Sequence record: NC_020077.1
Length of the DNA: 64,000 nucleotides
Strand: one strand, 5' to 3'
Made by a program: the position numbers and the translations under genes
Shown: piece by piece, positions 1 through 64,000 of the stretch
How the letters are laid out: each line of letters begins with the position of its first letter
How positions within the stretch are numbered: the first letter of the stretch is position 1
Notes under the pieces: generated by a model
Told to the model about the DNA's origin: nothing
Database searches by the model: none
Seen by the model: the letters and a program-made list of their open reading frames with translations, nothing else

Positions 1-1130
1 CTACCTTTTTCTTAGTCCTGCTATCCTCTTACGTTATACCACCCCTTTTTACGTAAATTTTACGTTTTCCCCTTATTTTGTATTAATAAAGTTTTTGGAA
101 AAATATTTCAAAGACAAATTTTATTTCAATTTTGATCAAAATTCGAATTGACGTGCCGACATTTTCATTTTTTTATACTTCTTCTTTTAAAATTTGGATT
201 AAAAGGAAAAACCTAACGTTAATTTAGGTAAATTTAGAGAAATTGTATTATTAATATTTCACTGAATTTAATTCTCGATTTCATGAGTGATTTCATAAAG
301 TATCTAATATACGATATTATTTCTATTCCTAATAAAAGTTTTTATGATATCAACTTTATATATTCATTTTGAATTTATATATTATCAATACGCTTTTCCT
401 ATTTTTTTATCAATACCTATAGTTTTTTGAATTCAAATAATAAAATTTTTGTGACATATAGTTATTTTCATAAATAATGATATATAGTTATTATTGAAAA
501 TAAGAATATCAATTATAAAAAGTTTTCATGATAATTATTATATCTATTTGATTTTGTAATTAATGATGATATCATTATTTCTAAAAATAGTTGATATAAT
601 AATTTTTATATTTAATTTTTTAAGTGAATAAGTTATAAAATTGTTTTCAAAAATTTTTACATTTTGTTTTTATAGTAATTATTATATCTAGTTTTTATTA
701 TAAATATATATAATTATGATATTATAATTTTTATAATAATTATTTTTTATTGTAAATATGATAATCATGAAATTAACTGATTTGAAAATATATCTCATTT
801 ATAATAAAAAATTCAAATTATATAATTTGAGTGAAATTGAAATTAAAATATGTATAAATGATAAAATTGAATTTTTATAATATCGATATTAAATTTTTTA
901 TCTTAACTTATATGAAAAAGTTTATATCAACTTAAATATGAAAATTCAATTTTCATATTTCAGATTATCAATATAGTTTCAATTTCACATATATTAAATA
1001 AATTCAAAGGTATAAATGTTATCAGATAAGTTTATACTTTTGTATTTATGTTTAATCATATCATTATCATGATATAAATAGTTTATAATATCACTTATTT
1101 TATAATGATAAATAAAAACTCGAAATTCCT
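1..1130. other. Very AT-rich non-coding region, candidate replication origin
   Basis: No ORF in the track; long A/T runs; perfect 16-bp palindrome AATTTTGATCAAAATT at 128-143; precedes about 35 kb of co-oriented plus-strand genes. Origin role is inference. Confidence 0.4.
1063..1121 (+). repeat. 59-bp upstream repeat, copy 1
   Basis: ATTATCATGATATAAATAGTTTATAATATCACTTATTTTATAATGATAAATAAAAACTC; recurs at 2388, 3450 and 4430. Confidence 0.9.
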
Positions 1131-1184
1131 ATCCCTTATTTACTTTCAAGTTAATCTAATGATCTATTGACTTAATCACGTAAA

Positions 1185-1208
1185 TTTCACGATGATAATA
1201 CCGTAAAT
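1185..1208 (+). promoter_or_regulatory. Class I operator palindrome, copy 1 (consensus TTTTACGG-N8-CCGTAAAA)
   Basis: TTTCACGA-TGATAATA-CCGTAAAT; TATA box TTTAAATA at 1222, 13 nt downstream. Confidence 0.8.
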
Positions 1209-1263
1209 GATTAGAAAAAGATTTAAATATCCCTTTTCATAAAAGATATATTAGGAGTAAAAT

Positions 1264-1749
1264 ATGGCCGCACCCGAATTAGAAAACCCCGCCCAGAATA
1301 ATGCGGGGGAAAATTCGAATGAAGTAAATCTTGAAGAAATAATAAAAATAATATACGAAATGCGTAAAATCAGGGAGACGCTAGAACAATTAAAGCAAGA
1401 AGATCTTAATAGCGTTAAAAAACTAATTGTAAAAATTGATAATCAAGTAAAAAAATTAAAACAATTAATTGATGAGCGTGATGATTTACCAGTCATGAAA
1501 ATGGATATTAGCAGTTTAGCTAATTTAACGCAAACTTTAGTTAATAAAATTGTTAATCAAGAAATTAAAATAGAAACTTTATTTTTATTAATTACAGATT
1601 TAGTAAAATTAGTAACTGAAATAAAAACTAAACTAGAAATTAAATACAATATCGATATGAGCGCGGAAGAGATATACAAACTAGCAAGAGATATAGCATA
1701 CGACGTGGATGATTTTATATATTTCTTATATTCTTATTTAAATAATTAA
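1264..1749 (+). CDS. Hypothetical coiled-coil protein with shared N-terminal leader
   Basis: 161 aa; GGAG RBS; heptad-like L/I/K/E pattern; leader MAAPELENPAQNNAG. Confidence 0.75.
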   Translation: MAAPELENPAQNNAGENSNEVNLEEIIKIIYEMRKIRETLEQLKQEDLNSVKKLIVKIDNQVKKLKQLIDERDDLPVMKMDISSLANLTQTLVNKIVNQEIKIETLFLLITDLVKLVTEIKTKLEIKYNIDMSAEEIYKLARDIAYDVDDFIYFLYSYLNN

Positions 1750-1750
1750 A

Positions 1751-1803
1751 CTTTTTTTTTATTTTTGTTTTATACTTTTTCTAAACTTTTTATTATGTTA
1801 TTT
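1751..1803 (+). terminator. T-rich terminator-like repeat, also at about 2984-3041
   Basis: TTTTATTTTTGTTTTATACTTTTTCTAAACTTTTTATT follows both ORF1264 and ORF2589. Confidence 0.6.
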
Positions 1804-1825
1804 TAATTTTATTATGTTATTATAA

Positions 1826-2300
1826 TGTAATGCCGCCCGGCCATTATATCATTATTATATATTGTAATTTTGCCGCAGGCCCATCGCCGCATTTTACATT
1901 ATTATTATATTATACGGGCCCGCCGCCCCGCCATTATTCATTATATAATATTATAATTGCCGCCCCCGCCGCCTATAATTCATTATAATAATATATAATA
2001 ATGAATATGCCGCCGCCTAATCATTATTATAATGTAATGCTGGCCCGCCGCATTTAACATATATTATAATATAATAATGAATATGCCGCAGGCCGGCCCA
2101 TTATTCATTATTATATTATAATTGCCGCAGGCCTTTATCATTATTATAATAATGCCGCCGCCGGCCTGCCGCCGCATTAATCATTATATTATAATAATAA
2201 AATGTATAACTAATATTCATTATTATATATTATATATTGAATATGCCGCCGCGCCTATGCCGCAGGCCCGCCGCCGCCCTAATTACATTATTATAATATA
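1826..2300 (+). repeat. AT/GC mosaic satellite, block 1
   Basis: About 10 GC-rich islands (GCCGC, GCCGCAGGCC) separated by nearly pure A/T spacers such as CATTATTATAAT. Confidence 0.85.
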
Positions 2301-2387
2301 ATGAATAACTAATCTACAATATTCATTATATCAATTATAAAATTACATATATACACTTAATTCTTTTACTTATACTTTTTGTATAAT

Positions 2388-2446
2388 ATTATCATGATAT
2401 AAATAGTTTATAATATCACTTATTCTATAATGATAAATAAAAACTC
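2388..2446 (+). repeat. 59-bp upstream repeat, copy 2
   Basis: One mismatch to copy 1. Confidence 0.9.
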
Positions 2447-2509
2447 AAATCTAGTATTGATTTGAATTCCCTTAATTCTTTTAATTTACGCTATTGATAA
2501 TCACGTAAA

Positions 2510-2533
2510 CTTTACGGTGATAATACCGTTAAT
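2510..2533 (+). promoter_or_regulatory. Class I operator, copy 2
   Basis: CTTTACGG-TGATAATA-CCGTTAAT; TTTAAATA at 2547. Confidence 0.85.
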
Positions 2534-2588
2534 CATTAACAAAAGCTTTAAATACCCCTTTTCATAAATAGGTATTTAGGGGTAAAAA

Positions 2589-2981
2589 ATGGCCGCACAA
2601 CCCTTAACTCAAATCCCCGCGTCAAATGCGGGGGTAAAAGTTGATGAATTTTTTGATGAAAAAGAATTAATTAAAATCGCGAGCAGATTAGGGCCTGTAC
2701 AGAAAAAAGTACTAAAAGCACTAGCGCAGAGCGGCGGGAAAATGATGATGCAACATGACTTTAGGACCTGGGGGCAAAAAACTATAGCAGGCATCGTGGG
2801 CGGCGTAAATGCGGAATACCGCGCCTTAAACACGAGAAAACTATGCGAAGCGCTGGAGAGGAAGGGGCTAGTGACAATAACGATTGAAAAATGCCCTAAC
2901 CACCCTAAATATAATAAAAAATTTGTATATTTAACACCAAAAGGATATAAAATAGTAGAAATAATTTCTCAAAACGAATAA
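2589..2981 (+). CDS. Winged helix-turn-helix (MarR-like) protein with shared leader
   Basis: LGPVQKKVLKAL ... LCEALERKGLV ... FVYLTPKG pattern is typical of wHTH proteins. Confidence 0.7.
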   Translation: MAAQPLTQIPASNAGVKVDEFFDEKELIKIASRLGPVQKKVLKALAQSGGKMMMQHDFRTWGQKTIAGIVGGVNAEYRALNTRKLCEALERKGLVTITIEKCPNHPKYNKKFVYLTPKGYKIVEIISQNE

Positions 2982-3044
2982 AGTTTTTTTTTTAATTTTA
3001 TTTTTGTTTTATACTTTTTCTAAACTTTTTATTTTGTTATTATA

Positions 3045-3330
3045 CTTATGCCGCCGGCCGCCTTTATCATTATTATATTATAATATAATGATAATGGCCG
3101 CGCCCCCGCCGCCGGCCTGCCGCCGCACTTTACATTATATATAATATGCCGCCGGCCTTTATCATTATTATTTATTATATATAATGTATAACTAATATTC
3201 ATCATTATTATAATATGCCGCAGGCCCGCCGCCGCCCTAATTACATTATTATAATAATATATGCCGCAGGCCGGCATTTAATTATTATAATATATGCCGC
3301 GCCTATGCCGCCATCGCCGCACTTAACATT
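3045..3330 (+). repeat. AT/GC mosaic satellite, block 2
   Basis: Shares blocks with block 1, e.g. ATGCCGCAGGCCCGCCGCCGCCCTAATTACATTATTATAAT and AATGTATAACTAATATTCAT. Confidence 0.85.
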
Positions 3331-3449
3331 ATTATAATGAATATAATAATTAATAATTAATATACATTATATATTATATTTTATAAATATGATAAATACG
3401 CGTTTTACCCCCTAATACTTATACTTTTGTAAATTACTTTATGCATATC

Positions 3450-3508
3450 ATTATCATGATATAAATAGTTTATAACTACATTTATTCTATAATGATAAAT
3501 AAAAACTC
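3450..3508 (+). repeat. 59-bp upstream repeat, copy 3
   Basis: About 4 mismatches to copy 2. Confidence 0.9.
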
Positions 3509-3581
3509 AAATCTAGTATTGATTTGAATTCCCTTAACTATTTCAATTCACTCTATTGATTCATTTCCTTAACTACGTAAA

Positions 3582-3605
3582 TTTTACGGTAATAATGCCG
3601 TAAAA
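3582..3605 (+). promoter_or_regulatory. Class I operator, copy 3 (perfect arms)
   Basis: TTTTACGG-TAATAATG-CCGTAAAA; TTTAAATA at 3619. Confidence 0.9.
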
Positions 3606-3662
3606 GTTAAACAAAAGATTTAAATACCTCTTTTTACTAAAATTATACTTGAGGGTTAAGAA

Positions 3663-4103
3663 ATGGCCGCACCCCTTAACCCAACCCCCGCGGCAAATGC
3701 GGGGGATAAAATTGAAAAAATAAAACAAATCGCAAAAATAATATATCCATATATATATACTAGCGATAATGAATTTAGCGAAACGGATGCAGAAGATTTA
3801 GAAAGAGAGTTACAATATTTACCAAAAATTATAAACTTATTGGAATGGGCATTAAAGAATGTAAATAAGGTCGAAATAAGCGCAAGTGATGAGTTAAAGT
3901 TTTACGATAAAAAAACGGGCTATGCATTGTATATAACGTTAGCTAAAGGGCGCGGAGCGCAAACGGAAGTAGTAGTTTACCCTGACGCAAATACGATATA
4001 CGTTTTAGTATTTAAAGCGCCCGTATTGAAAATATTGAAAAGGGCTAAAAAGGCACTAGAGGATGCGCTAAAAAGATATACAAAAGCGCAACAAATCTTA
4101 TAA
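3663..4103 (+). CDS. Hypothetical protein with shared leader
   Basis: 146 aa; GAGGG RBS; leader MAAPLNPTPAANAG. Confidence 0.75.
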   Translation: MAAPLNPTPAANAGDKIEKIKQIAKIIYPYIYTSDNEFSETDAEDLERELQYLPKIINLLEWALKNVNKVEISASDELKFYDKKTGYALYITLAKGRGAQTEVVVYPDANTIYVLVFKAPVLKILKRAKKALEDALKRYTKAQQIL

Positions 4104-4124
4104 GATATAACATTTTTTTATTTA

Positions 4125-4350
4125 ATATATGCCGCAGGCCGCGGCATAAACAAACAAATAGTTATAAAAATACCGCCGCTTGCGGCCCGGCGGCGGGCGG
4201 GTTAACAAAAACAAATAATTGATAAACAAATACCGCCCGCCGGCTTATTCTTTTATTTATTAGTTATATAATATTATTATCCCATTTTTTAATGCGCTTT
4301 TATCCCCCATTTTTTATATACTTTAATTATGAATATGCCGCAGGCCGCCC
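4125..4350 (+). repeat. AT/GC mosaic satellite, block 3 (degenerate)
   Basis: AATATGCCGCAGGCC twice; GC hairpin CCGCCG-N9-CGGCGG. Confidence 0.7.
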
Positions 4351-4429
4351 TTTACATTGTATAATATAATGAATAATGCGCTTAATCCCCCGTTTTACTT
4401 ATACTTTTGTATTTAAATTTAAGTATAAC

Positions 4430-4488
4430 GTTATACTGATATAATCACTTTATAACTACATTTATTTTATAATGATTAATAAAAACTC
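4430..4488 (+). repeat. 59-bp upstream repeat, copy 4 (degenerate)
   Basis: 3' half TTTATAACTACATTTATTTTATAATGATTAATAAAAACTC is conserved. Confidence 0.8.
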
Positions 4489-4550
4489 AAAACTACTATT
4501 GGCCAAATCGCCCTTAACTATTTCAATTAGTATATTGATAATCACGTAAA

Positions 4551-4574
4551 TTTCACGGGGATAATGCCGTAAAA
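4551..4574 (+). promoter_or_regulatory. Class I operator, copy 4
   Basis: TTTCACGG-GGATAATG-CCGTAAAA; TTTAAATA at 4588. Confidence 0.85.
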
Positions 4575-4628
4575 AAGGACAGAAAGCTTTAAATACTTCT
4601 TTTAACAAAAGTATATTTGTGGGTAAAA

Positions 4629-5564
4629 ATGTCACAACCCCTAAACCAAACCCCTGCCCAAATGGAGGGGGAAATTAAAAAACAACACATAAAAATATAC
4701 GAGTTTACAAAACAATTGAAAGGGCTAGTAATTGAAAGAGTAAAGTCAAAGCTAGGAGTTATTATTAATGATAATACAGAAGAAATTAATGAATTAATAG
4801 ATATTAATACTGAAGAACTAACGGACACTATAACTAAGTACATAGTACTATTACAAGATCACGTGGAGGATTACGAGACCTGGAGATGGGTTGAGCCAGT
4901 GGATCACCTATTATATTTATCTCAAATGAAGGCAAAACTTGAAGTAAATACTATATTAAGCAAAAATGAAACGAGAAAGGTAAGGCAGAAATTAGCTAAA
5001 TTAGAAGAAAAGATATATAAAACTATAGGCTTAATATATGCCGTAATTTGTAGTGAGAAAAGCGGCAGATTAAATATAATACAGGAGATAATTAATAATA
5101 ACGTAGAGACACGTTTTAACAACGTTATTAGCGATATTGACGCGTTATTAACCAAGCTAGAAAATGTAAATATAAGTGATGAAGCTACAAAAATGCTTAT
5201 TAATAATATAATTAGCACAGCTAAGCAACTTAAAGAAGAAGTAGTAAAGTTAAGAAGTGAAGGAGTAAAAATAGCAAGTATTAACGAAATAGTACTATTT
5301 ATAAAGAAGCTTAACGAATTATTAGCACAAAGCGCATTAATTTCTACTCTAGCTAATTTGATTTACGTAAAAGATAAACAGGTATATGAGCAGTTATTTG
5401 GGCAGCGAAGTTTACTGAATTCGGCGGACAATGCTTATCACTCTTTATTTAAAGTTTTAAAAGATATTAGTAGCAGTTATATTGAAGGATATGAACATAT
5501 AAAGCAAGCTTGCGCAGATAAAACATACGCAGAATATTACACAACAGTATGCAGTGATGAATGA
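4629..5564 (+). CDS. Hypothetical all-alpha protein with shared leader (start moved to ATG 4629)
   Basis: GTGGGT RBS before the ATG; leader MSQPLNQTPAQMEG. Confidence 0.8.
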   Translation: MSQPLNQTPAQMEGEIKKQHIKIYEFTKQLKGLVIERVKSKLGVIINDNTEEINELIDINTEELTDTITKYIVLLQDHVEDYETWRWVEPVDHLLYLSQMKAKLEVNTILSKNETRKVRQKLAKLEEKIYKTIGLIYAVICSEKSGRLNIIQEIINNNVETRFNNVISDIDALLTKLENVNISDEATKMLINNIISTAKQLKEEVVKLRSEGVKIASINEIVLFIKKLNELLAQSALISTLANLIYVKDKQVYEQLFGQRSLLNSADNAYHSLFKVLKDISSSYIEGYEHIKQACADKTYAEYYTTVCSDE

Positions 5565-5923
5565 TGAAAGAAATGAAAAAAGAAGTAAAACTACTTAAAA
5601 AATTAGATAAACAAGCATTTAAGATAGTACTATTATTATATAAAGCAGAGCCTGGTAATCAAAAGCGGCGTGAACTATTGTCGCACTATTATAACGCGCA
5701 TTTAGCTGTAATGCATAGTGACGAGCTTATTTGTAAAAAAATATACGATAACTTATTTATTTACAGCGTTCTGGGGAACGTTATAAAAGCGTTAGAAGGG
5801 GCACTATACTATGCTAACGATATACAAAATTATCATGCGGAGATATTAGCAAAAATTCTAAAGGAAATGTTAGACATTTTACAAAAAATACAAACAATAA
5901 AACTAGAGATTATCGCGGAATAA
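5561..5923 (+). CDS. Hypothetical helical protein
   Basis: 120 aa; ATGA overlap with the upstream stop suggests translational coupling. Confidence 0.7.
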   Translation: MMKEMKKEVKLLKKLDKQAFKIVLLLYKAEPGNQKRRELLSHYYNAHLAVMHSDELICKKIYDNLFIYSVLGNVIKALEGALYYANDIQNYHAEILAKILKEMLDILQKIQTIKLEIIAE

Positions 5924-6058
5924 CGCGTTACTTTAGTAGCAGATTTTTACATGCTTATTTTTTACATTCTTATGCTTTTTGATACGAAATTATTTATAAT
6001 CTATTAATATAATACTGACCTTAATTTAGACAGGGGATTTCTGCCCTTAACGCCCTTA

Positions 6059-6082
6059 TTTTACGGCTATATTACCGTAAAA
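6059..6082 (+). promoter_or_regulatory. Class I operator, copy 5 (perfect arms)
   Basis: TTTTACGG-CTATATTA-CCGTAAAA; TTTAAATA at 6096. Confidence 0.9.
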
Positions 6083-6143
6083 ATCGAGAGAAAGCTTTAA
6101 ATATCTCTTTTACTAATATATAATTAGGGGGTGAAAATCAAAA

Positions 6144-6689
6144 ATGATCGAACCTTTACGTGAATTATTTAAACATTTTAAGGAAGAAAGTGAAAAAATA
6201 AGGGAAGAGTTGGCAAGGGAGAGCGAAGAAGTTAACGTACTGATGAAAACTGATGATGAAAAAATTAAAGAAAAAATAACAGAATTATACAATACAATTG
6301 TTACGCAGGACGCATTACAGCCTGGCTTAACTAAGCTGTATGATACAATAATTGATTATGCGAGGCAACTTGACGATAAAAAGGCGTCATTTATACTTAA
6401 CGCGTTTCACAATAAAATTTACATTACGAAAGCAGATATACAAGAAACGCTAAAGGAAATGTATAATGTCGTTAATGGCAAAACGAAAAAGAAGGATAGC
6501 AAAAACGAGTTATTAATGTTGACTATTAACTTGTTTAAACATTATGCGGCGATGAAATCGCTAACGTTAATTTTATGCGACATTAAAGACTTACGCGAGA
6601 GTGAAGCCTGCAGAATTAACGCGGAGAGTAATAATAAGCTAAAGGATAATATACAGTATTTGCTAGATTTATTGCTGCACAAAAGTTAA
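6144..6689 (+). CDS. Helical protein, paralog of ORF6710
   Basis: IKEKITELYN ... TLKEMYNVVNGK ... LTINLFKHY aligns with ORF6710. Confidence 0.8.
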   Translation: MIEPLRELFKHFKEESEKIREELARESEEVNVLMKTDDEKIKEKITELYNTIVTQDALQPGLTKLYDTIIDYARQLDDKKASFILNAFHNKIYITKADIQETLKEMYNVVNGKTKKKDSKNELLMLTINLFKHYAAMKSLTLILCDIKDLRESEACRINAESNNKLKDNIQYLLDLLLHKS

Positions 6690-6709
6690 ATTTAATTAGG
6701 TGGGTCAAA

Positions 6710-7267
6710 ATGTCTGATCCCATAAATCAAATGATTGAATATCTTGAGCAGGAAATAAGAGGAATGCAAGAGAGGCGAAAACAAGAAGAGAAAGAAGAAC
6801 GTAAAAGAATAAGGCAAGAGAGGCAGGAAGAAATTAAAGAAAAAATAACGAAATTGTATAATATAATTGTAAAAGAAGATTTACTAGGAGTCAATTTAAA
6901 TAAGCTGTATAATGTAGTTGAAGACTACGCTAAAGAGATTGATAGTGAGACGGCAAGTAAAGCGTTTATGAATCTGATAGCGGCGATGGAAACTGCGCGA
7001 GAGAATATGCAAAAAACGCTAAAGGAAATGTATGATATTGCGAATGGTAAAAAGAAGAATAGCAAAAATAAACTATTAGTACTAACTATTAACTTGTTTA
7101 AGCAGTATGGCATAATAAGGGCATTATATGATTCCCTGGACCGTTTTAGCAAAATACGCAAAAGTGAGGTTTATAATGATACGGGAGATAAAAGCCTGAG
7201 GACGTTGTTACATATCACACTAAATAGTAGTTTAAAGTTCTTGCTAGAGTTACTAATCGAAAGGTAA
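6710..7267 (+). CDS. Helical protein, paralog of ORF6144
   Basis: IKEKITKLYN ... TLKEMYDIANGK ... LTINLFKQY; GGTGG RBS. Confidence 0.8.
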   Translation: MSDPINQMIEYLEQEIRGMQERRKQEEKEERKRIRQERQEEIKEKITKLYNIIVKEDLLGVNLNKLYNVVEDYAKEIDSETASKAFMNLIAAMETARENMQKTLKEMYDIANGKKKNSKNKLLVLTINLFKQYGIIRALYDSLDRFSKIRKSEVYNDTGDKSLRTLLHITLNSSLKFLLELLIER

Positions 7268-7461
7268 GGAGGTGAGAGAATGGAAGGGGGTTTCAGTCAC
7301 AAATATGTTAACACCTGCTTATGAGGCATTAATTGTGGACTCGGCCCCTTACTTTATGCTTTTTTGGTTCGGTTTCTATATTATGGTTATGTAATTATTC
7401 TTAACTTATTTCCATAATATCTGACGATTTTTAGGAAATGGTTTGTCTTTTTATGACCTTA

Positions 7462-7485
7462 TTTTACGGGGATACTACCGTGAAA
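7462..7485 (+). promoter_or_regulatory. Class I operator, copy 6
   Basis: TTTTACGG-GGATACTA-CCGTGAAA; TTTAAATA at 7499. Confidence 0.85.
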
Positions 7486-7538
7486 AAGGACAGAAAACTT
7501 TAAATACATCTTTTACTAATATTTAATTGTGGGTAAAA

Positions 7539-8492
7539 ATGTCACAACCCCTAAACCAAACCCCCGCTCCACAAGATGCGGGGGATAAATTGGATGAATT
7601 AAAAGAAAAAATAAAAGAATATATAGAAGATTTGGAAGATCTATCACATGAGTACGACCTACCCGATTTCGCTGCTGATGACTTGCGCGCAGAGCTAGAA
7701 TACATAAGTAAAGAAGCAAATAACGCAGATCTGGCAAAAAGCGTTAAAGAAGTAGTAGAATTAATGGCAAATGCGCTAGATGAGCAAGTAGAGAAAGCGC
7801 TAGAGAATGGCAAGGCATTACGGAACTCTTATGATAATAACAAAATTAGCGATATGTTTAAGAGCGCAGTAAAAATTTACGCAAACTTAAAAACAATAAA
7901 TACAATAGTAGAATATCTAAAGCAATATGTTAAGGTATTAGGCATTACGGAGGCAAATTTAGAAAGGTTTACACAAGAGGCTGGAAGCATTATAGCTATA
8001 CTAGCAAATCACATAGCGCAACATGTTAAACTTAGCGAAGACGATGCAAGAGATTTAGAAAACGACCTGATATATTACCACGATCTAGCAGAAAACTGGA
8101 CTGATATTGAGGATGCTCTTGAGGAAATTGAGTATGATTTAGAAAACGACACAGAGTTTAAGCGTGGAACGTATAAGGCCTTGATGAAGGTTTTGAATGC
8201 AATGCGGGAGCACCATGATAAAGGAGTAGGTTATGGGAACGGCGCGGATGAAATAGTATATGACGCATACGATTCGGACGAAGATGAATATAAGCCTGAC
8301 GAAATAGACACGGAAACACTATTACTAAACCTGGCGGAAACTTACGCACACTTTATAGCACTACAAGCACTTTACGACAACATAATGAGCGAGTATATAA
8401 GTAATGAAAAATTAGAAGATGCAACGAAAAAAGCAATAAATAGGGCAAAAGATGCACAAGAAATCATTTTAAGCAGCTATAATAGCAACTAA
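7539..8492 (+). CDS. Acidic helical protein, paralog family with 8718 and 12468 (start moved to ATG 7539)
   Basis: Leader MSQPLNQTPAPQDAG; motifs AVKIYANL and LAETYAHFIALQALYD. Confidence 0.85.
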   Translation: MSQPLNQTPAPQDAGDKLDELKEKIKEYIEDLEDLSHEYDLPDFAADDLRAELEYISKEANNADLAKSVKEVVELMANALDEQVEKALENGKALRNSYDNNKISDMFKSAVKIYANLKTINTIVEYLKQYVKVLGITEANLERFTQEAGSIIAILANHIAQHVKLSEDDARDLENDLIYYHDLAENWTDIEDALEEIEYDLENDTEFKRGTYKALMKVLNAMREHHDKGVGYGNGADEIVYDAYDSDEDEYKPDEIDTETLLLNLAETYAHFIALQALYDNIMSEYISNEKLEDATKKAINRAKDAQEIILSSYNSN

Positions 8493-8636
8493 ACGTTTTT
8501 TCTTTTTTAGTACCCTTTTTAAAGTTTTTATTGTTAATATTATAACGGCCTACTACTTAACATATCATTATTTTTAAATTAGGGCCATGATAGTTTACGG
8601 TTTTTAGCTAAGGGATTCTGGCCTTTAACGCCCTTA

Positions 8637-8660
8637 TTTTACGGGGATACTGCCGTTAAA
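8637..8660 (+). promoter_or_regulatory. Class I operator, copy 7
   Basis: TTTTACGG-GGATACTG-CCGTTAAA; TTTAAATA at 8674. Confidence 0.85.
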
Positions 8661-8717
8661 AATGAGAGAAAACTTTAAATACCTCTTTTACCTATAGTTA
8701 TATTGAGGGTGAAAAAA

Positions 8718-9617
8718 ATGTCTCAACCCTTAAATCAAACCCCTGCCCCAGCCGCGGGGGCAAATCCAGATAAATTAAGAGAAAAAATAGGAAAATATAT
8801 AAAAGATTTAGAAGATCTGAAGCTGGGTTATGATATAAACGATATACAAGAAGAGATAGAAGAAAGTTACAGTATAACGAAGGGCGTTAAAGAGGCACTA
8901 AAAGTAACATATGTTATCTTAACGGACTACTATAATGACGCCAAGGAAAAAAGCAAGTTGCTAAGTGATGCGTATAATAAAAATGCAATTAAAAGCATGT
9001 TTGATAATGCTATAGAGCTTTATGCAGATTTAGCAGCAACTAATGCATTATTAAGATTAATGCGCTCGTTTAAGATAGAGCCCGAACCGACGCTCACAAC
9101 GCCCTTATTTATAGATTTTACTAGTAAGGCCAAAGACACAGTAATACTATTAATAGGCAGGTACGTAAAGGACGTTAAAAAAGATGATCGGAAAACAGTA
9201 ATTAATAAAATAACTGAAGAGCTAAGCTGGACTATTTCGTATCAAAACAAACTCGAAAGTGACTTCAAAGAATATGAAGAAGAATTTGAAGAGAAAGATG
9301 ATATATCAGCAGGAGAATACAAGGTTCTAAAGAGAGCGCTAAAGTTAATAAAATATTATTACTTGTCTGGAATAAGACTCATAAAAGAAACTAGAGCGAT
9401 GATAAAGCGAGATGGCAAAAATGTTAACATGAGAAAAATAGCCTGGAAATTGACAGAAACGTATGCCACGATGACTATACCATTGGCGCTATACGATATT
9501 TTATGTAGCGACAAATACGACATATGCTATAAATGGTGTGATTATGCCTTGCTATTCCCTACCAAGGATGTTAAAGATGCGATAGAGGTGATTAAGGAGA
9601 ATGCGCTAGGAGACTAA
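8718..9617 (+). CDS. Helical protein, paralog family with 7539 and 12468 (start moved to ATG 8718)
   Basis: Leader MSQPLNQTPAPAAG; motifs AIELYADL and LTETYATMTIPLALYDILC. Confidence 0.85.
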   Translation: MSQPLNQTPAPAAGANPDKLREKIGKYIKDLEDLKLGYDINDIQEEIEESYSITKGVKEALKVTYVILTDYYNDAKEKSKLLSDAYNKNAIKSMFDNAIELYADLAATNALLRLMRSFKIEPEPTLTTPLFIDFTSKAKDTVILLIGRYVKDVKKDDRKTVINKITEELSWTISYQNKLESDFKEYEEEFEEKDDISAGEYKVLKRALKLIKYYYLSGIRLIKETRAMIKRDGKNVNMRKIAWKLTETYATMTIPLALYDILCSDKYDICYKWCDYALLFPTKDVKDAIEVIKENALGD

Positions 9618-9632
9618 ATATTTTTAAGTTTT

Positions 9633-11882
9633 TTGTTTTATAACTTTAGTGAAAAGACAGTGTACGCCATTAGACGCAATCGCATAGAAAGCCAAGATTA
9701 TATTAGGCTGATCGAAACGGATAAATTTCCATCTGGCCTGATTAACGAGGCCTCAGCCAGAGAAAAAAGTAGGGGTGGAATGCCACCAATATGGGAAATG
9801 GTTTTTTGGTGGACTAGGAAACCCTTAATAGGGGCTAGAGCAATTATCGCAGCCTCACTACTGCCAGAGTCTGTCGATAAAAGCAAGTTTTTGCGCTTGA
9901 TTAGGCTAGATAGTAATGGATCGGTTGTTTACCATAAATATAATCCAGCTGATATACCCTCGTTAAAGAAGTACTTTAAAAATGCTAAGCTTTTAGACCC
10001 TTTTGCGGGCTTTGGTTCAATACCTTTAGAAGCTATACGGCTAGGCGTAGGGGAAGTTGTGGCCTCTGACCTTTTGCCTACGGCCTACATTTTCCTTAAA
10101 GCCATTTTGGAAATACCTAAATGGGCCAGAGATAATGACCTTCATGAGACACTTATTAAAGATGTTGAGAAATGGGGCAATTGGATAATAGATGAGTTAA
10201 GAAAGGATCCAGAAATTCAGGAACTGTACGATGATGATGCTGATGGTTACATTGGTACATGGGAAATAAGATGCCCACATTGTGGTAATTATACACCGCT
10301 AGTAGGGAGTTGGTGGTTAGCGAGAAAGGTAAATGGGAAAAGAAATAAGAAAGAGAAGGACAATTTTAAAAGACTTGCCTGGATGGTTCCAATTATCGTT
10401 AATAATAAGGTTGATATAGATGTAATTGACCTTAATAAAGAATTATCTAGAGATAAAATAAATGCTAAAGTTGACGCTGGACAAGGGCTTATAGAAGTTT
10501 ATAAAGAAGTAAACGGGATACTTCAGCTTGAAAAAACGTATCAGGTGCAGCAAGCTAACGTAGACATAAAAAGAAATACTGCAAAATGCTTAGTATGCAA
10601 TACTACGATAAAAGGGGGGAGACAATTTTATGTTAAGGATGCGGTGAGGGATTGGAATGAAAACTTAGAAAAATACTTAGCAGGGGAGATAAGTAAAGAG
10701 CAATTATTAAATAGTAAGGCAAGGCCAAGGATAATAGTCAAAATAAAAAAGGGCATAGTTTTTGAGAAGGTAGAAGATCAAGAGAAGTTATGGAAGGCTT
10801 TAGAGATGCTTAAACAAATATGGGGAGATCTTGATATACCTACGGAGCTCGCGCAGAATTATGAAAGTCGTCATATGCCTACTAATTTTGGTGTCGATAA
10901 ATTTTTCAAATTCTTTAACCCACGCCAGCTTTTAACTGCTGTTAAGGTTGTTAAATTACTACGTGAGGTTGGGAAGAGAGTTGAGGAAGAGAAATTAAAA
11001 GTATGGAATAAAGATAAGGCGAGGAAATACGCTGAAGCAATAGTTACTTATTTAACAATGTTATTAGTTAAATATATGTATTATAGTTCGATCGGGACCG
11101 CCTGGGACGCTACTACTGTTAAAAGTTTTGATAGTTTCTCGATGCGTGGACTAAGGGTGATGTGGAATTGGGTAGATATTACTCCTTACAGTAAGCTGAG
11201 CGGATCTTTTGTGAAATCACTGCGCAGTGTATTAAGAGGCCTTCAATACCTTGTTGACGCAATTTCGGACAGCCCTACCAGAGTTAGGGTTTTGTTGGAT
11301 GACGCTACTAAACTAAATAAGATTACAGAGGACTTCGATTTAATAGTTACTGACCCACCATACTGGGATGATGTTGCTTATACAGAGCTTAGTGATTTAT
11401 ATTATGTATGGTTAAAAAGGGCTTTAAGTGATGTTAAGGAAGTTAATGGGGTTTTAATGAGGGTTCCTAAATTTTATCCAGAGGCATTCTTTGATAATGC
11501 TGGGAATGAAATAGAAACTCAATGGAAGAAATTTGCAATTAGAGAAATTAGCAAGTATAGGGGAAGAGTTAAGTACTTTTATAAAAATGGTAATGCTTCT
11601 GAGCATTTAAAATGGTTATTGTCAGAAGCTTTTAAGACAATTGCAGATAGACTAAAGGAAAATGGAATTTTAGTAACGTATTACGCTCACACAATTCCAG
11701 AAGCCTGGAATGCATTTCTAGAAGCTGGCTGGAGTAAGGCAGGTTTAAAGATAACTAAAACGCATTTATTTGTAACAGAATCCAAAACGCGAATTACGGC
11801 GCAAGACAAAATTACAGTAAATACTTCGTTGGTCATAATATGGCGCAAGAGAAAGACGATGGAGAAACTTTTAAAAACATAA
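9633..11882 (+). CDS. DUF1156/COG1743-type adenine-specific DNA methyltransferase with Zn ribbon
   Basis: N-terminal RLIE ... EASAREK ... FWWTRKPL; motif I DPFAGFGSIPLEA; CPHC and CLVC; motif IV TDPPY. Start codon uncertain. Confidence 0.9.
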   Translation: MFYNFSEKTVYAIRRNRIESQDYIRLIETDKFPSGLINEASAREKSRGGMPPIWEMVFWWTRKPLIGARAIIAASLLPESVDKSKFLRLIRLDSNGSVVYHKYNPADIPSLKKYFKNAKLLDPFAGFGSIPLEAIRLGVGEVVASDLLPTAYIFLKAILEIPKWARDNDLHETLIKDVEKWGNWIIDELRKDPEIQELYDDDADGYIGTWEIRCPHCGNYTPLVGSWWLARKVNGKRNKKEKDNFKRLAWMVPIIVNNKVDIDVIDLNKELSRDKINAKVDAGQGLIEVYKEVNGILQLEKTYQVQQANVDIKRNTAKCLVCNTTIKGGRQFYVKDAVRDWNENLEKYLAGEISKEQLLNSKARPRIIVKIKKGIVFEKVEDQEKLWKALEMLKQIWGDLDIPTELAQNYESRHMPTNFGVDKFFKFFNPRQLLTAVKVVKLLREVGKRVEEEKLKVWNKDKARKYAEAIVTYLTMLLVKYMYYSSIGTAWDATTVKSFDSFSMRGLRVMWNWVDITPYSKLSGSFVKSLRSVLRGLQYLVDAISDSPTRVRVLLDDATKLNKITEDFDLIVTDPPYWDDVAYTELSDLYYVWLKRALSDVKEVNGVLMRVPKFYPEAFFDNAGNEIETQWKKFAIREISKYRGRVKYFYKNGNASEHLKWLLSEAFKTIADRLKENGILVTYYAHTIPEAWNAFLEAGWSKAGLKITKTHLFVTESKTRITAQDKITVNTSLVIIWRKRKTMEKLLKT

Positions 11883-11906
11883 ACGATAAACGATAAGGGG
11901 GGATAA

Positions 11907-12275
11907 ATAATTTCTGCGCAGAGTGTAATTTCGGAACAATTAAAAAAAGAATTCATTGAATTATTTACTTGGGCAAGAAATAAAGTCTTTGATACAAAAA
12001 AATATAAGACGTCAAAATGTGACGGCTTCTTGTACAGGCAAAAAAACGTGGCGCTTTATATCTGCGATCTGCCAGAAATGCCTGATGTTGACGTTTACGT
12101 TCACGTTTACCCTGGCAAAACCCCACGTGACGTACTAGTATTAGTATTCGTGTATAATCCATTTAAGAAAAAGACTGATCACGAGATTGTTTCGAGGGCC
12201 TCAGATCACCTTTACAGGGCAATGGATGAGTTACGAAAAGATAATATCATCTTTGATTCCAACATTTTCCACTGA
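11907..12275 (+). CDS. Hypothetical protein, possible non-AUG start
   Basis: Frame is open 41 codons upstream of the TTG in the track, back to ATA-ATT just after AAGGGGGGA. Confidence 0.55.
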   Translation: MISAQSVISEQLKKEFIELFTWARNKVFDTKKYKTSKCDGFLYRQKNVALYICDLPEMPDVDVYVHVYPGKTPRDVLVLVFVYNPFKKKTDHEIVSRASDHLYRAMDELRKDNIIFDSNIFH

Positions 12276-12286
12276 CAGGCTAGGTC

Positions 12287-12336
12287 GTTCTGTAAATCTA
12301 CCAAATTGTTATGACAATTCTATAATTTTACCAAAG
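12287..12336. repeat. Dispersed intergenic palindrome (core AATTGTTATGACAATT, 12304-12319)
   Basis: Related cores at 14385, 20867, 22654, 28233, 39537, 52401 and 60917. Confidence 0.75.
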
Positions 12337-12386
12337 CCCGTTTTTCCCTTGGGTTTTTATGACTATAATGCTATGTTTATATACGA

Positions 12387-12431
12387 TTTTACGTTTTTGG
12401 CTATGTAGCTCATGGTAGAAAGTTTTATAAG
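12387..12431 (+). promoter_or_regulatory. Class II promoter TTTTACGT-N21-TAGAAAGTTTTATAAG
   Basis: The exact 16-mer is also at 16009, 20980, 22767 and 26545; variants at 58497 and 58832. Confidence 0.85.
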
Positions 12432-12467
12432 CTTCAATAACAAAGTATAAAATCGGTGGTTTAAAAT

Positions 12468-13466
12468 TTGTCACAAATAAAGATAAATAATAAGGCTGAA
12501 CTTATTTCGAAAATACAACAGGATATTGAAGAGCTAACTCAAGTTGAGGGTACTTTTGGAATATATCACAGAATTGACAGTATAGAGGTAGATCTTAAAT
12601 TTGCACAGAAAGAGATTGAGGAGAAAAGTTTTACATCGAAAAGTGTGCAAAGAGCAATAGAACTGATACTTAGCATTTTAGAAGGCGTCTACTATGATGA
12701 AATAAGAGAGTATTCCGTAATACTAAGTAACATTTTTAATAAGGCTTTTGATAAGGAGAAAGGCATAATAGTAACAGAGAAGTTTGATGCTAAAAATACG
12801 TTTATGTATGTTTTAGAAATTTACGCAAATTTATGGGCAATGAGCGCATTATACTGGCTTATAAAAGACAGCAGAGATATAGATCTACTAGATGAACTAA
12901 AAATAAATTTAGATGGATCTATGATGAGAGCAGTTTATATACTTAATAATATTACGAATTACTATATACAGTATGACAAAATTAGCACAGACAAAAGGCA
13001 AGTCTTGGTAGAAGTGCTAGGTAAGTATCTCTCGAAGTATTATGACATGGTAGAAAATTATCATGAGCATCTTGAGGGAGACATGGATAAGATTGCCGCG
13101 ATGCTTAAGGCAAATGAGGATATTGCTAGAGGAACTTACAGCATACTAAGCGCAGCTATTGATGAAATGTGGGAGTATTATAATGTAGCAATCACAGCTG
13201 CTAATCAGGCTAGATTAATGTTAGAAAAAGAAGCCTTAAACGAAGAGGAGCAAAGGGTAGGTGAAGAAAAAGTTGATTTTAACGTGATTACACAAAACTT
13301 GAGAGAGGCATATATAGGGTTTAAGGCATTACAAGCGTTTTATGACGTACTGTGTAATGATACGTATGAGCTATGCCTCGATGATTTCCAAAAGCATCTT
13401 GATGAGGCCCTAAAGAACGCTAAAGAGGCCTTACACTTAATCGCAGAGCTTTGCATAACATTCTGA
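12468..13466 (+). CDS. Helical protein, paralog family with 7539 and 8718 (no leader)
   Basis: TTG start after GGTGGT; motifs VLEIYANL and [19 protein letters not shown]. Confidence 0.85.
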
Positions 13467-13476
13467 AGAGGTAAAA

Positions 13477-14253
13477 GTGATGATAGTCAGACTAGTGTCA
13501 TATTCACCTGATGGTGAAAAGGTAGTAGCTATTGCGGCTAAAATGAGTAGGAGTAGGAAAGGTTGGGATTATCATGAAAAAGAAATGACTGATGAAGAGA
13601 TTGAGACATGGATTAGGGATGCAATTCTACATGGGTATTGGTCTGTGTTAGAGCATTCAGTTTATACTTTTTCTATTGAGGGAATTTCTAGGGTTGCGTC
13701 TCATCAGCTTGTTAGGCATAGAATAGCCTCTTATACGCAAATGTCTCATAGGTTTGCTAGGCCAATAGATGAATATTATAAACCAATAATACCTACTAAC
13801 ATTAAAAAGAGGGATGTTCATGAGCTAGTTAACAAAGCTTACAATAATGCTTATGAAATTTATTATGAATTGTTGAAGAGCGGAATACCCGAAGAGGATG
13901 CACGTTATGTTTTACCAAACGCTGTTAATACAAACATCGTAGTAACTATGAATGCTAGGGAATTATATAATTTCTTTTCCCTAAGGCTCTGTTCAAGAGC
14001 TCAATGGGAAATTAGAGCAATTGCATGGAGAATGCTAGAGGAAGTAAAGAAAGTTCACCCAAGATTATTTAGATATGCTGGGCCAAATTGCATAATACAT
14101 GAGAATTTCATAAGAAATGAGTATATAACTTTAGATGATGTGCTTAAAAATCACAATATAGAGTTTATATCTCAAAGATGTATTGAAGGAGTTAATAGGG
14201 ATGGAATTATAAAATGCATCATTAACTCACGTGGAGTTATTGACTCGAGGTGA
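13477..14253 (+). CDS. thyX: Flavin-dependent thymidylate synthase
   Basis: [27 protein letters not shown] (RHRx7S motif), [14 protein letters not shown]. Confidence 0.97.
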
Positions 14254-14272
14254 AGTGATGAAAACATATTTA

Positions 14273-14312
14273 CGAATTTCGAACTTGTGCTATATACAGG
14301 GACTTCGAACTT
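14273..14312 (+). repeat. 40-bp dispersed element, copy 1
   Basis: CGAATTTCGAACTTGTGCTATATACAGGGACTTCGAACTT. Confidence 0.9.
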
Positions 14313-14484
14313 TTATTGCTAAAATTTTCCCTTTCTTAAATCTCATGAGGACGAGAAAAATTCGTGACGGTAGCAAATTTGCAGAAATGTCATGCCAGTT
14401 CTACAATTTTACCAAATCCCCCTTTTCCCCCTTTTTAAGTCTAGATAAGTCTAAAAGGGAAAAGATGAATAGAGGTAAGAAGAG

Positions 14485-15360
14485 ATGGCAGACACAATGA
14501 AGATCGTTTTAGGACTTTCTGATAACAGAGTGAAGTTATGGGAGTTAGGTGTGCCATTAATGATTAATCAGTTGGTGTGGGACAGTGTAGAATGGGAAAA
14601 TGAAACGTGGGTAGATTCTGGTGGCTATCAAATAATGGTTAAAAAAATGCAGATTAGTGTAGATGCCGTATTGGATAAATACAAGAGGCTTGATGCAGAC
14701 TATTACATTAGCCTCGATATACCTGCAACACCTTGCGAAAAGCCTTCAGAGCTTAATTTCAAGCATTTTGAGTACCTATACACGAGACTGGATAAGAATA
14801 TAATACCAGTCATTCACGCTTATGATGTTGAAAGTATTAAAAAGGCTATTGATTTCTACTCTCAATATACGGATTATATCGCATTTGGTGGGATAGTTCC
14901 ACCATCTCTTAATAAGGTAGCTAGCCAAAAGCTAGCAGTTGCAATGTACCGCCTTGTTAGGAAAGAATGGAAGGGTAAAATTCACGTTTTAGGTGCTGGT
15001 TCTCCTTTCATGAGAAAGGTTTTTTATGATGCTGATAGTGTTGATACATCAACTTATAGAGTAAAGGCAATACATGGTATGGTGTTATTGCCTGGAAAAG
15101 GAGAAAGGTATGTTGGAGAGAGAAAAATAAGTTGGGGGGCTAGACGAATTAGTGAAGATGAACTTGAATCGCTAAAGGCTTTTCTAGAGAAAACTCACTA
15201 TCCATTTCCTATTAGGTTTGATAATTGGATGGATAGATCACTTGTTAACGCATGGGTTTTGTTACACAGTGAGTATGAGGAAGATAATCCTCTTATCAGA
15301 TATGCACACAACATAACAGACCCAGAGGCTGAGATAAATGAGTTATGTAGAAAGCTGTGA
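14485..15360 (+). CDS. dpdA: DpdA-like DNA-guanine transglycosylase (7-deazaguanine insertion)
   Basis: TGT-fold motifs DSGGYQ, LDIP, PVIH, FGG, HVLG and DSVDTST; lacks the CxCxxC zinc site of tRNA TGTs. Confidence 0.85.
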   Translation: MADTMKIVLGLSDNRVKLWELGVPLMINQLVWDSVEWENETWVDSGGYQIMVKKMQISVDAVLDKYKRLDADYYISLDIPATPCEKPSELNFKHFEYLYTRLDKNIIPVIHAYDVESIKKAIDFYSQYTDYIAFGGIVPPSLNKVASQKLAVAMYRLVRKEWKGKIHVLGAGSPFMRKVFYDADSVDTSTYRVKAIHGMVLLPGKGERYVGERKISWGARRISEDELESLKAFLEKTHYPFPIRFDNWMDRSLVNAWVLLHSEYEEDNPLIRYAHNITDPEAEINELCRKL

Positions 15361-15895
15361 ACACTTAGAGAAATATCTTGGCTCAAATAATGAACCAATA
15401 ATAAAAAAGCCCGGCTTTGACCCATTCCAACACCCTGTCGTAAGGAAATGGCATGAGTACTTTCTCAATAACTGGCATTCCAAAAAAGAAATAGCGCTTT
15501 TACTGCCCTGCACATCAGTTAAGCCTTATAATAGGTCAGCTACTCATAAATTAGCATACTCGTTATTGAGAAAGTATAAACTTGAGGATAAGGTTCAGGT
15601 TTACTCTGTCTCCGAGCCGATGTTGTTAGTCCCTAGAGAGTTAGAGAACTGTTACCCTTTCAATTCTTATGATTATCCTCCTTCTTTAATGACTGAAGAA
15701 GAAAAACAAGAGTTCATCAGCCTACTTTCCATTGCACTCTCTCATGTCCACAATATCCATAAGAGAATAATCGCAGTTTTGCCTAAACATCATTACAAGA
15801 TAGTTTATGAGGCTTCTAAAAACATCCCAATCGAACTTTATCCTTATGGCAAATTAGCTTTTAAAACGATAGCAAATGTTATAATGAAGATATGA
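15338..15895 (+). CDS. DUF5591 / ArcS-like (archaeosine synthase-type) protein
   Basis: LLLPCTSVKPYNRSATH and SEPMLLVPRELENCYPFNSYDYP match the PCxxxKPYxxSxxH and VPRELE..YP..YD motifs; overlaps dpdA by 23 nt. Confidence 0.8.
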   Translation: MSYVESCEHLEKYLGSNNEPIIKKPGFDPFQHPVVRKWHEYFLNNWHSKKEIALLLPCTSVKPYNRSATHKLAYSLLRKYKLEDKVQVYSVSEPMLLVPRELENCYPFNSYDYPPSLMTEEEKQEFISLLSIALSHVHNIHKRIIAVLPKHHYKIVYEASKNIPIELYPYGKLAFKTIANVIMKI

Positions 15896-15979
15896 ACAAC
15901 TATAGACAATTCACCAATTTTACCAAAGCCCCTTTTTTCCCTTGTGTCTTTTCTTACTACCGTTTATGAAGTTACGTTA

Positions 15980-16024
15980 TTTTACGTGTTTGGTTATGAA
16001 GCTCATTATAGAAAGTTTTATAAG
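15980..16024 (+). promoter_or_regulatory. Class II promoter
   Basis: TTTTACGT at 15980, TAGAAAGTTTTATAAG at 16009. Confidence 0.85.
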
Positions 16025-16056
16025 TTTAAAGTGTAACAGAGATAATCGGTGGGAAA

Positions 16057-16377
16057 ATGTCAGAGGTGGAGCGCCTAAAACCTGTAACCTTTAAGTGTGA
16101 AGATAGTCTGTTTTTAAAGCTAGAGGAAGAGGCTAAAAAAGCTAACGTCGCTAAAACTAAAATTATAAGAGAGGCATTAGCGAAGCTTTTACAACATGAC
16201 ATTGAGGAAATAAGGGAGTTAAGTAGAGGAACTCCTCCCTATTCAGGCAAGCGTGTAGTTTCAATAAGGCTTCCCGAAAGCCTTAATACTCAGTTAGAGA
16301 TTGCTGCAGAAAAAATAAGGTCTAACAAGAGTGACCTGATAAGGGCTGCTTTAGCAGCCTACTTCAGGTTAGTGTAA
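16057..16377 (+). CDS. Two-RHH protein
   Basis: VTFKCEDSLFLKLEEEAKKANVAKTKIIREAL and VSIRLPESLNTQLEIAAEKIRSNKSDLIRAAL. Confidence 0.85.
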   Translation: MSEVERLKPVTFKCEDSLFLKLEEEAKKANVAKTKIIREALAKLLQHDIEEIRELSRGTPPYSGKRVVSIRLPESLNTQLEIAAEKIRSNKSDLIRAALAAYFRLV

Positions 16378-16379
16378 GG

Positions 16380-17450
16380 GTGATGAAAATGGCGTATTTA
16401 TACTTGCAGCTACATAAATCTTTATTAAAGAAAGTAAAGAAAGAAGCGTCACGTTTAAATGTAAAACGAAAACTTTTGATGAGTGCTGCAATTCAAGCGT
16501 TTGTCGAAAACCCGCCAGAAACCATAAATCTACCGCCAGACTTGAATAACGGATTTGAACTGACAATTGGCGTTACCTTAGAACTGCCTAAAGATGTTAT
16601 AGAAAAGATTTATTCTTACACTATATCAAAAGCTCTTTCGGTAAAAAAAGTAGCGGAGATAGCGATAACTACTTTTCTTAGCCTTTCTGATGAACAGAAA
16701 ATGATCTATATAGATAAGGAGATAAAAAGACTTGAAGAGAAGAGAAAGAGAAAACTAAGCGAAGAGCGTATGTTTCAATTTCTGGAAAGTATTGCTTCAA
16801 AAGATCCTTCTCGATCAGTTCGAATAAGTTTTAAATGTGTAGATGACTTACATAAACTACTTGAAAACGAAGCACGTGAAAGGGGAACAACAGCGAGTGA
16901 GCTTATAAGAGGTGCTGTTGAAGAATTTTTACAAAACTACTATAAGGGCAAGATAAAAATAAGAAAGCTGTATGAGGCTGCTAAAGACTCGCATTATAGC
17001 AAAGCTGGGGACAAAGTATATGACCTAAAAGTACCTACATATATTCTATTACATTTAATGGAAATAGCTGATAATGTGAAGTTGTCTGTGGCTATGCTTA
17101 TTCGTCTTGCCATAATGAGATACTTGAAGCTGGTTGACATGCAGCCGCGAAAACGAGTCAGATTCGCATGTGCGGCTAGTCTTATTTTAATGATAGAGGA
17201 GGAGGTTAAAAAAACTAACACCGCAAAAGACGCAATTATAAAGGAGGCAGTGAAACAACTTTTACAGCATAGTGTCGATGAGATAAGGGAGTTAAGCAGA
17301 AAAACTTCTCCCTATTCGGGCAGCTATGAAGTTTTCATAAAGCTTCCTGAGAGCCTTGTCGTACAACTAGATGCTATTGTAAGAAAAGTAAGGACTAGTA
17401 GAAGCAATCTCATACGGACTGCATTGGCAGCTTATTTCAAGTTAGTGTAA
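16380..17450 (+). CDS. Six-RHH protein
   Basis: Six strand-helix-helix units; the last two are paralogous to ORF16057 and ORF21029. Confidence 0.85.
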   Translation: MMKMAYLYLQLHKSLLKKVKKEASRLNVKRKLLMSAAIQAFVENPPETINLPPDLNNGFELTIGVTLELPKDVIEKIYSYTISKALSVKKVAEIAITTFLSLSDEQKMIYIDKEIKRLEEKRKRKLSEERMFQFLESIASKDPSRSVRISFKCVDDLHKLLENEARERGTTASELIRGAVEEFLQNYYKGKIKIRKLYEAAKDSHYSKAGDKVYDLKVPTYILLHLMEIADNVKLSVAMLIRLAIMRYLKLVDMQPRKRVRFACAASLILMIEEEVKKTNTAKDAIIKEAVKQLLQHSVDEIRELSRKTSPYSGSYEVFIKLPESLVVQLDAIVRKVRTSRSNLIRTALAAYFKLV

Positions 17451-17452
17451 GG

Positions 17453-18547
17453 GTGGCAAAGATGGCATATTTACACTTTATAATGCGCAACTCTCTACTT
17501 AAAAAGGTAAACGAAGAAGCTACCCGCTTAAATGTAAAACGAACACTTTTAATGAAAGCTGCAATTCGGGCGTTTATTGAAAACCCTCCAGAAACCATAC
17601 AACCGTTACCAAATGCAATCGGCGGATTTGGACGAAAAGAAACAACACAAATTTTCTTAACACTGCCAGAAGACACTTTAGAAAAGATTTATTCTTACGC
17701 CACTGCAAAAGGACTATCAATAAGAAAGGTAGCGGAGAAGGCAGTAGCTGATTTCCTTAACTTGTCTGATGAACAGAAACTAATTTATATAAATAAGGAG
17801 ATGGAAAGACTTATAGAGAAGAGAAAGGGAAAACTAGACAAAGAGTCTACACTACAATTGCTAGAGCCCGAGGCTTCAAAAGATCCTTCTCTGCTGGTTC
17901 CAATAAGTTTTAAATGTATAGATGATTTACGTAAACTACTTGCAAAAGAAGCACATGAAAGAGGAACAACGGCGAGTGAACTTGTAAGAAGAGCTGTTGA
18001 AGAATTTTTACGAAAACATGGTGATAACCTTGAGGAAATCAAAAAGCTGCATGAGGCTACTAAAGACTTGTATTATAGCGAAGTTGAGGACAAAATATGT
18101 ACTTTAAAAATGCCAGCGTATATGGCAGTACAATTGGCAAAAATAGCTAATAAGATGAATGTGTCTAAGTCTGCGTTAATTCGCCTTGCGATCGTGAAAT
18201 ATCTGAACCTGAGTGACACAAAGCCACAAAAACAAACAGAGCCACAAAAACACATAAGCTTCGGGTGTGCGGCTAGCCTTGTTTCAATGTTAGAAGAAGA
18301 GTCTAAAAAAGCTAACACCGCAAAAGCTGCAATTGTAAGGGAGGCAGTAACGAGGCTTTTACAGCATAGTGTTGATGAGATAAGAGAGTTAAGTAGAAGA
18401 AATCCGGCTTGTTCAGCCGACTATACAGTTTCCGTAATGCTTCCTGAGAGTCTTAATACTCAGCTAGATATTATTGCAGAAAAAGTAAGGACTACTAAGA
18501 ACGATCTGATGAGGACTGCATTAGCAGTTTATTTCTGGTTGGTATAA
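17453..18547 (+). CDS. Six-RHH protein
   Basis: Colinear paralog of ORF16380. Confidence 0.85.
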   Translation: MAKMAYLHFIMRNSLLKKVNEEATRLNVKRTLLMKAAIRAFIENPPETIQPLPNAIGGFGRKETTQIFLTLPEDTLEKIYSYATAKGLSIRKVAEKAVADFLNLSDEQKLIYINKEMERLIEKRKGKLDKESTLQLLEPEASKDPSLLVPISFKCIDDLRKLLAKEAHERGTTASELVRRAVEEFLRKHGDNLEEIKKLHEATKDLYYSEVEDKICTLKMPAYMAVQLAKIANKMNVSKSALIRLAIVKYLNLSDTKPQKQTEPQKHISFGCAASLVSMLEEESKKANTAKAAIVREAVTRLLQHSVDEIRELSRRNPACSADYTVSVMLPESLNTQLDIIAEKVRTTKNDLMRTALAVYFWLV

Positions 18548-18558
18548 GGGTGATATAA

Positions 18559-19770
18559 ATGGCATCTATCGAGTTCATTATCCCTGAAACATTATTAGAT
18601 AAAGTAAAGGAAGAGGCAAAACGATTTTATGTTAGTGACAAACTTCTGATGAAGGCTGCTATTATTGCATTTATTGAAAATTCTACTGATGCTATAAAAC
18701 CATTACCACTTAATTATAATAAAAAAGAAGAAGAGTTGAAACTTATTCGCTTAGACTTACCAGAAGATATTGCGCAAAAGGTTCATCTTTACAGCAAGAT
18801 AAAAGGATTTCCGATTCGAAGGATCATTAGTAGTATGGTAGATAACTTCCTTAATCTTAATGATGAACGGAAAAAGTTCTATATAGATGAATTAAAAACA
18901 ATACTACCTAGCCTTAAAGTTGGTGCTTGGCGTATAATAAAACTGAAAGAAGCTTTAGCTTCAGGAAATCTTGATTCGCTAATTCAAGTAAGCTTTAAGT
19001 GTAATAAAGAGTTATACGTACTGCTTAAGGACGAGGCATTGAGAAAACATATAATGATAAATGTACTTGTAAGGCAGGTTGTTGATGATTTTGTGCAAAA
19101 GTATGGTGATAATCATGAGGTAATAAAAAAGATGCATAAAGTTGCTAATCACCTCTTTTATGGAAAGATTAACGATAGGGCTCTCGATGTAGAGTTGTCC
19201 GCACGTGTCTTACTGCAATTGGAAAAAATTTCGAGACAGACGCTAGTTTCTAAAAACGATATTATTCGCCTTGCGATTATGAGTCATTTGAATTTACTGA
19301 ACGAGAGCGTCCTTGAACGGCCAATTTTTATAAAAAACGATCTACCACAACAAAATAATAAAGACAACCAGGCACAGACAGATAGTTTTATTAATATACT
19401 GTTGCCAAATAAACTTTACAATTTATTAAAGAGATATGTAATGCCTAACTACGAAGCCAATAAGGAAAGAGAGATTAAGTCTGTAGTCAGTAATGTTGTG
19501 ACAGAAGTAATAACACAGTGGGCAAAAGAGCGTTTTTCCGAAAGCGGCGATGTTGAAACTTACGTAGTATGGCAAATAATTTTGGGCGATTTAAAAATGA
19601 GCTTTTACCCTAGCCTAAAAAGAGGCACAATAGTAAAGAAGCAAGATATCCTAGATGCGATGAAGAATATAAAATATGTATTAGATGAAACAAGGTTATT
19701 TAAAACCTTTAAGGAACGCGGTTATCTAGAGGAGATCGATAATGATAATGTTAAGATTCTACTTCTGTGA
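18559..19770 (+). CDS. Five-RHH protein with C-terminal winged-helix-like domain
   Basis: Four RHH units, an extended fifth (FINILLPNKLYNLLKRYV), and a C-terminus ending FKERGYLEEIDNDNVKILLL. Confidence 0.8.
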   Translation: MASIEFIIPETLLDKVKEEAKRFYVSDKLLMKAAIIAFIENSTDAIKPLPLNYNKKEEELKLIRLDLPEDIAQKVHLYSKIKGFPIRRIISSMVDNFLNLNDERKKFYIDELKTILPSLKVGAWRIIKLKEALASGNLDSLIQVSFKCNKELYVLLKDEALRKHIMINVLVRQVVDDFVQKYGDNHEVIKKMHKVANHLFYGKINDRALDVELSARVLLQLEKISRQTLVSKNDIIRLAIMSHLNLLNESVLERPIFIKNDLPQQNNKDNQAQTDSFINILLPNKLYNLLKRYVMPNYEANKEREIKSVVSNVVTEVITQWAKERFSESGDVETYVVWQIILGDLKMSFYPSLKRGTIVKKQDILDAMKNIKYVLDETRLFKTFKERGYLEEIDNDNVKILLL

Positions 19771-19785
19771 GTTTTTCGCCAACTT

Positions 19786-20865
19786 TTGGTGATGAAGATG
19801 GCATATTTAGACTTTTATATGCATAATTCTTTATTAAATAAAGTAAAGGAAGAAGCAAAACGGCTTAATGTAAGTGACAAACTTCTGATGAAGGCCGCTA
19901 TTATTGCATTTGTTGAAAATCCTACCGATTCTATAAAACCATTACCAGATGGTAATCATAACAACGGAAAGGTAGTAAGAGTTATCATAAAGCTTTCAGA
20001 AGACATTATCAATAAATTTATACTTTATGCGAAGTCCAAAAATGCTACAATTAAAGAAGTTGCTGAAAATGCGATAGCTAACTTCCTTACTCTAGGCGAT
20101 GAGCAGAAAAGGCCCTATATAGAAGAAGAAAAAAGGCAGTTAGCCGAAGCTAGGAAAAAATTAGCTGAACTTAATAAAAAGGAAATGCAAAAGAAGTCTT
20201 CAACACAGCTGCAAGCTGATATAGGGCCAAACAGCCTTATTATAATGTCCTTTAAATGCAATCCTAACTTATACAAACTACTTGAAAATGAGGCAATGAA
20301 AAGACGCGTAGCAGTTGCAGAGCTCATAAGAAATGCTGTTGCGGATTTTCTACAGAAATATGGGAATAATTATGATGAAATTATTAGATTATATTTTGCG
20401 GTCGATCTCTTCTTTTCTAAAAATAATACGAGTAATATTGGTACTAAAATATGTATCGTAAAAATGCCAGCATATATGGCATCAGAATTAGAAAAAATTG
20501 CAAGACAAACATCAGTCACAAAAAGTGGTGTTATTCGCCTTGCGATTATGAACCATTTGAATTTGTTAAATGGAAGTGTCACAGAACAACAGAAGATTAC
20601 ACAAAATGAGGCAGCAAATGATCCGCCTAATGATCCGCCACAACAAAATAATAAAGATGAACTCTTACGAGCAAGTCGTTTTATTAGTGTGTCTTTACCA
20701 GAACCACTTTATAATTTACTAAAGAAATATGTAATGCTTAAGTATAATGTTAATAAGGAAAGAGAGATTAAGTCTATAGTCAGTAACATTATAGCAGAAG
20801 TATTGGCACAGTGGTCACAAGAGCATTTCTCCAAAAGCGGCGATGTTGAAACTCGTGTTCGGTAA
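19786..20865 (+). CDS. Five-RHH protein, C-terminal domain missing
   Basis: Matches 18559 and 21351 up to GDVET, then stops (GDVETRVR*). Confidence 0.8.
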   Translation: MVMKMAYLDFYMHNSLLNKVKEEAKRLNVSDKLLMKAAIIAFVENPTDSIKPLPDGNHNNGKVVRVIIKLSEDIINKFILYAKSKNATIKEVAENAIANFLTLGDEQKRPYIEEEKRQLAEARKKLAELNKKEMQKKSSTQLQADIGPNSLIIMSFKCNPNLYKLLENEAMKRRVAVAELIRNAVADFLQKYGNNYDEIIRLYFAVDLFFSKNNTSNIGTKICIVKMPAYMASELEKIARQTSVTKSGVIRLAIMNHLNLLNGSVTEQQKITQNEAANDPPNDPPQQNNKDELLRASRFISVSLPEPLYNLLKKYVMLKYNVNKEREIKSIVSNIIAEVLAQWSQEHFSKSGDVETRVR

Positions 20866-20950
20866 ACCTTGTCATGTCAGTTCTGCAAATTTACCAAAGT
20901 CCCTTTTTCCCCTTGTGTCTTTTCTTACTACCGTTTATGATTTTGCGTAA

Positions 20951-20995
20951 TTTTACGTATTTGACTATGAAGCTCATGGTAGAAAGTTTTATAAG
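20951..20995 (+). promoter_or_regulatory. Class II promoter; 20890-21028 duplicates 15920-16056
   Basis: TTTTACGT at 20951, TAGAAAGTTTTATAAG at 20980. Confidence 0.85.
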
Positions 20996-21028
20996 CTTAA
21001 ATGGTCACAGTAATAGTCGGTAGGAAAA

Positions 21029-21349
21029 ATGTCAAGTAAAGAGTATTTAAAACAAACAAGCTTTAAGTGTGAGGATAGTCTGTTTTTAAAGACTGAGGAA
21101 GAGTCTAAAAAAACTAATACTACAAAAGCCACAATTGTAAGGGAGGCAGTGAAACAACTTTTACAGCATAGGGTCGATGAAATAAGGGAGTTAAGTAAAA
21201 AAACTTCTCCCTATTCAGGTGGCTATATAGTTTCCATAATACTTCCTGAGAGTCTCAACGCCCAACTAGATGCTATTGCAGGAAAAGTAAGGACTAGTAG
21301 AAGCAATCTCATACGGACTGCATTAGCAGCCTATTTCAGGCTAGTTTAG
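21029..21349 (+). CDS. Two-RHH protein
   Basis: 106-aa paralog of ORF16057; its 3' part is nearly identical in DNA to the end of ORF16380. Confidence 0.85.
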   Translation: MSSKEYLKQTSFKCEDSLFLKTEEESKKTNTTKATIVREAVKQLLQHRVDEIRELSKKTSPYSGGYIVSIILPESLNAQLDAIAGKVRTSRSNLIRTALAAYFRLV

Positions 21350-21350
21350 C

Positions 21351-22634
21351 GTGATGAGAATGAAGTCTCTGATCTTCATCATCCCTAACGCCTTGTTAGA
21401 TAAAGTAGTAGAAGAGGCAGAACGGCTTGGTGTATCTGGTGCGCTTTTGATGAGGGCGGCTATTATTGCATTTGCCGAAAATCCTATCTACTTTATAGAA
21501 CCACTGCCACCCAATTATAATAAAGAGGAGTTAAAAGGAATTTCTTTAAAATTACCCGAAGATATTATAAAGAAGATTCATCTTTATGCCAACTCAAGAG
21601 GATTTTCGATCAGGAGAATAGTTTGGAGCATGATAGATCACTTTCTTACTCTTGATGATGAGCAGAAAATGTTTTATATAAAAAAAGTAAAAGAAATATT
21701 ATCTAGAACTAGGATTGGGCGAAAACGCAAAACAAAACTACAAGAGACTATTGTTTTTGGAGATCTTAACGCGTTAGTTGGGACAAGCTTTGCGTGTAGT
21801 AACGAGTTGCACAACCTCATTGAGAATGAAGCAATAAAAAAACACATAACAATAAGTGAGCTTATAAGAGAGACTATTAATGAGTTTTTGAAAAAATATA
21901 GTAATAATTTTGAGGAAATCAGAAAGCTGCATGAGACTGCTAGCAATTTATTTTCTGGAGAGGATCCTCAAAGAGTGATCACTGTAAAGTTACCTGCACA
22001 TGTTTTACTGCAATTGGAAAAAATTTCGGGAAAGACACTAGTTCCTAAAGGCATTATTATTCGTCTCGCAATTATGAACCATTTTAATTTACTGAATAGA
22101 ATCGTCACAAAACAACGGAAGGCCACACAAAATGAAGCAGCAAATGATCCGCCTGATGATCCGCCACCACAAAATTATAAACCCAAACCTAGATGGGCAG
22201 GAGGTTTTGTCAGTGTGTTGTTACCAGAACCACTTTATGACTTACTGAAAGAGTATGTAATGCTTAAGTATCATCGCGGTTTTATACTAAGCATTAATGA
22301 AGTCATTAGTGAAGTTACGATTAAGTTTGAAGTTAGCGAAATTGCAACAAAAATATTGAAACAGTGGGCAAAGAGACGATTCTCTGGAAAGTCTGACGTT
22401 CAAACTTACGTAGTATGGCAAATAATTTTGGGCGATTTAAAAATGAGCTTTTACCCTGGCCTAAAAAGAGGCACAATAGTAAAGAAGCAAGATATTCTAG
22501 ATGCGATGAAGAATATAAAATTAAAATCTGTCATAAACAAAACGGAGTTGTTTGAGGAGTTGTTTGAGATATTTAAGGAACGCGGTTACCTAAAGGAGAT
22601 CGATAATGATAATGTCAAGATTTTACTTCTGTGA
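21351..22634 (+). CDS. Five-RHH protein with C-terminal winged-helix-like domain
   Basis: Paralog of 18559; 3' DNA (about 22404-22634) is nearly identical to about 19560-19770. Confidence 0.8.
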   Translation: MMRMKSLIFIIPNALLDKVVEEAERLGVSGALLMRAAIIAFAENPIYFIEPLPPNYNKEELKGISLKLPEDIIKKIHLYANSRGFSIRRIVWSMIDHFLTLDDEQKMFYIKKVKEILSRTRIGRKRKTKLQETIVFGDLNALVGTSFACSNELHNLIENEAIKKHITISELIRETINEFLKKYSNNFEEIRKLHETASNLFSGEDPQRVITVKLPAHVLLQLEKISGKTLVPKGIIIRLAIMNHFNLLNRIVTKQRKATQNEAANDPPDDPPPQNYKPKPRWAGGFVSVLLPEPLYDLLKEYVMLKYHRGFILSINEVISEVTIKFEVSEIATKILKQWAKRRFSGKSDVQTYVVWQIILGDLKMSFYPGLKRGTIVKKQDILDAMKNIKLKSVINKTELFEELFEIFKERGYLKEIDNDNVKILLL

Positions 22635-22737
22635 GTTTTTGGTAAATCTACAAAATTATCATGGCAATTTGGTAATTTTGGTGAAGTCCCTTTTTTCCCT
22701 TATGTTTTTGTGAGTATCGTGTTAAATTAACATGTGA

Positions 22738-22782
22738 TTTTACGTTTTTCACTATTGAGTTCATGATAGAAAGTTTTATAAG
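22738..22782 (+). promoter_or_regulatory. Class II promoter
   Basis: TTTTACGT at 22738, TAGAAAGTTTTATAAG at 22767. Confidence 0.85.
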
Positions 22783-22814
22783 CTTAAATGAACACAATAA
22801 TAATTGGTGGTAAA

Positions 22815-23621
22815 ATGTTTGAGATCCAATCCGAATCCGAAAGAACACAACTCCATTTAAAGGTGAAAGAAAAGACTTTAGAAGACTTAGTATATTACAC
22901 GTTAAGAAACAGCGTTACGTTATATAAGAAAGGCCTATTGCCTTTCGCATTTTACAACTACAAAATAGATAGGATAAAGAAAGATATGACAAAGATTTAT
23001 CAAACAACATATGCAATAACTTTAAGCGTTAGACTATATAACACTGCCAGCAAAGAAAAACTAAAAATAATGTTCACTTTCATTTTCGAAATAAATGTCG
23101 ATCATAGCAGCGAGTACTTGTTTGACCCAGATGCGTCTGAAGATAGATTATTGATAATAACAATGCCAGGCTTATCTCCACTAATTTATGACTTCGCTGA
23201 CTTTATCGAAAGGGCTGACTTTACCTATGATCCTCTAGCTTATGTTGAATCAAATAAAGAAGTTAAGGAGAATATGATAAATATAGCAATGAAGAAGCTA
23301 AAAAGATACACTATACCTATAGGCGATGAGGCCTTTATTGAGGCTGATGTGTTTTATGCAGATAGAAAAATAGACTTAGATGCTGCTAGTATGTTAGGGA
23401 GTAATAATTGGACACTTACAGAGAAAAAAGTTAATTTGGCTGATTACAATGATGATATACAGGCTGTGATAAAGGCTTATGCTGAAGAGTTAAATAAAAT
23501 GTTTCATGACTTGATACGAAACGGAGAAACTAAAATATTTGCTGTAAAGTATAAGGATAAATTGACCATGCATCTTATAGCACCTGTCTCTAAAAAGGAA
23601 AATTACCTATTCGCCACGTAG
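22815..23621 (+). CDS. Hypothetical protein (start moved to ATG 22815)
   Basis: GGTGGT RBS before the ATG; long ORF. Confidence 0.75.
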   Translation: MFEIQSESERTQLHLKVKEKTLEDLVYYTLRNSVTLYKKGLLPFAFYNYKIDRIKKDMTKIYQTTYAITLSVRLYNTASKEKLKIMFTFIFEINVDHSSEYLFDPDASEDRLLIITMPGLSPLIYDFADFIERADFTYDPLAYVESNKEVKENMINIAMKKLKRYTIPIGDEAFIEADVFYADRKIDLDAASMLGSNNWTLTEKKVNLADYNDDIQAVIKAYAEELNKMFHDLIRNGETKIFAVKYKDKLTMHLIAPVSKKENYLFAT

Positions 23622-23631
23622 GTGACCCATC

Positions 23632-24615
23632 ATGCCTTATTTAACGTTTAGAATCCCACGAGGTTTGATAGAGATAATGAAAACACTTCAAGAGGAGCGA
23701 AAAGAAACTCAAGACCTAATAGTCACTAGGGCCCTGGAGAGATTTTTTGAAAAGTACAAAAATGAAAGCTTCGGAATTGCGCATCGAGAAGTAAAGAAAA
23801 TAGAGCCAAAGCTGATTACTGGCCCACTGCGACTTGAGAATCTAGTTACTGTTTCATTACCAGATGATATGGTAAAGAGGCTAAACGAGTACATGAAACA
23901 GAATAAAGTGAGCTCTAGAGATTTAGTTGTTTCTACCGCGCTTACTGATTACCTTTATGATCTTACCATGAGAAAAAGTGAGAAGGTGGAATTTTCTTTT
24001 TACATCAACAGTGAGCTTTATAGAAAGCTTAAGGATATAGTACGATTTACTACTAAGGGCGTTAAGGATATTATACCAGACATAGTAAAATGGTTTTTAG
24101 ATAATTACGGAGACCGTGACCTTGCTCAGATAATTAAGGATAAGATAGAAAATAAGGATGAAATATACAAGGGTAATACGGCTGTCTACACAGTGATACC
24201 ACGGGGCCTTAAGAGACGTTTATATAATTATGCGCATAAGCATGGATTTTCGCTGTTAACTGCTCTTCGTGTTGCGATAATTCTGTACTTAAAAAAGGTT
24301 GAAGAGGGTAAGATAAAGCTTAATGAGACTAAGATTGAAGAAGTAAATCAAGATACGCAAAAGGAAAAACAGATAAACGAGATTGTTGAATCACTTGATA
24401 AATTGCAAAAAGAGCTTAAAGAACTAAAGGAGAAAAAAGAAGGAAATGATTCACATGCTCGTCTCGTTAATACTAAACTAGAGGTCATAAAGTTAGGCAT
24501 TAAAAGCGGTGCCGATGCTGATGAGATTATGAATGTAGTAAAGACAATTGATAAAATGAAGGATGAAGCAAAGGAAAAGAAGGAGAAATTGGAAAAGGAT
24601 AATAATTTGACATAA
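23632..24615 (+). CDS. Four-RHH protein with C-terminal coiled coil
   Basis: YLTFRIPRGL, VTVSLPDDM, FSFYINSEL and VYTVIPRGL units. Confidence 0.8.
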   Translation: MPYLTFRIPRGLIEIMKTLQEERKETQDLIVTRALERFFEKYKNESFGIAHREVKKIEPKLITGPLRLENLVTVSLPDDMVKRLNEYMKQNKVSSRDLVVSTALTDYLYDLTMRKSEKVEFSFYINSELYRKLKDIVRFTTKGVKDIIPDIVKWFLDNYGDRDLAQIIKDKIENKDEIYKGNTAVYTVIPRGLKRRLYNYAHKHGFSLLTALRVAIILYLKKVEEGKIKLNETKIEEVNQDTQKEKQINEIVESLDKLQKELKELKEKKEGNDSHARLVNTKLEVIKLGIKSGADADEIMNVVKTIDKMKDEAKEKKEKLEKDNNLT

Positions 24616-24627
24616 TAGCTTATTCTG

Positions 24628-26034
24628 ATGAACCCAATCTTAAATTTCCTGAAGAACGCTAACATTCCTATTGTTTCCATTATATCATCATTCATCTTCT
24701 TTGTTGTCGCTGCAAAGCTTTCAACCCCGGCATTTTTTGGACAAGTAGCTATAATTCAGCTGTTTTCCACTGCGGTCTCATTGCTTGAACTAGTCAATAC
24801 TTCTATTGTCTCGCGAGAAATCGCATATCAACTTGCCAAGAACGAGCTAGACAAGAAGTTCATAAGTACTGCCATTATCACATCATTTTTAATCTCGCCG
24901 CTCTTTCTCGCCTTATTGGCCTTTTCTAACTATCTCAGATTTTTAATTCCTTATTTAATTCTCTTTTTGCTATATCATTATCTAACTGCCATTCTAATAG
25001 GCTTGAATAAATTTACTGAAAACATGATTTCATGGAGCATATTTTTCGTAATACGCTGGGGCGTATCAGTAATTGCAGTAATTTTTAACAGTATTTTACT
25101 CTTCATCGCAATCTGGACTCTCGCGGCGTTAATATGTGACATTTATTCGCTTCTAGTAGTGATAAAGAGCATTTCCGGTTTGCCTTTCGCCTTTGACAAG
25201 ACTCTTTTCAAAAGATTAGTTAAAGAGAGTTATGCGCTTAACCTAAAGAGCATTGCTAGCTTTTTCAGTACACAAGGCGATAGGCTAATAGTTGTCTCAC
25301 TCCTAGGTACTTATTTTTTGGCCATTTACCAATTCGCTGCGTTATTGGCAGATGTGCCGGGAATGATCTTAAGGGCTGTTAACGATTCAGTTCTTGTTTC
25401 TTCTTCTTATTTCAAGGCTAAAGGCGCTGATGAGTTGCGAATGAGTAGGTTAACGTTTAAGGCAGTGGCAATTCTAACATTCGTGACCGCAATAGTGTTT
25501 TTAGCATTAGTGCGCTTTTTAGTGCCCACATTTTTCCCTGCATACAAGGCCAGCTTAGATGCGCTTTCCATCCTTTCGCTTTCTTTTATTTTTTCAATAC
25601 CATTTCTTGTTCTCACACAATTCATCATTTCGTACAAGAGAGATCTTAGGCTATTTACGTTAATTTCTCTGATTGATGCTGTATTAGTTGTATTAACATC
25701 CATTGCATTAGTTCCAAGGTTAGGAATCTTAGGCGCTGCCATTTCGCAATTGATTGTCGCAGTGGTCAATAACGTTTTGAATCTTCTCTATTCTCTGCAT
25801 GTAAAGGTGTTTAAAGTTGGAAAGAAAGAGTTATTGCTGATGATCATGATGCCAGTCATCTTTGTTTATGAGTTGTTTTTTGACAAAGCTTATTTCAGCG
25901 TGTTGCTATTATTTGTGCTGTTTGTCTTGTTCAAGCTAACCAAAATTTTCAATAAGCATGAGAAGGATGTAATTACCTATTTTATTGAGAAAAAACTTAG
26001 TTTTACTAAAAGATTTTTTGAAGTGATTTTTTGA
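24628..26034 (+). CDS. Wzx/MOP-family oligosaccharide flippase-like membrane protein
   Basis: 468 aa, about 12-14 hydrophobic segments; LSTPAFFGQVAI, GDRLIVVSLLGTYFLAIYQFA and PRLGILGAAISQ are typical of PST exporters. Confidence 0.8.
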   Translation: MNPILNFLKNANIPIVSIISSFIFFVVAAKLSTPAFFGQVAIIQLFSTAVSLLELVNTSIVSREIAYQLAKNELDKKFISTAIITSFLISPLFLALLAFSNYLRFLIPYLILFLLYHYLTAILIGLNKFTENMISWSIFFVIRWGVSVIAVIFNSILLFIAIWTLAALICDIYSLLVVIKSISGLPFAFDKTLFKRLVKESYALNLKSIASFFSTQGDRLIVVSLLGTYFLAIYQFAALLADVPGMILRAVNDSVLVSSSYFKAKGADELRMSRLTFKAVAILTFVTAIVFLALVRFLVPTFFPAYKASLDALSILSLSFIFSIPFLVLTQFIISYKRDLRLFTLISLIDAVLVVLTSIALVPRLGILGAAISQLIVAVVNNVLNLLYSLHVKVFKVGKKELLLMIMMPVIFVYELFFDKAYFSVLLLFVLFVLFKLTKIFNKHEKDVITYFIEKKLSFTKRFFEVIF

Positions 26035-26229
26035 TTAAAGTTTATTTCTCCCAAAGGAAGGAAATTTTGTTATCATACGGCCCCAAGATAACAGAAGATC
26101 CGGTTACGAAGTTATCTTTTGATCGATTTTAGTGAAGAAAGATAACAAAGAACGAATAAGCAAAAATCCCCTTAGTTTAGAATATTTTAAGCACAATAAT
26201 TTTTTAATCGCGTTTTGCAATTTTACCAT

Positions 26230-26547
26230 ATGAGTGGGCACACATTAGAACTTATACTAAAACCGATTGATTTTCGTAAAGTTACAACAAAAGAAGAAAA
26301 AGAAGCTATAAAAAAATATGTTAATAGAAATTATGAGATAATAGAAGTTAATAAAAATGAGCAAGAAATAGAAATAAAAATCACATATAATAAGCTACCA
26401 GATACTGTTTTAATCAAAGATAGCTTAATAAATGATTGTGTATTAAATTACAAGATTGGTAGACTCGTAGTCAGACGTAAAGCAATGTATATTAAACTTG
26501 TTCCTGGAAAGCTTGTGGAACGTAAATCAGTCTCTACTTCATTATAG
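26230..26547 (+). CDS. Hypothetical protein (probable ATG 26230)
   Basis: ORF with an upstream TATA-like sequence. Confidence 0.6.
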   Translation: MSGHTLELILKPIDFRKVTTKEEKEAIKKYVNRNYEIIEVNKNEQEIEIKITYNKLPDTVLIKDSLINDCVLNYKIGRLVVRRKAMYIKLVPGKLVERKSVSTSL

Positions 26548-26592
26548 AAAGTTTTATAAGTTTAAATGTTGATCATATTTATGGTGGGAAAA

Positions 26593-26895
26593 ATGTTGAA
26601 GGCAATTCCTTTTGAAATAAACTACAAAATGCTCTTTCTAGACCTCGATGAAGAGACTAATGACGTGTATGCCTACTTGACAGACCCAAAGCTAAAGCTA
26701 GAAAGGCGTGAAAAATTTAGAGAATTCACTGAGTTCAAAAACTTCATCGATGAGTTAAGTAGAGACTACATCATAAAGCCTGTAGCTGGCTATGTCAATC
26801 AAAATGGTAATGAGCCTCAACTATCATTTTTGATAGTTGTACTATTCAAAAAGCTTGTAGCTGCTGACGTTCAATATACAACAACAGTGAATTAA
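26593..26895 (+). CDS. Hypothetical protein (probable ATG 26593)
   Basis: Class II 16-mer at 26545; GGTGGG RBS. Confidence 0.75.
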   Translation: MLKAIPFEINYKMLFLDLDEETNDVYAYLTDPKLKLERREKFREFTEFKNFIDELSRDYIIKPVAGYVNQNGNEPQLSFLIVVLFKKLVAADVQYTTTVN

Positions 26896-26910
26896 CTGGG
26901 GGGTTAAAAG

Positions 26911-27666
26911 ATGGCAGAAGAGGCTGAGAAATTAAAACTCCTAGTTGGTCATTTTAAGGATTTGGCATTAGCAAAAGAGTTCTTAATGCAAGTTACGCCC
27001 CAAAAGCTTGGCACGATTAAGTATTCATATACAGTGGCCATTTCACAAAACACTGGACTAGAGTTCATTCCAACTGAAGCTAAAATAAATCCAATCGTCA
27101 TAGGGGATGCACAACGTAAATATGTGAAAAAACTCGTAACAGAAAAAACAACAGCCCTTTCACAAAACATGCTAACAGCACCAAAAAACTTGAACAATCG
27201 TACGATTTCCAGCCTTTACACACGTGCCGAAACTTATGGCGACCTCTTGTTTGGAATGCGTAAATTGCTTTGGAAAATGCAAGATGATATAAGAGAAGCT
27301 GGAAAAGAGGCAAACCTCTTACCTAGCTTAAAAGTAATGCAAATAAACACGTTAAGATTGCTTTTCAACGTATGTATGGAATTTATGCTCAGAAGAGGGA
27401 ATATAGTTACATTTGATTACGATAAAGGATCAGTTCTTCTTTATAGATTAGCAGATCAAAATGGTGTTTTGACTTTCGCCAACTACAGTGAAATAGTGTA
27501 TGCGAATGATCTCGCGTTTGATTTTCCAGCGCAAAAGCTAGTAGAAATAGAGTCACATTTAAGGGCAAGGGAAATGGTCCCACTCGTTAACACAGTAATG
27601 AAATTGGTACATTGGGTGTTTGACTTTACTTATGATTATTTGAATGGTAGAAAACATATTTTATAA
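26911..27666 (+). CDS. Hypothetical protein
   Basis: 251 aa; GGGGG RBS. Confidence 0.75.
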
Positions 27667-27692
27667 GGTTCTTCATTAGAGAGGGTTCCAAA

Positions 27693-28211
27693 ATGATTTT
27701 CAGTGATAGAGATTTAAAATATTACCTGGAAAAGGGATGGATAAAGATTGAGCCATTAAGAGAAGACACTATTAGGGAAAATGGGGTAGATTTAAGGATT
27801 GGTAACGAGATTGCTAGATTCAAGAAAAATAGGATTTTTGATCCTGACAAAGATTCCATAGATGATTTTATAGAGAAAGAGGTGGGGAATGAGTTTATAA
27901 TAAATCCCCATGAGCATGCATTATTAACTACAGAAGAATATGTAAGATTGCCTAATGATGTAATGGCATTCGTAAATCTTAGATCAACATTTGCTAGGTT
28001 AGGTCTTTTCATTCCTCCAACTATCGTAGATGCAGGATTTGAAGGGCAATTAACTATAGAGTTAGTAGGATCAGAATTCCCAATAAAACTAAAATATGGA
28101 ATGAGATTTATCCACCTAATCTTCGCAAAAACACTAACACCAGTTGAAAAGCCATATAATGGAAAATATCAGAAACAAATGGGTGTGACGCCGGCCAAGC
28201 TCTCAAGTTGA
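27693..28211 (+). CDS. dcd: dCTP deaminase / dUTPase family protein
   Basis: [46 protein letters not shown]. Confidence 0.92.
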
Positions 28212-28341
28212 TGTTTTTCTACCAATTTACCAAATTGTAATGACAATTCTGTAGATTTGGTGAATTCTGATCTTTTGTTCATATTTCAGTAACCAAGGTT
28301 ATGGAATCTTTTTAACTTATATTTTGTGAATAATATTTAGA

Positions 28342-31300
28342 ATGAGTGTCACATCGCCAACTACACAACAGTTATATGCTTATGCTCAATACACATCTCT
28401 CCAGCAAAAATTATCTAGCTTACTAAATGAACTTCAACAAATTCCAAACCCTCCAACACCACCACAGGTATCAACTACAAATACTCCAGACGCACTAGCT
28501 AACTATTACTCTGGCCTAGCAGAATATTATCAAAACTTACAATCCTATTCTCAGAATTATGGAAATACAATAGCGCAAAATCTACAAATCTTACAACAAG
28601 CAATGCAAATAGTCAACCAAATGGAAGGATTATTGAAGATTTTAGGAGTGACAGATCCTAACTTACAACAAGTTGCAAACCAAATAAGCCAAAACATAAA
28701 TTATTACCAGCAATTACAAAATGCTACTCAAACAAACTATTCGACATACATTGCCTTTTTCAATAACCTAGCAAATGCCTATAATCAAATAAGTCAGTAT
28801 CAACAACTACCAAGCCTTCCACAGGCGCCTAGTGGTTCCGTATCATTGTCTGATGCTGCTCAATACTACTCAAACTTATCGAACTGGTTAACACAAAACT
28901 CATCTACTGTCCAACAAAACATAAGCGCTTTACAAGGGGCAATACAAGCGTTACAAGCAGCTTTAAACAATGTACCCCCAGGTTATAATGCTTCTCAACT
29001 GCAACAACAGTTACAGCAATGGCAGCAATCTTTAGCACAATTACAAAGTTTAACAAATCTAAATCCACAGCAATTACAAAATACAGCAACTGCTTATTCA
29101 TTATGGGCTCAAGGAATTTCAGCATTTAACCAAGGTGATTACCAAGATGCTGTAAACGATTTTAATCAAGCATTACAAGCTGTTGGTTTAAGTCCACCAT
29201 CATCACCGACACAAAAAGCTCCTTCTTCACAATGGGCTTCACTATTCTACCTTTCTGGATTAGCAAATGCATTATTAAATGCACAAAATATACAAAATCA
29301 ATATCAGCCACAGTTAAACCAGTTAGGTCAACAAATTTCATCTCAACAAGGAGGAAACATTTCGCCACAGCTTCTACAAACCATCTCACAATTCTACACA
29401 GCTTTGCCTCAAGAATTGGCACAAGTAAAACCATACTTCGAACAAGCCTCACAATATGGAGCAAACGTAGGCATTCAGATTAACGTGGAAGGATATAATA
29501 GAGCATCAAAACTTGCAGCTGATTTAGCAAAACTAGCAAGTGACATGGCAAATGCGTTACAGCAATTGAATAATAGTAATACACAGAATCCTAATCCAGC
29601 TAATCAGGCATCGCAAATACTTATGGGCGATCAAGGCCTAGTTAATGAAATAAATTCCCTTGCCTCCTCCTTACCTTCAACCTTTAGCAGTTTAGTAACA
29701 GACGCACAATCCCTAGTTAATGGTTACAATGAACTTACTAAGTCTTCTGTAAACGCATATACGTTTTATAGTGGTGTTAATCAAATTCAACAGTATTTAA
29801 ATCAACAGGATTATCAAGATGCTTATAACGCTGCAGTAAATCTAGCAAAATCGCTTGGTATATCAGTCTCAATTAATGATCTAACACAACAGTCTTATCA
29901 GCCGCCATCTAACGATCAAGAAACTGAAACTGTGTATTACCTACTTTTATTATCGAAGTGGGGTGTAACATATCAGAGTATTACAAATCAATACCAACAA
30001 CAGATTAACTCACTCGCATCTAGCATTAGCTCCTCAAGCTCTATGGAACAAACTTTCAGCACTTATGCACAAATCTTTAAGCTAATGTATGAGATGTATA
30101 GCAATCTCCAACAAATCACCCCTGCTGCTAACGCTGCATTTTCATATTTTGGCGAGACAACTTTCCCGCAAAACTACTTTGCTACAGCTGCAGAGTTAAT
30201 GAAAAAAGCATCAGATATAGCATCACAGATCGCAAATGACCTAGCAAATGGTAATTATGATGATATAGAGAAGATGCAACTGAACTTTAGTGAATTAACA
30301 CAACTACAAAGCATGAACAACAGTCTAACACAAGGCATGACTTCTAGCATACAACAAAACATAGCTAATTTCGCTATTGCTGTTGCAAACTTACAATACA
30401 ATATCGCATTTACAAATTCAATAAACAAAGCATTACAACAAGTAAATAACCAGCAAAACCAGACTACTACTGTTAACCAAAACAGTATAGCCGCGAATCG
30501 TTTCTTCAGAGGTAGATTCGGTAATGCATACGAAGCTTCTAGCAATTCATCAGCACAAACATACCAACAATTATCACAAACATATGCACAAGTAGCACAA
30601 CAAATTACGACAGTTACACAACAACAAGCTGCTGGGAGCGTACAGATACCTGGAATAGGTACAGTAAATGTCCGCGTACCAAATAATCTAGTCAATTCTG
30701 CAAACCAAACCGCACAGCAGATGAAATTATTAAGCCAAGCTTATAATGCATTAGCACAAGCTTCACAGAATTCTAACGACCCACAAACTGCGTTACAGTA
30801 CTATCAAACAGCTTATAATGATTTTACACAAGCTGGCGTTAGTCAAGATAAATTAAGCAACTTACAGAGTGTAATTTCATTTTATCAATATTTAGTAAAT
30901 AATCAAAGCACATTACAAAGCATACAAAGCCAGTTACAAGAAATAGGCAATTTAACACCACAAGTAAATGGTAATTCTGTAAAAATAGGCTCAGCAGCAC
31001 TTGTTGCATCAGCCGCTACAATGCCCTTATCACAAATGAGAAGTACAGTAGAACAAGCAACTGGTTTAGACCAAATAAAGCAACAAATTGATAATTATTA
31101 TGATAATTTCCCATCTTTACCTCAAAACCTACAACAACAAGTTAATAACATGCATACAATTGCAGACACTACAGTTGATTTATATGCAAATAATTTAGTA
31201 GCAAGAGCTTATATAAGTGTAACACAATTACCTAACGTTTCAGCAGACCAACAAATACAAGCATTACAAAATGCGAAACAAGCGCTAGAAAATGCAAAAC

Positions 31301-34300
31301 AAGATACTCAAACATTACAAAGCTTAGGAATAGATATTGATCCATCACAAATCCAGCAGACTATAGATAATATCAACCAAAGCATAAATGAAATACAAGC
31401 AATACAAGGTTCCTCTCAGCAATTACAAAACATATTGAAGCAAATACAAAATCAATTGCAAACGCCTCAAAGTGCAGAAACATTAACATTAAACTTAATG
31501 AATCTATCGAGTCAAGGTTTACAAATAATCAATAATATAATGGCAACATATCAAAAATATGGACAAAGCCCAGACCAAAGCATTTTATCATTGCAAAAGA
31601 AACTACAGAAGATTTATGATAATGCGCAGAGCGAATACCAGTTATTAACTGCGCAACAAGCTTCTCAATCATTTACACAATCAGCAGGCGATATTGCTAC
31701 TGGAAACATAGGTGGGGCTATTATAAGTGGTCTCGCTGGTATTGGTGAATCTGTCTTATCCGGTTTAGCAAATATAGGCGCCAATTTCGTAAGCGTTGTT
31801 GGCACAGCAATAAACGATGGTTTAAACGATCTAAGCAACTTCATAACTCATGCCATTCCTGGTATAGCTGGCCAAATAATCGCTGGAATTGTAATAGGCG
31901 CATTATTTACAATCGTACAATTCATACCTGGAGTTGATGTAGCAGTTGATACAGCAATTGGAGCTTCTATAATGGCTGCAACAATAGGTGATGCAATACA
32001 ACAATATTATTTATCCGGAATTTCTAATCCGCTAACAATAGCAACAGATATAGGAAAATCGTTTATAACACCAGAAGGATTAGCTGCGCTGTTTGCCGGT
32101 GTAGGTTTTTCAATAGGATTGCCACGAGTTGTTGATAATGTAGGCGATTTATTCAAATCAACTGATGATGTAAAAGTATCTGAAGTAGTAAAAAGCCTAG
32201 ATAAGGCAAAAGTTGACTTAGATAATGTACGAGCAAAGGTAGGAGACCTATTAGACAGACTAAATCTCGATAAGAACAAAATTAATGTCTCAGATGTTGC
32301 CAAAAACTTAGATTTAAATAATCTACTTAAGATAAAGGGGGTATTAGAAGGTATTAAAGATGAACTTGATAACCTAGAAGAGCGACTGAATGGAATTGTA
32401 AAAATAGATGCAGAAGTAAAAGTTGGACCAAAAGGTGCAGAAGTTTATACAACAGACATCACATTACTTGGTGAAAAAATTGCTAGCTTAACCGCAGAAA
32501 TAGAAAAAATACAACAAGCTGTTGATGTTACAATTGAAAAACTAAACCCAGCAATCAAGATAACTAAAGAAGGAACAGTAAAAATAGAAGGTGGTGGTAA
32601 TTCTGCATCAATAATAGCTAAGATGAGTAATGAAGGAAAAGTAGACTTATATGAAAATTTACCAAACAATACATTCGAAAAACTTGAAGTTCCTCCTGAA
32701 AACGAAATAGGTTTACCAACATCTAAAAGAGTTGAGATAAATAATGGGGGGTTTCATGGCACTACGCTTTCGCCAGACATATTAAACCTAAAACAAGCTG
32801 ATCTAAACGAAATTAATCCAGAAAAAGCAGTTAATGAATTTTCACAAATCCCAGAAGAGATTAGTAGATTAGAGGCACAATTTGAAAATAAGGAAACAAC
32901 CGCAATATCTATAAGTAAAGATTTCGCAAATTATTTACAAGCAAAATTTGATGCTTTGAGATCACAAATTGAGCAAATCACATCAACAATGAATGAAATA
33001 CATCAAAATAACCCAGATTTTGAAGCAGCAGAGGAAGAAATAGCTCAGCTGGGTTTAGTAAAGCAATTAAAGTCCACTGAAGATCAGCTAAAGACGTTGT
33101 ATCAAAAATTAAGTGCATTGAGACAGATAAGTGGGTTATTAAAAGATGCCACAGAGAAAGCAAAGATAGATATTGAACCACTATTGAAAGATTATGTTGA
33201 TGGTAAGATAGATAATATATATGAGCTAGCAAATATATTAAATGAAAAACTTTATGATTATTATAAACCACAAATCGATTCTTTAGAAAATGATATCTTA
33301 AATGATTTACAGAAGAAGGGCGCAACGCCAGATCAAATTGCAGAGATAAAGGGTAAAATTGATGAAGCATCAAAACAACTTGATGAGATTATTAATCCAA
33401 CAGAATCGACCAATATAACACAAATACTTGATAATGTTAGCAAGCTTGTTGATCAGCTAAATGAAATTGAAGAGCTTGCAAAGAATGCATCTAATGCAAA
33501 TGATATGATTAACATAATAGATGAGCGCCTCGGTGGAGGTTCCGGTACACAATACGAAATACAACTGAAGGCTGAAACGGAGAACCAACCGTTAGGTTCA
33601 AATAACATTAGTCAACCAAAGACCCCTCAAAATACTTCTAGTACCACTAGCCAAACTCCTGGTACTACTGCCTCTGGCGGTATTGAGAGTCAGACTGGTA
33701 GCGGACAGTCTTTAATTGCAGTACAAGTGCCAAAAGAAGCAGTAAACGGCGCAGAAAGTAATGTGATAAACTTATCGCTAAGGTATAGCCTCTCTGATAT
33801 TATTAATACCGCTAGACAAATACTTGGAGAAGACTTTGATAGAGAATTATACGCATTTTCGCAGTTGTTTGGACAAGATTCTATAAACCAAGCAATTTTA
33901 GATGCTGTGAATAAGTCCCCAACACCAGATCTAGACACCATAGCAAGAACCTTAGGCGATGTTATAGAGAGTAAAGTTGATGAGGTTTTACGGACTTCCC
34001 CAGATAAAGCAGTTGCAACTATTGAAGATATGCTGAAAATCAATAATAATTTAGTAAAAAGCAAGCTCACAACAGATTTACTTGACTTTATAAAGAACAA
34101 TCCAAAAGCAACATTTAATGATTTATTGACATTTACAGAGAAAGATCTACCAAAAATTGTTAATGATGTTAAGGATACATTAACAAATACGATTTTAGAT
34201 CAATTGAGTAAAGGGTTTGGTGATTTAACCAACATAATTGGGAAAGATTCGCTAAAGACATTCCTTGAAAACGAGATACAGAATGGTGTATTTGATGTAA

Positions 34301-35409
34301 ATAAGTTGTTAAGTGATGCTAAAGCATTTGTAGATTCCAGGCTGACAGAATTATTGAAAACCAATCCGGAGCAGGTACTCTCAACGATACTAGATTCTGC
34401 AAAGATTGGGAATAAGCTGATTAGAGACAAACTGTTGACAGATACATTAGACTTTGTAAAACGTTTTGGCGGTAATGTGACATTACAAGATATTGCGGAA
34501 TTTATAGCAAAGGACGCTTCTGATCTAAAAACGCAACTTACAAGTGCATTAAAGAGTGGTAACTTACAAGAACTGGCAAATACACTCCCTGCTTTGAAAA
34601 ACGTTCTAGAGGAACTAAAGAAGGACCCAGTAATAGGGTTAAGACAGTACTTTAAGTCAATAAATCCAACACTTGCTGATGCCTTAAATAGGATAACACC
34701 AGATAATGCACTAGATATTCTTGACGCACTAAAGAGTAATAACTTAACTAAGATCGCACAAATACTTGACTTATCAGTAGACGAACTAGAAAGGCCAGAA
34801 GTCAAGTTATCAATAATCAGTGAGCTATTAGACGATTTAATAAAGAAGCTAAAGGTGAAACAAATAACTGAAGAAGACTTCGAAAGCGCTATAGAAAGTT
34901 TGAAAGAAACAATAAATGAAATATTGCCAGAGTACAGAAGTGTGTTAGGTGATTATGCTGAGAGACTGCAAGAACAAGTACAAGAAGTTGAGGATTATGT
35001 AAAACAAAAAAGATTGCCTAAAGTAGTTGAACTTTATGATGTATTGGTTCCATCTACTGCTGAATTACCAGTGATCTTGTCAATAGCAAGCGACAGTGAC
35101 ATTAATTATTTATTAGACTACGTAGAACAGTTAGCCGCTGAAGAACAAACACCACAAGTTAGCCAAGAAATTCCACAACAAGGAGCACAAGAAGAACAGA
35201 GTACAACAGTTTTATCAACACCAGCTGAACCAGAAACACCTATACTTGGAGAACCTTTACCCACACCACCAAACAATGAACCAAACCAACAAGAGCAACC
35301 AGAATACCCAATGCCAACGGGACCTAATGCACCAGCATTGCCAAGCAGAAATACTAGATCTGTCAGCGGTGAAATACAACAACAAGAACTATACTTCCCA
35401 ATTTCATGA
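28342..35409 (+). CDS. Giant 2355-aa virion-associated protein
   Basis: Q/N-rich helical N-half, hydrophobic Gly-rich core (aa about 1120-1265), charged helical C-half; late-type promoter at 28304. Confidence 0.85.
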   Translation: MSVTSPTTQQLYAYAQYTSLQQKLSSLLNELQQIPNPPTPPQVSTTNTPDALANYYSGLAEYYQNLQSYSQNYGNTIAQNLQILQQAMQIVNQMEGLLKILGVTDPNLQQVANQISQNINYYQQLQNATQTNYSTYIAFFNNLANAYNQISQYQQLPSLPQAPSGSVSLSDAAQYYSNLSNWLTQNSSTVQQNISALQGAIQALQAALNNVPPGYNASQLQQQLQQWQQSLAQLQSLTNLNPQQLQNTATAYSLWAQGISAFNQGDYQDAVNDFNQALQAVGLSPPSSPTQKAPSSQWASLFYLSGLANALLNAQNIQNQYQPQLNQLGQQISSQQGGNISPQLLQTISQFYTALPQELAQVKPYFEQASQYGANVGIQINVEGYNRASKLAADLAKLASDMANALQQLNNSNTQNPNPANQASQILMGDQGLVNEINSLASSLPSTFSSLVTDAQSLVNGYNELTKSSVNAYTFYSGVNQIQQYLNQQDYQDAYNAAVNLAKSLGISVSINDLTQQSYQPPSNDQETETVYYLLLLSKWGVTYQSITNQYQQQINSLASSISSSSSMEQTFSTYAQIFKLMYEMYSNLQQITPAANAAFSYFGETTFPQNYFATAAELMKKASDIASQIANDLANGNYDDIEKMQLNFSELTQLQSMNNSLTQGMTSSIQQNIANFAIAVANLQYNIAFTNSINKALQQVNNQQNQTTTVNQNSIAANRFFRGRFGNAYEASSNSSAQTYQQLSQTYAQVAQQITTVTQQQAAGSVQIPGIGTVNVRVPNNLVNSANQTAQQMKLLSQAYNALAQASQNSNDPQTALQYYQTAYNDFTQAGVSQDKLSNLQSVISFYQYLVNNQSTLQSIQSQLQEIGNLTPQVNGNSVKIGSAALVASAATMPLSQMRSTVEQATGLDQIKQQIDNYYDNFPSLPQNLQQQVNNMHTIADTTVDLYANNLVARAYISVTQLPNVSADQQIQALQNAKQALENAKQDTQTLQSLGIDIDPSQIQQTIDNINQSINEIQAIQGSSQQLQNILKQIQNQLQTPQSAETLTLNLMNLSSQGLQIINNIMATYQKYGQSPDQSILSLQKKLQKIYDNAQSEYQLLTAQQASQSFTQSAGDIATGNIGGAIISGLAGIGESVLSGLANIGANFVSVVGTAINDGLNDLSNFITHAIPGIAGQIIAGIVIGALFTIVQFIPGVDVAVDTAIGASIMAATIGDAIQQYYLSGISNPLTIATDIGKSFITPEGLAALFAGVGFSIGLPRVVDNVGDLFKSTDDVKVSEVVKSLDKAKVDLDNVRAKVGDLLDRLNLDKNKINVSDVAKNLDLNNLLKIKGVLEGIKDELDNLEERLNGIVKIDAEVKVGPKGAEVYTTDITLLGEKIASLTAEIEKIQQAVDVTIEKLNPAIKITKEGTVKIEGGGNSASIIAKMSNEGKVDLYENLPNNTFEKLEVPPENEIGLPTSKRVEINNGGFHGTTLSPDILNLKQADLNEINPEKAVNEFSQIPEEISRLEAQFENKETTAISISKDFANYLQAKFDALRSQIEQITSTMNEIHQNNPDFEAAEEEIAQLGLVKQLKSTEDQLKTLYQKLSALRQISGLLKDATEKAKIDIEPLLKDYVDGKIDNIYELANILNEKLYDYYKPQIDSLENDILNDLQKKGATPDQIAEIKGKIDEASKQLDEIINPTESTNITQILDNVSKLVDQLNEIEELAKNASNANDMINIIDERLGGGSGTQYEIQLKAETENQPLGSNNISQPKTPQNTSSTTSQTPGTTASGGIESQTGSGQSLIAVQVPKEAVNGAESNVINLSLRYSLSDIINTARQILGEDFDRELYAFSQLFGQDSINQAILDAVNKSPTPDLDTIARTLGDVIESKVDEVLRTSPDKAVATIEDMLKINNNLVKSKLTTDLLDFIKNNPKATFNDLLTFTEKDLPKIVNDVKDTLTNTILDQLSKGFGDLTNIIGKDSLKTFLENEIQNGVFDVNKLLSDAKAFVDSRLTELLKTNPEQVLSTILDSAKIGNKLIRDKLLTDTLDFVKRFGGNVTLQDIAEFIAKDASDLKTQLTSALKSGNLQELANTLPALKNVLEELKKDPVIGLRQYFKSINPTLADALNRITPDNALDILDALKSNNLTKIAQILDLSVDELERPEVKLSIISELLDDLIKKLKVKQITEEDFESAIESLKETINEILPEYRSVLGDYAERLQEQVQEVEDYVKQKRLPKVVELYDVLVPSTAELPVILSIASDSDINYLLDYVEQLAAEEQTPQVSQEIPQQGAQEEQSTTVLSTPAEPETPILGEPLPTPPNNEPNQQEQPEYPMPTGPNAPALPSRNTRSVSGEIQQQELYFPIS

Positions 35410-36402
35410 AGATACAAAAATTTTTTCTAATTCCTTTATTAACTCTTTTTGAACTTCTTCTCTCACTTTCTTTTTTCTTTCCAACTCAGCTCTTATTTCA
35501 TCTTTTACTTTCTTCAACAAACCAGTCTTTACATAATAATCATATACTATCATCCATTTTTCCCTCGCTTTATTACGTAGTTCGAATAGATATGCAATAA
35601 TATCCCTCATGTTAATCTGAGGAGGCTGTCTATCTATCTCATCCTTATAGGCTTCTATAGTCTTCTCAAGCCTATCAGAAAAGATCCACATCATATAATA
35701 ATAGTACTTACGAAGAGAAGATTCACTTGTAAATGCTTTTTCATCAATCTTATCACCATTAATTGGCACATAATCTCCTGCTAAGAGTTCTTCAAGCTCG
35801 GTCTGATTCAGAAAATGAAAGCTTAACTCACCAATTAGCTTACTCCTTCCACCGTTACCACATAAGCCGTTTTCAGTAACTTCATTTAAATAATTATTAA
35901 TTTTCTCCCTAAGATTTTTAATTGCTGGCATTATTTCATCTACTGCTTTCTCTAAACGCTCTGCCTTTTCTTTCTCACCTTTCTGTTTAAGAGCTCCAAG
36001 ATGTATATAAAAGGCAAAATCCTTCATAGACAGATGAGAAGGAAGGTTTATAAGATTAATTTTTCTAGGTAGAACTTCATAAAAATATGACCAGAGTTTA
36101 AAACAATATCTGGCCGCTCCCTCAAGTGCTTTCTTTATTTCTTCAAGTACCACATGAGGATCATCGTTTTTGTGTGCTTCAAGGTACTCCTTTACGCTTT
36201 TATATCCTTGTGGAATGTATAATAAATCCTTGCTAAACTCTTTTTCATCCATTATTTGAACATTTAGGCTTTTTTCAAACTCTTCTTCTTCTAGTCTTTT
36301 CATTATCCAGGGATCATTTATGCCTTTATAGTACTCGATTATCTTTTTCGCTTCTGTTATAATCTCATTTAACCTTTCAACATAGTCCGAATAACTTCTC
36401 AT
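35404..36402 (-). CDS. Hypothetical charged helical protein
   Basis: 332-aa ORF. Confidence 0.75.
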   Translation of the reverse strand: MRSYSDYVERLNEIITEAKKIIEYYKGINDPWIMKRLEEEEFEKSLNVQIMDEKEFSKDLLYIPQGYKSVKEYLEAHKNDDPHVVLEEIKKALEGAARYCFKLWSYFYEVLPRKINLINLPSHLSMKDFAFYIHLGALKQKGEKEKAERLEKAVDEIMPAIKNLREKINNYLNEVTENGLCGNGGRSKLIGELSFHFLNQTELEELLAGDYVPINGDKIDEKAFTSESSLRKYYYYMMWIFSDRLEKTIEAYKDEIDRQPPQINMRDIIAYLFELRNKAREKWMIVYDYYVKTGLLKKVKDEIRAELERKKKVREEVQKELIKELEKIFVSS

Positions 36403-36445
36403 CTAAAAAATATATAGAGAGAAAGGTAAAAAATATTTTTATCTT

Positions 36446-36889
36446 TTATACGCCTTGTGGGAGATAACCTAATGCCATCAGTATGTATAAAACTTCTGAT
36501 ATTGAAAATGCGCTTGTTACAACATCGTCAAATACCAGAACAACTGGCGCTACTAATGAACCTTGAACCATTAGTGGAATCCAATGGACAAAGAAGAAAA
36601 TCGCATTAGTGTAGATATACGTAACATATGCTACTATAAACACAGTTTGCGCGTAAGTTTGTGTTGAAGAGGAAAGGTTTGATAGTACTGATATTCCAGA
36701 TATTGCTCCTAGTGCTGCTACACCGTTTGCTATAGCTCCAAAAAATGGATTATTTGTCAATCCAGCTAGGAATGAGATAATGCTTATCCCAGAAATGTAA
36801 GATAGTAACTGAGATGCTTGCCCAAAAACGGAGTTTGGTGCCGCTGCCATAATTGCATCAAACAAGATGTTTAATACTGCTGCGCCCAT
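36446..36889 (-). CDS. Hydrophobic membrane/virion protein
   Basis: 147 aa with about 4 hydrophobic segments. Confidence 0.7.
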   Translation of the reverse strand: MGAAVLNILFDAIMAAAPNSVFGQASQLLSYISGISIISFLAGLTNNPFFGAIANGVAALGAISGISVLSNLSSSTQTYAQTVFIVAYVTYIYTNAIFFFVHWIPLMVQGSLVAPVVLVFDDVVTSAFSISEVLYILMALGYLPQGV

Positions 36890-36988
36890 TACTATTCCAA
36901 ATGCTGCGTTAAATGTTGCTTGTAAGAAATTTGTTAGGAATCCCGTATTCTCTCACCTTTTGTATATAATTATTCTATTTCATTCACC

Positions 36989-39238
36989 TTATAAGAGTTG
37001 TGTCTGTGCTCTTTGTGTTGTTGTGCTAGAAGAAAGTACTGATGGTGCTACTGCTACTGCCGCATCGCCTACTACGTTTATTACTGCGTTTAAAGCATTA
37101 ACTGCATTAGTATACATTGGTTCTTGCGTGAAGTTTTGACCAGTTATCGTGTTTAGCGCGTTGAGGAGATTTAGATAATATTTTGCTTGTTCTTTATACT
37201 GTATTGCAGAATTAGTATCTCCATTTTTTAAAGCGTTATATGCCTTTGCAGCATAATCATATAAAGAGGCGAGTAATCCATTCATCTTCATTGTAAATGT
37301 GCTTCCTGGCTCTTGTGCTAAAGCTATGATGTAAGGTGCGTATTGTGGTGCTGCAGCTATTGCATCTGCATAATCATTATTCAGTAAGTAATTTGCAACT
37401 GTTTGATTATATTCTATTTGTACTGCTTGTGATGAATTGCTTGGTGAGAATGCGGATACAATGTTATTAATGTAAGTGCTCAATCCATTGAGATATGGAT
37501 TATTAGTATTCGCTAAGGCTGAAAGTTGGTTAACAATGAACTGTGGATTTTGTCCTTGTGCAAATGCCGTGTCAAAATCTTGTAACAAATTCTGGAGTTG
37601 ATTAATTGTATTTATTGCCTGATTGACCTCAGCTGTATTATTAGTATCTGATTTTAACTGATTCAATATCTGAAGGGCCTCATTTAGATTACCGCTTTGT
37701 AGTGCGTTTTGGAGATTTGTAGTTAGATTCTGCGCGTTTGTACCTACTTGCTGTTGTGCGGTTTGTAATAATTGTGCTACAGTATTTGCCTCATTATTTA
37801 GATAATTAGCCAAATACGAAGTGATTGGATTACTGCCCACTTGATTTGCGATTTGTTGCAATTGATTTGCGATTTGTTGCAATGTGTTAACATCTGATGA
37901 AGTGTATTGCCCTTTATTTTGTTCTTGCTGTATTGTACTAACGGCATTATTGAACTGCTGCTGTATACTGCTCAATATCTGAATTGCTTGTGAGATTGTG
38001 TTTGCAGCCTGCGTATAACCAATTTGATTTGCGAGTTGGTCACCACTCTGCAAGGCAGAAAGAGCGTTACTTATGTTACCACTCTGTAGGTTATTCTCAG
38101 CCTGAGAAACATAGTTTTGTACTTCTTGCTGTAAGTAGTTTTGTATGTTAGTTTGTACTTGTTGCGCAGTACTCGCTAAATTGCTTATATAGCTAGATAA
38201 GTAAGAGGTAATAGAATTGTTGCCTATACTATTATTTATACTGTTTAGTGCACTAATGGCATTTTGAATAGCTTGCAAATCACTAGGTGTATAACTACTC
38301 TTATTCTGTTCTTGCTGTATTGTACTGATAGCATTATTGAGCTGTTGTTGAATGTTATCTAGTATTTGCGTTGCCTGTGAGATTGTGTTTGCATCTTGAC
38401 TATCGCCTATTTGGTTAGCAATTTGCTCACCACTCTGTAAGGCAGAAAGAGCACCACTTATGTTACCGCTTTGTAAATCATTTTCAGCTTGAGAAATGTA
38501 GTTCTGTACTTGCTGTGTATTTGGTCCAGAACTGCCTCCACCACCACCTGAACCACCAGAACCACCGCTTGAACCACCACCGCTTCCAGAGCCACCACCA
38601 CCAGAGCCTGGCGGACTGGAACTACCCCCGCCACCGCCAGAGCCACCGCCGCCGGAGTTTGGATTAGAACTTCCACCGCCGCCTCCAGAACCAGGGCCCG
38701 AGCTGTTTGGTGAGCTATTAGGACTGCTTGATTGGTTATTAAGGTATTTTTGTATTTGTTGTTGAACTGACTGTGCTTGTTGATATAGACTGTTTAAATA
38801 ATTTGCAAGAGGACCAGCATATGGATTATTATTGTTTGCTTCTGCGTCTAAGCCATTAACAACATTCTCCAAATTATTTACAATTGTGTTAATTGTATTC
38901 AAATCGTTTTGTGTATATGAACTTTGTTGTTGTAATTGAAGTATTGTGTTTCTGTATTGATTATAGTTATATGCAGTAAGAGCATTTAGGACTGACTGCG
39001 CATTATAAGCATCGCCTTGATTACCAGTTTGCTTATCATATTGTATTATTCCATTTAGAATATCTTGCGCATCAGCAGGAGAAGCACCAGCACTAACAAC
39101 TTGCCCATTTTGAACTGTTTGTGTGCATTCAGCAGGACCATATCCATTACTGTATAGCGGAGGGGGATTAATAGAAAATACACTTTGGTAAGCCATTAAC
39201 CACCCTTGATTTGTGCATGGTTGCGAATTTGACGACAT
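36989..39238 (-). CDS. Q/N-rich helical repeat protein with Gly/Ser linker
   Basis: 129-aa tandem repeat starting QQVQNYISQAEND and QEVQNYVSQAENN; poly-GS linker at about 38530-38730. Confidence 0.85.
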   Translation of the reverse strand: MSSNSQPCTNQGWLMAYQSVFSINPPPLYSNGYGPAECTQTVQNGQVVSAGASPADAQDILNGIIQYDKQTGNQGDAYNAQSVLNALTAYNYNQYRNTILQLQQQSSYTQNDLNTINTIVNNLENVVNGLDAEANNNNPYAGPLANYLNSLYQQAQSVQQQIQKYLNNQSSSPNSSPNSSGPGSGGGGGSSNPNSGGGGSGGGGGSSSPPGSGGGGSGSGGGSSGGSGGSGGGGGSSGPNTQQVQNYISQAENDLQSGNISGALSALQSGEQIANQIGDSQDANTISQATQILDNIQQQLNNAISTIQQEQNKSSYTPSDLQAIQNAISALNSINNSIGNNSITSYLSSYISNLASTAQQVQTNIQNYLQQEVQNYVSQAENNLQSGNISNALSALQSGDQLANQIGYTQAANTISQAIQILSSIQQQFNNAVSTIQQEQNKGQYTSSDVNTLQQIANQLQQIANQVGSNPITSYLANYLNNEANTVAQLLQTAQQQVGTNAQNLTTNLQNALQSGNLNEALQILNQLKSDTNNTAEVNQAINTINQLQNLLQDFDTAFAQGQNPQFIVNQLSALANTNNPYLNGLSTYINNIVSAFSPSNSSQAVQIEYNQTVANYLLNNDYADAIAAAPQYAPYIIALAQEPGSTFTMKMNGLLASLYDYAAKAYNALKNGDTNSAIQYKEQAKYYLNLLNALNTITGQNFTQEPMYTNAVNALNAVINVVGDAAVAVAPSVLSSSTTTQRAQTQLL

Positions 39239-39382
39239 TTCACTCTCCTCTCTCTAAAAATAATAAAACAAAGTTAAAAAGAGTCACTCAGAAGGCTTTT
39301 TGGCAAATTTACCAAAAACTGTCTGAGTGTTCATAATTCTCCAGATTTGTAGAAGGGTTTTTCCTCATGTAGTCTTACTTTC

Positions 39383-39422
39383 GAATTTCGAACTTTTGCT
39401 ATATACTGGGACTTCGAACTTG
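39383..39422 (+). repeat. 40-bp dispersed element, copy 2
   Basis: CGAATTTCGAACTTTTGCTATATACTGGGACTTCGAACTT, 38/40 identical to copy 1. Confidence 0.9.
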
Positions 39423-39607
39423 TAACGTTAAAAATTGGGCGTCAAATGGTTTCACAAGTTTGAAAAAAATACAGAACATTTTTTCGTTAAATTTACCAAA
39501 TTCTTACTAGTAAAACATATTTTGGTAAATCTAGCGAATTATCATGACAATTCTGTAGATTTGGAGAAAAAGCTAGTCTTTTTAATTCATTATGTTTACT
39601 TAAGATT

Positions 39608-40108
39608 ATGAGTGAAATAACTCCATCAGACCCACTACAACGTATCTCATCTAATTTTATAATAATATTGAATAGTTTACCGCCTACATATCAGTCTGAG
39701 ACAGTACAATACATTAAGACAACTCTACTCAACAACGGCCTACAGCAAATTGTACCACAATCTTTTAGCCAATTAGTTCCCTCTACTACTCCAGCAGCTA
39801 TTCTTTCATCTATCCAAAAAGAAATAACTACTGGACAAGGTGAGAAAATACAAATACAGCAGTTGCCAGCATTAGTAGAGCAAACACAAAACCTAATTGA
39901 GCAACTGCCTTCAGTAATTGCAAGAACTCAACTGAGTGTTGAAGAAGCGCCTACAGTGCTTGCAGCGATTATTGCTGTACCATATATTAAACAAAATATT
40001 TTACCAAAAGTGATTCAAACATCATCTAGTTCAATAAAGCAACTGCCTAGTGTGCTTGGTAATACTGAATCTGAAGTTTTAATATCACCATTAGTAGTAA
40101 ACCAATAA
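39608..40108 (+). CDS. Hypothetical low-charge protein with QLPxV/L repeats
   Basis: QQLPALV, EQLPSVI, KQLPSVL; late-type promoter at 39574. Confidence 0.75.
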   Translation: MSEITPSDPLQRISSNFIIILNSLPPTYQSETVQYIKTTLLNNGLQQIVPQSFSQLVPSTTPAAILSSIQKEITTGQGEKIQIQQLPALVEQTQNLIEQLPSVIARTQLSVEEAPTVLAAIIAVPYIKQNILPKVIQTSSSSIKQLPSVLGNTESEVLISPLVVNQ

Positions 40109-40164
40109 AAGAAGAAGTAGAAGAAAAGAATTTTAAAAAAATCAAAAATATCTTATTTTATTGT

Positions 40165-40524
40165 TTATGATTTGAAGTAGCCTAGTAGATACTTTATTGC
40201 TACACCGATTGATGCTATTATTAATACTATCATTACAATCTCAAAGACTGTAGATGATAAGCCAAGTGTGTAGTTAATACCGCCTGTAACTTTCGTAGTT
40301 ATGTTATTATTTTGTGGTAATGATGGGATTAATGTTCCTCCAAGTATACCTACTATGAAATATGCTACTATAATTAGAACTATAACAAATACTGCAGCCT
40401 TTGCAAGATTTATGAAAACATCTGTACTAAAGTCTCCGCCACCTGCTGATTTATAGAACCTTCCTAGCTTCTTTGCTACCTTTGCTCTTGCGTTATTATT
40501 GGCAGTTATGAGCCATCCCGCCAT
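40165..40524 (-). CDS. Two-helix hydrophobic protein, candidate spindle-virus major capsid protein
   Basis: Basic N-terminal segment, two long hydrophobic helices and an NIT sequon in the loop; this is the architecture of SSV VP1/SMV1-type capsid proteins. Confidence 0.65.
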   Translation of the reverse strand: MAGWLITANNNARAKVAKKLGRFYKSAGGGDFSTDVFINLAKAAVFVIVLIIVAYFIVGILGGTLIPSLPQNNNITTKVTGGINYTLGLSSTVFEIVMIVLIIASIGVAIKYLLGYFKS

Positions 40525-40555
40525 CTTTTCTCGTTACTTTTTATATGGATTGGAG

Positions 40556-40607
40556 TATAAAAAGACTCCTTAAACATATTAACAATGGCTTAACGAGTCT
40601 TTTTATA
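40556..40607. promoter_or_regulatory. Back-to-back late promoters forming a perfect 13-bp inverted repeat
   Basis: TATAAAAAGACTC (40556-68), N26, GAGTCTTTTTATA (40595-607); each TATA is about 32 nt from a start codon. Confidence 0.85.
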
Positions 40608-40638
40608 TCTCATTTTGAAAAAAGGTTATTGAGCAAAA

Positions 40639-41076
40639 ATGGCAAGAGACGAACCATACAAAGGCGACTACGTAGGAGGAGTAGGGAAGATATTACAAGG
40701 CTATTTTGAAAACTACTATGGATATCCAGAAGTTTCATTGAAGCTAGCTGGTGAGGAAGCAAATCTTAGCAGAACTGGGCATGTAAATGCGAAAGCAATA
40801 GTTCATGAAATGATAAAAACAATTAGAGAAGCTTCAGATCCAGTAAGAAGAGGAAAAGGCTTCAAAGATGCATGGGTATATTTCAGTAGAGTACCAGACA
40901 ATGCCCCACCTAACAGTACAGCATTACCACCAAATATTGCTCAAGCTGTACAACAAAGAATACAAGCGTTATATCAACAGTTAATGTCTACAGGAGCTGC
41001 TGCCAGTGCTGCAGCAAAAGCCCCATCTACTTTCACTAATCCCACTTCAAATCTGACTATGCAAACTACTGCATAA
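40639..41076 (+). CDS. Abundant bicaudavirus structural protein (ATV p131/p145, STSV ORF40-like)
   Basis: [15 protein letters not shown] ... [16 protein letters not shown] matches the family as recalled; 145 aa. Confidence 0.85.
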
Positions 41077-41154
41077 AAGTAAAGCTAAACTAATTTTTTT
41101 ATATCTTCTCCTCCTTAAGGAGACTTTTTTACCTTTGTTATATTAAATTAACAT

Positions 41155-43377
41155 ATGAGATTCAGAATAAGATACTTATTCATGTTAGCCTTTCTAATCT
41201 TTACGTTCACAATGATTGTATCTGCAGCTATTCAACAGATAAATGTCCTAGTCAACATTCCACCATCTCTAACTGGAAACAATTTGTTCTTCGTTATTCC
41301 ATTGAAAACTAATAATAACATAATAACCAATAATAACTTTTACGTTATCAATAATTATGGCTATTATGAATACGCTTATCTTTTCTCATCAACCCCACCA
41401 TTATTAACAGTATATCAGGCGCAGGCTACAAACACAACGTATTATGTTACGTTTGGAAATGGAATAACACCACAGTACGTTTCAACTAATATATACTCGA
41501 ACCTTTTCACATTTTATCTGATAAATACTACAATTTTTAATGTAAGTGGCGTTACAGCAAGCGCTGGAATTGCGACCTTTGCAAACAATAGTCACCTTTG
41601 GTTCCAACCATCTACGGTACGTTATGTTCCATCATCCGTCCTATTCCTTTACAACATTTTACCATCAGCAACCTTATCCGTTAGCCCATTAATATACTCT
41701 GGCCAACCATTACAAGCTGGTGCTGCAGTATTCTTTAATCTATTTCAATCATCAACAACATACACATTCTCAGCACAATACTTGAACGTACCTTACCTTT
41801 TCCTAAATTATCTACAATATCCTACCCTACAAATAACTAACAATCATGTATCAATCAATAATTTCCCACCAGTTCCAGTAAAGCCAGTTTCCGAAGTGAT
41901 AGTAACTCAAAATCAAACCATCGTGTCAAACGTTACCTTCCACACTACTCCAATTATCACTCCTTCATCGTCATTCTCAACGACTTATATAGCAACCTTC
42001 ACATCAATCTATTCTCAAACTGGTTCATTCGTATATGGTTTAGCCCCACTCATCTTCACTCAATCAATGATAAATGGTTCTAATCTCTATGCATTAGAAA
42101 ATGGAAAGTTTGTAACTGTGGGTACGGCACCTTCATCCTTATCCTTAGTCAACAATCCGCAAATGTTTGTAGTAAACTTAGGCAATAATCCAAAGAACGT
42201 AACATTATATGGAGTTCCCATAAGTTCTACAATTGCTGTAACATATTCGAACGGTACAACTAAAACGTTTATTGCACAAGGACAAGTAGTTAACAATGTT
42301 GGACCATTGAAGTTAACTAACTATGGCATTCCAGCTGGTAGTGGAATTACTACGATGGTAATTACTCTGCCAGGCTCTCAAGAAATCTACACTGCACAAA
42401 TAGGCTTTACCGATTTCGTTCATACCTTTTATGTGAATCTAACAAATGGTTTTGCAAGTATAGATATTAATGGTACACAATTAGTTACACTTGGGCAAGT
42501 AGTTTTACCAGCAAATATTGTCATCGGAACACAGCAAGTTGGTTCAAACACTTACCTTCTTGGTCTTGTGCAATCATACACTGGGCAAGTTTATAACTTC
42601 TTAGTACCGCTAAACTATCCAGTCTATGACGTTGTACCTTATGTAAAATATGTTACATATACTGGCCAACCATTATTATTAACGGAAATAGGCGTTTATC
42701 CAGCAAATGGCCTATTCTATACTCTAAGTGGACAAATTAAGCTTAGTATTTCTACACCTTATCCAATTACTGCTACGGTGGAAACAATAGTCACATCGCC
42801 TGGCTTAACGCTTTCGATTAATAATGGTAAAGTAAACGTTTATACTAATTCTTCTGCATCTTCTTCAAACTTGGTAATAGAAGGGGCAAATGGTTACCAG
42901 TTACAGTTGATTTATCAAAACGTACAAACTACTACACCAATAACATCAAACTATTACTCTGTTCAGATACCTTCAAATATGCCGGCCTTAGTTTCAATTG
43001 ATCCATCGTCAAGAGTAATAGTAGTTAATGCTAATGCTATTCAGCAGCAACAAGCACAATATATTAGCCAAAAAGTAACTCTAAACCAACCATTAAATGT
43101 TACAATAACTCAATTACAAATTACGCCAATGAAAATACAACTACCAAAAACTAATACTAACGACGTAATTCAAGTTGGTGCGTATTATCTATTTGCGGCA
43201 TTTGGAATTTACTTGATAAGTAGAAATCTTGAAATCACTAACACAATATGGTATGGATCATTGCTGTTAAGTTTATTTGGTATTGTTATAGCTGCAATCA
43301 CTTTTAATGTAGCATATGTGATTTCCTCGGTTTTCATGTTTGTAGCTAGCTTTGGTTTAAGGCAACTTGGAAAATGA
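41155..43377 (+). CDS. Secreted beta-rich membrane-anchored glycoprotein
   Basis: N-terminal signal-like segment, many NxS/T sequons, C-terminal TM helices. Confidence 0.8.
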   Translation: MRFRIRYLFMLAFLIFTFTMIVSAAIQQINVLVNIPPSLTGNNLFFVIPLKTNNNIITNNNFYVINNYGYYEYAYLFSSTPPLLTVYQAQATNTTYYVTFGNGITPQYVSTNIYSNLFTFYLINTTIFNVSGVTASAGIATFANNSHLWFQPSTVRYVPSSVLFLYNILPSATLSVSPLIYSGQPLQAGAAVFFNLFQSSTTYTFSAQYLNVPYLFLNYLQYPTLQITNNHVSINNFPPVPVKPVSEVIVTQNQTIVSNVTFHTTPIITPSSSFSTTYIATFTSIYSQTGSFVYGLAPLIFTQSMINGSNLYALENGKFVTVGTAPSSLSLVNNPQMFVVNLGNNPKNVTLYGVPISSTIAVTYSNGTTKTFIAQGQVVNNVGPLKLTNYGIPAGSGITTMVITLPGSQEIYTAQIGFTDFVHTFYVNLTNGFASIDINGTQLVTLGQVVLPANIVIGTQQVGSNTYLLGLVQSYTGQVYNFLVPLNYPVYDVVPYVKYVTYTGQPLLLTEIGVYPANGLFYTLSGQIKLSISTPYPITATVETIVTSPGLTLSINNGKVNVYTNSSASSSNLVIEGANGYQLQLIYQNVQTTTPITSNYYSVQIPSNMPALVSIDPSSRVIVVNANAIQQQQAQYISQKVTLNQPLNVTITQLQITPMKIQLPKTNTNDVIQVGAYYLFAAFGIYLISRNLEITNTIWYGSLLLSLFGIVIAAITFNVAYVISSVFMFVASFGLRQLGK

Positions 43378-43971
43378 TCAGAAAAATACTGGCCTTGCGC
43401 CAAATAATGGTGCCCTATATAAGAAGAATGCTTTTGGTGCTAACAATATTAATTCAGCATCTCTTGTTGTTGGATCCATATACGCATAACCAAAAACTTC
43501 ATACTTTAACTTCCATTTTTCATTATTATCTGGAGTGAAATAGTTTTCCATTGAAAATTGTGATGCTGGTGAGGCTGCTTCAGTTAGCACACAATGCTGG
43601 CTTTGTACTTCATCGCAAAGCGTAAAGAGTTTGCGTAGTATTCTTGGTCTTTTATCTTTCCGTCTAAGTTTTTCTAATTTTCCTAGTGCAATATCTGAGA
43701 GATTGGCATGTATATAAACCAAAACCTTTGCTGGTTCATAGTTTGCCAGAGTGTTAATAAATACTGAAAGATTCATTGGTGTTTGCATACGCATTTTATA
43801 CACACGTTTTAGTTCTCCAGTCAAGATAAAGCCAAAAGGTCTGGCCTCTTTTACTAATGGCTTTAGTAAATATAGCTTAGGCTTCTTGTAGGACTTTAAA
43901 ATATCAACTGTGTAAGGCAAGTATGAGAGTTTAGGCGTTAAGGCTGGTTTTGGTTTTTTTGAAAAAATCAT
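43378..43971 (-). CDS. Hypothetical protein (probable ATG 43971)
   Basis: ATG lies 2 nt after the stop of ORF44458. Confidence 0.65.
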   Translation of the reverse strand: MIFSKKPKPALTPKLSYLPYTVDILKSYKKPKLYLLKPLVKEARPFGFILTGELKRVYKMRMQTPMNLSVFINTLANYEPAKVLVYIHANLSDIALGKLEKLRRKDKRPRILRKLFTLCDEVQSQHCVLTEAASPASQFSMENYFTPDNNEKWKLKYEVFGYAYMDPTTRDAELILLAPKAFFLYRAPLFGARPVFF

Positions 43972-43972
43972 G

Positions 43973-44458
43973 TTACCCATGCTCCAAAATTGTATATTTT
44001 GGAGGAGATTTAGGTATTTTTTCACATGGAATCACGTAAATATGTAAGAGATCTTCTAGTCTTGCATCGCTAGTGGTTACTTTTGCGGTTTGCTCAACTT
44101 CAATGCACGTTTCCCCTTCTTTTTTATCACTATTAGTAACATATGTAATTTCGATTATAGTATGATATGTATCATTATAAGGATATGATTTTACAGAATT
44201 AACTATAGCATCTTTTGGGACAGGGTAAAGTGAACTAAGCCTACTAACAAGGCCACTGACTATCGTGAACTTGATAAGTTCACGGCTTTTTGGATCATCA
44301 AAAGCTTGTAAAAACAAGTTTAAATCTTCTGGAAACGCCCTCTCAGGGTTTTTGTCTAGTAGCAGCACGTTTTTAAAAATTTTAACAATAAGAGTAATAT
44401 CGTATGGAGGCTCTTTATTTTGACTACTAGATTTCCGTTCACTTGCGGTAGCTGACAT
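43973..44458 (-). CDS. Hypothetical protein
   Basis: 161-aa ORF in a minus-strand operon. Confidence 0.7.
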   Translation of the reverse strand: MSATASERKSSSQNKEPPYDITLIVKIFKNVLLLDKNPERAFPEDLNLFLQAFDDPKSRELIKFTIVSGLVSRLSSLYPVPKDAIVNSVKSYPYNDTYHTIIEITYVTNSDKKEGETCIEVEQTAKVTTSDARLEDLLHIYVIPCEKIPKSPPKYTILEHG

Positions 44459-44490
44459 ATTTATTGATTATACCGTTGAGTTTATATTTG

Positions 44491-44814
44491 TTATGATTCT
44501 TGCCTTCTTATTGCAGTGACTAAAGCCAGTACGAATAAGACAACGAAGAAAAGGGCAAGTACAAATATTACTATATTTAATGTTGTACTTCCTTGTGCTG
44601 CTATTGCTTGCTGTTGTTGTATTGCTTTGCTGTAGTATTGTTCCCCTTCTGCCGAAACATTGCTAGTAATTTGGTATCCAAACACATCAAGCTTTGTCAC
44701 TTGCGAAAGTATGATATCAGCCGCAAAATATAGCGTGGGGATGATAATAATCAGAATTATCAGTACTCTTATGTAAATAGCTGGTACCTTTAGCGGAGAA
44801 TCATCTCTTGCCAT
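44491..44814 (-). CDS. Two-TM hairpin protein
   Basis: Two hydrophobic helices flanking a polar loop with an NVS sequon. Confidence 0.7.
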   Translation of the reverse strand: MARDDSPLKVPAIYIRVLIILIIIIPTLYFAADIILSQVTKLDVFGYQITSNVSAEGEQYYSKAIQQQQAIAAQGSTTLNIVIFVLALFFVVLFVLALVTAIRRQES

Positions 44815-44845
44815 AGTTTAAAAATATGCATTCATATTATTAAAT

Positions 44846-45211
44846 ATGCGACTAAAAGCTAACGGATCAACTCCGCCATTTTCAATAACAACATATCTAC
44901 TCATCCTTCTCTTAGGCCCAATAGTCACACTGCTGCTTTACTTCTTCTTCTCTACTATGGTTCCACAACTCCTTAAAGCCAATAACCAAATAGCGGTATT
45001 ATTATCAAACGTGACAAATATGAAGGTAGAGAATTATAGTGTTGAAAACGTGACTGTTCAATATTTGAATGGAAGTTATAACAATGCAGTAGGTCCAGTA
45101 GCAGCAACAGTAGCATATTTTTCATACTTACTAACTAATCCATATTCAATAGCAATAATGTTTGGTATTGCGCTAATTTTCTACGCACTATTCTCAATCA
45201 AGAAAAGATGA
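44846..45211 (+). CDS. Two-TM hairpin protein
   Basis: Two hydrophobic helices; loop with several sequons. Confidence 0.7.
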   Translation: MRLKANGSTPPFSITTYLLILLLGPIVTLLLYFFFSTMVPQLLKANNQIAVLLSNVTNMKVENYSVENVTVQYLNGSYNNAVGPVAATVAYFSYLLTNPYSIAIMFGIALIFYALFSIKKR

Positions 45212-45247
45212 TAAAGCTTAATTATTTTTTCTTTCCTACTTTTAAAT

Positions 45248-45361
45248 ATGGCGAAAAAGGATAACAAAAAACAACAAGCCACAAGAAGAACTGAGAATGT
45301 GGTTATCGCAAGAGTAGATCCTCTAATGGTTACTAAAAGTCTAGAACAAGCAAAAGACTAA
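45248..45361 (+). CDS. 37-aa mini-paralog of the ORF45394 N-terminus (missed by the ORF track)
   Basis: MAKKDNKKQQATRRTENVVIARVDPLMVTKSLEQAKD*; upstream sequence is duplicated too. Confidence 0.55.
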   Translation: MAKKDNKKQQATRRTENVVIARVDPLMVTKSLEQAKD

Positions 45362-45393
45362 AGATTTATTATTTTTCTTTCCTATTTTTAATT

Positions 45394-45942
45394 ATGGCCA
45401 AAAAGGATAAGGAAGAAGAGCAAACCGCAAAAGCGTCTGATAGACCTATTGTTGCAAGACTAGATCCGCCACTGGTTATTAGGAATCTTGAACAGGCAAC
45501 TGCAACAACAAGGGTACCTATAGACAACATGACAGAAAAGGATTTACAAACTGCTAACCAGCTTGTGGCAACAGTTGCAAAGGATATCGAAGAATTGGTA
45601 AGGTCTGTTTATCTTGAAGGTTGGCAGAGATTCTCAATATCTGCATCAACACTAGAAGCAGACTTTAGCAGAATACTTACATCGATTCTCGAGGTATTAG
45701 AATCATACCTCATCGAAATAAGGAAGTACATTCAAGCTAGACTAAAAGAGGCACTAGAGGCAAGAGATGTTGAAAAACTAAGGCAATATGGCTATATGCT
45801 AACTATTTTACAAAGGGCTATCGTCATCGCAATTTATAACATATTACAATCTATCGTGGGTAAAATAAAGGTCAACTTGCCTCTAACATATAACTCGCAA
45901 GAATATAACCATACTGTGCTTGGAATTGCACACCTAGATTAA
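45394..45942 (+). CDS. Hypothetical helical protein
   Basis: 182-aa ORF. Confidence 0.75.
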   Translation: MAKKDKEEEQTAKASDRPIVARLDPPLVIRNLEQATATTRVPIDNMTEKDLQTANQLVATVAKDIEELVRSVYLEGWQRFSISASTLEADFSRILTSILEVLESYLIEIRKYIQARLKEALEARDVEKLRQYGYMLTILQRAIVIAIYNILQSIVGKIKVNLPLTYNSQEYNHTVLGIAHLD

Positions 45943-46175
45943 CGGTTTTTCTCATACAGTACAAACACTATATAGATTATGATGAATCCCAAAATGATAA
46001 ATATAATAGCCCAATAGAAATAAGTACTTATCGATGCATTGAATGCTGAGGTAGAACTGCCAGTCAATGTTAAAACTGTTGAATACAAATTTTGTATTAT
46101 AACAGAAATATCTAAGACGATAAGTACAACTATTCCAAGCAAAAACATAGCTAAAACAACATAAATAATGTTCAT
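45939..46175 (-). CDS. Small two-TM hairpin protein
   Basis: 78 aa, two hydrophobic helices, NAS sequon. Confidence 0.7.
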   Translation of the reverse strand: MNIIYVVLAMFLLGIVVLIVLDISVIIQNLYSTVLTLTGSSTSAFNASISTYFYWAIIFIILGFIIIYIVFVLYEKNR

Positions 46176-46798
46176 ATTTTTTTATTATTCATCTGCAGTT
46201 TTATTGCTTTCGCTCCAAACCTATACTTTGCAAGTATTATGGATAGCATGAAAAGGTTTTCTGGAATCCCATCAGGATACATAAATGGGAAGAATGGTAT
46301 GTGTTGGATATCATATCTTGGTTTATGTATAGGTCCTTCATCTACTGGGCAAATAGTACGATATTGTTTATGTTTAATGAGAAAGTGAGTGATGAGATCG
46401 CTCAATTTTCTGACTGAATAATTACAAGCTGGACAGAAATAAGCTTCTGGGTTTATGTTAAGCAGCTCATCAAGGTTCAGGCTTGACACTGTTCCAGCAT
46501 AGTTCCTTTTCACCCAAACTACTAAACTTTTGTATGAAAATGCTGGGATGTAGGCCTCATCAAACAAATACGTTAGGATGGCTTCCATGATAAAACGTTT
46601 ATATTTTTTGTATTCGCCAAAATCTGTTGTAAGCTCTTTTTCTATCCTTGTAAAATCTGGCGCTGAGTTATTTGAAATGTAGTATTTCAGTTTGTCTTCA
46701 AGATTCTTATCTGCCTTGCGGTGCGTCTCAATCAATATGTAATTATACTTTTTGCTGTACCTAACAATTGCTGGTATGTGCAGCTTCTTTAAGAACAT
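46172..46798 (-). CDS. C2H2 zinc-finger protein
   Basis: YFCPACNYSVRKLSDLITHFLIKH. Confidence 0.7.
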   Translation of the reverse strand: MFLKKLHIPAIVRYSKKYNYILIETHRKADKNLEDKLKYYISNNSAPDFTRIEKELTTDFGEYKKYKRFIMEAILTYLFDEAYIPAFSYKSLVVWVKRNYAGTVSSLNLDELLNINPEAYFCPACNYSVRKLSDLITHFLIKHKQYRTICPVDEGPIHKPRYDIQHIPFFPFMYPDGIPENLFMLSIILAKYRFGAKAIKLQMNNKKI

Positions 46799-46839
46799 GT
46801 ATGCTAGTAGCTCACTTTCCTCTTTATCAGTTTTAAGTG

Positions 46840-47463
46840 TTATTTGAAATGTGCCTTGATGAATTCCAACACACCCCCTACAACTTTAAGCATCTTAAGC
46901 GAATAATCAAAAAAGTACTCTGCATGTAGAGCTTCTTCAAGGTTTTTCTCGTTCACATTAAATAGTGTCATTATCTCTTGATAAAGCATCGTGCCCCTAA
47001 TACGTAGTAAAAGGGCCTTAGTCTTCTCGATTATTACCTGGTATGCCTTCAGTTTTGTCAAGTATTCAGACTTCTCCTTGTAAACTGTTTCCAGGTGTGA
47101 TAAGATGTTCGAGGCTTCATTAACAACTGCCTCAATGTTATAATCACTCGTATCTACAGTATCAATCACTAAATTTGTAATTGCTGGATTATTAGAAAAT
47201 AAGGCAACACATAATTTTATAACATGAGCGCGCTGTACAGCTTTGTCATTAGTGCTCTCAAGAACCTTCTTAGTTTTTTCAAATAATGGCCTTAAATGTG
47301 GGTATGTTGATAAGAATAGTAATAGGCTGTTGTAAACTGATATTGGGTGAGAAGATATTGTTAAGCTATTACACATGTTTAGTGCGAGAGAGATAGCGTC
47401 TTTTCGTTTATCAAGATCTTGTGGTGCTGCTTCAGGCAAAAGATAATCTAGTTCGTCACTCAT
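46840..47463 (-). CDS. Hypothetical helical protein
   Basis: 207 aa, overlaps the stop of the ParB-like gene. Confidence 0.75.
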   Translation of the reverse strand: MSDELDYLLPEAAPQDLDKRKDAISLALNMCNSLTISSHPISVYNSLLLFLSTYPHLRPLFEKTKKVLESTNDKAVQRAHVIKLCVALFSNNPAITNLVIDTVDTSDYNIEAVVNEASNILSHLETVYKEKSEYLTKLKAYQVIIEKTKALLLRIRGTMLYQEIMTLFNVNEKNLEEALHAEYFFDYSLKMLKVVGGVLEFIKAHFK

Positions 47464-48443
47464 CTTTGATCATCATCATGACTTCTAATATTCTTCAAAA
47501 CTTTCTTAGGTAATTCAGCTTCAAACACAGGCAGAAGTGCATCATAAAGTTGTTTTGGCAATACTACAATAGCGCCGTTCTTTGCCCTTTCTTCAATGCT
47601 ACTAATGTAATCATCAAGCTTTGTGATATTAATCAATCTTGTTCTTTTCTTAAACTTCTTTACCTTTTCACGCAACTTATTTTCCATTAGTTCCTTCACA
47701 GTTTTCATATATTCGTCTTTATCCTTGATCTGTGAGAGAAGTAGTTTATATTTAGAAAAGAAAGATGGGCCATTCTGCAGAAGTAAGTCTACATCTTCTT
47801 TTGTTAACCTCTCGCGTACGGGTATAGGGATTGCTTTGGCCATCGCTGAAACGTTAGTAGGGTAGAGGTTGTGGTATTTCAGATACTCGCTTAGCTTTCT
47901 GAAGAGAACTGGATATTTTTTGAAGTGTTTTATTATTAAATCAAAAGTTCTTACGCTTAAGTCAACATTAGTCTCTTCAAGTAGCTCTAGAGTGTTATGA
48001 TATGAGAGATTCACCCTTTCTCTCAACTCTTGTAATTTAGAATAGTATTCAAGCAATTGGCCCCTATCTATTGCCTTCCTAACGAAATTGACTGCGTAAG
48101 CTATTAGTTCTAGCTGATCTTCTGAACCATACACTATTCTGACTGGAATCATTACTTTATCCCATTTTCCATCATAAAGCTCACGTAATGCATAATATCT
48201 AACGTAACCATCAATCAATAGAAAACGATCTTTGCTTGTCTTATCTTCTGTTACGATGAGGGGTTGAAGAAGTGATTCGTTCTGTATGCTTTCTTTCATT
48301 TTTTGGATTTCATCTTCTCTTCTCGGGAAAAGCGTTGCAAACTTAGGATGCTCAAAAATGTACGATAAGGGAACGTTTGTTGAAACTGTGTTAGAAAGTA
48401 TGTTAAGCTCTCTGAGTTTATCTAGCAATTCTACTGTTGCCAC
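47460..48443 (-). CDS. ParB/Srx-domain protein
   Basis: SIQNESLLQPLIVT ... LLIDGYVRYYALREL ... N is a ParB N-terminal motif set. Confidence 0.85.
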   Translation of the reverse strand: MATVELLDKLRELNILSNTVSTNVPLSYIFEHPKFATLFPRREDEIQKMKESIQNESLLQPLIVTEDKTSKDRFLLIDGYVRYYALRELYDGKWDKVMIPVRIVYGSEDQLELIAYAVNFVRKAIDRGQLLEYYSKLQELRERVNLSYHNTLELLEETNVDLSVRTFDLIIKHFKKYPVLFRKLSEYLKYHNLYPTNVSAMAKAIPIPVRERLTKEDVDLLLQNGPSFFSKYKLLLSQIKDKDEYMKTVKELMENKLREKVKKFKKRTRLINITKLDDYISSIEERAKNGAIVVLPKQLYDALLPVFEAELPKKVLKNIRSHDDDQR

Positions 48444-48531
48444 GTGATGTTATTATGCTTTAAATGCTTAAATATTTGCCTCTGAAAAAAATGCGAAATA
48501 TAAAGAAAAATTGTGAATTGAATTCACAAAA

Positions 48532-50121
48532 TTATGAAATAAGCTTTGAATTAATTGTATCTATAAAATCTCTAAAACCTTGCTCGTCACTAATTATTGT
48601 TGGTGGGGGTTTTAAATCTTTCGCCAACTTCGTGTATTGTATCATATCTTGTTTACAATTTGTTTCCGCTGGGAAGCATATCTTTCCAGCATCAAAAGGT
48701 AAATCAAGCGTATTTGCCAAAATCGCTAAGAATGTTCTATAAACACTGTAAGGATCATAAGGATTTTCTGCAATAAGGCTTGCAATTGTTGATTGCAGTT
48801 TTGCTCTTAGCAAATCGTCGTAAAACGTGGTTGTTGAGATTTGCGCTATTTTCATCAATTCAACAGCCATATCACCAATTATCAACACAAACTTACTACT
48901 CTCTGTTTGCAATAAATGATCTAATACTTCAAGGTAGTATTGAGTGAATTTAGGCAGTGTGATTACACTAAGTGCATCTCTGAATAGCTCTACGGTGTTG
49001 AAATAGTCCAGCGGAGTAGCGCCAATTGTTGGAGTGAAAAGCGGCTTATTACAAACTTCGCTGAAGTATGCAACTACAAGTGTTTTATATAATGGGACAT
49101 ACCTTGTTACAAAGGAAATACGTAAGGGTGTAGAATCACACTTTATTCCTAAATTTTCTTGGAAGAAGCGAGTTAATAGTCTCTTTCCTTCATCTGGTAT
49201 AGGCTTTTGTGTAATTAGCCTTGATACTCCCCTCGTGTTTTCCATACTTCCAGTGTATGCTCCAAGTATAAGGATTTGCTCAATCATCCTAAAGGAAAGG
49301 CCTCGATTTACTGCTAATCTAGCAAACTCGTCAATTCCTAATTCCATGCCTTTGAATTTCACAGTCTTAATGCCTTTGAGATTAAGATAAGCTTGTATCG
49401 CTTCGTAGTCTGGCAATGGAAATGGCACTTGAATGTTGAAACGTGAAACAATTGCTTGATCTAGGGTATCAAGCTTCACGTTTGTTGTTGCAATTATTGA
49501 AATATGCTGTTTAGTTCTTTTCCATAAATTAAGCCTCTCTAAAACTTGGTTTATCAAATTTAAAGTAAGTGTTCCATATCCTTCTTCAGCACTCGTTGGC
49601 CTAGTACGTAAAAGCCATTCGCCATCATCAAAAACGACGATTGAAGGTTGTTCGCTCTCAGCTTTAATAAAAAGTTCTTCTAAGTTCTTTTCCGATTCGC
49701 CTACAAATTTACTCAAGAATGAATAAGGCCTTATCCAGACTGTTGTGAAACCATAGTACTTTGAAAGAATTTCGGCAATACTTGTTTTTCCAGTTCCTGG
49801 CGCGCCATACAAAAGAACTGATTGGAAAGGCTTCTTTAGGAGAATATCGATTACATCTCCTATTTCCTTTGGGAAAATATAGTAATCAACATTTTCTGGG
49901 CTGACTACTCTATAAATATGATTAAAGCGCAAGTTCTCTCTATCAATCTTAACATCAGAAATTAACTTTATGTTGCCTGGATTAGCAGCAAACCACGTTT
50001 GGTTGAAAACGCAAGGGTCTGGCTCAACAAAACGTACACCTTCAGTTTCAGAAGAAATTACTTGCCCATCTTTAATACTCCTAGTGGTGATAAGCTTTTC
50101 GCAAATCTCCATCCTTACCAC
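48532..50121 (-). CDS. AAA+ ATPase (ATV p529-like)
   Basis: Walker A GAPGTGKT, SKFVGESEK, Walker B VVFDDGE, sensor TTN, arginine finger SRF. Confidence 0.92.
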   Translation of the reverse strand: MVRMEICEKLITTRSIKDGQVISSETEGVRFVEPDPCVFNQTWFAANPGNIKLISDVKIDRENLRFNHIYRVVSPENVDYYIFPKEIGDVIDILLKKPFQSVLLYGAPGTGKTSIAEILSKYYGFTTVWIRPYSFLSKFVGESEKNLEELFIKAESEQPSIVVFDDGEWLLRTRPTSAEEGYGTLTLNLINQVLERLNLWKRTKQHISIIATTNVKLDTLDQAIVSRFNIQVPFPLPDYEAIQAYLNLKGIKTVKFKGMELGIDEFARLAVNRGLSFRMIEQILILGAYTGSMENTRGVSRLITQKPIPDEGKRLLTRFFQENLGIKCDSTPLRISFVTRYVPLYKTLVVAYFSEVCNKPLFTPTIGATPLDYFNTVELFRDALSVITLPKFTQYYLEVLDHLLQTESSKFVLIIGDMAVELMKIAQISTTTFYDDLLRAKLQSTIASLIAENPYDPYSVYRTFLAILANTLDLPFDAGKICFPAETNCKQDMIQYTKLAKDLKPPPTIISDEQGFRDFIDTINSKLIS

Positions 50122-50124
50122 TCT

Positions 50125-50967
50125 CTACAAGTGGACTGGTATGAGATGCTGTCCGGCTAGCAGTAAAATTATAATCAATATACCAGCGCCTAACATTACA
50201 AATGTAAGTATACTCTGCCATCTTTGTGAAGATTGCATTAATCTTAATTTCTCAATTCTTTGCGCTATTTTCGACCATTCTCTAATATCATTTCCAATAG
50301 CGACTAATGTCCTCGTCATTGCTGTTGTGGCATCTATAGGGAAGGCTAACATTTCATCCGTTATAACAGTTTTAGGATCAACAGTGAATGCGAAAGCGTA
50401 ATTATTAGCAATTGGAATATAACCAGCTATTTCCTTATTTGTTGTAATTATATCAACTATAACATCAAGGATAGTCTTTTTCCCAGTAGCAGCCTTGAGG
50501 AGATCTAGCTTTGCAATAGTGCCAAAATCGAATGCAGAAAACATAGGTATATCACCAACAGCAAAATAAACTGGCTTATTGTAGTTCTTTACACCAAACC
50601 TATAAGGCCTAGCGTATGGACTAACGAGAATTAAGTATAACGCGCCATTTTCAGTAGCATGAAGAAGACCTTGCCTAACATATCTCGCCGGCAAAATCTT
50701 TAATTCATCAAGTTTAGAGTTGATTAAAACAACAATAGCATCAGCGTTTTTATGGTTAACTGAAAGGTAAGGTATTCTATTTGTAGAACGAGAGATAATA
50801 ATAGCAATAAAAGCAATTGCAAGAGTTGCGACAAGAATTATTGGCAGCAAGTTCGCTAAGTTAGCAAATAGTGGAGGTGCTTGAATAGAAATATGAGAAC
50901 TTGTTGCTGCTGGCGGTGGGGCTACAGTACTAGATGTAGAAGGTGGTGGAGTAGGAGATGCTGTCAT
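50125..50967 (-). CDS. Membrane protein with N- and C-terminal TM helices (start moved to ATG 50967)
   Basis: P/S/T-rich N-terminus, two TM segments; TTTAAATA promoter upstream. Confidence 0.75.
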   Translation of the reverse strand: MTASPTPPPSTSSTVAPPPAATSSHISIQAPPLFANLANLLPIILVATLAIAFIAIIISRSTNRIPYLSVNHKNADAIVVLINSKLDELKILPARYVRQGLLHATENGALYLILVSPYARPYRFGVKNYNKPVYFAVGDIPMFSAFDFGTIAKLDLLKAATGKKTILDVIVDIITTNKEIAGYIPIANNYAFAFTVDPKTVITDEMLAFPIDATTAMTRTLVAIGNDIREWSKIAQRIEKLRLMQSSQRWQSILTFVMLGAGILIIILLLAGQHLIPVHL

Positions 50968-51014
50968 TCTATATATATTTAAACTACTTATATTTAAAAA
51001 TACATTATACCTTG

Positions 51015-51135
51015 TCACCCCACAGTTAGGAGGGGGTGTTGAGCCTCAACCTTACGATTCACTGTGGTTACCAACCACTCCACGTGAGGGTCATGGGCCC
51101 CCTTCGAGCCCCAAGGCATGAGGCTCACATCTAAT
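51015..51135 (-). ncRNA. Candidate omega-RNA scaffold overlapping the tnpB 3' end
   Basis: GC-rich hairpin series GAGCC/GGCTC, GTGGTT/AACCAC, GTTGAG/CTCAAC, CACCCC/GGGGTG; the location is typical for TnpB omega-RNA. Confidence 0.55.
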
Positions 51136-52268
51136 TTTTTAGCTATATTCCACGCTGCTATAACGTCCCTATCATGCGTAAAGCCACACTTCTTGCATTT
51201 TAGAACCCTAGGTTGCCAGCCTCTCCTCTGGGCATTGTTTGTCATAATATTTAGGCTAGAACCACACTTAGGGCATGTCCTAGAGGTATTTTTAGGGTTT
51301 ACAAATTCCACTTTTATACCGTATTCTAATGCCTTTTCTGTAATACGTTTCTGTATTCCTCTTATTGCTGATTGTTTAAGTCTATGTGCATCAAATGATT
51401 TAAGTCCATCTTTCTTAAGCGCCTTATCCTGGAAATTTTTAGGAAGCTTTTCCAATACAAGAGCAGCATTCTCCTTCTTAACTATCTTTGCTACGAAAGA
51501 AGCAACCTTATCTCTCAGTGCTTTTTTAACACTCTTCTCTCTTAACTTTCTTAAAGCAATACGAAGTGATCTCTTATCATGCGCATGTCTTTCCTGGATA
51601 GATTTTCTTCTGTATGCATAGCCTAACACTACCTTACTGTGATTAGTTACGAGTGTGATTGCTTTATGGTCTGGTAGTGTGAAGAGTGTCACATTATTCT
51701 CATTCACATCAATGCCAATTACTCTGTTGTAGTTTGTGTTTGGTTCGACGGTTTTACGAAAAAATACATATAACGTCAGCTTTCTGTCTTCGATTTTCCA
51801 TCTACAAGAGTCTCTAAGAGTCCAGCCGCCATTGTAGTGTATGTAAAACTGTTTGTGGAAAAGTAATGGTATTCTTATCCATCCCTTGTGGGTAGAGATT
51901 TCAACGCCTTGGAAAGACAGTTTCCAAGACATATTGCCACAGCTGACAGTCCATTGTTTAACTTCTGGTTTTTCAGTGTAAGCAAGGCCTTTCTTTTTCA
52001 GCTTTCTGAAGGATTCCAGTCTAGATGCTGCATCGCGTATTGCCTGTTGAACATATTGTGATGGTAAGTCTGGGTACTTCTCTCTAAAGTACTTGTATAA
52101 TTCTTTAATCCCTCTTAGCCAAGATGTTGTGCCTTTTTGATACATTACATTTACTGCTTCTTTTACCATTTCACCATATACCTTATAAACATAAGAAAGA
52201 GCTTCGGCCTTTTTTGCCGTTAGCCTTAGTGAGACAAGTTCAACCGTTTTTGTAACCTTTTCGCTCAT
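51015..52268 (-). CDS. tnpB: TnpB RNA-guided nuclease
   Basis: RuvC-I GIDVN, RuvC-II VLEKL, Zn finger TSRTCPKCG ... CKKCG, RuvC-III DRDVIAAWNI; ATG after GGTGGT. Confidence 0.95.
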   Translation of the reverse strand: MSEKVTKTVELVSLRLTAKKAEALSYVYKVYGEMVKEAVNVMYQKGTTSWLRGIKELYKYFREKYPDLPSQYVQQAIRDAASRLESFRKLKKKGLAYTEKPEVKQWTVSCGNMSWKLSFQGVEISTHKGWIRIPLLFHKQFYIHYNGGWTLRDSCRWKIEDRKLTLYVFFRKTVEPNTNYNRVIGIDVNENNVTLFTLPDHKAITLVTNHSKVVLGYAYRRKSIQERHAHDKRSLRIALRKLREKSVKKALRDKVASFVAKIVKKENAALVLEKLPKNFQDKALKKDGLKSFDAHRLKQSAIRGIQKRITEKALEYGIKVEFVNPKNTSRTCPKCGSSLNIMTNNAQRRGWQPRVLKCKKCGFTHDRDVIAAWNIAKKLDVSLMPWGSKGAHDPHVEWLVTTVNRKVEAQHPLLTVG

Positions 52269-52453
52269 TACGTACCACCAACCCCTCCCTGGAATCACCA
52301 GGCATTGGGGGCTATCATAAGCAGCGAAGTGAAAATTAATAAACTTTACTTTTTATCTCGTAAGCCAGGTATGAATAAAAACCCTTCTCCAAAACTGGAG
52401 AATTGTAATGACAGTTCTGCAAATTTGGTAAAAAAACAGTTAAAATAAATCTT

Positions 52454-52702
52454 CTAGAACTCTGCATAATTCTTTTCTCTAATCTGCCTCATAACCTCAT
52501 TATACATTCTGCGGAATAATTGTTTCATCTCCTCAGCCTTCATCTGGAATAGCTCAGCTGCGCTCAGTTGATCTGCGATATATGTCTTTATGATATTATG
52601 TATCATAGGTTCAAGGTCCTTCCTTTCTATGACTAAGAGCGTATTACAACAAACTATCTCACAAAGCACATCGTCACATTCGACCTTAAACATTGTTCTC
52701 AT
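52454..52702 (-). CDS. Small hypothetical protein
   Basis: 82 aa; late-type promoter GAGTCTTTTTAT at 52738-52727. Confidence 0.65.
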   Translation of the reverse strand: MRTMFKVECDDVLCEIVCCNTLLVIERKDLEPMIHNIIKTYIADQLSAAELFQMKAEEMKQLFRRMYNEVMRQIREKNYAEF

Positions 52703-52782
52703 GTGGTAAGAAAAGAAAAATAAAAAATAAAAAGACTCGCTAAGTATAAGTCTTTAAAATTCCAACAACGTATTTATAAATT

Positions 52783-55700
52783 ATGAAGAGTGGTGAGTTA
52801 ATAATCCGTCTTCTCCTCCTTAATTTACTCCTAACTAGCATCATATTAGTTGCGACAGGAATAAAAGCAGATTCAAGTGTCTCAGCACAGCCAATTGGGC
52901 AAGCAACAGTGTACACAGCACCTTACACATCAACAAGCTTCGTACTTAACACCACAGTAAATCCAATAAACCCAATAGCAAGTAATATAAGACTATTCAA
53001 GTACCCAAACCTAACTGGGCCAATACAGGCTTTCGTATCACAAGGCTGGTCATCGATATCATCTGGATCATACCCAACGTCAAGAGTAATAAAAGTAGTG
53101 CCGGGCAGTGGAGTTAGTGGCGTGTACCCAGATTACTTGTTTAATGGATCGATGTTCAGAGTAGGAAGTGTAGTAGAATCAACTGCGTGGAGTCCAGCAC
53201 CTAAACCTTATTATCAAGGGAATTTACTAGTGATAAATTCGACTGGTTCAACAGCTGGGCAATACATAGGATGGGCTTTTTCACCTTCAACAACAACACT
53301 TAATGTTACGATACACGTAGTATCATTCCCAGAGCGTTATGCTAATCCAGGCATTGATCTTCTTAGTCCGAATGTAGGAAACCAGACAAATGATGGACAG
53401 GCTGGATATTATTTACTTCTTGTTGATCTTTATGGTAGTTCAATATACTACCATGGACCATCTGTTAACTGGCAACAGTTATATACTTCACTGCCACAAC
53501 CTAATCCAAGCTATCCATTTACTTTTAGTATTATATACACGGAGAATAGTGCTGGTAATGTAACAGTTGCTGAAATAGGAATAAACGGTACGTATACAAC
53601 AATCAATGTAAATACGCCATTTCCTTGGACACAGATTGGTTATGTAGCAATAAGAGAAGATCCAAATAATTTAATCTACGTCTCCTATTTGGCAGCATCT
53701 AGCGGTTCAGTATTTGTGCAATTCCTCCCAACATCTTCGATAGGTGAAGCAGTGAAATATCCATCTTTAATAGAGTCAACTACTTGGAGTCCATCACCTA
53801 CACCTTATTATCAAGGGAATTTGTTAGTGGTAAATACAAGTAATGATGCAAATCTGCAATATATAGGATGGGCTTTTTCACCTTCAACAACAACACTTAA
53901 TGTTACGATACACGTAGTATCATTCCCAGAGCGTAATAATAACCCAGGCATTACAATTTATAGCCCAAATATAGGAAACCAAACAACCGATAGTAATAAT
54001 GGATTTTATGTACTTCTTGTTGATTTTTATGGTGATACAGTATGGTATCATGGGCTATCTACTGGCTGGCAACCGTTATATGGATCATTCCCGCAACCTA
54101 ATCCAAACTATCCGTTTACTTTCTCTGTCATATATACAGAAAATAGTGCTGGGAATGTAACAGTGGCAGAAATAGGGATAAACGGTACGTACACGACAGT
54201 GAACTATAACACACCATTCCCATGGTCACAAATAGGTTATGTAGCAATACATGGGGATCATACTGATTTATTCTACGTCTCTTATTTCGCAGCATCCAGC
54301 GGCCCAATATTTGCGCAATTCGTCCCACCACGAGAATTACAATATCCACCTTTCGTAGAGTCAACTGCCTGGAGTCCAGCACCTAAACCTTATTATCAAG
54401 GGAATTTGTTAGTGATAAATTCGACCGGTTCAGTAGCCGGGCAATATATAGGATGGGCTTTTTCACCTTCAACAACAACACTTAATGTTACGATACACGT
54501 AGTATCATTCCCAGAGCGTTATGCTAATCCAGGCATTGATCTTCTTAGTCCGAATGTAGGAAACCAGACAAATGATGGACAGGCTGGATATTATTTACTT
54601 CTTGTTGATCTTTATGGTAGTTCAATATACTACCATGGACCATCTGTTAACTGGCAACAGTTATATACTTCACTGCCACAACCTAATCCAAGCTATCCAT
54701 TTACTTTTAGTATTATATACACGGAGAATAGTGCTGGTAATGTAACAGTTGCTGAAATAGGAATAAACGGTACGTATACAACAATCAATGTAAATACGCC
54801 ATTTCCTTGGACACAGATTGGTTATGTAGCAATAAGAGAAGATCCAAATAATTTAATCTACGTCTCCTATTTGGCAGCCTCAAGTGGCCAACCAGGTACT
54901 TATCCAGTTGTCTTTGTTCCATCATACACTGTTAACGCTAATCCTTTCCCAATCTTTCGTTTCCCATCAACTATTACTCAAGCTTACCTAGTGTATAATA
55001 ATAACACCGTGTTCTTGTCATCGATAGATGCTGGTGGCCAATTCTTCTTGAATATTCCATTAAAAATGCAATGGGAGCCATTCACCTACTTTGGCCTAAG
55101 TGCATATCAGCTTCTAACTGTTGTTAATGCACCAACTACTGGTTACCTTGCCGCTTTCCCATATCCTTTAACGTATAATTACTTTACTTCGCCTGGGCCT
55201 TTCACTTCTGTTCCATCGACTGTAATAACTCCAACGTTTAGTAAAACTACGTATCAATTAACTAACGTTTCAATACAACAGCTGACATTATTCACCTCTG
55301 CTGGTAGTGTCACAACTTCAACGCAAGCTTACGTTTTGCCCAACATAGGGGCGTGGACTTATGCTTCAGTGCAATACCCAACTTCAGTGAGTGTAATAGT
55401 GAATAATACTGTGCAAAAGCTTAGTGTGAGTGGCGCATCTGTAACTGTCACAGCATCATACCCAACGACAGTAATAGCCCCAGACAATTTAATACCCCCA
55501 CCAAATGCACAAGTAAGTGTATACAATGCTACTTTTAACAAAATAGTTATATCTTCAACGTCAACCTTCACATTTAGTACACAGATAGTACAGTCTGGAT
55601 TGCCAACGTTTGGGCTGGTGCTGCCAGTGTGGTATTATGTTTCGCTAGGGACTGGAACGATTGGCGTACCATTAGAACAAGTGCCTATGATATTGGGTAA

Positions 55701-57426
55701 TAAACTATTTGCATTCTTGCCAGAAGTTGTGTCAACTACCTGGAGTCCATCACCTACACCTTATTATCAAGGGAATTTGTTAGTTATAAATACAAGTAAT
55801 GTTGCACATCTGGAATATATAGGATGGGCTTTTATGCCTTCAACAACAACACTAAATGTCACAATACACGTAGTATCATTCCCAGAGCGTAATAATAACC
55901 CAGGCATTACAATTTATAGCCCAAATATAGGAAACCAAAGTGATGATAGTAATGGCGGATTTTATGTACTTCTTGTTGATTTTTATGGTGATACAGTATG
56001 GTACCATGGACCATCTACTGGCTGGCAACCGTTATACGGTTCATTCCCGCAACCTAATCCAAACTATCCGTTTACTTTCACTGTCATCTTTACGGAAAAT
56101 AGTGCTGGGAATGTAACAGTGGCAGAAATAGGGATAAACGGTACGTACACGACAGTGAACTATAACACACCATTCCCATGGTCACAAATAGGTTATGTAG
56201 CAATACATGGGGATCATTCTAATTTATTCTACGTCTCCTATTTCTCAGCATCTAGCGGCCCAACTTCCATCACTTTCGTTTCTCCCTCCTACATCTTCTT
56301 AAACAGTTGGGTATCTTCTTATGTTGTACCTAGCTATCTAAACACGCCCTATGCTTTACCTTACTCTGTATCACAAACTAGCGCTCAAGTTGGCCAATAC
56401 ACCCTTTCGCAAGGTTTGAACTACGTTTCCTATTCATTTACGCCGGGTTACGTTGCTACTGCTATATTATACTATAACTCTACTCCAGTCCTAGCAAATC
56501 TACTATCACCCTACATTTCTTACAAGTTCTCTTCACTAACTTTATCATTCTCTACTGCAACAGCTGCAATGTTTTCTAACTTCCCTATTCCAGCTCCTCA
56601 GCTACTAAGTAGTTATATTCCAGCTGGTTCTGTTCTTTATCAAGACCCTATCATATACTACATTTCTCCAACTACAGTTACAATGTATAATACTACGACA
56701 CTAGCTAGTTTGCAAAGTTCTAACGCTAGTTCTAGCAGTGCGACTACTACTACTCCACCGCCTTCATCATCTACAAATACTACTACACAATCTATTTCCC
56801 CTGGCCAAATGCAGATAGTGTATAATGGTACAACTGTAATAAGGATAAACCTTGTTACTTTTCCATCAATTACAGTGTCTGAGATTGGCCAAATTATAGC
56901 TATGCCTATTGTTAACTCATCTGGCGCTTATCTATACCTCTACAACTATAATCAGTCTGCCAATTTCAATGTAACTGTCGCTTATGAATTTAGTAATGGT
57001 AGTGTGGAAACAGTGAATGTTCGTGTTAATTCGATAATTCCAATTCCAGTGCCATATCTGGATTTGCCAGTTAAGGTTAATATAACTGTGTTAAACAAAT
57101 CTATTACTTTTAACATAACGCCAATTCAATTGGGTAGTTCACGATTAGCTCAAAATCTGTACAATGAGATTGCAAATGGCTTGCCTTATCCTTTCAGTCT
57201 CTTTGGTACTCTTCTTGCTAATCTATTCTTCTCTGTATTTGGCATATCAGCGATATTAAGGAATAATTTGAGATTACTTGGAATAGGCGGAATTGCGTAT
57301 GGTGCATTTATAGCCCCAGGCTTGCTAGACTTAGGCTTCCCGTTGTTTCCTACTGTTATGAGTGCGTTAGTAGCGATTGGTGTAGGTCTTGTTGCAATAT
57401 GGGCAAGTACGAGAAGTACTAGTTAA
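52783..57426 (+). CDS. 1547-aa adhesin-like surface glycoprotein with four about 175-aa repeats
   Basis: Signal peptide; repeats at 53173, 53770, 54355 and 55726; C-terminal TM helices. Confidence 0.88.
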   Translation: MKSGELIIRLLLLNLLLTSIILVATGIKADSSVSAQPIGQATVYTAPYTSTSFVLNTTVNPINPIASNIRLFKYPNLTGPIQAFVSQGWSSISSGSYPTSRVIKVVPGSGVSGVYPDYLFNGSMFRVGSVVESTAWSPAPKPYYQGNLLVINSTGSTAGQYIGWAFSPSTTTLNVTIHVVSFPERYANPGIDLLSPNVGNQTNDGQAGYYLLLVDLYGSSIYYHGPSVNWQQLYTSLPQPNPSYPFTFSIIYTENSAGNVTVAEIGINGTYTTINVNTPFPWTQIGYVAIREDPNNLIYVSYLAASSGSVFVQFLPTSSIGEAVKYPSLIESTTWSPSPTPYYQGNLLVVNTSNDANLQYIGWAFSPSTTTLNVTIHVVSFPERNNNPGITIYSPNIGNQTTDSNNGFYVLLVDFYGDTVWYHGLSTGWQPLYGSFPQPNPNYPFTFSVIYTENSAGNVTVAEIGINGTYTTVNYNTPFPWSQIGYVAIHGDHTDLFYVSYFAASSGPIFAQFVPPRELQYPPFVESTAWSPAPKPYYQGNLLVINSTGSVAGQYIGWAFSPSTTTLNVTIHVVSFPERYANPGIDLLSPNVGNQTNDGQAGYYLLLVDLYGSSIYYHGPSVNWQQLYTSLPQPNPSYPFTFSIIYTENSAGNVTVAEIGINGTYTTINVNTPFPWTQIGYVAIREDPNNLIYVSYLAASSGQPGTYPVVFVPSYTVNANPFPIFRFPSTITQAYLVYNNNTVFLSSIDAGGQFFLNIPLKMQWEPFTYFGLSAYQLLTVVNAPTTGYLAAFPYPLTYNYFTSPGPFTSVPSTVITPTFSKTTYQLTNVSIQQLTLFTSAGSVTTSTQAYVLPNIGAWTYASVQYPTSVSVIVNNTVQKLSVSGASVTVTASYPTTVIAPDNLIPPPNAQVSVYNATFNKIVISSTSTFTFSTQIVQSGLPTFGLVLPVWYYVSLGTGTIGVPLEQVPMILGNKLFAFLPEVVSTTWSPSPTPYYQGNLLVINTSNVAHLEYIGWAFMPSTTTLNVTIHVVSFPERNNNPGITIYSPNIGNQSDDSNGGFYVLLVDFYGDTVWYHGPSTGWQPLYGSFPQPNPNYPFTFTVIFTENSAGNVTVAEIGINGTYTTVNYNTPFPWSQIGYVAIHGDHSNLFYVSYFSASSGPTSITFVSPSYIFLNSWVSSYVVPSYLNTPYALPYSVSQTSAQVGQYTLSQGLNYVSYSFTPGYVATAILYYNSTPVLANLLSPYISYKFSSLTLSFSTATAAMFSNFPIPAPQLLSSYIPAGSVLYQDPIIYYISPTTVTMYNTTTLASLQSSNASSSSATTTTPPPSSSTNTTTQSISPGQMQIVYNGTTVIRINLVTFPSITVSEIGQIIAMPIVNSSGAYLYLYNYNQSANFNVTVAYEFSNGSVETVNVRVNSIIPIPVPYLDLPVKVNITVLNKSITFNITPIQLGSSRLAQNLYNEIANGLPYPFSLFGTLLANLFFSVFGISAILRNNLRLLGIGGIAYGAFIAPGLLDLGFPLFPTVMSALVAIGVGLVAIWASTRSTS
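53173..56258 (+). repeat. Intragenic repeats A (53173-53705), B (53770-54303), A' (54355-54887), B' (55726-56258)
   Basis: A vs A' and B vs B' are near-identical in DNA by eye. Confidence 0.9.
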
Positions 57427-57435
57427 TTTTTTTAT

Positions 57436-57786
57436 TTATTGTGAAGAAGTTTGAGAAGGTTTTTCTATTACCTCCTTGTAAAAAACATTTAACCACTTGT
57501 CTACATAAAGTGCTATAGCTGTTTTTATGATGATGGCTGGCGTAACGTTTCTCCTCTTTGCTAGCTCTTCTATTGCTTCGACCAGATTGCGATCTAATTT
57601 CATAACCTTTATATGCCTTTTTCCTGGCTTAATGTAATACTTGTCGATTGGGTTTTGCAGGTACTCTATCAATGCCTCATTTATTAGCTGTGCCTGATCC
57701 TTCTTAAGAAAGTTTGACACTTTTTGGAGGCTGTCAAATAGGTGATTATCTAAGGGAAATCTAACTTGAACTCTCTGCCCTGCCAT
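57436..57786 (-). CDS. Two-RHH protein
   Basis: VQVRFPLDNHLFDSL ... LINEALIEYL and IKVMKLDRNLVEAI ... IIKTAIALYV. Confidence 0.8.
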   Translation of the reverse strand: MAGQRVQVRFPLDNHLFDSLQKVSNFLKKDQAQLINEALIEYLQNPIDKYYIKPGKRHIKVMKLDRNLVEAIEELAKRRNVTPAIIIKTAIALYVDKWLNVFYKEVIEKPSQTSSQ

Positions 57787-57838
57787 ACGTTTTTGCTCTT
57801 CATTCTAGTATTTAAATCTTTCTGACCTAATGAAGATA

Positions 57839-58390
57839 CTACGAATTTACGATACGCGCTAAGTAATCTTCCGCCTCCTTCGTTTGAACATAAGTCAGAA
57901 TGTGGCGCAAGCTCTTATGCCCAGTTATTTTTGCAACCACTTCAGCCGGTAATCCATCTTTTATTGCTTTTGTTATAAAAGCATAACGGAAAGAATGCGT
58001 ATTTACACCATAACGCCTTTTACAAAACATCTTAACTGCTGCAATCATTTTCCTTTCACTTTTTGTAAGGATGATGGAATAATACTTTTTGTAAGTGATT
58101 ATTTTGGGGATGATGATTTTTCTTTCATTCCCGCCTTTTTCAGCCTTTAAGATGATTGTTCTTTCTTTGCCACCAACCTCTACAAATTGGTAGAAAGCCT
58201 TAACTGCTTCGCCTATTCGTGTACCATTTGTAAGTTGTGTAAGTAAAATTGCAACGTAAATCTCTTTGTCAAAATCTTCAGCGGAGTTTTGCGAGAATTG
58301 CTTATAGTCTTTTTCTAAGGTTTTTCTCATCTTGTCAAAGTCAACTCCCTTGTCCCACTTGAATATTGTCTTCCCTTCTTCTATTGCCAC
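57839..58390 (-). CDS. Tyrosine recombinase, catalytic domain only
   Basis: GTRIGEA (R), KGG, HSFR (HxxR), TGH, LTY (catalytic Tyr); 183 aa. Confidence 0.92.
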   Translation of the reverse strand: MAIEEGKTIFKWDKGVDFDKMRKTLEKDYKQFSQNSAEDFDKEIYVAILLTQLTNGTRIGEAVKAFYQFVEVGGKERTIILKAEKGGNERKIIIPKIITYKKYYSIILTKSERKMIAAVKMFCKRRYGVNTHSFRYAFITKAIKDGLPAEVVAKITGHKSLRHILTYVQTKEAEDYLARIVNS

Positions 58391-58534
58391 ACTTTCATTT
58401 TAGATTAAGCAGTTAAAAATATTCTTTCTGTAAAATTGGAGAAGTAAAGGGAACTAAAAGAGGTCAAAAGTAACGTGTTTATGACGTTGCTGATTATAGA
58501 AAGTTTTAAATATTAGAAAAACAGAACCTAAAAT

Positions 58535-58687
58535 ATGCCATTCAAATGTCCGGTCTGCGGTGAATTCGGAACGCTATATGTTAAAAAAGTAGAAAAAAGA
58601 AGATGCCATTATTATATAAATCATTATAATAAAAAGCACTGCTACATAGGGCCAGTAAATGATTGTAGTGGTTTTGTAGAGATTTAG
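58535..58687 (+). CDS. 50-aa zinc-finger mini-paralog of ORF58870 (missed by the ORF track)
   Basis: MPFKCPVCGEFGTLYVKKVEKRRCHYYINHYNKKHCYIGPVNDCSGFVEI*; own promoter at 58497. Confidence 0.65.
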   Translation: MPFKCPVCGEFGTLYVKKVEKRRCHYYINHYNKKHCYIGPVNDCSGFVEI

Positions 58688-58869
58688 AGAAGCATTCATA
58701 ACTTATGTATACATAAGTAAGGTAAATCTTTTTTTTCCAAAATTACCGCTCTTATCTTCTTTCTATAAAATTGTAGAAACAAAGGGCAGTGAAAGACGTA
58801 AAAAATGACGAGTTCATAACGTTAGTGATTATAGAAAGTTTTAAATACAAGAAAAACAGATCCTAACAT

Positions 58870-59310
58870 ATGTCAACCAAATGCCCAATTTGTGGTGAAA
58901 ATGGAACCCTATACATCAAAAAGTCAGGAAAAAGAAAATATTATTATATAAACCATAATAATAAAAAGCACTGCTACCTAGGGCCGGTAGATGAGTATGT
59001 ACATGTCGTAATGAATTATTTAAAAGTTTTTGGCAAACTCCATTTAACAAATGTGAGAGATGCTGATCTAATTGCTGTAATGATGGAGATACTCGATGTA
59101 CTTGAAGAGAGATATAAGGGATCAAAAGACTTGAAACTGAAGGCAGATCTAAGGATGATAAGGGACAGGATAGGCAAGATACTAGAGGAAAGCGATACTC
59201 AAGCTGGCCAAGATGAGAAGCAAGAACAAAAAGTAGTGGAAATAATAGAAGGAGATGGCAAAGATGGGAAAGTAGAAAAACCAGTGGAAATAGAGGTACA
59301 ACATCTTTAA
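58870..59310 (+). CDS. Zinc-finger (CPICG ... H ... HC) protein with helical C-terminus
   Basis: KCPICGENGTLYIKKSGKRKYYYINHNNKKHCYLGP; promoter at 58832. Confidence 0.8.
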   Translation: MSTKCPICGENGTLYIKKSGKRKYYYINHNNKKHCYLGPVDEYVHVVMNYLKVFGKLHLTNVRDADLIAVMMEILDVLEERYKGSKDLKLKADLRMIRDRIGKILEESDTQAGQDEKQEQKVVEIIEGDGKDGKVEKPVEIEVQHL

Positions 59311-59337
59311 ATTATCTTTCTTTTTCTTTTATTTAAT

Positions 59338-59766
59338 ATGTATAATGAAGTTTTGCTTAGATTTGTTGAAGATCTCGGCGATGCGCTTGACATGTACGAT
59401 ATAAGCGCGCGCAAAATAGCCCCTCACATTGGGCCTTTCGTCTTAAATGAACTGAAAAGAACGATAAGAGAGTACTTGAACACAACTGATATCATAAATT
59501 ATGTTGATTTAAGGCAACTCAACGAGGCAAAAAATGCTAAAGCGCTGCTAATGGCCTTTATACAGGTTTTGGATGTTGGTTTGGCGAAAAGCTATCAATT
59601 TGCTGGATTTGGCTATCAAACTACACTGGCTAGAACGCAAGCAATAATGACAATAATAAAAAACATCGTGCTTGAAGTTTCAAAAGATTTGGGACTTCCG
59701 GAAATTGAAGAAAAATTGAATGCACTAGAAAAGATACAATTGCAAAGCGGTAATGCTACTTCTTAG
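59338..59766 (+). CDS. Hypothetical protein
   Basis: 142-aa ORF. Confidence 0.7.
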   Translation: MYNEVLLRFVEDLGDALDMYDISARKIAPHIGPFVLNELKRTIREYLNTTDIINYVDLRQLNEAKNAKALLMAFIQVLDVGLAKSYQFAGFGYQTTLARTQAIMTIIKNIVLEVSKDLGLPEIEEKLNALEKIQLQSGNATS

Positions 59767-60101
59767 CTTATCCTCTGTATCAATCTCGCGAGCAATACGA
59801 TAGTGCTTATGCCCATGAAGACGATATATATTGCGTTAAGCGTATCTGCATAACCTACTGTTACGTAAACTGTTGTATTCGTTGCGGAAGTTGTCATATT
59901 AATGCCAGGCGTTGAAAGGATATATTGATCTGAAGAAAGATACAAAATTGTGGCGTAAATCATACCTAATACTATCAAAACGTCATAGCGAAAACTACCG
60001 CTAAAACGATAAAGCATAAAGCCAGTGATTGCTATAAAAATGCTGACTATAACAATAAATATTATGTATTGCGTAAGTGTTGGAAGGACTACATAACCCA
60101 T
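59763..60101 (-). CDS. Small multi-TM protein
   Basis: 112 aa, about 3 hydrophobic helices. Confidence 0.7.
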   Translation of the reverse strand: MGYVVLPTLTQYIIFIVIVSIFIAITGFMLYRFSGSFRYDVLIVLGMIYATILYLSSDQYILSTPGINMTTSATNTTVYVTVGYADTLNAIYIVFMGISTIVLLARLIQRIS

Positions 60102-60363
60102 TTTGGGTCACTATCAAAGAAAGGAAAAAAATAGATCAGCTTAAGCGTGATTTAATAACTTCTGCAGAGCTTTGTCTTCTTCCTCTTCTTCCCTTTTCTC
60201 TTTCTCTGTCTCTTCTTGGTTATCAAGTACTCTCTTATGCTCCTTCTTCATTTTTTCGAGGACTTCCTTATAACTGCTCATCTCATTAGTAATCTCTTTA
60301 TACACATTTTTAAACTTTTGCTTGGTGCGAAAGGTTTAAAATAAAAAGATAGAAAAAATAAAA

Positions 60364-60789
60364 ATGATGACAACGATCAATGTATTTCAACTACATGGAT
60401 TAAAGACAAGGCTATACTACGAGGCCTTTGCCGCTGGAATGCAATCAATAATAAATGAGTTTTACAAAAAAGGTATCTCACCTATTCAAATTAGCGATGA
60501 ATACGTTCTTGATAACAACTACTTCGATCAACAAGTTACATTTGGTGATGATGGTACATTTAAGATAATAAGTACAATAAGGCATTACGGCCTAAATAGT
60601 AAAAAAGAAATCTTGATTGATTTTGTCTATACGCAGAGTGTGGATAAAAAGACAATGCAAATAAAGGCAAGGATTGATGATGACATACTTGCTGGCCCAG
60701 AGATTGATTATCAAAAATACCTAGAGATCTATTACGATGTGGTAGATAAGCTGGCCTCTGAGCTTGACTCTAAACTTGAAAAGGAATAA
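60364..60789 (+). CDS. Hypothetical protein
   Basis: 141-aa ORF; TTTAAAAT promoter. Confidence 0.7.
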   Translation: MMTTINVFQLHGLKTRLYYEAFAAGMQSIINEFYKKGISPIQISDEYVLDNNYFDQQVTFGDDGTFKIISTIRHYGLNSKKEILIDFVYTQSVDKKTMQIKARIDDDILAGPEIDYQKYLEIYYDVVDKLASELDSKLEKE

Positions 60790-60836
60790 TTTTTTCGAAC
60801 TTGTGAAACTGCTTAACGCTTTATTTTTTACGTCAT

Positions 60837-60876
60837 AAGTTCGAAGTTCCTGTATATAGCAGAAGTTCGAAGTTCG
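60837..60876 (-). repeat. 40-bp dispersed element, copy 3 (inverted)
   Basis: Minus strand CGAACTTCGAACTTCTGCTATATACAGGAACTTCGAACTT, 37/40 identical to copy 1. Confidence 0.9.
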
Positions 60877-60932
60877 AAAGTGAAAGTAGATGAGGAAAAA
60901 CCTTTGGTAAATTTACAGAAGTCATGACAAAT

Positions 60933-62171
60933 CTATCTAACCTTTTTCAACACCACCAGATGCTCGGTTTTGATTCTACTATCTTCTAGCCCAGTGGCCG
61001 GATTTACATCTGCTTCGAACATTACGCGAGAAACTATTTTATCAACATAGGTAACTTCATGTTTCCAACCAAACTCTCTTAGGTGCTCAGCAATTATATC
61101 ATCTATTTGAATAGGTACATTTCGTATCTTAGCTGGGCCAACAAAGATGAACATGTAATCTGCCACTCTTTCACCTAACGTAGCGAATACCTGCAAAATT
61201 GCATTAAAGTAATTGTCATAAAGTGCCCTAAGATGGTTTTCCTCTATTTTTTCTCTGAGGGTGTAATACGTTTCTGAAAAAATGTTTGTGCTTCTTACTT
61301 GTCTATAAGGAATCTCTCTTTTGCTCAGTGATTGTATGTACTGCTCATCATAGCCCAACCAAAATAGCTCAAGTTTAGTAGACCTAATATACTCTTGTGC
61401 TTGCAAGTAAGGTGGAGACGTGATAAGGACATTAACTTCTTTATCTAGCTTGGTTTCCAACGTGTCAATACCGGCTTTTAACTCATACTCCACTGCTTTT
61501 GGATTAAGATGATTGTACTCTTCTATTTTTGTAATAAGCGTAAGTATCTCATTCTTTAACATGTTATAAAATTTGGCTTTCCAATTTGTTTTAAGAAGTT
61601 CTTCTACCTTTTGTTTAGAGTACTTTGACTTAAATAGTTTGTGTACTTTTTCATCGCTGTACGAAAAATATCGCGTAACCTTGAGTAACGGTATTAATAG
61701 TAAGTATTTTGTATCATCTGTCAGTGAGTGTACAAAACCCCATGCATTTGAAAGAAAAGTTAGAAACTCCTCCGGGAACCAATAGTTTAAGTTAGACCAC
61801 TTGGGGAGGAATTCCTCTCGTGAGTTCATCAAATCTTTCATTATCTTTTCAACATCTATCTCTGCTCTTGACATGATAGCTGTATTATGAGTCACGTTTA
61901 TTATTGGATTTAATTCCCACAATATATAACTATAGCCATACACTCTTGCCACTACACCAACTGTGCCGTAGCCAGCAAAAGGGTCAAAGACCGTCATGTC
62001 TGGCTTACAATAAGCCTTTAGCGCGTAGGCAACAACTTGCGGAATGAATTTAGCAGGGTAACGATAGATAGCAAATGTGGCATATGTAGTTGTTGGAATT
62101 TCCGGGATCATGTTCCTAAAAACTACGGGAACCCTTTGAGACCCTTCAGACGATACCGTCATAATTATCAT
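60933..62171 (-). CDS. Amino-DNA methyltransferase, probably N4-cytosine
   Basis: YRYPAKF, motif I DPFAGYGT, motif IV ITSPPY. Confidence 0.88.
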   Translation of the reverse strand: MIIMTVSSEGSQRVPVVFRNMIPEIPTTTYATFAIYRYPAKFIPQVVAYALKAYCKPDMTVFDPFAGYGTVGVVARVYGYSYILWELNPIINVTHNTAIMSRAEIDVEKIMKDLMNSREEFLPKWSNLNYWFPEEFLTFLSNAWGFVHSLTDDTKYLLLIPLLKVTRYFSYSDEKVHKLFKSKYSKQKVEELLKTNWKAKFYNMLKNEILTLITKIEEYNHLNPKAVEYELKAGIDTLETKLDKEVNVLITSPPYLQAQEYIRSTKLELFWLGYDEQYIQSLSKREIPYRQVRSTNIFSETYYTLREKIEENHLRALYDNYFNAILQVFATLGERVADYMFIFVGPAKIRNVPIQIDDIIAEHLREFGWKHEVTYVDKIVSRVMFEADVNPATGLEDSRIKTEHLVVLKKVR

Positions 62172-62183
62172 TTAATGAAATCT

Positions 62184-62567
62184 TTATTGGGATCTTATTA
62201 CCTTTATTACTTTTTCATTTTCATCATAGATAAATTTAGTAATATCTCCAGGCCTTACTCGAAAATGTATTAATAATTTTGCGGGTATCTTCAACCTATA
62301 ATTTATGGAAACTATGGCAAAATCTTCAAACTCGAGTTGTAGTGGATTTTCTGCATTCTGTGAATCAACAGGCAACATCCTAGTTGGTGAGACTCTAGTA
62401 TATGCTTTAACTAACCTTAGCATTGGTTCATTGCCATTTTTGACAACGCTCACTCTCATAATGTCGCCTAAAGCTATCGGGTAAACCTTCCTTATTGCTA
62501 TTGGTATCGTTACTACGTAATTCGTAGTAACTTTTGAATACGATTCGACTACCATTTTTTCCACCAT
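62184..62567 (-). CDS. Tandem AbrB/SpoVT-type DNA-binding protein
   Basis: KVTTNYVVTIPIAIRKVYPIALGD and IVSINYRLKIPAKLLIHFRVRPGD. Confidence 0.75.
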   Translation of the reverse strand: MVEKMVVESYSKVTTNYVVTIPIAIRKVYPIALGDIMRVSVVKNGNEPMLRLVKAYTRVSPTRMLPVDSQNAENPLQLEFEDFAIVSINYRLKIPAKLLIHFRVRPGDITKFIYDENEKVIKVIRSQ

Positions 62568-62653
62568 TCCTTCACATTACGTTTTTTGTAATTTACCAAT
62601 ATATAAATCTTTCTATAATAGTGATGAAAACAAACTTCGGAAAAATGAACTAC

Positions 62654-63646
62654 TTAACCAAAAACCTTCCTAAAAACTTCTTCGTGTTCTCTTATCACTC
62701 TTTCTATCCTGAAATAGTCCGGCAATGTAACTCTAATCTCTTGAGCCTCCTTTATTTTCTCTACTGCTTCTTCATCGCTGCTGTAGAAGAACATCTTCAA
62801 ATGTTTGCCAAGTTCTTTATGCACTGGAATATCTGTCACAACCGCTGGGAGGCCATGTGCTGCTGCTTCAGCTAGTGGTAATTCAAACCCCTCTTCTTGT
62901 GATGTACTAAGATAAACGTCACTCCCAGCATAAAGGAGTGAAAGTTCGGCGTCTGAAATAGTTCCTATGCTTTTATCGCCGTAAATATTTCCTTTCCCTA
63001 CTGTAATGAGATAATAATCATCACCTAGTTTTTCCCTTATTCGCTTCAATCGTGGTAAGTCTTTCCGCGGATGATAGTTTGTAACGTTGAGTATTATCTT
63101 TTTATTGGGCGGGATGCCATACATTTCTCTTACTTTGCGTACTGCCTCTTCACGTGTATAAGCAATGTTAAGGTAATTCCCGTGGTGAATAACCCTAATA
63201 GGAGGTAAATCGAGGCCTTTCTTATCCGCATATTGTTCTAACTCTGATAATGTATGATAAGTTGGAACAATAACGTATGCAGCCTCTGTGAGATGTTTAA
63301 GCATGAAGTACATGTATGGCGTGTAGGTGTAGTGTTTCCATTTTAAGAAAACTAAATCTTGTAGTCCCGTAACTATTGTCTTATGTTTAGCGTGATTCAA
63401 GAAATCGATGTTTGGAAAAAACACGTTTTGTTCTGGAACAAATTTACAGAAGATGTCGTAGAAAAACGCGTCGATTATAATATTTAGCCTATTTCTGAAA
63501 ACGTTTATTACCTTATCATAACCAGAGGGTGCTTCAGTGTTAACTCGGATAAAATAGAACTTAGAATTAAGGCCAAAGGCAATAACTGCTGCGTATCGAC
63601 CTAGGCCAGTGTATGGCGGAGATCGCGTAACAGTAGCGAAATTCAC
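62654..63646 (-). CDS. GT4-family (GT-B) glycosyltransferase
   Basis: HPRKD, and SQEEGFELPLAEAAAHGLPAVVTDIP (EX7E motif). Confidence 0.92.
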   Translation of the reverse strand: MNFATVTRSPPYTGLGRYAAVIAFGLNSKFYFIRVNTEAPSGYDKVINVFRNRLNIIIDAFFYDIFCKFVPEQNVFFPNIDFLNHAKHKTIVTGLQDLVFLKWKHYTYTPYMYFMLKHLTEAAYVIVPTYHTLSELEQYADKKGLDLPPIRVIHHGNYLNIAYTREEAVRKVREMYGIPPNKKIILNVTNYHPRKDLPRLKRIREKLGDDYYLITVGKGNIYGDKSIGTISDAELSLLYAGSDVYLSTSQEEGFELPLAEAAAHGLPAVVTDIPVHKELGKHLKMFFYSSDEEAVEKIKEAQEIRVTLPDYFRIERVIREHEEVFRKVFG

Positions 63647-63685
63647 AAAAAAACTTTTACCTTTACGGAATTATAAAGATTATTG

Positions 63686-64000
63686 TTAAAGTAAACTCTT
63701 TAGAGTGAGAACGCCATTATTCCCTACAACGTTGTAATAGCCAAACGCTTCAACAGTATTATTAGTAACACCAAGAATCTTAGCGTTTATTGCCGTATAT
63801 ATACCAGGTATTAAGAATAGTTTAGTTGTACCATTTACGCTAAATGATGGTGGCTTAAACAGAACTGGAGGGCCAGTATAGTTGTACTTCATCACAACAA
63901 ACCAGTAGTAAACTGCATAAATTCCATACCCATTCTTGTAAAATAGGTTAAGCACCGCAATTGATTGATTATTGAAGTTACTCGTTATGTCAATGACAAT
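63686..64000 (-). CDS. 3' end of a beta-rich surface-type protein, truncated by the window edge
   Basis: Frame stays open to 64000 (IVIDITSNFNNQSIAVLNLFYKNG...). Confidence 0.65.
   Translation of the reverse strand: MVIDITSNFNNQSIAVLNLFYKNGYGIYAVYYWFVVMKYNYTGPPVLFKPPSFSVNGTTKLFLIPGIYTAINAKILGVTNNTVEAFGYYNVVGNNGVLTLKSLL

Follow-up and report, generated by a model that had tools for sequence, protein, structure and literature searches.

Why would an archaeal virus set the same elaborate expression signals before a string of largely unrelated genes? The question is posed by positions 1030-9617 of Sulfolobus virus STSV2 (JQ287645), where seven units, single genes or gene pairs, follow one common expression frame; the window analyzed here covers positions 1-64000 of that genome. 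Bhoobalan-Chitty et al. (2024, Nat Commun, PMC11065993) have already reported a common promoter and an anti-defence prediction for exactly these seven genes (STSV2_01, 02, 03, 04, 06, 08 and 09), which they list as putative anti-defence genes ADG.81-89 (Supplementary Data 1). Their analysis was confined to the 100 bp before the start codon and validated no STSV gene, and ORF02 was entered as a plain anti-defence gene rather than as an associated regulator. Their main text makes no mention of a hairpin leader within the genes or of shuffling or recombination mediated by the frame. The explanation we favor, with a probability of about 0.7 for it as a whole, is that the array is the variable arm of STSV2 adjoining the replication origin, and that its repeated frames serve as sites of homologous recombination.

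As we reconstruct it, the frame begins with a palindrome of about 24 bp (TTTACGG-N8-CCGTAAA), followed by 13 nt and a purine-rich BRE with the TATA box TTTAAATA. The predicted transcription start lies about 23 nt further on, which would leave about 10 nt of 5'UTR, carrying a GGTG-type ribosome-binding site, before the ATG; seven conserved codons, a C4-5...G4-5 hairpin at roughly codons 8-15 and the cargo follow (Table 1). The operator ACGNNNATANTNCCGT (ACGN-N8-CCGT) has exactly seven matches in the 64-kb window, all on the plus strand, against 0.01 expected from dinucleotide shuffles, and its core is followed after exactly 17 nt by TTTAAATA in 7/7 units. The flanks lengthen the palindrome to TTTYACGG-N8-CCGTRAAA, and once the full palindrome TTTACGG-N8-CCGTAAAA is counted the spacer becomes the 13 nt that the original prediction gave for a fixed operator-TATA architecture in seven units. 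Before TTTAAATA every unit has (a/g)aaag(a/c), a purine-rich BRE, and the ATG lies 32-40 nt after the TATA box. This core promoter is the same as in PMC11065993 and fits the BRE plus TTTAWATA pattern used there, and the counts for the operator show STSV2 to have what that study looked for, a regulatory sequence around the promoter that is common to several genes of one genome.

Further upstream, units 1-4 do share a repeat, but the block is longer than the 59 bp first described. Archaeal transcription terminates at T-runs, and the T-rich sequence that units 1 and 2 were said to have in common at their 3' ends, found after both genes, is a putative terminator. On the whole, the earlier description of the region was confirmed, with its five claims holding after small corrections.

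Table 1. Features of the STSV2 array and its left border (window coordinates).
Feature	Position	Strand	Basis or remark
AT-rich origin-proximal region, left border of array	1..1030	.	76-87% identical, collinear in STSV1, STSV2 and STSV3
Type-I upstream module, four copies (units 1-4)	1048-1173, 2373-2498, 3435-3560, 4415-4540	+	Direct-repeat family D2, 126 nt, 66-90% identity
Palindromic operator core ACGN-N8-CCGT, units 1-7	1189-1204, 2514-2529, 3586-3601, 4555-4570, 6063-6078, 7466-7481, 8641-8656	+	Motif count against shuffles
TATA box TTTAAATA preceded by purine-rich BRE, units 1-7	1222-1229, 2547-2554, 3619-3626, 4588-4595, 6096-6103, 7499-7506, 8674-8681	+	Fixed spacing to operator
Leader hairpin, ORF01 (CCCCGC-10 nt-GCGGGG)	1287-1308	+	Translated leader, starts about 23 nt after ATG
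Leader hairpins, ORF02, 03, 04, 08, 09	2615-2633, 3685-3704, 4651-4670, 7561-7583, 8740-8759	+	
ORF01, 161 aa, helical, singleton family, leader MAAPELENPAQNNAG, ADG.88	1264..1749	+	
T-rich putative terminator after ORF01; second copy after ORF02	1752-1808; 2991-3047	+	Repeat family D4, 91% identity
ORF02, 130 aa, MarR/PadR-like winged-helix protein (predicted), ADG.89	2589..2981	+	AF2 and Foldseek
ORF03, 146 aa, family E, ADG.81	3663..4103	+	58% identical to STSV3 ORF8
Two-gene cassette ORF04 (family A, 311 aa) and ORF05 (family F, 120 aa), ADG.83	4629..5923	+	
Two-gene cassette ORF06 and ORF07, family D paralogues, ADG.82	6144..7267	+	40% identity
ORF08, family B, 317 aa, predicted all-helical, disordered 14-residue leader peptide	7539..8492	+	AF2
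ORF09, family B, 299 aa, last cassette, adjoins DUF1156 adenine methylase gene	8718..9617	+	
Spacers separating cassettes 1-4, GC-only clusters between AT-only inverted arms	1810-2340, 3047-3400, 4120-4390	.	

All array units are directed away from the AT-rich region at the left border, where STSV1 has annotated repeats and stem-loops and which is the putative origin, a role reportedly assigned to it in the STSV1 genome paper. This orientation, the adjacency itself and the spacers full of palindromes with AT arms and GC loops would all be expected if the repeats served replication or genome structure, as iteron-like sites or fork or cruciform signals, and stood before genes only secondarily. 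However, every palindrome stands at a set distance from a TATA box (17 nt) and from an ATG that has a ribosome-binding site (about 75 nt), the hairpin keeps a fixed distance to the start codon, and the copies are 1-1.5 kb apart, unlike iterons; we regard such a role as very improbable.

Behind these frames the seven units carry six protein families without detectable relationship by BLASTP or by profile-profile comparison with the first 20 residues removed. Across 13 families and singletons compared without the leader, the profile-profile probability was at most 4.4% for all pairs except family D versus STSV3 ORF14. That the ORF bodies are mostly unrelated is thus correct at the level of families but not for ORF06/07 and ORF08/09, which are paralogues, the latter pair having a further relative, ORF12, outside the array. 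The cargo is a set of six virus-only families, and searches of Pfam, PHROGs, NCBIfam, PADLOC and the PDB gave no similarity to any named family and no resemblance to any known anti-defence protein. For ORF01, previously read as a coiled coil, the Pfam matches were weak. Only ORF02 has a recognizable fold, a MarR-like winged helix, and here the earlier assignment receives moderate support from an AF2 model (pLDDT 68.8) that Foldseek matches to MexR, MarR, MftR and PadR folds (E 2e-3 to 5e-2, probability ~1). Its nine relatives all come from hot-spring viral-like contigs; the family occurs in STSV2, L029, L024 and L030, and no homologue was found in the STSV1 or STSV3 arrays or in the other phage records searched. 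The ORF08 model (pLDDT 91.8, with residues 1-14 below 50) had no fold match in the PDB at E<=1e-3, and its family has just 27 cluster representatives among 1.84 billion proteins. As for the gene pairs, ORF05 overlaps ORF04 stop-to-start and has no frame of its own; the pairing of families A and F is kept in STSV3, L021, L023 and L029. ORF06 has the frame without the leader hairpin, and ORF07 lacks a promoter in STSV2, while its homologues in L021 and L023 carry their own frame. Following the published prediction, the cargo would most likely act in early host interaction or anti-defence.

We compared the array with those of STSV1, STSV3 and hot-spring metagenome contigs (L021, L023, L025, L027, L029 and others), a small and related sample from one hot-spring region. 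Frames persist among them while cargo and order differ, as had been anticipated for such an alignment. The frame stands before 9-10 genes each in STSV1 and STSV3 and is also present in the five contigs named, and the type-I upstream module precedes other cargo families in STSV1, STSV3 and L023. From the origin to ORF08, the sequence common to the three STSV genomes consists almost entirely of multi-mapping frames. Upstream of unit 4, STSV2 is up to 100% identical to the region upstream of STSV3 ORF12 from -290 to -90, whereas from +5 its cargo is 77-93% identical to STSV3 ORF7, so that the switch point lies in the common frame; unit 3 shows the same pattern. Relative to STSV3, L029 has one additional, ORF02-type cassette that is flanked by two copies of the frame, and a family-C gene in L029 has the ORF01-type leader MAEFELENPAPQNAG, whereas the 94%-identical STSV1 homologue has MVENISQTPNSG. 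ORF09 is 90% identical to STSV1 ORF11, but their TATA-to-ATG segments are only 56% identical. Over this segment, unrelated cassettes are 74% identical within a genome and 62% between genomes, compared with 53-72% for pairs with orthologous cargo (permutation p<0.0005).

Could these patterns instead be the residue of plain tandem duplication from one gene, with promoter and leader conserved as relics and no exchange of cassettes? Real paralogues do exist (ORF06/07, ORF08/09/12 and, in STSV1, three copies each of A and C), almost all of the cargo is alpha-helical, and weak N-terminal BLAST matches link family A to B and E to B when the leader is included. Removal of the leader, however, abolishes the similarity between families, cargo orthologues follow different upstream modules, the breakpoints falling in the frame, leaders have been exchanged between families, and frames are more alike inside one genome than they are between orthologues. 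The predicted winged-helix alpha/beta fold of ORF02 is also unlike the helical families. Duplication as the sole process therefore seems to us improbable. The original prediction of a recombinational platform that swaps cargo is upheld in its recombining-cassette part: because crossovers fall in the frame, the single-cassette indel is bounded by frames, leaders are swapped and frames resemble one another within a genome, the sequence comparisons support recombining cassettes. By these comparisons, unequal crossover and gene conversion between frames add, delete, re-order and re-head cassettes, and the same exchange keeps the frames of one genome alike, although their likeness could alternatively come from co-adaptation to a factor specific to that genome and not from gene conversion.

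The frame does not end at the start codon. Six units had been described as having a common leader and an intragenic hairpin, and this hairpin leader is found in ORF01, 02, 03, 04, 08 and 09 but not in ORF06: CCCC-N3-21-GGGG occurs nine times on the plus strand against 0.8 expected, six of these at codons 8-15 of the genes named. A covariance model of the hairpin matches only within the array. With the relatives included, the hairpin is present in 37/47 frames across seven cargo families; its 5' arm begins at +22 to +24 in 27/37, and its loop ranges from 3 to 19 nt. The conserved element might instead be the peptide M-S/A-Q/E-P-L-N-Q-T-P...G, working as a protein tag in virion packaging, in export or turnover, or towards a host partner, with the hairpin incidental. 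The motif is recognizable in seven families, the reading frame through the leader is always kept, and the peptide is predicted to be a disordered N-terminal extension, as tags often are. Yet its conserved positions use the genome's rarest codons: the 3'-arm glycine is encoded by GGG in 37/37 (12.4% genomic use), and CCC and ACC, which make up 4.9% of proline and 8.2% of threonine codons, also recur. The C-run falls in three different codon phases, giving TP, IP, NP, PL or PP; the alternative leader MAENISQ alters 5/7 first residues and keeps both the C-run and the G-run; and the arms persist while the loop varies in length. A peptide tag is in our judgment unlikely.

These observations, together with the disorder of the leader peptide in the high-confidence ORF08 model, support constraint on the leader hairpin at the nucleotide level. 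Among family-B leaders with near-identical loops, pair 5 runs through a C-G / U.G / U-A series, and the core pairs contain nine U.G cells against two C.A. Formal covariation is weak because the stem is almost invariantly C-G: 33/500 shuffles reach the observed score with an unbiased alignment and 0-1/500 with one fitted to the structure. Single-sequence folding gives z-scores below -4 for 2/6 hairpins and between -0.85 and -2.2 for the others. The hairpin is followed by A-rich sequence and no T-run, the T-rich runs standing separately after the stop codons, and we suspect that it works as part of the sense RNA, close to the 5' end, where it would influence the stability or translation of the mRNA or be bound by a protein. 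Its 3' arm also marks the downstream limit of the exchangeable frame, so that incoming cargo is fused in frame to a leader peptide that is short and disordered.

By analogy with SIRV2, we infer the timing, transcription starts and co-regulation of the array from its sequence. Host TBP and TFB would drive strong transcription from each frame, and one DNA-binding factor would recognize the palindrome and co-regulate the seven units. ORF02 is an improbable candidate for this factor, since the palindrome is retained in STSV1 and STSV3, which lack ORF02. Sites upstream of the BRE are in archaea more typical of activators than of repressors. The palindrome is centered near -57, leaving 13 nt between its end and the TATA box and about 6 nt between its end and the BRE, and a program of early expression followed by shut-off is therefore not assured. 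One possibility, tentative but to be taken seriously, is that a viral or an induced host factor binds the palindrome as an activator, making the array a middle, late or conditional regulon rather than an immediate-early one. Ptr2, TrmBL1 and Sta1 sites upstream of the BRE/TATA usually activate, and distant relatives keep promoter and leader but have a different palindrome, TTTTACA-N5-TGTAAAA, as would be predicted if the factor differed from virus to virus. On the other hand, the BRE/TATA is of the near-consensus strong type for which SIRV2 early genes need no activator, and no candidate activator was identified.

Among known systems, the array can be compared with the T4-type phage PeSL cassettes (Arbiol et al. 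2010, PMC2839356; Comeau et al. 2014, PMC4122927). In both, a hyperplastic region holds non-essential orphan genes with small repeated regulatory motifs on either side, and recombination between motifs accounts for the insertions, deletions and replacements that distinguish close relatives. The likeness drawn earlier thus holds as an analogy of motif recombination but not as membership of the same family. PeSL promoters are of the sigma-70 type, whereas those of STSV2 are archaeal BRE/TATA promoters, and a scan for bacterial promoter consensus found 76 matches against 59.4 ± 7.9 in shuffles, a modest excess. The PeSL stem-loop is a terminator next to the promoter, whereas that of STSV2 lies within the coding sequence at about +23, has no T-run and is not a terminator. 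Unlike in PeSLs, the frame includes translated codons, so that exchange creates in-frame N-terminal fusions. Integron-type cassettes were rejected, as neither the array nor its flanks have an annotated integrase gene and the junctions are formed by long homologous frames, not by short att sites.

A more speculative idea, which we consider possible but doubtful, sees in the frame a platform dedicated to capturing and displaying genes. The hairpin in the coding sequence would be its downstream border and could promote exchange, for instance through template switching or stalling of the fork, in-frame fusion would then place unrelated genes behind the common translated leader, and one palindrome-binding factor, possibly with an RNA-hairpin-binding one, would control the set. 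If true, this would be a homologous-recombination counterpart of PeSLs and integrons, working by exon-like N-terminal fusion in an archaeal virus; we know of no such gene-capture system described in Archaea.

Anti-CRISPR loci under Aca control, with bacterial Aca1 and Aca2 and with Aca8 in SIRV2, also combine a strong promoter with an inverted repeat, and the small winged-helix gene ORF02 adds to the resemblance. The STSV2 array differs in containing no known Acr. An Aca-type locus was rejected: STSV1 and STSV3 keep the palindrome without an ORF02 homologue, leaving no regulator linked to the operator wherever it occurs, and the palindrome lies clear of the core promoter. The rudivirus genome-end paralogues (AcrID1 family, SIRV1-3) are likewise clustered, fast-evolving small genes with a common promoter and in-cluster duplication, whereas in STSV2 the frame serves at least six unrelated families and reaches into the coding sequence. 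The sets of PMC11065993 resemble the array in comprising several mostly single, unannotated genes of one genome with a common strong BRE/TTTAWATA promoter and a conserved flank, but the STSV palindrome lies upstream of the BRE, whereas the SMV2 example of that study overlaps it.

The window is identical (100%) to positions 1-64000 of the STSV2 record (JQ287645/NC_020077), coordinate for coordinate. GenBank lists ORF01-09 there as hypothetical proteins, and after them comes the gene for a DUF1156 adenine methylase. The homologous region is also present in two named relatives, STSV1 (AJ783769) and, with its array on the minus strand, one STSV3 contig (OP999021). The fixed operator-13 nt-TATA architecture proposed for seven units holds exactly: the palindrome core ACGNNNATANTNCCGT occurs seven times in the 64 kb, only on the + strand, against 0.01 expected from dinucleotide shuffles, and lies exactly 17 nt from TTTAAATA, or 13 nt when measured from the full palindrome with its flanks (TTTYACGG-N8-CCGTRAAA). 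A purine-rich BRE stands 5' of TTTAAATA, the TATA box is 32-40 nt from the ATG, and a GGTG/GGGT/GAGG motif sits in front of the ATG. The ATGs of the seven units lie at 1264, 2589, 3663, 4629, 6144, 7539 and 8718. In Sulfolobus promoters the TATA box is centred near -26/-27; by this established geometry, transcription is predicted to start about 10 nt 5' of the ATG, which would place the centre of the palindrome near -57. Units 1-4 do share an upstream repeat as the original prediction had it, but the block (repeat family D2) is 126 nt rather than 59 bp long, and the T-rich sequence attributed to the first two units is indeed common to them as a tail 3' of the stop codon (repeat family D4). All units except ORF06, six of the seven, open with a common leader ending in a C-run/G-run hairpin within the coding sequence, again as foreseen; the + strand holds nine matches to the pattern CCCC-N3-21-GGGG where 0.8 would be expected, and the leaders account for six of the nine. 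A bacterial promoter/terminator scan was set aside, as its bacterial signals are uninformative for an archaeal virus.

Coordinates of features in the STSV2 window and its relatives
Feature	Sequence	Position	Strand
Palindrome core, seven copies	STSV2	1189, 2514, 3586, 4555, 6063, 7466, 8641	+
ORF01-09	STSV2	1264-9617	
Spacers between cassettes 1-4	STSV2	1810-2340, 3047-3400, 4120-4390	
Spacer example, inverted arms	STSV2	2063-2083/2102-2122	
Second upstream element, examples	STSV2	6025-6060, 8600-8640	
ORF07 region	STSV2	6690-6760	+
ORF07 region	L021	3450-3640	
ORF07 region	L023	4600-4780	
Unannotated 40-codon ORF	STSV2	7272-7394	+
Unannotated 40-codon ORF	L021	4140-4265	
ORF12, decayed frame	STSV2	12350-12470	+
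ORF12 homologue	STSV4 (L020)	650-770	
ORF3 annotated start	STSV1 (L002)	3739-3830	
Frame matching two L029 sites	STSV3 (L003)	17201-17441	reverse-complement coordinates
Matches to the STSV3 frame	L029	3422-3671, 4371-4545	

The same frame of operator, TATA box, ribosome-binding site and leader precedes STSV1 ORF1, 2, 4, 5, 6, 7, 9, 10 and 11 and STSV3 ORF3, 4, 7, 8, 10, 11, 12, 14 and 15. It also precedes STSV1 ORF3, whose annotated start wrongly takes in the gene's own operator and TATA box (ATGACGTTAATTTACGTCTATAATACCGTTAAAAAGG...TTTTTAAGTATAAAG); comparison with STSV3 ORF10 indicates that translation probably begins some 90 nt further downstream (MTQATQQVVK). We found further relatives through homologues of ORF02 and of cargo family B (see below), and compared 12 hot-spring metagenome contigs. 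The full frame is present in L021, L023, L025, L027 and L029. In the more distant L022, L024, L026, L028 and L030, BRE/TATA and leader hairpin (VENTPQxQTP...G) are retained and ACGG-N8-CCGT is absent; some of them carry another palindrome, TTTTACA-N5-TGTAAAA, behind which their ORF02-type genes sit. From one virus to the next the operator seems to vary and the leader to persist. Searches for the operator, 17-nt spacing and TATA box returned only STSV1 and STSV2 in IMG/VR, six apparent chance matches in JGI metagenomes (fermentation and other samples) and three chance matches in GTDB genomes, all Bacillota, with no host copies or proviruses of the frame in any of the three. GenBank files the STSV-like viral contigs from Chinese hot-spring metagenomes (proteins P0002-P0017 and P0043-P0049) under unrelated archaea, in MAGs that bear the labels Micrarchaeaceae, Parvarchaeota, Aenigmatarchaeota, Thermoplasmata, Conexivisphaerales and Metallosphaera, which is probably a binning artefact.

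Behind the frames lie cargo genes, which we sorted into families by comparing the arrays of STSV1, STSV2 and STSV3 in all-against-all BLASTP. Family A comprises STSV2 ORF04, STSV1 ORF1, 5 and 7 and STSV3 ORF7; family B, STSV2 ORF08, 09 and 12, STSV1 ORF10 and 11 and STSV3 ORF3 and 11; family D, STSV2 ORF06 and 07 and STSV3 ORF15; and family E, STSV2 ORF03 and STSV3 ORF8. Among these three arrays family C is confined to STSV1 and STSV3, family F (STSV2 ORF05) is always the second gene behind A, family G is DUF1286, and H is a further family; STSV2 ORF01 and STSV1 ORF2 are singletons, and ORF02 has no homologue in the STSV1 or STSV3 array. The claim that the ORF bodies are mostly unrelated thus stands at the level of families, with two paralogue pairs as a correction.

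Cassette order (ori, origin), with cargo families as letters and the remaining genes by ORF number
Genome	Order
STSV2	ori, 01, 02, E, A-F, D-D, B, B, methylase
STSV1	ori, A, ORF2, H, C, A, C, A-G, C, B, B, methylase
STSV3	ori, D, D-like, C, B, H, E, A-F-G, C, B, methylase
L029	C, B, H, 02, E, A-F-G, C
L021	B, A-F, D, D, B, B, methylase
L023	H, B-G, A-F, D, D

Alignment of the region across STSV1, STSV2, STSV3 and the metagenome contigs shows that frames persist while cargo and order differ, as the original prediction anticipated. The origin and methylase sides are collinear, and in between blastn aligns almost nothing except frames, each of which maps to multiple sites. Four mutually independent observations, namely mosaic junctions, a flanked cassette indel, leader swaps and concerted evolution, support the idea of a recombinational cassette platform. 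First, between -290 and -90 STSV2 unit 4 is up to 100% identical to the sequence in front of STSV3 ORF12, and from +5 on it matches the cargo of STSV3 ORF7 at 77-93%, with the switch inside a stretch common to both; unit 3 is likewise a mosaic of STSV3 ORF12 upstream sequence and STSV3 ORF8 cargo. Second, L029 is about 92% identical to STSV3 over E-A-F-G-C and B; between its H and E lies one additional cassette of the ORF02 type. A single STSV3 frame matches two L029 sites, so the extra unit is flanked by two frame copies, the arrangement that unequal homologous exchange would be expected to leave. Third, L029 gene 495 and STSV1 ORF6, both of family C, are 94% identical, yet the former starts with MAEFELENPAPQNAG, the ORF01-type leader, and the latter with MVENISQTPNSG; the join falls directly after the G-run. 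Fourth, the segment from TATA box to ATG is 74% identical between unrelated cassettes within a genome and 62% between genomes, and such orthologous cargo pairs as STSV1 ORF11 and STSV2 ORF09, with 90% protein identity, match at only 56% in this segment (permutation p<0.0005), a pattern that we read as suggesting concerted evolution of the frames. The two kinds of upstream module, type I and type II, are each found with families A, B, C and E.

Gain or loss of a frame is also suggested at STSV2 ORF07, which lies 20 nt behind ORF06 and has no promoter. Its homologues in L021 and L023 have their own complete TATA frame, so the promoter would have been lost in STSV2 or gained in the other two. ORF07 opens with a leader remnant, MSDPINQ. 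Directly 3' of it is an unannotated 40-codon ORF with a strong GGAGGTGA motif in front and a hydrophobic C-terminus (..SAPYFMLFWFGFYIMVM), also present in L021 with three amino-acid changes. Family-B paralogue ORF12, beyond the methylase, has a TTG start, no leader and a decayed frame (a TTTTACG half-site and TTTTATAAG); in its STSV4 homologue, TTACCGTAAAA and TTTATAAG are retained together with a short remnant of the leader, CCCT-aga-GGGG. In type-II modules a second element lies about 75-50 nt 5' of the TATA box, ATAATACC-N6-(CTTTT agg AAAGG or CCCTTC...GGGGGG)-GTTCT-N-CCTTAAACGCC, containing small inverted repeats whose arms vary among copies. It is found upstream of the operator in STSV2 units 5-7 and in most STSV1 and STSV3 cassettes, with many copies in those two genomes and in L029.

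The leader hairpin is present in 37 of 47 frames and spans seven cargo families. In 27 of the 37 the start of the 5' arm falls at +22 to +24; stems measure 4-8 bp and loops 3-19 nt. All 37 use GGG for the glycine codon of the 3' arm (in long STSV2 ORFs, GGG makes up 12.4% of Gly, CCC 4.9% of Pro and ACC 8.2% of Thr codons). The first G of the run occupies codon position 3 in 33 frames and codon position 1 in the other four. The C-run occurs in all three codon phases and so encodes different dipeptides, and a second leader version, MAENISQ, alters most early residues and retains both runs. Constraint at the nucleotide level on both arms is therefore well supported, and an RNA hairpin is its most economical reading. 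In family-B leaders with nearly the same loop, pair 5 is C-G (L027), U.G (STSV2 ORF09) or U-A (L021, L023), and the five core pairs comprise 157 C-G, 9 U.G, 2 U-A, 2 C.A and 5 A/G cells, counts that favour pairing within the sense RNA. An unbiased alignment yields weak formal covariation, with 88% of cells paired and a covariation score equalled by 33 of 500 shuffles. The signal is stronger, at 0-1 of 500, in a model-fitted alignment, which is biased towards the structure. Single-sequence folding gives z-scores of -0.85 to -4.3. A covariance model of the leader matches in arrays only, with six matches at 56-76 bits in the window plus the ORF07 remnant at 25.8 bits, and Rfam has no real match in window positions 1-10000. 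The hairpin may serve in stability, translation or protein binding, or as a recombination border. SMRV1 gp01/gp37, which share an MVENV N-terminus (2024 supplement), were considered as a related leader; the SMRV1 inverted terminal repeat explains the resemblance.

With the 20 N-terminal residues removed, profile-profile comparison with shallow profiles gives at most 4.4% probability for all inter-family pairs except family D and STSV3 ORF14 (96%). The idea of one superfamily for all helical families was dropped for want of profile similarity after leader removal; a very remote kinship is conceivable, since the profiles are shallow. Cargo searches against Pfam, NCBIfam, PADLOC, PHROGs and PDB sequences returned only STSV-specific PHROGs and sub-threshold noise; none of the searches called for stop-codon read-through. 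ORF08 is confidently modelled as all-helical (pLDDT 91.8, pTM 0.90), with residues 1-14, the leader peptide, disordered; its fold has no PDB match at E<=1e-3, only local four-helix-bundle overlaps. An exhaustive profile search of 1.84 billion proteins expanded family B to 27 cluster representatives, all unnamed. The winged-helix assignment of ORF02 is upheld by a moderate model (pLDDT 68.8) of helix-helix-wing topology, which matches MexR, MarR, MftR, PadR and similar folds at a probability of about 1 and E values of 2e-3 to 5e-2. ORF02 is unlikely to be a general operator-binding regulator because STSV1 and STSV3 lack it.

Part of this organization was already known. Bhoobalan-Chitty et al. 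(2024) examined the 100 bp in front of single genes for common regulatory sequences with a strong BRE/TATA and reported consensus motifs for STSV1 and STSV2 (PMC11065993). Their Supplementary Data 1 lists STSV2_01, 02, 03, 04, 06, 08, 09 and 73 and STSV1 ORF1, 2, 4, 6, 9, 11 and 72 as predicted anti-defence genes ADG.81-89, the rationale being that such a motif is common to SIRV2 early genes, known anti-CRISPRs included; the STSV assignments are predictions, and no STSV gene was assayed (PMC11065993). STSV2_73, which lies outside the window, shares the BRE/TATA and ribosome-binding site, and has neither palindrome nor leader. Early timing and anti-defence function of the cargo are a published prediction. 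The main text of that study does not describe a leader, hairpin or recombination (PMC11065993). The conserved 5' ends may already appear in the genome papers on STSV1 (2005) and STSV2 (2014) or in the transcriptome study of STSV2 (2016). PeSL cassettes of T4-type phages combine sigma-70 promoters with terminator stem-loops that mediate shuffling and mini-circles (PMC2839356); the STSV frame resembles them in recombination but lacks their defining sequence features. We conclude that the STSV2 array is the published conserved-promoter regulon plus a translated hairpin leader, PeSL-like frame-mediated shuffling and concerted evolution; promoter sharing and the anti-defence prediction were known, and the other three elements are added here.

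Most genes of archaeal viruses lack a known function, and to our knowledge little is understood of how these viruses acquire new genes and try them out. The array offers a concrete route of gene gain that can be traced in sequence data, in which one frame both expresses the cargo and is the recombination site that swaps it. The frame also pinpoints where to seek host-interaction or anti-defence genes in STSV-like viruses, and it would offer a compact, strong and probably co-regulated expression module for Sulfolobus genetics. That a conserved 5' RNA hairpin keeps a fixed spacing to the start codon likewise poses a testable question about the control of archaeal mRNA stability and translation.

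The spacers between cassettes 1-4 are themselves unusual in composition. GC-only blocks such as GCCGCCGCCGGCC and GGCCCGCCGCCGCCC, C-rich on the + strand, form loops between AT-only inverted arms; in one example, 21-nt arms with 100% complementarity enclose an 18-nt GC loop. Fully 33 of the 62 runs of at least 7 G/C in the 64-kb window fall within 1-5 kb, mostly in these spacers, and in STSV1, STSV3 and L023 similar spacers lie 5' of type-I upstream modules. The spacers are reminiscent of the GC clusters in the mitochondrial DNA of yeast.

Follow-up and report, generated by a model that had tools for sequence, protein, structure and literature searches.

What do seven similar palindromes do when each stands at the same distance ahead of a promoter in an archaeal virus, and what kind of protein would read them? 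The question is raised by Sulfolobus virus STSV2, from whose genome of 76,107 bp a 64-kb stretch, here called the window, was analysed. STSV2, a laboratory model, has S. islandicus REY15A as a host; it drives CRISPR adaptation and induces cell gigantism. To our knowledge, the regulation of genes in archaeal viruses is understood through a handful of factors only.

The boxes and their promoters

Seven 24-letter mirror-image boxes of the type TTTTACGG-N8-CCGTAAAA are clustered toward one end of STSV2, on the + strand, where they precede STSV2_01, 02, 03, 04, 06, 08 and 09. The main features are as follows.

1185..1208, + strand: box copy 1, TTTCACGA-N8-CCGTAAAT, 3 mismatches, PWM score 27.6, upstream of STSV2_01
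1215..1229, + strand: purine-rich BRE and TATA box TTTAAATA of copy 1 (module positions 31-37 for the BRE and 38-45 for the TATA box)
2510..2533, + strand: box copy 2, CTTTACGG-N8-CCGTTAAT, 3 mismatches, upstream of STSV2_02 (MarR-like gene)
2589..2981, + strand: STSV2_02, MarR-like winged-helix protein in a box-driven cassette, candidate accessory regulator
3575..3581, + strand: extra half-site ACGTAAA, which adjoins the box in copies 1-4 (the others at 1178, 2503 and 4544)
3582..3605, + strand: box copy 3, arms perfect, upstream of STSV2_03
4551..4574, + strand: box copy 4, 1 mismatch, upstream of STSV2_04
4619, + strand: presumed transcription start of STSV2_04, from the 5' end of an RNA-run contig at TATA start + 31 (contigs cannot prove a start)
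6059..6082, + strand: box copy 5, arms perfect, upstream of STSV2_06
6127, + strand: presumed transcription start of STSV2_06, where contigs of three runs begin, at TATA start + 31
7462..7485, + strand: box copy 6, 1 mismatch, upstream of STSV2_08
8637..8660, + strand: box copy 7, 1 mismatch, upstream of STSV2_09
2540-2554, 3612-3626, 4581-4595, 6089-6103, 7492-7506 and 8667-8681, + strand: BRE and TTTAAATA of copies 2-7

All seven copies reported in the first-pass annotation were recovered, and the invariant offset that it described, 37 nt from the start of the box to the start of TTTAAATA, is exact in 7 of 7, leaving a gap of 13 nt. Its single consensus palindrome fared less evenly. Scored on the 16 specified letters of TTTTACGG-N8-CCGTAAAA, the arms are perfect in two copies and have one mismatch in three, and for these five the description stands; for the copies at 1185 and 2510, with three mismatches each, it was overstated. 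Palindromes with up to 2 mismatches number 5 against 0.04 expected by chance. When the promoter is included (ACGG-N8-CCGT-N17-TTTAAATA, up to 2 mismatches) there are 7 matches against 0.05 expected, a number reached in 0 of 100 shuffles. The 76,107-bp genome contains no copy beyond these seven. The half-site of copies 1-4 forms CGTAAA-T-TTTACG with the left arm of the box; lone half-sites (CGTAAA, CCGTWAA) are not enriched outside promoters.

Purines resembling AGAAAG[AC] precede TTTAAATA at all seven promoters. This is a core promoter of the strong type, which may work without an activator. RNA contigs, which come from one study without time resolution, start at TATA start + 31 at two promoters, those of STSV2_04 and STSV2_06; downstream of box copy 4 they begin at 4619 and 4625. 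From these contig-derived starts the box spans about -68 to -45, its proximal arm ending 6 nt before the BRE and 13 nt before the TATA box, which bears out the earlier placement just upstream of the BRE: the whole box lies upstream of that element. The contigs of upstream genes stop before the box, and directly upstream of copy 3 the RNA depth is zero in four runs. Contig depth, a poor measure of expression, is by far the highest in the bin downstream of copy 3; in this measure copies 3 and 5, with equally perfect boxes, are two to three orders of magnitude apart. The box genes may belong to an early class, as was proposed, by analogy only.

Parts of the box occur at the same offsets in other promoter classes of STSV2 and STSV1.

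12387..12431, + strand: 'class C' promoter of STSV2_12, with the left arm TTTTACG 37 nt before TTTATAAG and without a right arm
15980 (STSV2_17), 20951 (STSV2_22) and 22738 (STSV2_24), + strand: further class C promoters of the same type
58468..58512, + strand: promoter with the proximal ACGTT element alone (box positions 17-21), 13-nt spacing and TTTAAATA
58803-58847: twin of the promoter at 58468; the STSV2_73 promoter, outside the window, is similar

The class C promoters have counterparts in STSV1, and of the 32 TTTTACG heptamers in the genome, 8 have a TATA box exactly 37 nt downstream.

Spread of the module and candidate binders

The same architecture of box and promoter is found in STSV2, STSV1, STSV3, STSV4 and two metagenomic STSV-like contigs. 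When a collection of viral contigs was scanned with the box-TATA pattern, matches were obtained in STSV1 only; the box is restricted to the STSV lineage. The suggestion that the virus had hijacked a host factor with a regulon of its own found no backing in host genomes. In 47 Sulfolobaceae genomes, a set that includes S. tengchongensis but not S. islandicus M.14.25, the palindrome occurs at the control level, without enrichment; among the best 14 host matches, 13 are inside long open reading frames, and a TATA box at 13 nt is missing from all 14. A host factor that has a regulon is less likely than a binder specific to the viral lineage, for which conserved ribbon-helix-helix (RHH) or AbrB-like proteins are candidates.

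The first-pass annotation had also proposed that the viral winged-helix protein encoded at 2589 regulates these promoters, its own among them. The cargo proteins of the STSV2, STSV1 and MAG-contig cassettes were compared with Pfam and PHROG; no informative family came up, and no DNA-binding family except in STSV2_02. An AF2 model of this protein, built from a 4-sequence alignment, has a pLDDT of 79.4 (38 when folded from the single sequence), and the top 50 Foldseek matches in the PDB are all of MarR type (E 2e-3 to 1.2e-2, TM 0.42-0.53). These predictions give moderate support to a MarR-type winged-helix fold. At the sequence level there was no match in Pfam at E up to 0.1, MarR included, nothing significant in a PDB profile search, and a single family match, to PHROG 11046 (E 2.6e-4); two members of the family have weak PHROG matches to 'transcriptional regulator'.

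These properties are the basis of a feedback model, in which a regulator encoded in the cassettes, STSV2_02 in the case of STSV2, would bind the box and shut the set down after a first burst, as Aca-type proteins do. Both known relatives of STSV2_02, in two related contigs, stand behind a box promoter as it does, and the same logic was proposed for Aca8 and the inverted repeats of SMV2 (Bhoobalan-Chitty et al., 2024; PMC11065993). The distribution of the gene does not follow that of the motif, however. The complete genome of STSV1 and the records of STSV3 and STSV4 all keep the box, but no homologue was found in any of the three, and hhalign detects no relation between the STSV2_02 family and STSV1 ORF2. 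Since STSV1 keeps the box without a homologue, STSV2_02 cannot be the general binder; what stands of the proposal is the predicted winged-helix fold and the location in a box-driven cassette. Position is also unfavorable. Characterized archaeal repressors act at the BRE, TATA box or start site (PMC5569661), all of which the STSV2 box leaves clear; the Aca8 sites, and the SMV2 repeats that overlap the BRE, were by contrast read as core-promoter repressor sites (PMC11065993). A feedback operator is the strongest of the alternatives, though an unlikely one.

Conservation, symmetry and competing readings

Could the palindrome be a functionless passenger of a promoter cassette which recombination has duplicated and homogenized? 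The modules are paralogues, so that they cannot be counted as independent events of conservation, and gene conversion could make them alike. All of the stretch between about -11 and the N-terminal codons is repeated, copies 1-4 have a further 150 nt in common upstream, and copy 4 is a mosaic of both STSV2 subgroups (copies 1-4 and 5-7), between which similarity starts at the 5' edge of the box. Conservation within the same modules is strongly uneven, however, and holds among six viral sequences that have diverged. Over 27 distinct modules, each arm shows 14.8% mismatch to the consensus and the BRE 16.9%, compared with 36% for the spacer, 35% for the stretch after the TATA box and 29-41% for the upstream sequence; conservation in the arms is 2-3 times that of the flanks. 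The 13-nt gap between box and TATA is exact in 38 of 38 related modules from the six STSV-type sequences, with no indel across the 37 nt; indels are common just downstream, where the distance from TATA to ATG varies from 37 to 48 nt.

Symmetry, too, goes beyond what descent alone would leave. No dyad in the module is stronger than that on the axis of the box, which ranks first among 1230 windows tested; the degenerate box positions 4 and 21 are a mirror pair, and the left arm and the reversed right arm have correlated information profiles (r = 0.69). A mere passenger is accordingly improbable. Taken together, spacing, conservation and dyad uphold the claim of a cis-element in register: the box behaves as one that is selected, dyad-symmetric and locked to the BRE and TATA box. 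The symmetry is not complete. In the family consensus, A-TTTnACGg-nnATAnTA-CCGTwAA, the centre ATAnTA is well conserved without being symmetric, and outside STSV2 the left arm is much less conserved, ACGG being replaced by AGGG, AGGC or ACGT. From this pattern in the letters, the binder may read the box asymmetrically.

Tyrosine recombinases use core sites with an 8-8-8-like geometry and an asymmetric centre. The 8-bp inverted arms and conserved asymmetric 8-bp spacer of the box recall such sites; the boxes lie at cassette borders, and the cargo varies between related viruses, as if a site-specific recombinase swapped cassettes in the manner of an integron. Strand exchange requires an identical overlap in the partner sites. 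There are, however, six different 8-nt centres among the seven STSV2 copies, so the boxes lack the identical overlap that partners would need; nor does this model require a strict register with TATA or account for single arms at the same offset in other promoter classes. A role in recombination is very improbable.

Least probable of all is a nucleic-acid structure or a second promoter, that is, a terminator or hairpin of the upstream gene or a divergent promoter on the TATA-like centre CTATAATA: the arms can pair, and STSV1 and STSV3 have a TATA-like centre, but copies 6 and 7 carry GGATACTG or GGATACTA there, the upstream RNA ends before the box, the box has no Rfam match, and hairpins are weak at 37°C, copy 1 folding no better than shuffled sequence. 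Box hairpin energies are only -1 to -8 kcal/mol at 37°C, too weak for a cruciform or hairpin role, which points to recognition of duplex DNA.

A probable docking site upstream of the core promoter

On balance, the arrangement of the sequence favors reading the box as an upstream promoter element, a 24-bp dyad-symmetric docking site to which a dimeric regulator would bind. It is part of a duplicated expression cassette that comprises the box, 13 nt, the purine-rich BRE, TTTAAATA, a short Shine-Dalgarno leader and a shared N-terminal leader, and that drives accessory genes, predicted to be anti-defence genes, beside a putative origin in STSV-type viruses. A dimeric protein of the winged-helix or ribbon-helix-helix type would sit on both arms of the duplex and, from its fixed position, touch or position TFB/TBP. 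The sign of regulation is probably positive, the most likely outcome being that initiation is raised or timed jointly at all seven promoters.

Known archaeal systems are consistent with this placement. Characterized activators act upstream of the BRE (PMC5569661; PMC1635249), and the STSV2 box has that position, outside the TBP/TFB footprint. One close parallel is Sta1, a host Lrs14-type winged-helix activator of SIRV1 promoters (Kessler et al., 2006; PMC1635249), which activates when TBP or TFB is limiting. Its dimer-type site is a 16-bp inverted repeat (4-N8-4), one copy of which lies about 30 bp upstream of the viral core promoter (PMC1635249); the centre of the STSV2 box is 29 bp from that of the TATA box. 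The letters differ: the Sta1 consensus, ATNT-N8-(A/T)NAT, is A/T only and bound weakly (10 uM), with a second site inside the core promoter (PMC1635249), whereas the STSV2 box has the same spacing and a G+C core, ACGG/CCGT, and does not match that consensus. Ptr2 and TFB-RF1 also bind upstream of the BRE, where they recruit TBP or TFB, but in cellular euryarchaeal regulons (PMC5569661), while the STSV2 box is known from sequence. F55 of SSV1 is a small virus-encoded RHH protein with repeated sites at early promoters and at its own; those sites repress, and consist of direct repeats in tandem, ATAGATAG, inside or beside the promoters (PMC5569661).

The promoter set itself was catalogued in 2024. 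Supplementary Data 1 of Bhoobalan-Chitty et al. (2024; PMC11065993) lists STSV2_01, 02, 03, 04, 06, 08, 09 and 73 as putative anti-defence genes with a common regulatory sequence; the list of box genes is identical, save that STSV2_73 is extra there. The seven promoters share the features of that class, a core TTTAWATA with a purine-rich BRE and a virus-specific flank common to several single genes, and the present result therefore refines known biology. The main text of that paper, logos aside, does not give the dyad of the STSV box or say where the box lies, that its register is fixed or that STSV3 and STSV4 also have it (PMC11065993). New here are the box at about -68 to -45, the fixed gap in 38 modules, the conservation of the arms, the top-ranking dyad, the absence of a detectable host regulon and the predicted fold of STSV2_02, although the STSV2 genome and transcriptome papers may describe the box.

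A bolder and rather unlikely proposal is that one conserved, virus-encoded master regulator of the STSV lineage reads both the box and the single arms at the same offset, in RHH-array operons and other promoters, as an operator code, and activates from about -56 via TFB/TBP. An example would be STSV2_17 or STSV2_22, two single-chain double-RHH proteins with the distal arm in the promoters of their own genes. We know of no virus-encoded, upstream-acting activator circuit described before in an archaeal virus; if the proposal is true, this would be the first, and it would co-ordinate the whole array of accessory (anti-defence) cassettes.

The search for the binder is narrowed by the lack of a detectable host regulon and by the finding that the neighbouring MarR-like gene does not encode a general one. 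A defined 24-bp site in fixed register at seven strong promoters offers a practical handle on the regulator of a putative anti-defence set, and the box could serve as a portable control element in Sulfolobus expression vectors.

Architecture of the promoter modules

Over its first 9 kb the window matches the genome of Sulfolobus virus STSV2 (NC_020077/JQ287645, 76,107 bp) at 100% identity, and as a whole it corresponds to positions 1-64000 of that record. The annotated genes directly behind the seven boxes, 24-nt palindromic promoter elements, are STSV2_01, 02, 03, 04, 06, 08 and 09, all 'hypothetical protein'.

Box copies in the window
1185, plus strand, copy 1, three mismatches
2510, plus strand, copy 2, three mismatches
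3582, plus strand, copy 3, perfect
4551, plus strand, copy 4, one mismatch
6059, plus strand, copy 5, perfect
7462, plus strand, copy 6, one mismatch
8637, plus strand, copy 7, one mismatch

With up to two mismatches, TTTTACGG-N8-CCGTAAAA was matched 5 times against 0.04 expected, and the composite ACGG-N8-CCGT-N17-TTTAAATA 7 times against 0.05 expected, a number attained in 0 of 100 shuffles. The first-pass annotation had claimed seven boxes at a fixed distance from TATA; these scans bear out the number, and TTTAAATA begins 37 nt after the box start in 7/7 copies. The uniform palindrome that it described holds, with at most one mismatch, for five copies, but those at 1185 and 2510 are clearly more degenerate. 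No further copy was found elsewhere in the whole STSV2 genome.

Alignment of the modules (box, 13 nt and BRE/TATA unit) revealed two subgroups. Copies 1–4 have in common an upstream repeat of about 150 nt and an extra half-site, ACGTAAA, adjoining the box; copies 5–7 share another upstream segment, ..CCCTTAACGCCCTTA. From the 5′ boundary of the box onward, conservation extends across both. The box is followed by six variable nucleotides, a BRE rich in purines, TATA, a short leader containing a Shine-Dalgarno sequence, ATG, and an N-terminal protein leader common to both subgroups. Within about codons 8–17 of six of the seven ORFs there is a G+C hairpin, CCCCGC..GCGGGG (1285-1315, 2615-2640, 3690-3712, 4655-4680, 7562-7590 and 8742-8765), coincident with the leader QPLNQTPA..AG; behind copy 4 it reads CCCCT/AGGGG, apparently a compensatory change.

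The box stretch comes after an AT-rich region, the counterpart of an annotated repeat/stem-loop region that opens the STSV1 record and that the STSV1 authors reportedly proposed as the replication origin. In this putative origin region, right where the STSV2 record begins, TTTTTACGTAAATTTTACG (46-66) contains three half-sites that repeat the word of the box arms, among them the 10-nt perfect palindrome TTTACGTAAA. Short GCCGCC-type G+C islands alternate with ATTATA-type A+T runs at 1800-2300, 3050-3340 and 4130-4370, a mosaic confined to the spaces between the first cassettes.

RNA contigs were available from four runs of one 2015 study. At copy 4 (TATA at 4588) they start at 4619, 4625 and 4625, and at copy 5 (TATA at 6096) contigs from three runs start at 6127. 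Since contig starts coincide with TATA start + 31 at two promoters, the box would span about −68 to −45, with BRE at roughly −38 to −32 and TATA at −31 to −24, although contig ends cannot prove RNA ends; the box would therefore be upstream DNA, outside the transcript. Upstream-gene contigs stop before the boxes, and at copy 3 the 200-nt bin upstream has zero depth and the following bin the highest of the stretch. In each of the four runs STSV2_03 (3600-4100) far exceeds the rest of the stretch in contig depth, reaching roughly 100–1000 times that of STSV2_04 and STSV2_06; its product belongs to no recognisable family.

Conservation and single-arm promoters

The architecture recurs in STSV relatives.

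Box promoters outside STSV2
STSV1, ORF1, 2, 4, 6, 9 and 11: same architecture
STSV1, ORF5, 7, 10 and 15: weaker form with TTTATAAG-type TATA
STSV1, ORF3: box with TTTTTAAG as TATA
STSV3 and STSV4, partial records: same architecture
JAVZKH010000037.1 (8055 bp), in a 'Candidatus Aenigmatarchaeota' MAG: plainly STSV-like virus fragment, seven modules
ENA contig of 1.1 kb: one module

The fragment JAVZKH010000037.1 was probably mis-binned into its MAG. In STSV1 the full box, 13 nt and TTTTTAAG lie inside the annotated 5′ end of ORF3 (3739-3830), the true start of which is probably an ATG about 90 nt downstream. Among 2.9 million IMG/VR contigs, the window's own record left out, the box-TATA architecture was found in STSV1 only.

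A position-weight scan of STSV2 and its relatives yielded 38 gene-oriented box matches, a count that leaves out one weak STSV4 match overlapping the upstream flank of a real box there. A matched TATA-like octamer lies at exactly 13 nt in 37/38, and the remaining one, STSV1 ORF3, has its variant TTTTTAAG at the same 13 nt. The TATA-to-ATG distance in these modules varies from 37 to 48 nt; thus, indels are tolerated downstream, but not in the box or the box-TATA interval.

Mismatch rates were computed over 27 distinct TTTAAATA-type modules against the consensus. They are lowest in the box arms (14.8% each; 12.4% without positions 4 and 21), followed by the BRE (16.9%), box centre (22.7%), downstream of TATA (35%) and spacer (36%), with 29–41% upstream. 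The family consensus is A-TTTnACGg-nnATAnTA-CCGTwAA. Of 1230 start/spacer combinations tried across the module, the box axis gives the best dyad. Positions 4 and 21, both weak, mirror each other, and the information profiles of the arms correlate (r = 0.69). ATAnTA in the centre is conserved, yet asymmetric. Outside STSV2 the proximal arm (nearer TATA), CCGTwAA, is kept better than the distal arm, in which ACGG becomes AGGG, AGGC or ACGT.

Each arm is also found alone, at the same offsets, in further promoter classes. The distal arm, TTTTACG, stands exactly 37 nt before TTTATAAG, with the proximal arm missing, at four promoters, two of which drive RHH genes.

Promoters with TTTTACG only in the window
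12387, STSV2_12
15980, RHH gene STSV2_17
20951, RHH gene STSV2_22
22738, STSV2_24

Eight of the 32 genomic TTTTACG heptamers have this 37-nt offset. STSV1 has such promoters at 18681 and 20718, one orthologous to that of STSV2_22. ACGTT occupies box positions 17–21 at promoters at 58505, 58840 and 74037. Twin promoters at 58468-58700 and 58803-58850 hold AACGT-N7-ACGTT-like boxes in the 24 + 13 + TTTAAATA frame, the first driving an unannotated 50-aa zinc-ribbon ORF (58535-58687) paralogous to the N-terminus of STSV2_55. The single arms would fit a protein that recognises half-sites resembling CGTAAA in set positions upstream of BRE; since these promoters and that of the cassettes may have a common origin, the pattern is suggestive and not independent evidence.

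Role of the box and its candidate binders

The hairpin potential of the box is weak, it has no match in Rfam, its register is strict and its proximal arm ends 6 nt from BRE. These features fit a duplex-DNA site for a dimeric protein, the position of which relative to TFB/TBP would matter. That the box is a functional protein site coupled to the promoter is our prediction, and a reasonably probable one. Archaeal repressors characterised so far overlap BRE/TATA or the start site, and the activators Ptr2 and TFB-RF1 work from upstream (review, PMC5569661). Sta1, a host winged-helix activator at SIRV1 promoters (PMC1635249), has as its site an inverted repeat of 4-N8-4 form some 30 bp upstream of the core promoter, with the same geometry and distance as the STSV2 box but different letters. 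Because of these likenesses in position and geometry, a positive, co-ordinating role is tentatively favoured. Against activation, the core promoter is intrinsically strong and contig depths differ greatly between promoters with equally good boxes. The main rival, an Aca-like feedback repressor, we hold to be unlikely.

As for the binder, the product of STSV2_02 (2589-2981, plus strand), behind copy 2, had been called a wHTH protein that might regulate all the boxes. It has no Pfam match and a weak PHROG match to 'transcriptional regulator'; a search of 5.8 billion proteins turned up only three relatives, each on an STSV-like contig. The fold assignment is reasonable: for a model from a 4-sequence alignment (pLDDT 79), the best 50 PDB neighbours are without exception winged-helix regulators of the MarR family (E 2e-3 to 1.2e-2). 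As dimers, MarR proteins bind palindromes of similar length. Each of the family's three genes stands behind a box promoter, and STSV2_02 may be an accessory feedback regulator. The wider role failed: tblastn found no homologue in STSV1 (complete genome) or in the records of STSV3 and STSV4, all of which carry the box, and hhalign of the family against STSV1 ORF2 was negative. Judged by this distribution, STSV2_02 cannot be the general binder, because the box predates the gene and has a wider distribution. The remaining box-driven proteins matched no DNA-binding family. The conserved DNA binders that STSV1 and STSV2 have in common are the RHH proteins STSV2_17, 22 and 53, the RHH arrays between 17 and 23, and the AbrB/MazE-like STSV2_60.

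A hijacked host factor with its own regulon had also been proposed. The Sulfolobus tengchongensis chromosome was reached through a host homologue of the viral DUF5591 gene, followed by 47 species genomes of its family, Sulfolobaceae. At up to one mismatch, the 47 genomes contain 14 sites for TTTNACGG-N8-CCGTNAAA, of which S. tengchongensis has none, and 13 for the reversed control; STSV2 has 5 in 76 kb. At up to two mismatches there were 376 against 327. Of the 14 best host sites, 13 fall within open frames 105 to 881 codons long, and not one of the 14 is followed by TATA at 13 nt. By motif scanning at this stringency, no regulon with the box as operator is detectable in the 47 genomes; a host protein could bind the box, but would then lack host sites recognisable at that stringency.

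Relation to catalogued regulatory sequences

Virus-specific regulatory consensus sequences have been derived for STSV1 and STSV2, and the putative anti-defence genes listed for STSV2 are exactly the seven box genes plus STSV2_73 (Bhoobalan-Chitty et al., 2024; PMC11065993). Neither the STSV dyad nor its upstream position, fixed register or binder is taken up in the main text of that paper. Given that consensus and gene list, the box is a better-resolved case of an already catalogued kind of regulatory sequence. To this the present analysis adds the exclusion of STSV2_02 as general binder, the negative host scan, the anatomy of the box, the test of its conservation and the single-arm promoter classes.

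Follow-up and report, generated by a model that had tools for sequence, protein, structure and literature searches.

A paired C-run and G-run at the start of cassette genes in Sulfolobus virus STSV2 and its relatives: a candidate cis-acting mRNA element

Introduction

Short GC-stem RNA hairpins directly 3' of early promoters act in cis on the transcript or the polymerase in lambda (nut/boxB) and HK022 (put). We know of no archaeal antitermination system of the nut/put kind, of no system of the T4 RegA, lambda N/nut or HK022 put type in archaeal viruses, and of very few cis-acting RNA elements in these viruses at all; little is understood of how Sulfolobus ribosomes deal, at 75-80 °C, with viral mRNAs that have a short leader and a Shine-Dalgarno (SD) site. 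An unstructured C/A-rich stretch past the start codon, with a stable stem a short, constant distance further on, aids start-codon use, as in downstream hairpins (Kozak 1990), E. coli CA-repeat enhancers and TMV omega. Imperfect inverted repeats with a variable centre also mark the gene-cassette arrays of integrons (attC), whose cargo is exchanged among relatives, and short N-terminal extensions shared by unrelated proteins are familiar as Sec, Tat and archaeal class III signal peptides. The cassettes of Sulfolobus virus STSV2 resemble each of these systems in layout.

The promoters of these cassettes have been used to predict anti-defence genes (Nat Commun 2024; PMC11065993). That work enters STSV2_01, 02, 03, 04, 08, 09 and 06 and an ORF at 74076 under ADG.81-89 because they have a strong BRE/TATA motif in common. 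The genes and promoters are those of the cassettes described here, and both the shared promoters and the anti-defence prediction are already published. That study, however, was confined to the 100 bp upstream of start codons, and its motif includes no coding-region leader, C/A-rich tract or hairpin; in SMV2, a related virus within its scope, promoters are shared as well but the hairpin is missing (none in 50 kb). For the coding-region hairpin, we found no report in the searchable literature, the two genome papers lying outside that search.

Here we describe a leader at the start of these genes that has conserved nucleotides, pairing potential and modest covariation and occurs only on the sense strand where a cassette gene begins. 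The window analysed is bases 1-64000 of STSV2 (100% identity). Adding STSV1, STSV3, STSV4 and 12 metagenomic contigs gave a set of 45 copies.

Results and discussion

Six predicted hairpins at the starts of cassette genes

All six leader peptides and all six stems of the original prediction were found at the coordinates given for them (Table 1), the stem of STSV2_09 with one U.G pair. This last leader can also form an alternative stem (UGCCCC/GGGGCA, 8744-8762). The pattern CCCC-N4-20-GGGG has 11 matches in the 64-kb window, which fall in eight distinct places: the six leader gene starts, with one alternative register in STSV2_09, and two sites elsewhere (2555 and 51018). Dinucleotide shuffles of the window gave 1.1 +/- 1.2 matches, and none of 100 reached 11. 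Of the nine sense-strand C4+..G4+ pairs in the whole 76 kb genome, seven belong to the six leaders. A covariance model run over 207 kb of STSV1-4 and related contigs found 45 copies, every one of them at the start of a cassette gene and in the sense orientation, with none elsewhere. No Rfam family matched at the hairpins (cmscan, E<=1, window positions 1-3340 and 3400-9700); the matches away from them were at chance level (YenS, Plasmodium snoRNAs, far below gathering scores).

Table 1. Cassette features in the STSV2 window. Palindromes 1186-1207 and 4552-4573 are imperfect, unmatched by regex, and were placed from the 14-nt spacing. Energies are predictions, in kcal/mol.
Feature	Position	Strand	Parts or basis	Stem	ATG to stem (nt)	Predicted folding
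Operator-like imperfect palindrome TTCACG-N..-CCGTAAA, upstream of STSV2_01 promoter	1186..1207	+	alignment, spacing-derived			
Palindrome TTTACGG-N8-CCGTNAA, other copies	2511-2532, 3583-3604, 4552-4573, 6060-6081, 7463-7484, 8638-8659		alignment and regex			
TATA box TTTAAATA, cassette 1	1222..1229	+	alignment and regex			
TATA boxes, other cassettes	2547-2554, 3619-3626, 4588-4595, 7499-7506, 8674-8681		alignment and regex			
TATA box, leaderless cassette	6096-6103		alignment and regex			
STSV2_01 leader	1264..1309	+	ATG, C/A-rich tract, C-run 1287-1290 (+GC), loop, G-run 1305-1309	CCCCGC/GCGGGG, 1287-1308	23	-11.6 at 37 °C; -4.4 at 75 °C
STSV2_02 leader	2589..2634	+	C-run 2615-2618 (+GC), G-run 2630-2634	CCCCGC/GCGGGG, 2615-2633; extendable to 10 bp with two G.U pairs	26	-16.0, z -3.8
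STSV2_03 leader	3663..3705	+	C-run 3685-3689 (+GC), G-run 3701-3705	CCCCCGC/GCGGGGG, 3685-3705; 7-8 bp	22	-16.8; -7.9 at 75 °C
STSV2_04 leader	4629..4671	+	C-run 4651-4654 then T, G-run 4667-4671	CCCCU/AGGGG, 4651-4670	22	-10.6, z -0.6 (weakest of six)
STSV2_08 leader	7539..7584	+	C-run 7561-7565 (+GC), G-run 7580-7584	CCCCCGC/GCGGGGG, 7561-7584	22	-16.1, z -4.1
STSV2_09 leader	8718..8760	+	C-run 8740-8743 then TGC, G-run 8756-8760	CCCCTGC/GCGGGGG, 8740-8760; 7 bp	22 (from ATG at 8718)	-13.0

The six leader genes share a palindromic operator, a strong TATA box, an SD site, about 15 common codons and the GC hairpin. In seven cassettes TTTAAATA is preceded by AAAGM and by the palindrome, at a constant palindrome-to-TATA distance of 14 nt (positions by alignment and regex). 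As the published criterion has it, a strong BRE/TATA lies within regulatory sequence common to several single genes of one virus. The hairpin is not a fixed part of the cassette, since STSV2_06 and STSV1 ORF2 have the same promoter and lack the element. The region 1000-9700 is transcribed, because about two thirds of its sampled words are present in four RNA-seq runs of one study.

Clearly paralogous cassettes with shared promoters might be expected to look alike at their 5' ends through recent duplication, with no function behind the likeness. We consider this extremely unlikely: the pattern counts are far above those of shuffles, synonymous and flanking sites are fixed, and the element is kept in viruses whose cargo proteins are just 46-57% identical, the loop having wholly diverged.

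Conservation at the nucleotide level

The window alone is insufficient to show selection at the nucleotide level; comparison of all 45 copies across related viruses supplied the decisive points.

In 21 of 22 copies the G-run reads NNG-GGG-GNN. Across those 22, eight different residues precede the Gly (A, T, K, Q, S, E, M or P) and four follow it (A, D, V or E). All three reading frames are used by the C-run (frames 1, 2 and 0 in 13, 6 and 3 copies), and it begins at an almost constant distance from the ATG (22 nt in 21 of 44 copies, 21-25 nt in 39). Both runs use codons that are rare genome-wide (CCC 6%, GGG 13.8%, GCG 13.9%, ACC 7.2%). Between +4 and the last base of the C-run the composition is A 36%, C 46%, G 7% and T 11%, in contrast to C 19% and G 15% in leaderless cassette genes. 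The loop is hypervariable, 5-25 nt long and without conserved sequence. The leader nucleotides are therefore conserved beyond what the protein needs, one of the criteria for a structured cis-regulatory mRNA element.

The original prediction had named a peptide-level sorting tag as the alternative. Here the N-terminal 14-20 residues would direct sorting, packaging, processing or modification, and the hairpin would be incidental. Pro and Gly are indeed nearly invariant, the Gln ahead of the C-run persists while its codon alternates between CAA and CAG, and the leader fronts unrelated protein bodies. However, the neighbours of Gly and Pro are chemically unlike, yet the codon positions that extend the runs remain G or C; the C-run persists where a shift of frame has given a different peptide (QTP, QPL, QPP, ESPP); pairing is preserved through a Pro-to-Ser change; and rare codons are used throughout. 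The leaders also lack a hydrophobic core, a twin arginine or a prepilin-like site, the major capsid protein has no leader, and leaderless paralogues of the same cargo exist (STSV1 ORF5). The varied Gly and Pro neighbours, the frame changes and the rare codons disfavour a tag, which we hold to be very unlikely. As judged from these copies, the constraint on the leader is on nucleotides and not on the peptide, and the leader peptide M-x-x-P-x-x-Q-T-P ... G would largely be a by-product of the nucleotide sequence.

Conservation as nucleotides rather than residues also sets the STSV leaders apart from signal peptides. By inspection they are polar, rich in Pro, Gln, Thr and Ala, and run directly into charged helical sequence; a Sec, Tat or class III signal peptide was rejected, there being no charged n-region, h-region, RR motif or prepilin site.

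Covariation and asymmetry of the two arms

The stems had been described as covarying. For the six STSV2 copies this was overstated: the stem CCCCT/AGGGG, taken for a compensatory change, is a register shift and holds no in-register compensatory pair. In the first 22 copies (STSV1-4) covariation was no higher than in shuffles, and pairing kept by compensatory substitutions was not seen. Among 44 distinct copies it was seen, if modestly. Here 93.4% of cells are paired, versus 44-71% with the partner slid; double-sided changes occur in five cells in three of the seven pairs, versus 1.2 expected (2 of 500 shuffles); and the covariation score is 0.125 against 0.104 (1 of 500 shuffles). This amounts to about four independent events, in an alignment that the model itself had fitted to the structure.

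The 44 copies contain the series C-G/U·G/U-A and G-C/G·U/A-U. Compensatory examples are CCCCUGC/GCAGGGG, with relatives that have U.G or C-G; CCCCCAC/GUGGGGG and CCCCCGC/GUGGGGG, against G-C; and CCUC/GAGG. The Pro-to-Ser change (CCUCCGC) retains its pairing through U.G. The two arms differ in their changes, with 17 C-to-U in the 5' arm versus 5 G-to-A in the 3' arm, three of the latter facing U, and the cells include 16 G.U versus 4 A.C. Pairing on the sense strand predicts an arm difference of this kind, so the arm variation fits sense-strand pairing. The C-to-U excess could in part come from deamination of the coding strand. One copy, at 2475 (L066), has kept its C-run and has no G-run.

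The same changes bear on a role at the level of DNA. The C- and G-runs might be inverted G-tract sites for a monomeric GC-preferring dsDNA-binding protein, for example a viral single C2H2 zinc finger, which could roadblock downstream of the promoter; or the coding strand might fold as ssDNA at replication as a priming or processing signal. Single zinc fingers of archaeal viruses favour GC-rich dsDNA, and one or two are reported to be encoded by STSV1 (PMC3541406). The runs are GC islands in AT-rich DNA directly 3' of strong promoters, their sense and antisense folds have similar energies, monomeric sites would tolerate variable spacing, and ssDNA hairpins likewise tolerate G.T pairs. Inverted dsDNA sites, however, should vary symmetrically, whereas the changes are 17 C-to-T versus 5 G-to-A, the latter mostly facing T, and compensatory changes would be meaningless for independent dsDNA sites. 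The fixed start-codon distance, kept despite changes of C-run frame, points to the mRNA or the ribosome. We regard a DNA element as unlikely; of its two forms, folding as ssDNA is compatible with the sequence.

The G-run pattern, the C-run frames, the rare codons, the compensatory changes and the arm asymmetry support the view, put forward in the original prediction, that selection acts on nucleic-acid structure and not on the peptide.

Predicted folding and proposed role

At 75 °C the leaders are predicted to fold with -2 to -8 kcal/mol, against -0.1 to -2.8 for synonymous recodings (mean z -4.3, median p 0.007) and an average of -0.27 for 53 other gene starts, the energy parameters extrapolated to 75 °C being rough. 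The predicted pairing probability of C-run with G-run is 0.9-1.0 in most mRNA contexts. Sense and antisense energies are similar, with 11 of 22 hairpins favouring each strand, so the strand is not chosen by energy alone.

We favour, with moderate confidence, the reading that the leader is a cis-acting mRNA element that forms the end of the standard early-gene cassette, with translation or the mRNA as its probable target. The cassette would run from the palindromic operator and strong BRE/TATA through a predicted 5' UTR of ~10-14 nt with an SD site to the start codon; next would come ~20 nt rich in C and A and poor in G, and then a C-run of 4-7 C that pairs with a G-run (usually GGGGG) across the variable loop. 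The result would be a GC clamp in an AT-rich mRNA, predicted to be still folded at the host's 75-80 °C. Beginning ~22 nt past the start codon, the clamp would, going by general footprint sizes, lie just beyond an initiating ribosome. We infer a cis action of the hairpin on its mRNA, most likely to set or standardise how translation starts, or how it elongates early on, for whichever cargo gene comes next; an effect on mRNA stability, or service as a protein-binding site, is less likely. A simple insulator mechanism is unsupported by folding, because removal of the G-run in silico hardly shifts SD/AUG accessibility (0.757 against 0.722 at 75 °C).

The downstream hairpins and CA-rich enhancers are a functional analogy only: they are eukaryotic, bacterial or engineered, and the STSV stem begins at about +22, not +14. 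Unlike nut and put, which stand outside coding sequence and once per operon, the STSV hairpins lie within genes; and in boxB a conserved loop is read by the N protein, whereas the STSV loop is free in length and sequence. A boxB-type protein-binding hairpin was rejected on this ground (loops of 5-25 nt without conserved sequence). More tentatively, the hairpin together with conserved CAAA and A-rich flanks may form a common handle on all STSV-like early mRNAs, read by a viral or host factor, RNA polymerase or the ribosome, that would switch the putatively anti-defence set post-transcriptionally. If so, it would be an archaeal counterpart of T4 RegA, lambda N/nut or HK022 put.

The element is compact and repeated, comes in about 45 natural variants that include natural compensatory mutants and loss variants, and lies on the genes now predicted to make up the early anti-defence set of the virus. 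It is directly testable because the STSV2 host, S. islandicus REY15A, is genetically tractable, and it could serve as a portable expression module for Sulfolobus genetics. It also advises caution, as "conserved N-terminal motifs" of viral protein families can arise as side effects of constraint on the RNA.

Cargo exchange near the hairpin

Another reading of the leader, also raised originally, is a recombination signal: promoter and leader would be a homology patch for in-frame exchange of cargo, the two runs no more than its last islands of conservation, and the hairpin a template-switching hotspot with no role in expression. The STSV3 genes at 7516 and 4184 are 95% identical upstream and through the leader to CCCCGC and then continue into unrelated cargo. 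With STSV2_04 and its STSV3 orthologue it is the cargo that is common (94%) and the upstream sequence and first leader codons that differ, and the hypervariable loop lies between flanks that are 91-96% identical. Since the reassortment breakpoints, though near the hairpin, fall at no single point (one pair breaks after the C-run, another ~10 nt ahead of it), this reading is weakened. Homogenisation, moreover, should conserve whole tracts and not a lone G5 island in a hypervariable stretch, and it leaves unexplained both the complementarity with its compensatory changes and the third and first codon positions that are fixed across eight flanking residues. A recombination junction as the sole role is, in our judgement, distinctly unlikely.

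An attC-type site was rejected as well. Sites of that type stand at the 3' end of promoterless cassettes, are cut by IntI at a fixed point and have R/L boxes with extrahelical bases, whereas the STSV repeat lies in the 5' coding region behind its own promoter, its breakpoints vary and there is no IntI; the STSV1 annotation has only an SSV-type "possible integrase". A role in recombination and a role in expression are compatible and not mutually exclusive.

The leader belongs to a larger shared cassette

The window is identical (100%) to bases 1-64000 of the Sulfolobus virus STSV2 genome (JQ287645/NC_020077, 76,107 bp). Region 1264-9617 contains nine genes on one strand, all annotated as hypothetical, and the peptide and stem coordinates originally predicted for the six genes that carry the leader were all correct. 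We aligned these six genes over positions -260 to +70 relative to the start and found that they have more in common than an N-terminal peptide, namely a whole cassette: the palindrome TTTACGG-N8-CCGTAAA is followed after 14 nt by AAAGM-TTTAAATA (BRE/TATA) and, ~33 nt further on, by a purine-rich site resembling a Shine-Dalgarno (SD) sequence and the ATG, after which come ~15 common codons. With the usual geometry of Sulfolobus promoters, transcription is expected to start ~10-14 nt upstream of the ATG. The palindrome resembles the operator of a dimeric regulator; it also occurs in the STSV1 and STSV3 cassettes and at STSV2_06, which is without the leader.

Coordinates of the cassette features in STSV2
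Feature	Position	Remark
STSV2_01, leader-gene ATG	1264	
STSV2_02, leader-gene ATG	2589	
STSV2_03, leader-gene ATG	3663	
STSV2_04, leader-gene ATG	4629	
STSV2_08, leader-gene ATG	7539	
STSV2_09, leader-gene ATG	8718	
Palindrome TTTACGG-N8-CCGTNAA	2511-2532, 3583-3604, 6060-6081, 7463-7484, 8638-8659	constant, 14 nt 5' of each TATA box
Palindrome, imperfect	1186-1207, 4552-4573	constant, 14 nt 5' of each TATA box
Block TTTTAGG-N4-6-GGTTCT	-110 to -90 from the starts at 7539 and 8718	

Both the promoters and the gene set have been described before (PMC11065993). In that 2024 paper, shared promoters served to predict anti-defence genes, with ADG.81-89 comprising all six leader genes, STSV2_06 and an ORF at 74076; the analysis was confined to the 100 bp upstream of the start codons. 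A coding-region hairpin with a C/A tract was not reported in the literature that we searched, a set outside which the STSV1 (2005) and STSV2 (2014) genome papers fall. Pfam and PHROGs searches with the cargo proteins (the protein bodies downstream of the leader) returned nothing informative, apart from a weak transcription-regulator match for STSV2_02.

A thermostable GC hairpin concentrated in the leaders

Pairs of C- and G-runs are strongly enriched: CCCC-N4-20-GGGG has 11 matches in the window versus 1.1 ± 1.2 in shuffled sequences, none of 100 shuffles reaching 11, and seven of the nine sense-strand C4..G4 pairs in the full STSV2 genome lie inside the six leaders. The single C-run/G-run pair outside the cassette region, at 51018-51036 (CCCCACAGTTAGGAGGGGG), lies where two ORFs of the minus strand (50125-51018 and 51015-52298) meet and was not matched by the covariance model described below.

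At 37 °C, the hairpins of the six leaders have predicted folding energies between -10.6 and -16.8 kcal/mol. The global folding energy did not discriminate the leaders from their synonymous recodings at this temperature (mean z about -1); any 75-nt RNA then reaches about -10 kcal/mol. For the initial 75 nt of the leader genes, the energy predicted at 75 °C was -2 to -8 kcal/mol, as compared with -0.1 to -2.8 kcal/mol for synonymous recodings (mean z of the leaders -4.3), a mean of -0.27 kcal/mol for 53 other STSV2 gene starts and a 5th percentile of -2.4 kcal/mol for internal coding windows. Folding energies of the sense and antisense strands of the leaders did not differ.

The hairpin is confined to the STSV-like lineage

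Further leaders were present in STSV1, one STSV3 contig and one STSV4 contig. Scanning with the promoter pattern yielded STSV1 and chance matches in viral contigs, and chance matches only in metagenome and genome collections. Additional relatives were obtained through protein homologues of STSV2_08, which led to 12 STSV-like viral contigs deposited within unrelated archaeal MAGs or metagenomes; in some of these, the cargo proteins are just 46-57% identical and the leaders start with GTG and are of the type VENTPQxQTP..G. A covariance model trained on 22 leader copies was then run against 207 kb of sequence, including the entire window, and returned 45 copies, every one of them on the sense strand at the start of a cassette gene, with zero copies elsewhere in the 207 kb. 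SMV2, a Sulfolobus tailed spindle virus with shared early promoters of its own, contained no leader copy and zero C4..G4 pairs in 50 kb, and no Rfam family matched the hairpins. The leader hairpin is confined to the STSV-like lineage.

The assemblies holding contigs L055-L066 are labelled Micrarchaeaceae, Parvarchaeota, Thermoplasmata, Conexivisphaerales, Metallosphaera and Saccharolobus; the contigs themselves, plainly STSV-like, are probably viral sequences mis-binned in unrelated archaeal MAGs. Both homopolymer runs have been lost jointly from the leaders at L055:4704 and L060:4609, leaving a weak CCUC[UCAG]GAGG stem, and the leader at L066:2475 retains the C-run and is devoid of the G-run. 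These three leaders are natural variants useful for function tests.

Constraint acts on nucleotides rather than on the peptide

Among the first 22 copies, the G-run is read as NNG-GGG-GNN in 21, with A, T, K, Q, S, E, M or P preceding the Gly and A, D, V or E, all with G-initial codons, following it. The C-run is found in frame 1, 2 or 0 (13, 6 and 3 copies, respectively) and encodes TP, IP, NP, PL or PP. Codons that make up the runs are rare in STSV2 (CCC, 6% of Pro; GGG, 13.8% of Gly; GCG, 13.9% of Ala; ACC, 7.2% of Thr), and one metagenomic copy has Pro replaced by Ser (CCUCCGC) with the pairing retained as U.G. Measured from codon 2 through the C-run, the composition is 46% C, 36% A and 7% G, as against 19% C and 15% G in leaderless cassette genes; the Q/T/P/N-rich peptide is therefore what this tract encodes. 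The spacing between start codon and C-run is almost constant in the 44 distinct copies (22 nt in 21 copies, 21-25 nt in 39), and the loop measures anything between 5 and 25 nt and is hypervariable even where the flanks of two copies are 91-96% identical.

With the constraint placed on nucleotides and not on residues, the peptide-level sorting tag that had been offered as an alternative is disfavoured. The leader also has no signal-peptide features and is missing from the major capsid protein. A recombination signal, likewise put forward at the outset, has some support in that promoter-plus-leader modules and cargo clearly reassort, but the breakpoints lie at differing positions, and recombination alone leaves the fixed third and first codon positions and the compensatory changes unexplained.

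Compensatory changes and sense-strand pairing

The description of the hairpin as covarying was not borne out by the first 22 copies, which showed no covariation above shuffles, but it held to a modest degree for the 44 distinct copies, whose alignment was fitted to the structure by the covariance model. In this set, 93.4% of the cells were paired versus 44-71% with the partner slid, both sides had changed in three of the seven pairs (5 cells versus 1.2 expected; 2/500 shuffles), and the covariation score was 0.125 versus 0.104 (1/500 shuffles). Some four independent events underlie these figures. The series are of the classical kind: one pair passes through C-G, U.G (STSV2_09) and U-A (contigs L056 and L059), another through G-C, G.U (L058) and A-U (L064 and STSV1 ORF10), and L055 and L060 have a CCUC/GAGG stem. 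The RNA-structure reading of the original prediction is supported by these compensatory changes together with the constraint on the G- and C-runs and the folding at 75 °C.

The two arms vary asymmetrically: the 5' arm has 17 C->U changes and the 3' arm has 5 G->A changes, three of the latter opposite U, and there are 16 G.U cells versus 4 A.C cells. Both the asymmetry and the G.U excess fit sense-strand pairing; deamination of the coding strand could contribute to the C->U excess, and a hairpin in single-stranded DNA of the coding strand is conceivable. So is a double-stranded DNA site for a GC-preferring protein, since viral zinc fingers preferring GC exist, but such a site predicts symmetrical variation of the arms, contrary to what is observed.

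Proposed function of the hairpin

The leader carries a GC clamp that is under selection, on the sense strand and thermostable; it follows an unstructured C/A tract, always about equally far past the start codon, and is found on most, not all, cassettes with the early promoter. We suggest that the hairpin acts at the mRNA level, with the initiation of translation or early elongation as its most plausible target. The stem would start just past the stretch expected under the initiating ribosome, so that the cassette may give any cargo standard expression. A role as an mRNA stabiliser or as a shared handle used by a regulatory factor is less favoured. The leader hairpin is experimentally tractable.

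Several other mechanisms were considered. As regards SD sequestration or insulation, replacing either the G-run or the C-run with A in silico shifted the predicted accessibility of positions -12..+3 by just ~0.03. Pairing of the first C-tract with the SD site was set aside, the GGGUG/CACCC complementarity of some groups being absent from MVEN/MAEN leaders. Use of the G-run as an SD for a downstream start was rejected, the later ATG/TTG codons not being consistently in frame, and so was an N-glycosylation sequon (NQT), which is found in only some leaders.

Other features of the cassette region

Most STSV1 and STSV3 cassettes (L002, L003) and two STSV2 cassettes have a further conserved block, TTTTAGG-N4-6-GGTTCT, upstream of the palindrome. 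STSV2_07 (6710) follows STSV2_06 without a cassette promoter of its own, and its N-terminus, MSDPINQ, resembles the first half of the leader, minus the C-run and G-run; in three related contigs (L056:3578, L059:4725 and L063:707) this gene has a full operator/TATA cassette. The spacers between the first cassettes (about 1826-2300, 3040-3340 and 4120-4380) contain pure-GC islands of 10-25 nt, e.g. GCCGCAGGCCCGCCGCCGCC, which sit in ATTATTATAAT-like AT repeats directly downstream of the T-rich ends of the genes, and 3349-3392 is part of the AT-rich spacer preceding cassette 3. Comparable GC islands occur in STSV1 after ORF4 and ORF6.

Follow-up and report, generated by a model that had tools for sequence, protein, structure and literature searches.

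The non-coding blocks that separate the first early-gene cassettes of Sulfolobus virus STSV2 are best explained as a clade-specific, orientation-locked compound minisatellite, which would be kept by slippage and unequal recombination and would act, if at all, as DNA. We give this reading a probability of about 0.45. The arrays themselves are real, change fast, and are restricted to STSV2 and its closest relatives. They form the most conspicuous non-coding signal beside the predicted STSV origin, among predicted early anti-defence genes, and to our knowledge experiments have not so far located a replication origin, a packaging signal or any cis-regulatory DNA in the large spindle-shaped archaeal viruses. 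If functional, the arrays would be a concrete entry point for studying how such a virus replicates or packages its DNA at 80 °C. If neutral, they would mean that even the compact genomes of hyperthermophile viruses harbour rapidly evolving satellites, useful as strain markers and calling for caution when this region is assembled.

The window analysed corresponds to bases 1-64000 of the STSV2 record JQ287645, the full genome being 76,107 bp long. The part of it that concerns us is organised as follows.

1-1030, no strand assigned: AT-rich non-coding region (GC 0.169), counterpart of the predicted STSV1 replication origin by homology to STSV1
1264-1749, plus strand: STSV2_01, first early-gene cassette ORF, bearing the common MAAP leader
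1750-1825, plus strand: terminator module 3' of ORF1, with four T runs of at least 5 (1752, 1762, 1776, 1787)
1826-2300, plus strand: array 1, with ten islands of C-rich GC sequence (1832-2279) and TA-rich spacers between them
2589-2981, plus strand: STSV2_02, cassette ORF
2984-3044, plus strand: terminator module 3' of ORF2, with four T runs
3045-3330, plus strand: array 2, six islands (3050-3320), with unit grammar and orientation as in array 1
3663-4103, plus strand: STSV2_03, cassette ORF
4125-4262, no strand assigned: block 3a, three hairpins with A-rich loops built from GC-rich inverted repeats, an element distinct from arrays 1 and 2
4337-4377, plus strand: single canonical unit on its own, in which a CATTGT spacer follows a GCCGCAGGCC-type island (4317-4370 resembles 2065-2122 at 83%)

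The cassettes are modular, with a conserved promoter of about 300 bp and a terminator of 60 bp; the ORF1 terminator module is 94% identical to 2989-3041. STSV2_03 is among the predicted anti-defence genes of PMC11065993. A Pfam search with STSV2_01 gave no match, and exact-protein look-ups of STSV2_01 and STSV2_02 returned the GenBank record only, with no transcript contigs. The 3' end of array 1 is orthologous to the 'repeat_region' 999-1120 of STSV1, whose record already annotates one array copy under that name.

The initial annotation had described three blocks of GCCGC-based islands, at 1826-2300, 3045-3330 and 4125-4350, and all three are present there. Their 987 bp contain 39 of the 62 GCCGC of the whole genome (39.5 per kb, versus 0.31 per kb elsewhere), where about 0.3 would be expected from the base composition of the blocks. 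The motif lies mostly on the plus strand, as had been claimed, with 39 forward copies in the blocks against 3 of its reverse complement GCGGC. Counted genome-wide in the same way, GGCC is also strongly concentrated (18 per kb in the blocks and 1.6 per kb outside, an 11-fold enrichment). Two longer words are confined to the blocks, namely ATGCCGC (14 of 14 genomic copies) and GCAGGCC (8 of 8).

Blocks 1 and 2 each repeat one oriented unit as an array, whose modal period is close to 42 bp. The unit consists of a (GCC)n-like island headed by TGCCGC and, 5 to 9 nt after the island, the word CATTAT, which heads a TA-rich spacer. Tandem Repeats Finder reports a period of 42 bp with 2.8 copies and 79% matches at 1885-1999. 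Islands start every 44 bp in the median (mode 40-44 bp, loose range 30-55 bp, outliers to 104) and spacers, mostly 20-35 bp long, are 93% A+T, in agreement with the proposed alternation of islands every 30-50 bp with nearly pure A/T. The islands, 9 to 35 bp in length, are interrupted GCC repeats with a C:G ratio near 1.7:1, and TGCCGC is found 19 times forward and once reverse in STSV2. Runs of A or T are scarce in the spacers, both in STSV2 (AAA 2 versus 30 expected, TTT 11 versus 50) and in STSV1 (AAA 1 versus 39, TTTT 0 versus 15). Only the 6-7-nt head (TGCCGC) and CATTAT are constant among units. The spacer word is oriented rather than palindromic (CATTAT 18, ATAATG 7). A description of the AT spacers as true palindromes was discarded, the best perfect stem being 5.14 versus 4.54 in shuffles, about 1.8 sd only; the aCcr1-box of the cell-cycle regulator gave no convincing fit to the unit by eye; and a G-quadruplex does not unify the islands, as a two-tetrad motif (minus strand) occurs in only about half of them.

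The third block stands apart. Only its last island (4337-4350) belongs to a canonical unit. Block 3a, at 4125-4262, has A-rich spacers with A-runs, not depleted of A or T runs, one G-rich island, and GC hairpins; its DNA fold of -31.8 kcal/mol is well below that of shuffles (z -3.46), and a second fold test gave z of about -2.2, on both strands. The view of three like blocks is therefore kept for blocks 1 and 2 and given up for 4125-4262.

Arrays were found in all five STSV-type genomes examined (STSV1, STSV2, STSV3, STSV4 and one MAG contig), always at early-gene cassette junctions beside the predicted origin; absence from relatives, which the initial annotation had named as a ground for discarding its proposals, is thus not what is observed. 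No arrays were detected in ATSV, SMV3, SMV4 or ATV. The 15-mer CCGCGCCTATGCCGC is common to the four named viruses, STSV1 to STSV4, and orientation is retained in each genome counted (TGCCGC forward:reverse 19:1, 40:9, 16:0 and 11:0), STSV1 tolerating one inverted array segment. Broader searches brought no further relatives: a 14-mer island word gave single chance matches and STSV1 itself in IMG/VR, a cassette-promoter pattern gave 10 chance loci in JGI metagenomes, a two-island pattern gave at least 120 chance loci in genome contigs, none array-like among the matches listed, and BLAST of array 1 against plasmids gave AT-rich Borrelia chance matches only.

Comparison of these genomes reveals rapid turnover. 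In STSV3, STSV4 and the MAG contig, orthologous arrays share their 31-nt terminal island and are flanked by identical sequence, and they differ by internal insertions of 19 and 73 nt. Between STSV1 and STSV2, single units can be matched, but the arrays are not colinear. Many cassette junctions have no array, or decayed remnants only; at the junction 3' of STSV2 ORF3, divergence from the STSV3 counterpart is too high to place insertion boundaries. Within one genome, identical or near-identical blocks are common to several arrays. This agrees with the sub-block reshuffling noted initially: in STSV2, 2256-2298 equals 3214-3256 at 100%, and 2167-2235 resembles 3147-3216 at 85%.

No known feature class had been thought to account for the blocks. 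This was too strong, since they are built, and turn over, like a compound minisatellite under concerted evolution. As in minisatellites and compound microsatellites, head-to-tail units in one orientation, within the usual 10-100 bp, vary in whole-unit copy number (the 19- and 73-nt insertions), blocks are homogenised within a genome (the 100%-identical 43-bp block of arrays 1 and 2), triplet-repeat length varies inside units, and close relatives differ by presence or absence. Unlike minisatellites, the arrays sit in a compact archaeal virus genome, are restricted to cassette junctions beside the predicted origin, and have units that join pure G/C to pure A/T with conserved junction words. We infer that a single ancestral unit, about 42 bp long and made of a (GCC)n-like island headed by TGCCGC and then an (ATT/ATA)n-like spacer headed by CATTAT, gave rise to head-to-tail copies in the presumably untranscribed gaps that separate early-gene cassettes near the predicted origin. 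Arrays may then have changed by triplet slippage within islands and spacers, by whole-unit slippage or unequal crossing-over, and by gene conversion between arrays. The strand bias would follow from head-to-tail copying, the 2:1 C:G ratio from the (GCC)n core, and the absence of A and T runs from triplet-repeat spacers. The arrays would have no sequence-specific function; their benefit, if any, would be generic, for instance in spacing autonomous cassettes or marking them off from each other, through neither RNA nor protein.

Several observations nevertheless count against a neutral satellite. Unit grammar, orientation and genomic compartment are retained across five genomes that are about 80% identical overall. 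The TGCCGC head and the CATTAT word are better preserved than the rest of the unit, as expected for a binding site. The extreme contrast in stability at 75-80 °C could itself be selectable. In compact viral genomes, 1-2 kb of junk is not expected to persist.

The strongest rival is iteron-like protein-loading arrays, a possibility that the initial annotation had also raised and that we regard as real though doubtful, in which the TGCCGC/CATTAT units would serve as multi-copy docking sites for a DNA-binding protein, viral or from the host, with a part in starting or controlling replication, in partition, or in packaging the genome. The candidate binder is the DnaA-like AAA+ protein STSV2_69, whose gene lies about 4 kb beyond the origin region and is near the predicted origin according to the RefSeq annotation. 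Like the iterons of plasmids and viruses, the arrays are multi-copy direct repeats in the same orientation, placed next to what is predicted to be the origin, and an initiator-like AAA+ gene is not far off; they start at the edge of that predicted origin, on one side of it only, and their junction words are conserved in five genomes. In the STSV1 record the depositors marked the first array as a repeat_region alongside the other repeats and stem-loops of the predicted origin, the annotated features lying at 561-1120. Iterons, however, have a fixed length of about 17-22 bp and a regular spacing, and their direct repeats are nearly identical, whereas here islands of 9-35 bp recur with a period of 30-55 bp, in several arrays spread over 3-8 kb between genes. 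The first array of STSV1 abuts the AT-rich predicted origin, and most arrays are 2-8 kb away between genes. Copy number is not conserved, many junctions lack arrays, and other large spindle-shaped viruses have the same DnaA-like gene but no arrays.

A more specific version, which we consider improbable, is an orientation-specific protein-loading field beside the predicted origin, in which, at 75-80 °C, GC clamps would hold pre-melted TA-rich bubbles and the TGCCGC/CATTAT junctions would be read by a viral factor. Such a field might control replication start, packaging or site-specific modification; candidates for the factor are the DnaA-like AAA+ protein and the enzyme of DpdA type, whose deazaguanine product amounts to only about 10-23 per genome.

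Also improbable is a physical or topological element, with GC clamps framing TA-rich stretches that are melted, or nearly so, at the 75-80 °C of the host. Arrays of this kind might widen the unwinding zone, absorb supercoils between strongly transcribed cassettes, or act as a barrier to melting across the AT-rich early region. The contrast is indeed marked: arrays make up 1.3% of the genome and supply 134 of the 300 least stable 20-mers (45%) and 165 of the 300 most stable (55%). TA steps are in excess (120 versus 95 expected), rigid A-tracts are nearly absent, and the arrays lie between tandem early promoters, adjoining the region of 17% GC. Slippage of (GCC)n and (ATT/ATA)n alone would yield the same composition, however, and array-free junctions apparently function.

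We think it quite unlikely that the arrays are recombination substrates for the exchange, gain and loss of whole cassettes, functionally akin to integron attC sites. Their position, exactly at cassette boundaries, would suit this role, as would the blocks common to several arrays, the variable cassette content among strains, and the STSV2 ORF1 cassette, which relative to STSV1 is inserted at the left edge of array 1. Yet the promoter (about 300 bp) and terminator (60 bp) modules already offer better homology, and array-free cassettes vary too. The arrays resemble attC in being strand-asymmetric non-coding elements of variable length 3' of gene cassettes; attC, in contrast, is one imperfect palindrome recombined by IntI, whereas the STSV elements are direct-repeat arrays, with no recombinase linked to them, and the cassettes have their own promoters.

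Other repeat families made of alternating segments fit less well than a minisatellite. Yeast mitochondrial DNA has GC clusters, alongside ori/rep elements; the clusters are palindromes that form hairpins and occur in both orientations. The clusters resemble the STSV islands as short GC-only islands in nearly pure AT, recombination-prone, strain-variable and in some cases part of origin-like elements; the STSV islands differ in being strand-biased and avoiding self-complementarity, hairpins being formed by block 3a only, and are evolutionarily unrelated. CRISPR arrays likewise alternate two kinds of short segment with a period of tens of bases. Their repeats are constant and near-identical, and their spacers unique and of similar length, whereas STSV segments vary in length and sequence, the spacers are related low-complexity AT sequence rather than captured DNA, and there is neither a leader nor a cas context.

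A DNA-modification hot spot or restriction decoy is very improbable. The islands would concentrate targets of viral cytosine methylases or of the viral DpdA-type deazaguanine enzyme, or soak up host GC-specific nucleases. STSV DNA is modified: STSV2 carries 149 carboxy-deazaguanines per million nucleotides (PMC10516641), and cytosine modification has been reported for STSV1; PMC11208441 mentions a speculative 4mC methylase homologue. By our own arithmetic the former figure corresponds to about 10-23 per genome, of the order of the island count, a numerical match at the level of coincidence; the 11-fold enrichment of GGCC in the arrays points the same way. A decoy, as the initial annotation had suggested, is not supported by the rest of the genome, where array-rich palindromes (GGCC, CCGG, GCCGGC and others) occur at 0.85-1.08 of expectation. 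Observed versus expected counts outside the arrays are 122/113 for GGCC, 34/33 for CCGG and 3/3.5 for GCCGGC, with 23/23.5 for GCCGC. No array-rich palindrome is avoided outside the arrays in STSV1 or STSV2, and hence no sign of restriction pressure against these words is seen.

Equally improbable is that the arrays are transcribed into a non-coding RNA, also proposed initially, or into a functional extension of a 3' UTR: blocks 1 and 2 contain no TATA-like box (TTTAWATA-type) and no T-run, sit behind four oligo-T terminator tracts, show no excess folding at 75 °C relative to mosaic-preserving shuffles (z -0.1 to +2.5), and gave no significant match in Rfam (E 0.36 or worse). On its plus strand array 1 even folds worse than its shuffles (z +2.5), and neither its minus strand nor array 2 does better than shuffled sequence. 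Of the words sampled from 1200-4700, 40-48% are present in four RNA-seq runs from 2015, which indicates that the region is expressed in part; this share is that estimated for mRNA (about 0.44, ORFs plus short UTRs) rather than the 0.7 or so expected with the arrays, a weak argument as contigs may drop repeats. Arrays are also not alignable between viruses. ORFs of 52-82 aa do cross them, and coding peptides were set aside because unit lengths show no preference for multiples of three (own arithmetic); as arrays are not colinear between viruses, such ORFs cannot be conserved. Finally, a local reversal of GC skew at 1-5 kb results from the arrays, whether these are functional or neutral.

The window covers bases 1-64000 of the 76,107-bp genome of Sulfolobus virus STSV2 (JQ287645.1); over its first 8 kb, it matches bases 1-8000 of that record at 100% identity. 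The initial annotation described a strand-biased GCCGC mosaic in three blocks (1826-2300, 3045-3330 and 4125-4350; blocks 1 to 3), and the counts bear this out: 39 of the 62 GCCGC of the genome fall within these 987 bp, where about 0.3 is expected from the base composition of the blocks (our arithmetic), and GCGGC occurs there 3 times. Counted over the whole genome, GGCC is concentrated in the blocks as GCCGC is (18 per kb, compared to 1.6 per kb outside), and two longer words, ATGCCGC (14 of 14) and GCAGGCC (8 of 8), are confined to them. The reshuffling of sub-blocks between arrays was likewise confirmed, 2256-2298 being identical to 3214-3256, and 2167-2235 matching 3147-3216 at 85%. Around the blocks, the record annotates nothing but hypothetical proteins:

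1264-1749, STSV2_01, hypothetical protein
2589-2981, STSV2_02, hypothetical protein
3663-4103, STSV2_03, hypothetical protein
4629-5564, STSV2_04, hypothetical protein

Each of these genes is an autonomous cassette, with a conserved module upstream, a TTTAAATA box, an N-terminal leader common to the cassettes and a terminator module containing several T runs. According to a published screen, STSV1 and STSV2 belong to the viruses that have a conserved early-promoter motif, and STSV2_03, _04 and _06 are predicted anti-defence genes (PMC11065993).

Segmentation gave 10 islands in block 1, 6 in block 2 and 4-5 in block 3, with lengths of 9-35 bp. From one island start to the next, the median distance is 44 bp (the period given by TRF for 1885-1999 is 42 bp), and the spacers between islands, mostly of 20-35 bp, are 93% A+T. 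The repeated unit has two parts and a direction: 16 of the 20 STSV2 islands are headed by GCCGC, immediately preceded by T or AT, the remainder of the island being an interrupted (GCC)n with a C:G ratio of about 1.7:1, and CATTAT follows 5-9 nt past the island end in most units. The spacers are not true palindromes, because CATTAT outnumbers its complement ATAATG 18 to 7; their best perfect stems are in weak excess over shuffles (5.14 vs 4.54). They are enriched in TA steps and nearly devoid of homopolymer runs, both in STSV2 (AAA 2 vs 30 expected, TTT 11 vs 50) and in STSV1 (AAA 1 vs 39, TTTT 0 vs 15). The arrays represent 1.3% of the genome, yet of its 300 least stable 20-mers 134 lie in them, and of the 300 most stable ones 165.

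Most of block 3 is of another kind. Unlike arrays 1 and 2 (those of blocks 1 and 2), segment 4125-4262 has A-rich spacers with a normal run content, and one of its islands is G-rich. This segment, directly 3′ of STSV2_03, forms three GC hairpins whose loops are A-rich (z -3.46 for the DNA fold). It may be a terminator or a palindrome to which a protein binds. The sole canonical unit of this block is at 4337-4377.

Arrays of the same kind were found in STSV1 at seven junctions between cassettes, from 990 to 8365, the remainder of its 75 kb being free of them, with TGCCGC pairs 15-60 nt apart in 30 forward and 4 reverse cases. The first of them (999-1120) is annotated as a repeat_region, without comment, in the STSV1 record; its 3′ end and that of STSV2 array 1 are 86% identical. 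We did not find the junction arrays, their oriented unit or the clade restriction described in the literature searched, the STSV1 and STSV2 genome papers lying outside that search. Such arrays are also present in STSV3, STSV4 and the 8055-bp MAG contig JAVZKH010000037.1. The latter is labelled Candidatus Aenigmatarchaeota; since it encodes an 87% identical STSV2_04 homologue and is an STSV-type virus fragment with the same cassettes and arrays, it is probably mis-binned. Orientation is preserved throughout (TGCCGC forward:reverse 19:1, 40:9, 16:0 and 11:0), and the 15-mer CCGCGCCTATGCCGC is common to STSV1-4. No TGCCGC pairs were detected in ATSV, SMV3, SMV4 or ATV, and BLAST returned nothing array-like in other phage or plasmid records. 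The metagenome contigs scanned gave chance matches only, as did the prokaryote contigs among the matches listed, which says nothing on absence from host genomes.

The STSV1 and STSV2 arrays are not colinear, and their matches are unit-sized only. In STSV3, STSV4 and the MAG contig, orthologous arrays have the terminator module, the downstream module and a last island of 31 identical nt in common; their interior differs through a 19-nt and a 73-nt insertion. Every genome has several junctions without array. At some of these, decayed-looking units were seen (sequence L122, ~3230-3260 and ~6560-6600; the MAG contig, ~1040-1060), such as atatGCCtgct or CGCC with CATTAT after it, suggesting that arrays die out as well as arise. 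The longest STSV1 array contains an inverted segment (~3190-3405) with a GCGGC cluster and the 4 reverse TGCCGC pairs. Judged from sequence, the arrays would behave as a satellite does when slippage, unequal exchange and gene conversion act on it.

The most economical reading, to which we give a probability of about 0.45, is that of a clade-specific compound minisatellite. Head-to-tail copying of the unit would produce the strand bias, the (GCC)n core would produce the C excess and, at 1-5 kb, the locally reversed GC skew, and (ATT/ATA)n-like spacers would explain why A and T runs are lacking; the junctions would be untranscribed gaps tolerant of insertions. Three observations nevertheless argue for something beyond neutrality: a single grammar persists in five genomes, the two junction words are better conserved, and the contrast in stability within arrays is extreme.

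The main rival, which we regard as unlikely, is an iteron-like array loading a putative binding protein near the origin. Bases 1-1000 have a GC content of 17% and are the counterpart of an STSV1 region with annotated repeat regions and stem-loops, which is the predicted origin. On the other side of this AT-rich region, about 4 kb away in the circular genome, lies STSV2_69 (71623-72654, minus strand; 8624-9655 of the region L003), an AAA+ gene named DnaA-like replication initiation protein in RefSeq, which favours this rival. Homologues of STSV2_69 occur in ATSV, SMV3/4, ATV and SSV6. Cumulative GC skew falls over 1-5 kb, then rises to ~28 kb; the early fall is due to the C-rich arrays, and the minimum near 4-5 kb should therefore not be taken as an origin.

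A role that is physical only, the arrays serving as clamped DNA that melts easily at 75-80 C, seems rather improbable, and a promotion of cassette exchange by the arrays quite improbable. We give very little credit to a modification target or restriction decoy. The one basis for modification is published bulk data: 149 carboxy-deazaguanines per million nucleotides in STSV2 DNA (PMC10516641), or some 10-23 per genome by our arithmetic, of the order of the island count, and cytosine modification reported in STSV1 (PMC11208441). As to the decoy for GC-specific restriction proposed in the initial annotation, the palindromes abundant in arrays are as frequent as expected in the rest of the STSV1 and STSV2 genomes, hence no sign of restriction pressure on these words.

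The non-coding RNA also proposed there is just as hard to sustain. In blocks 1 and 2, a TTTAWATA-type box is absent from both strands, as are runs of five T or A, and four T runs of the upstream gene immediately precede each block. In folding at 75 C, mosaic-keeping shuffles do better than the plus strand of array 1 (z +2.5), the remaining strands of arrays 1 and 2 have no folding excess over them, and the best Rfam hit to the arrays has an E value of 0.36. Four RNA-seq runs contain 40-48% of the sampled words of 1200-4700, and mRNAs alone would amount to ~0.44 of this region by our estimate; this match to mRNAs without arrays carries little weight, since repeats may be lost from contigs. Array-crossing ORFs of 52-82 aa exist, but cannot be conserved, because the arrays are not colinear between viruses and unit lengths show no preference for multiples of three.

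The arrays matter mainly as a concrete target for work on origin, packaging and deletion. The cassette ORFs have in common a leader, MAAP... or MSQPLNQTPA... (1264-1310, 2589-2635, 3663-3706 and 4629-4675), whose DNA holds a short GC inverted repeat, CCCCGC...GCGGGG, and their start, ATGGCCGCAC, resembles the head of an array island.
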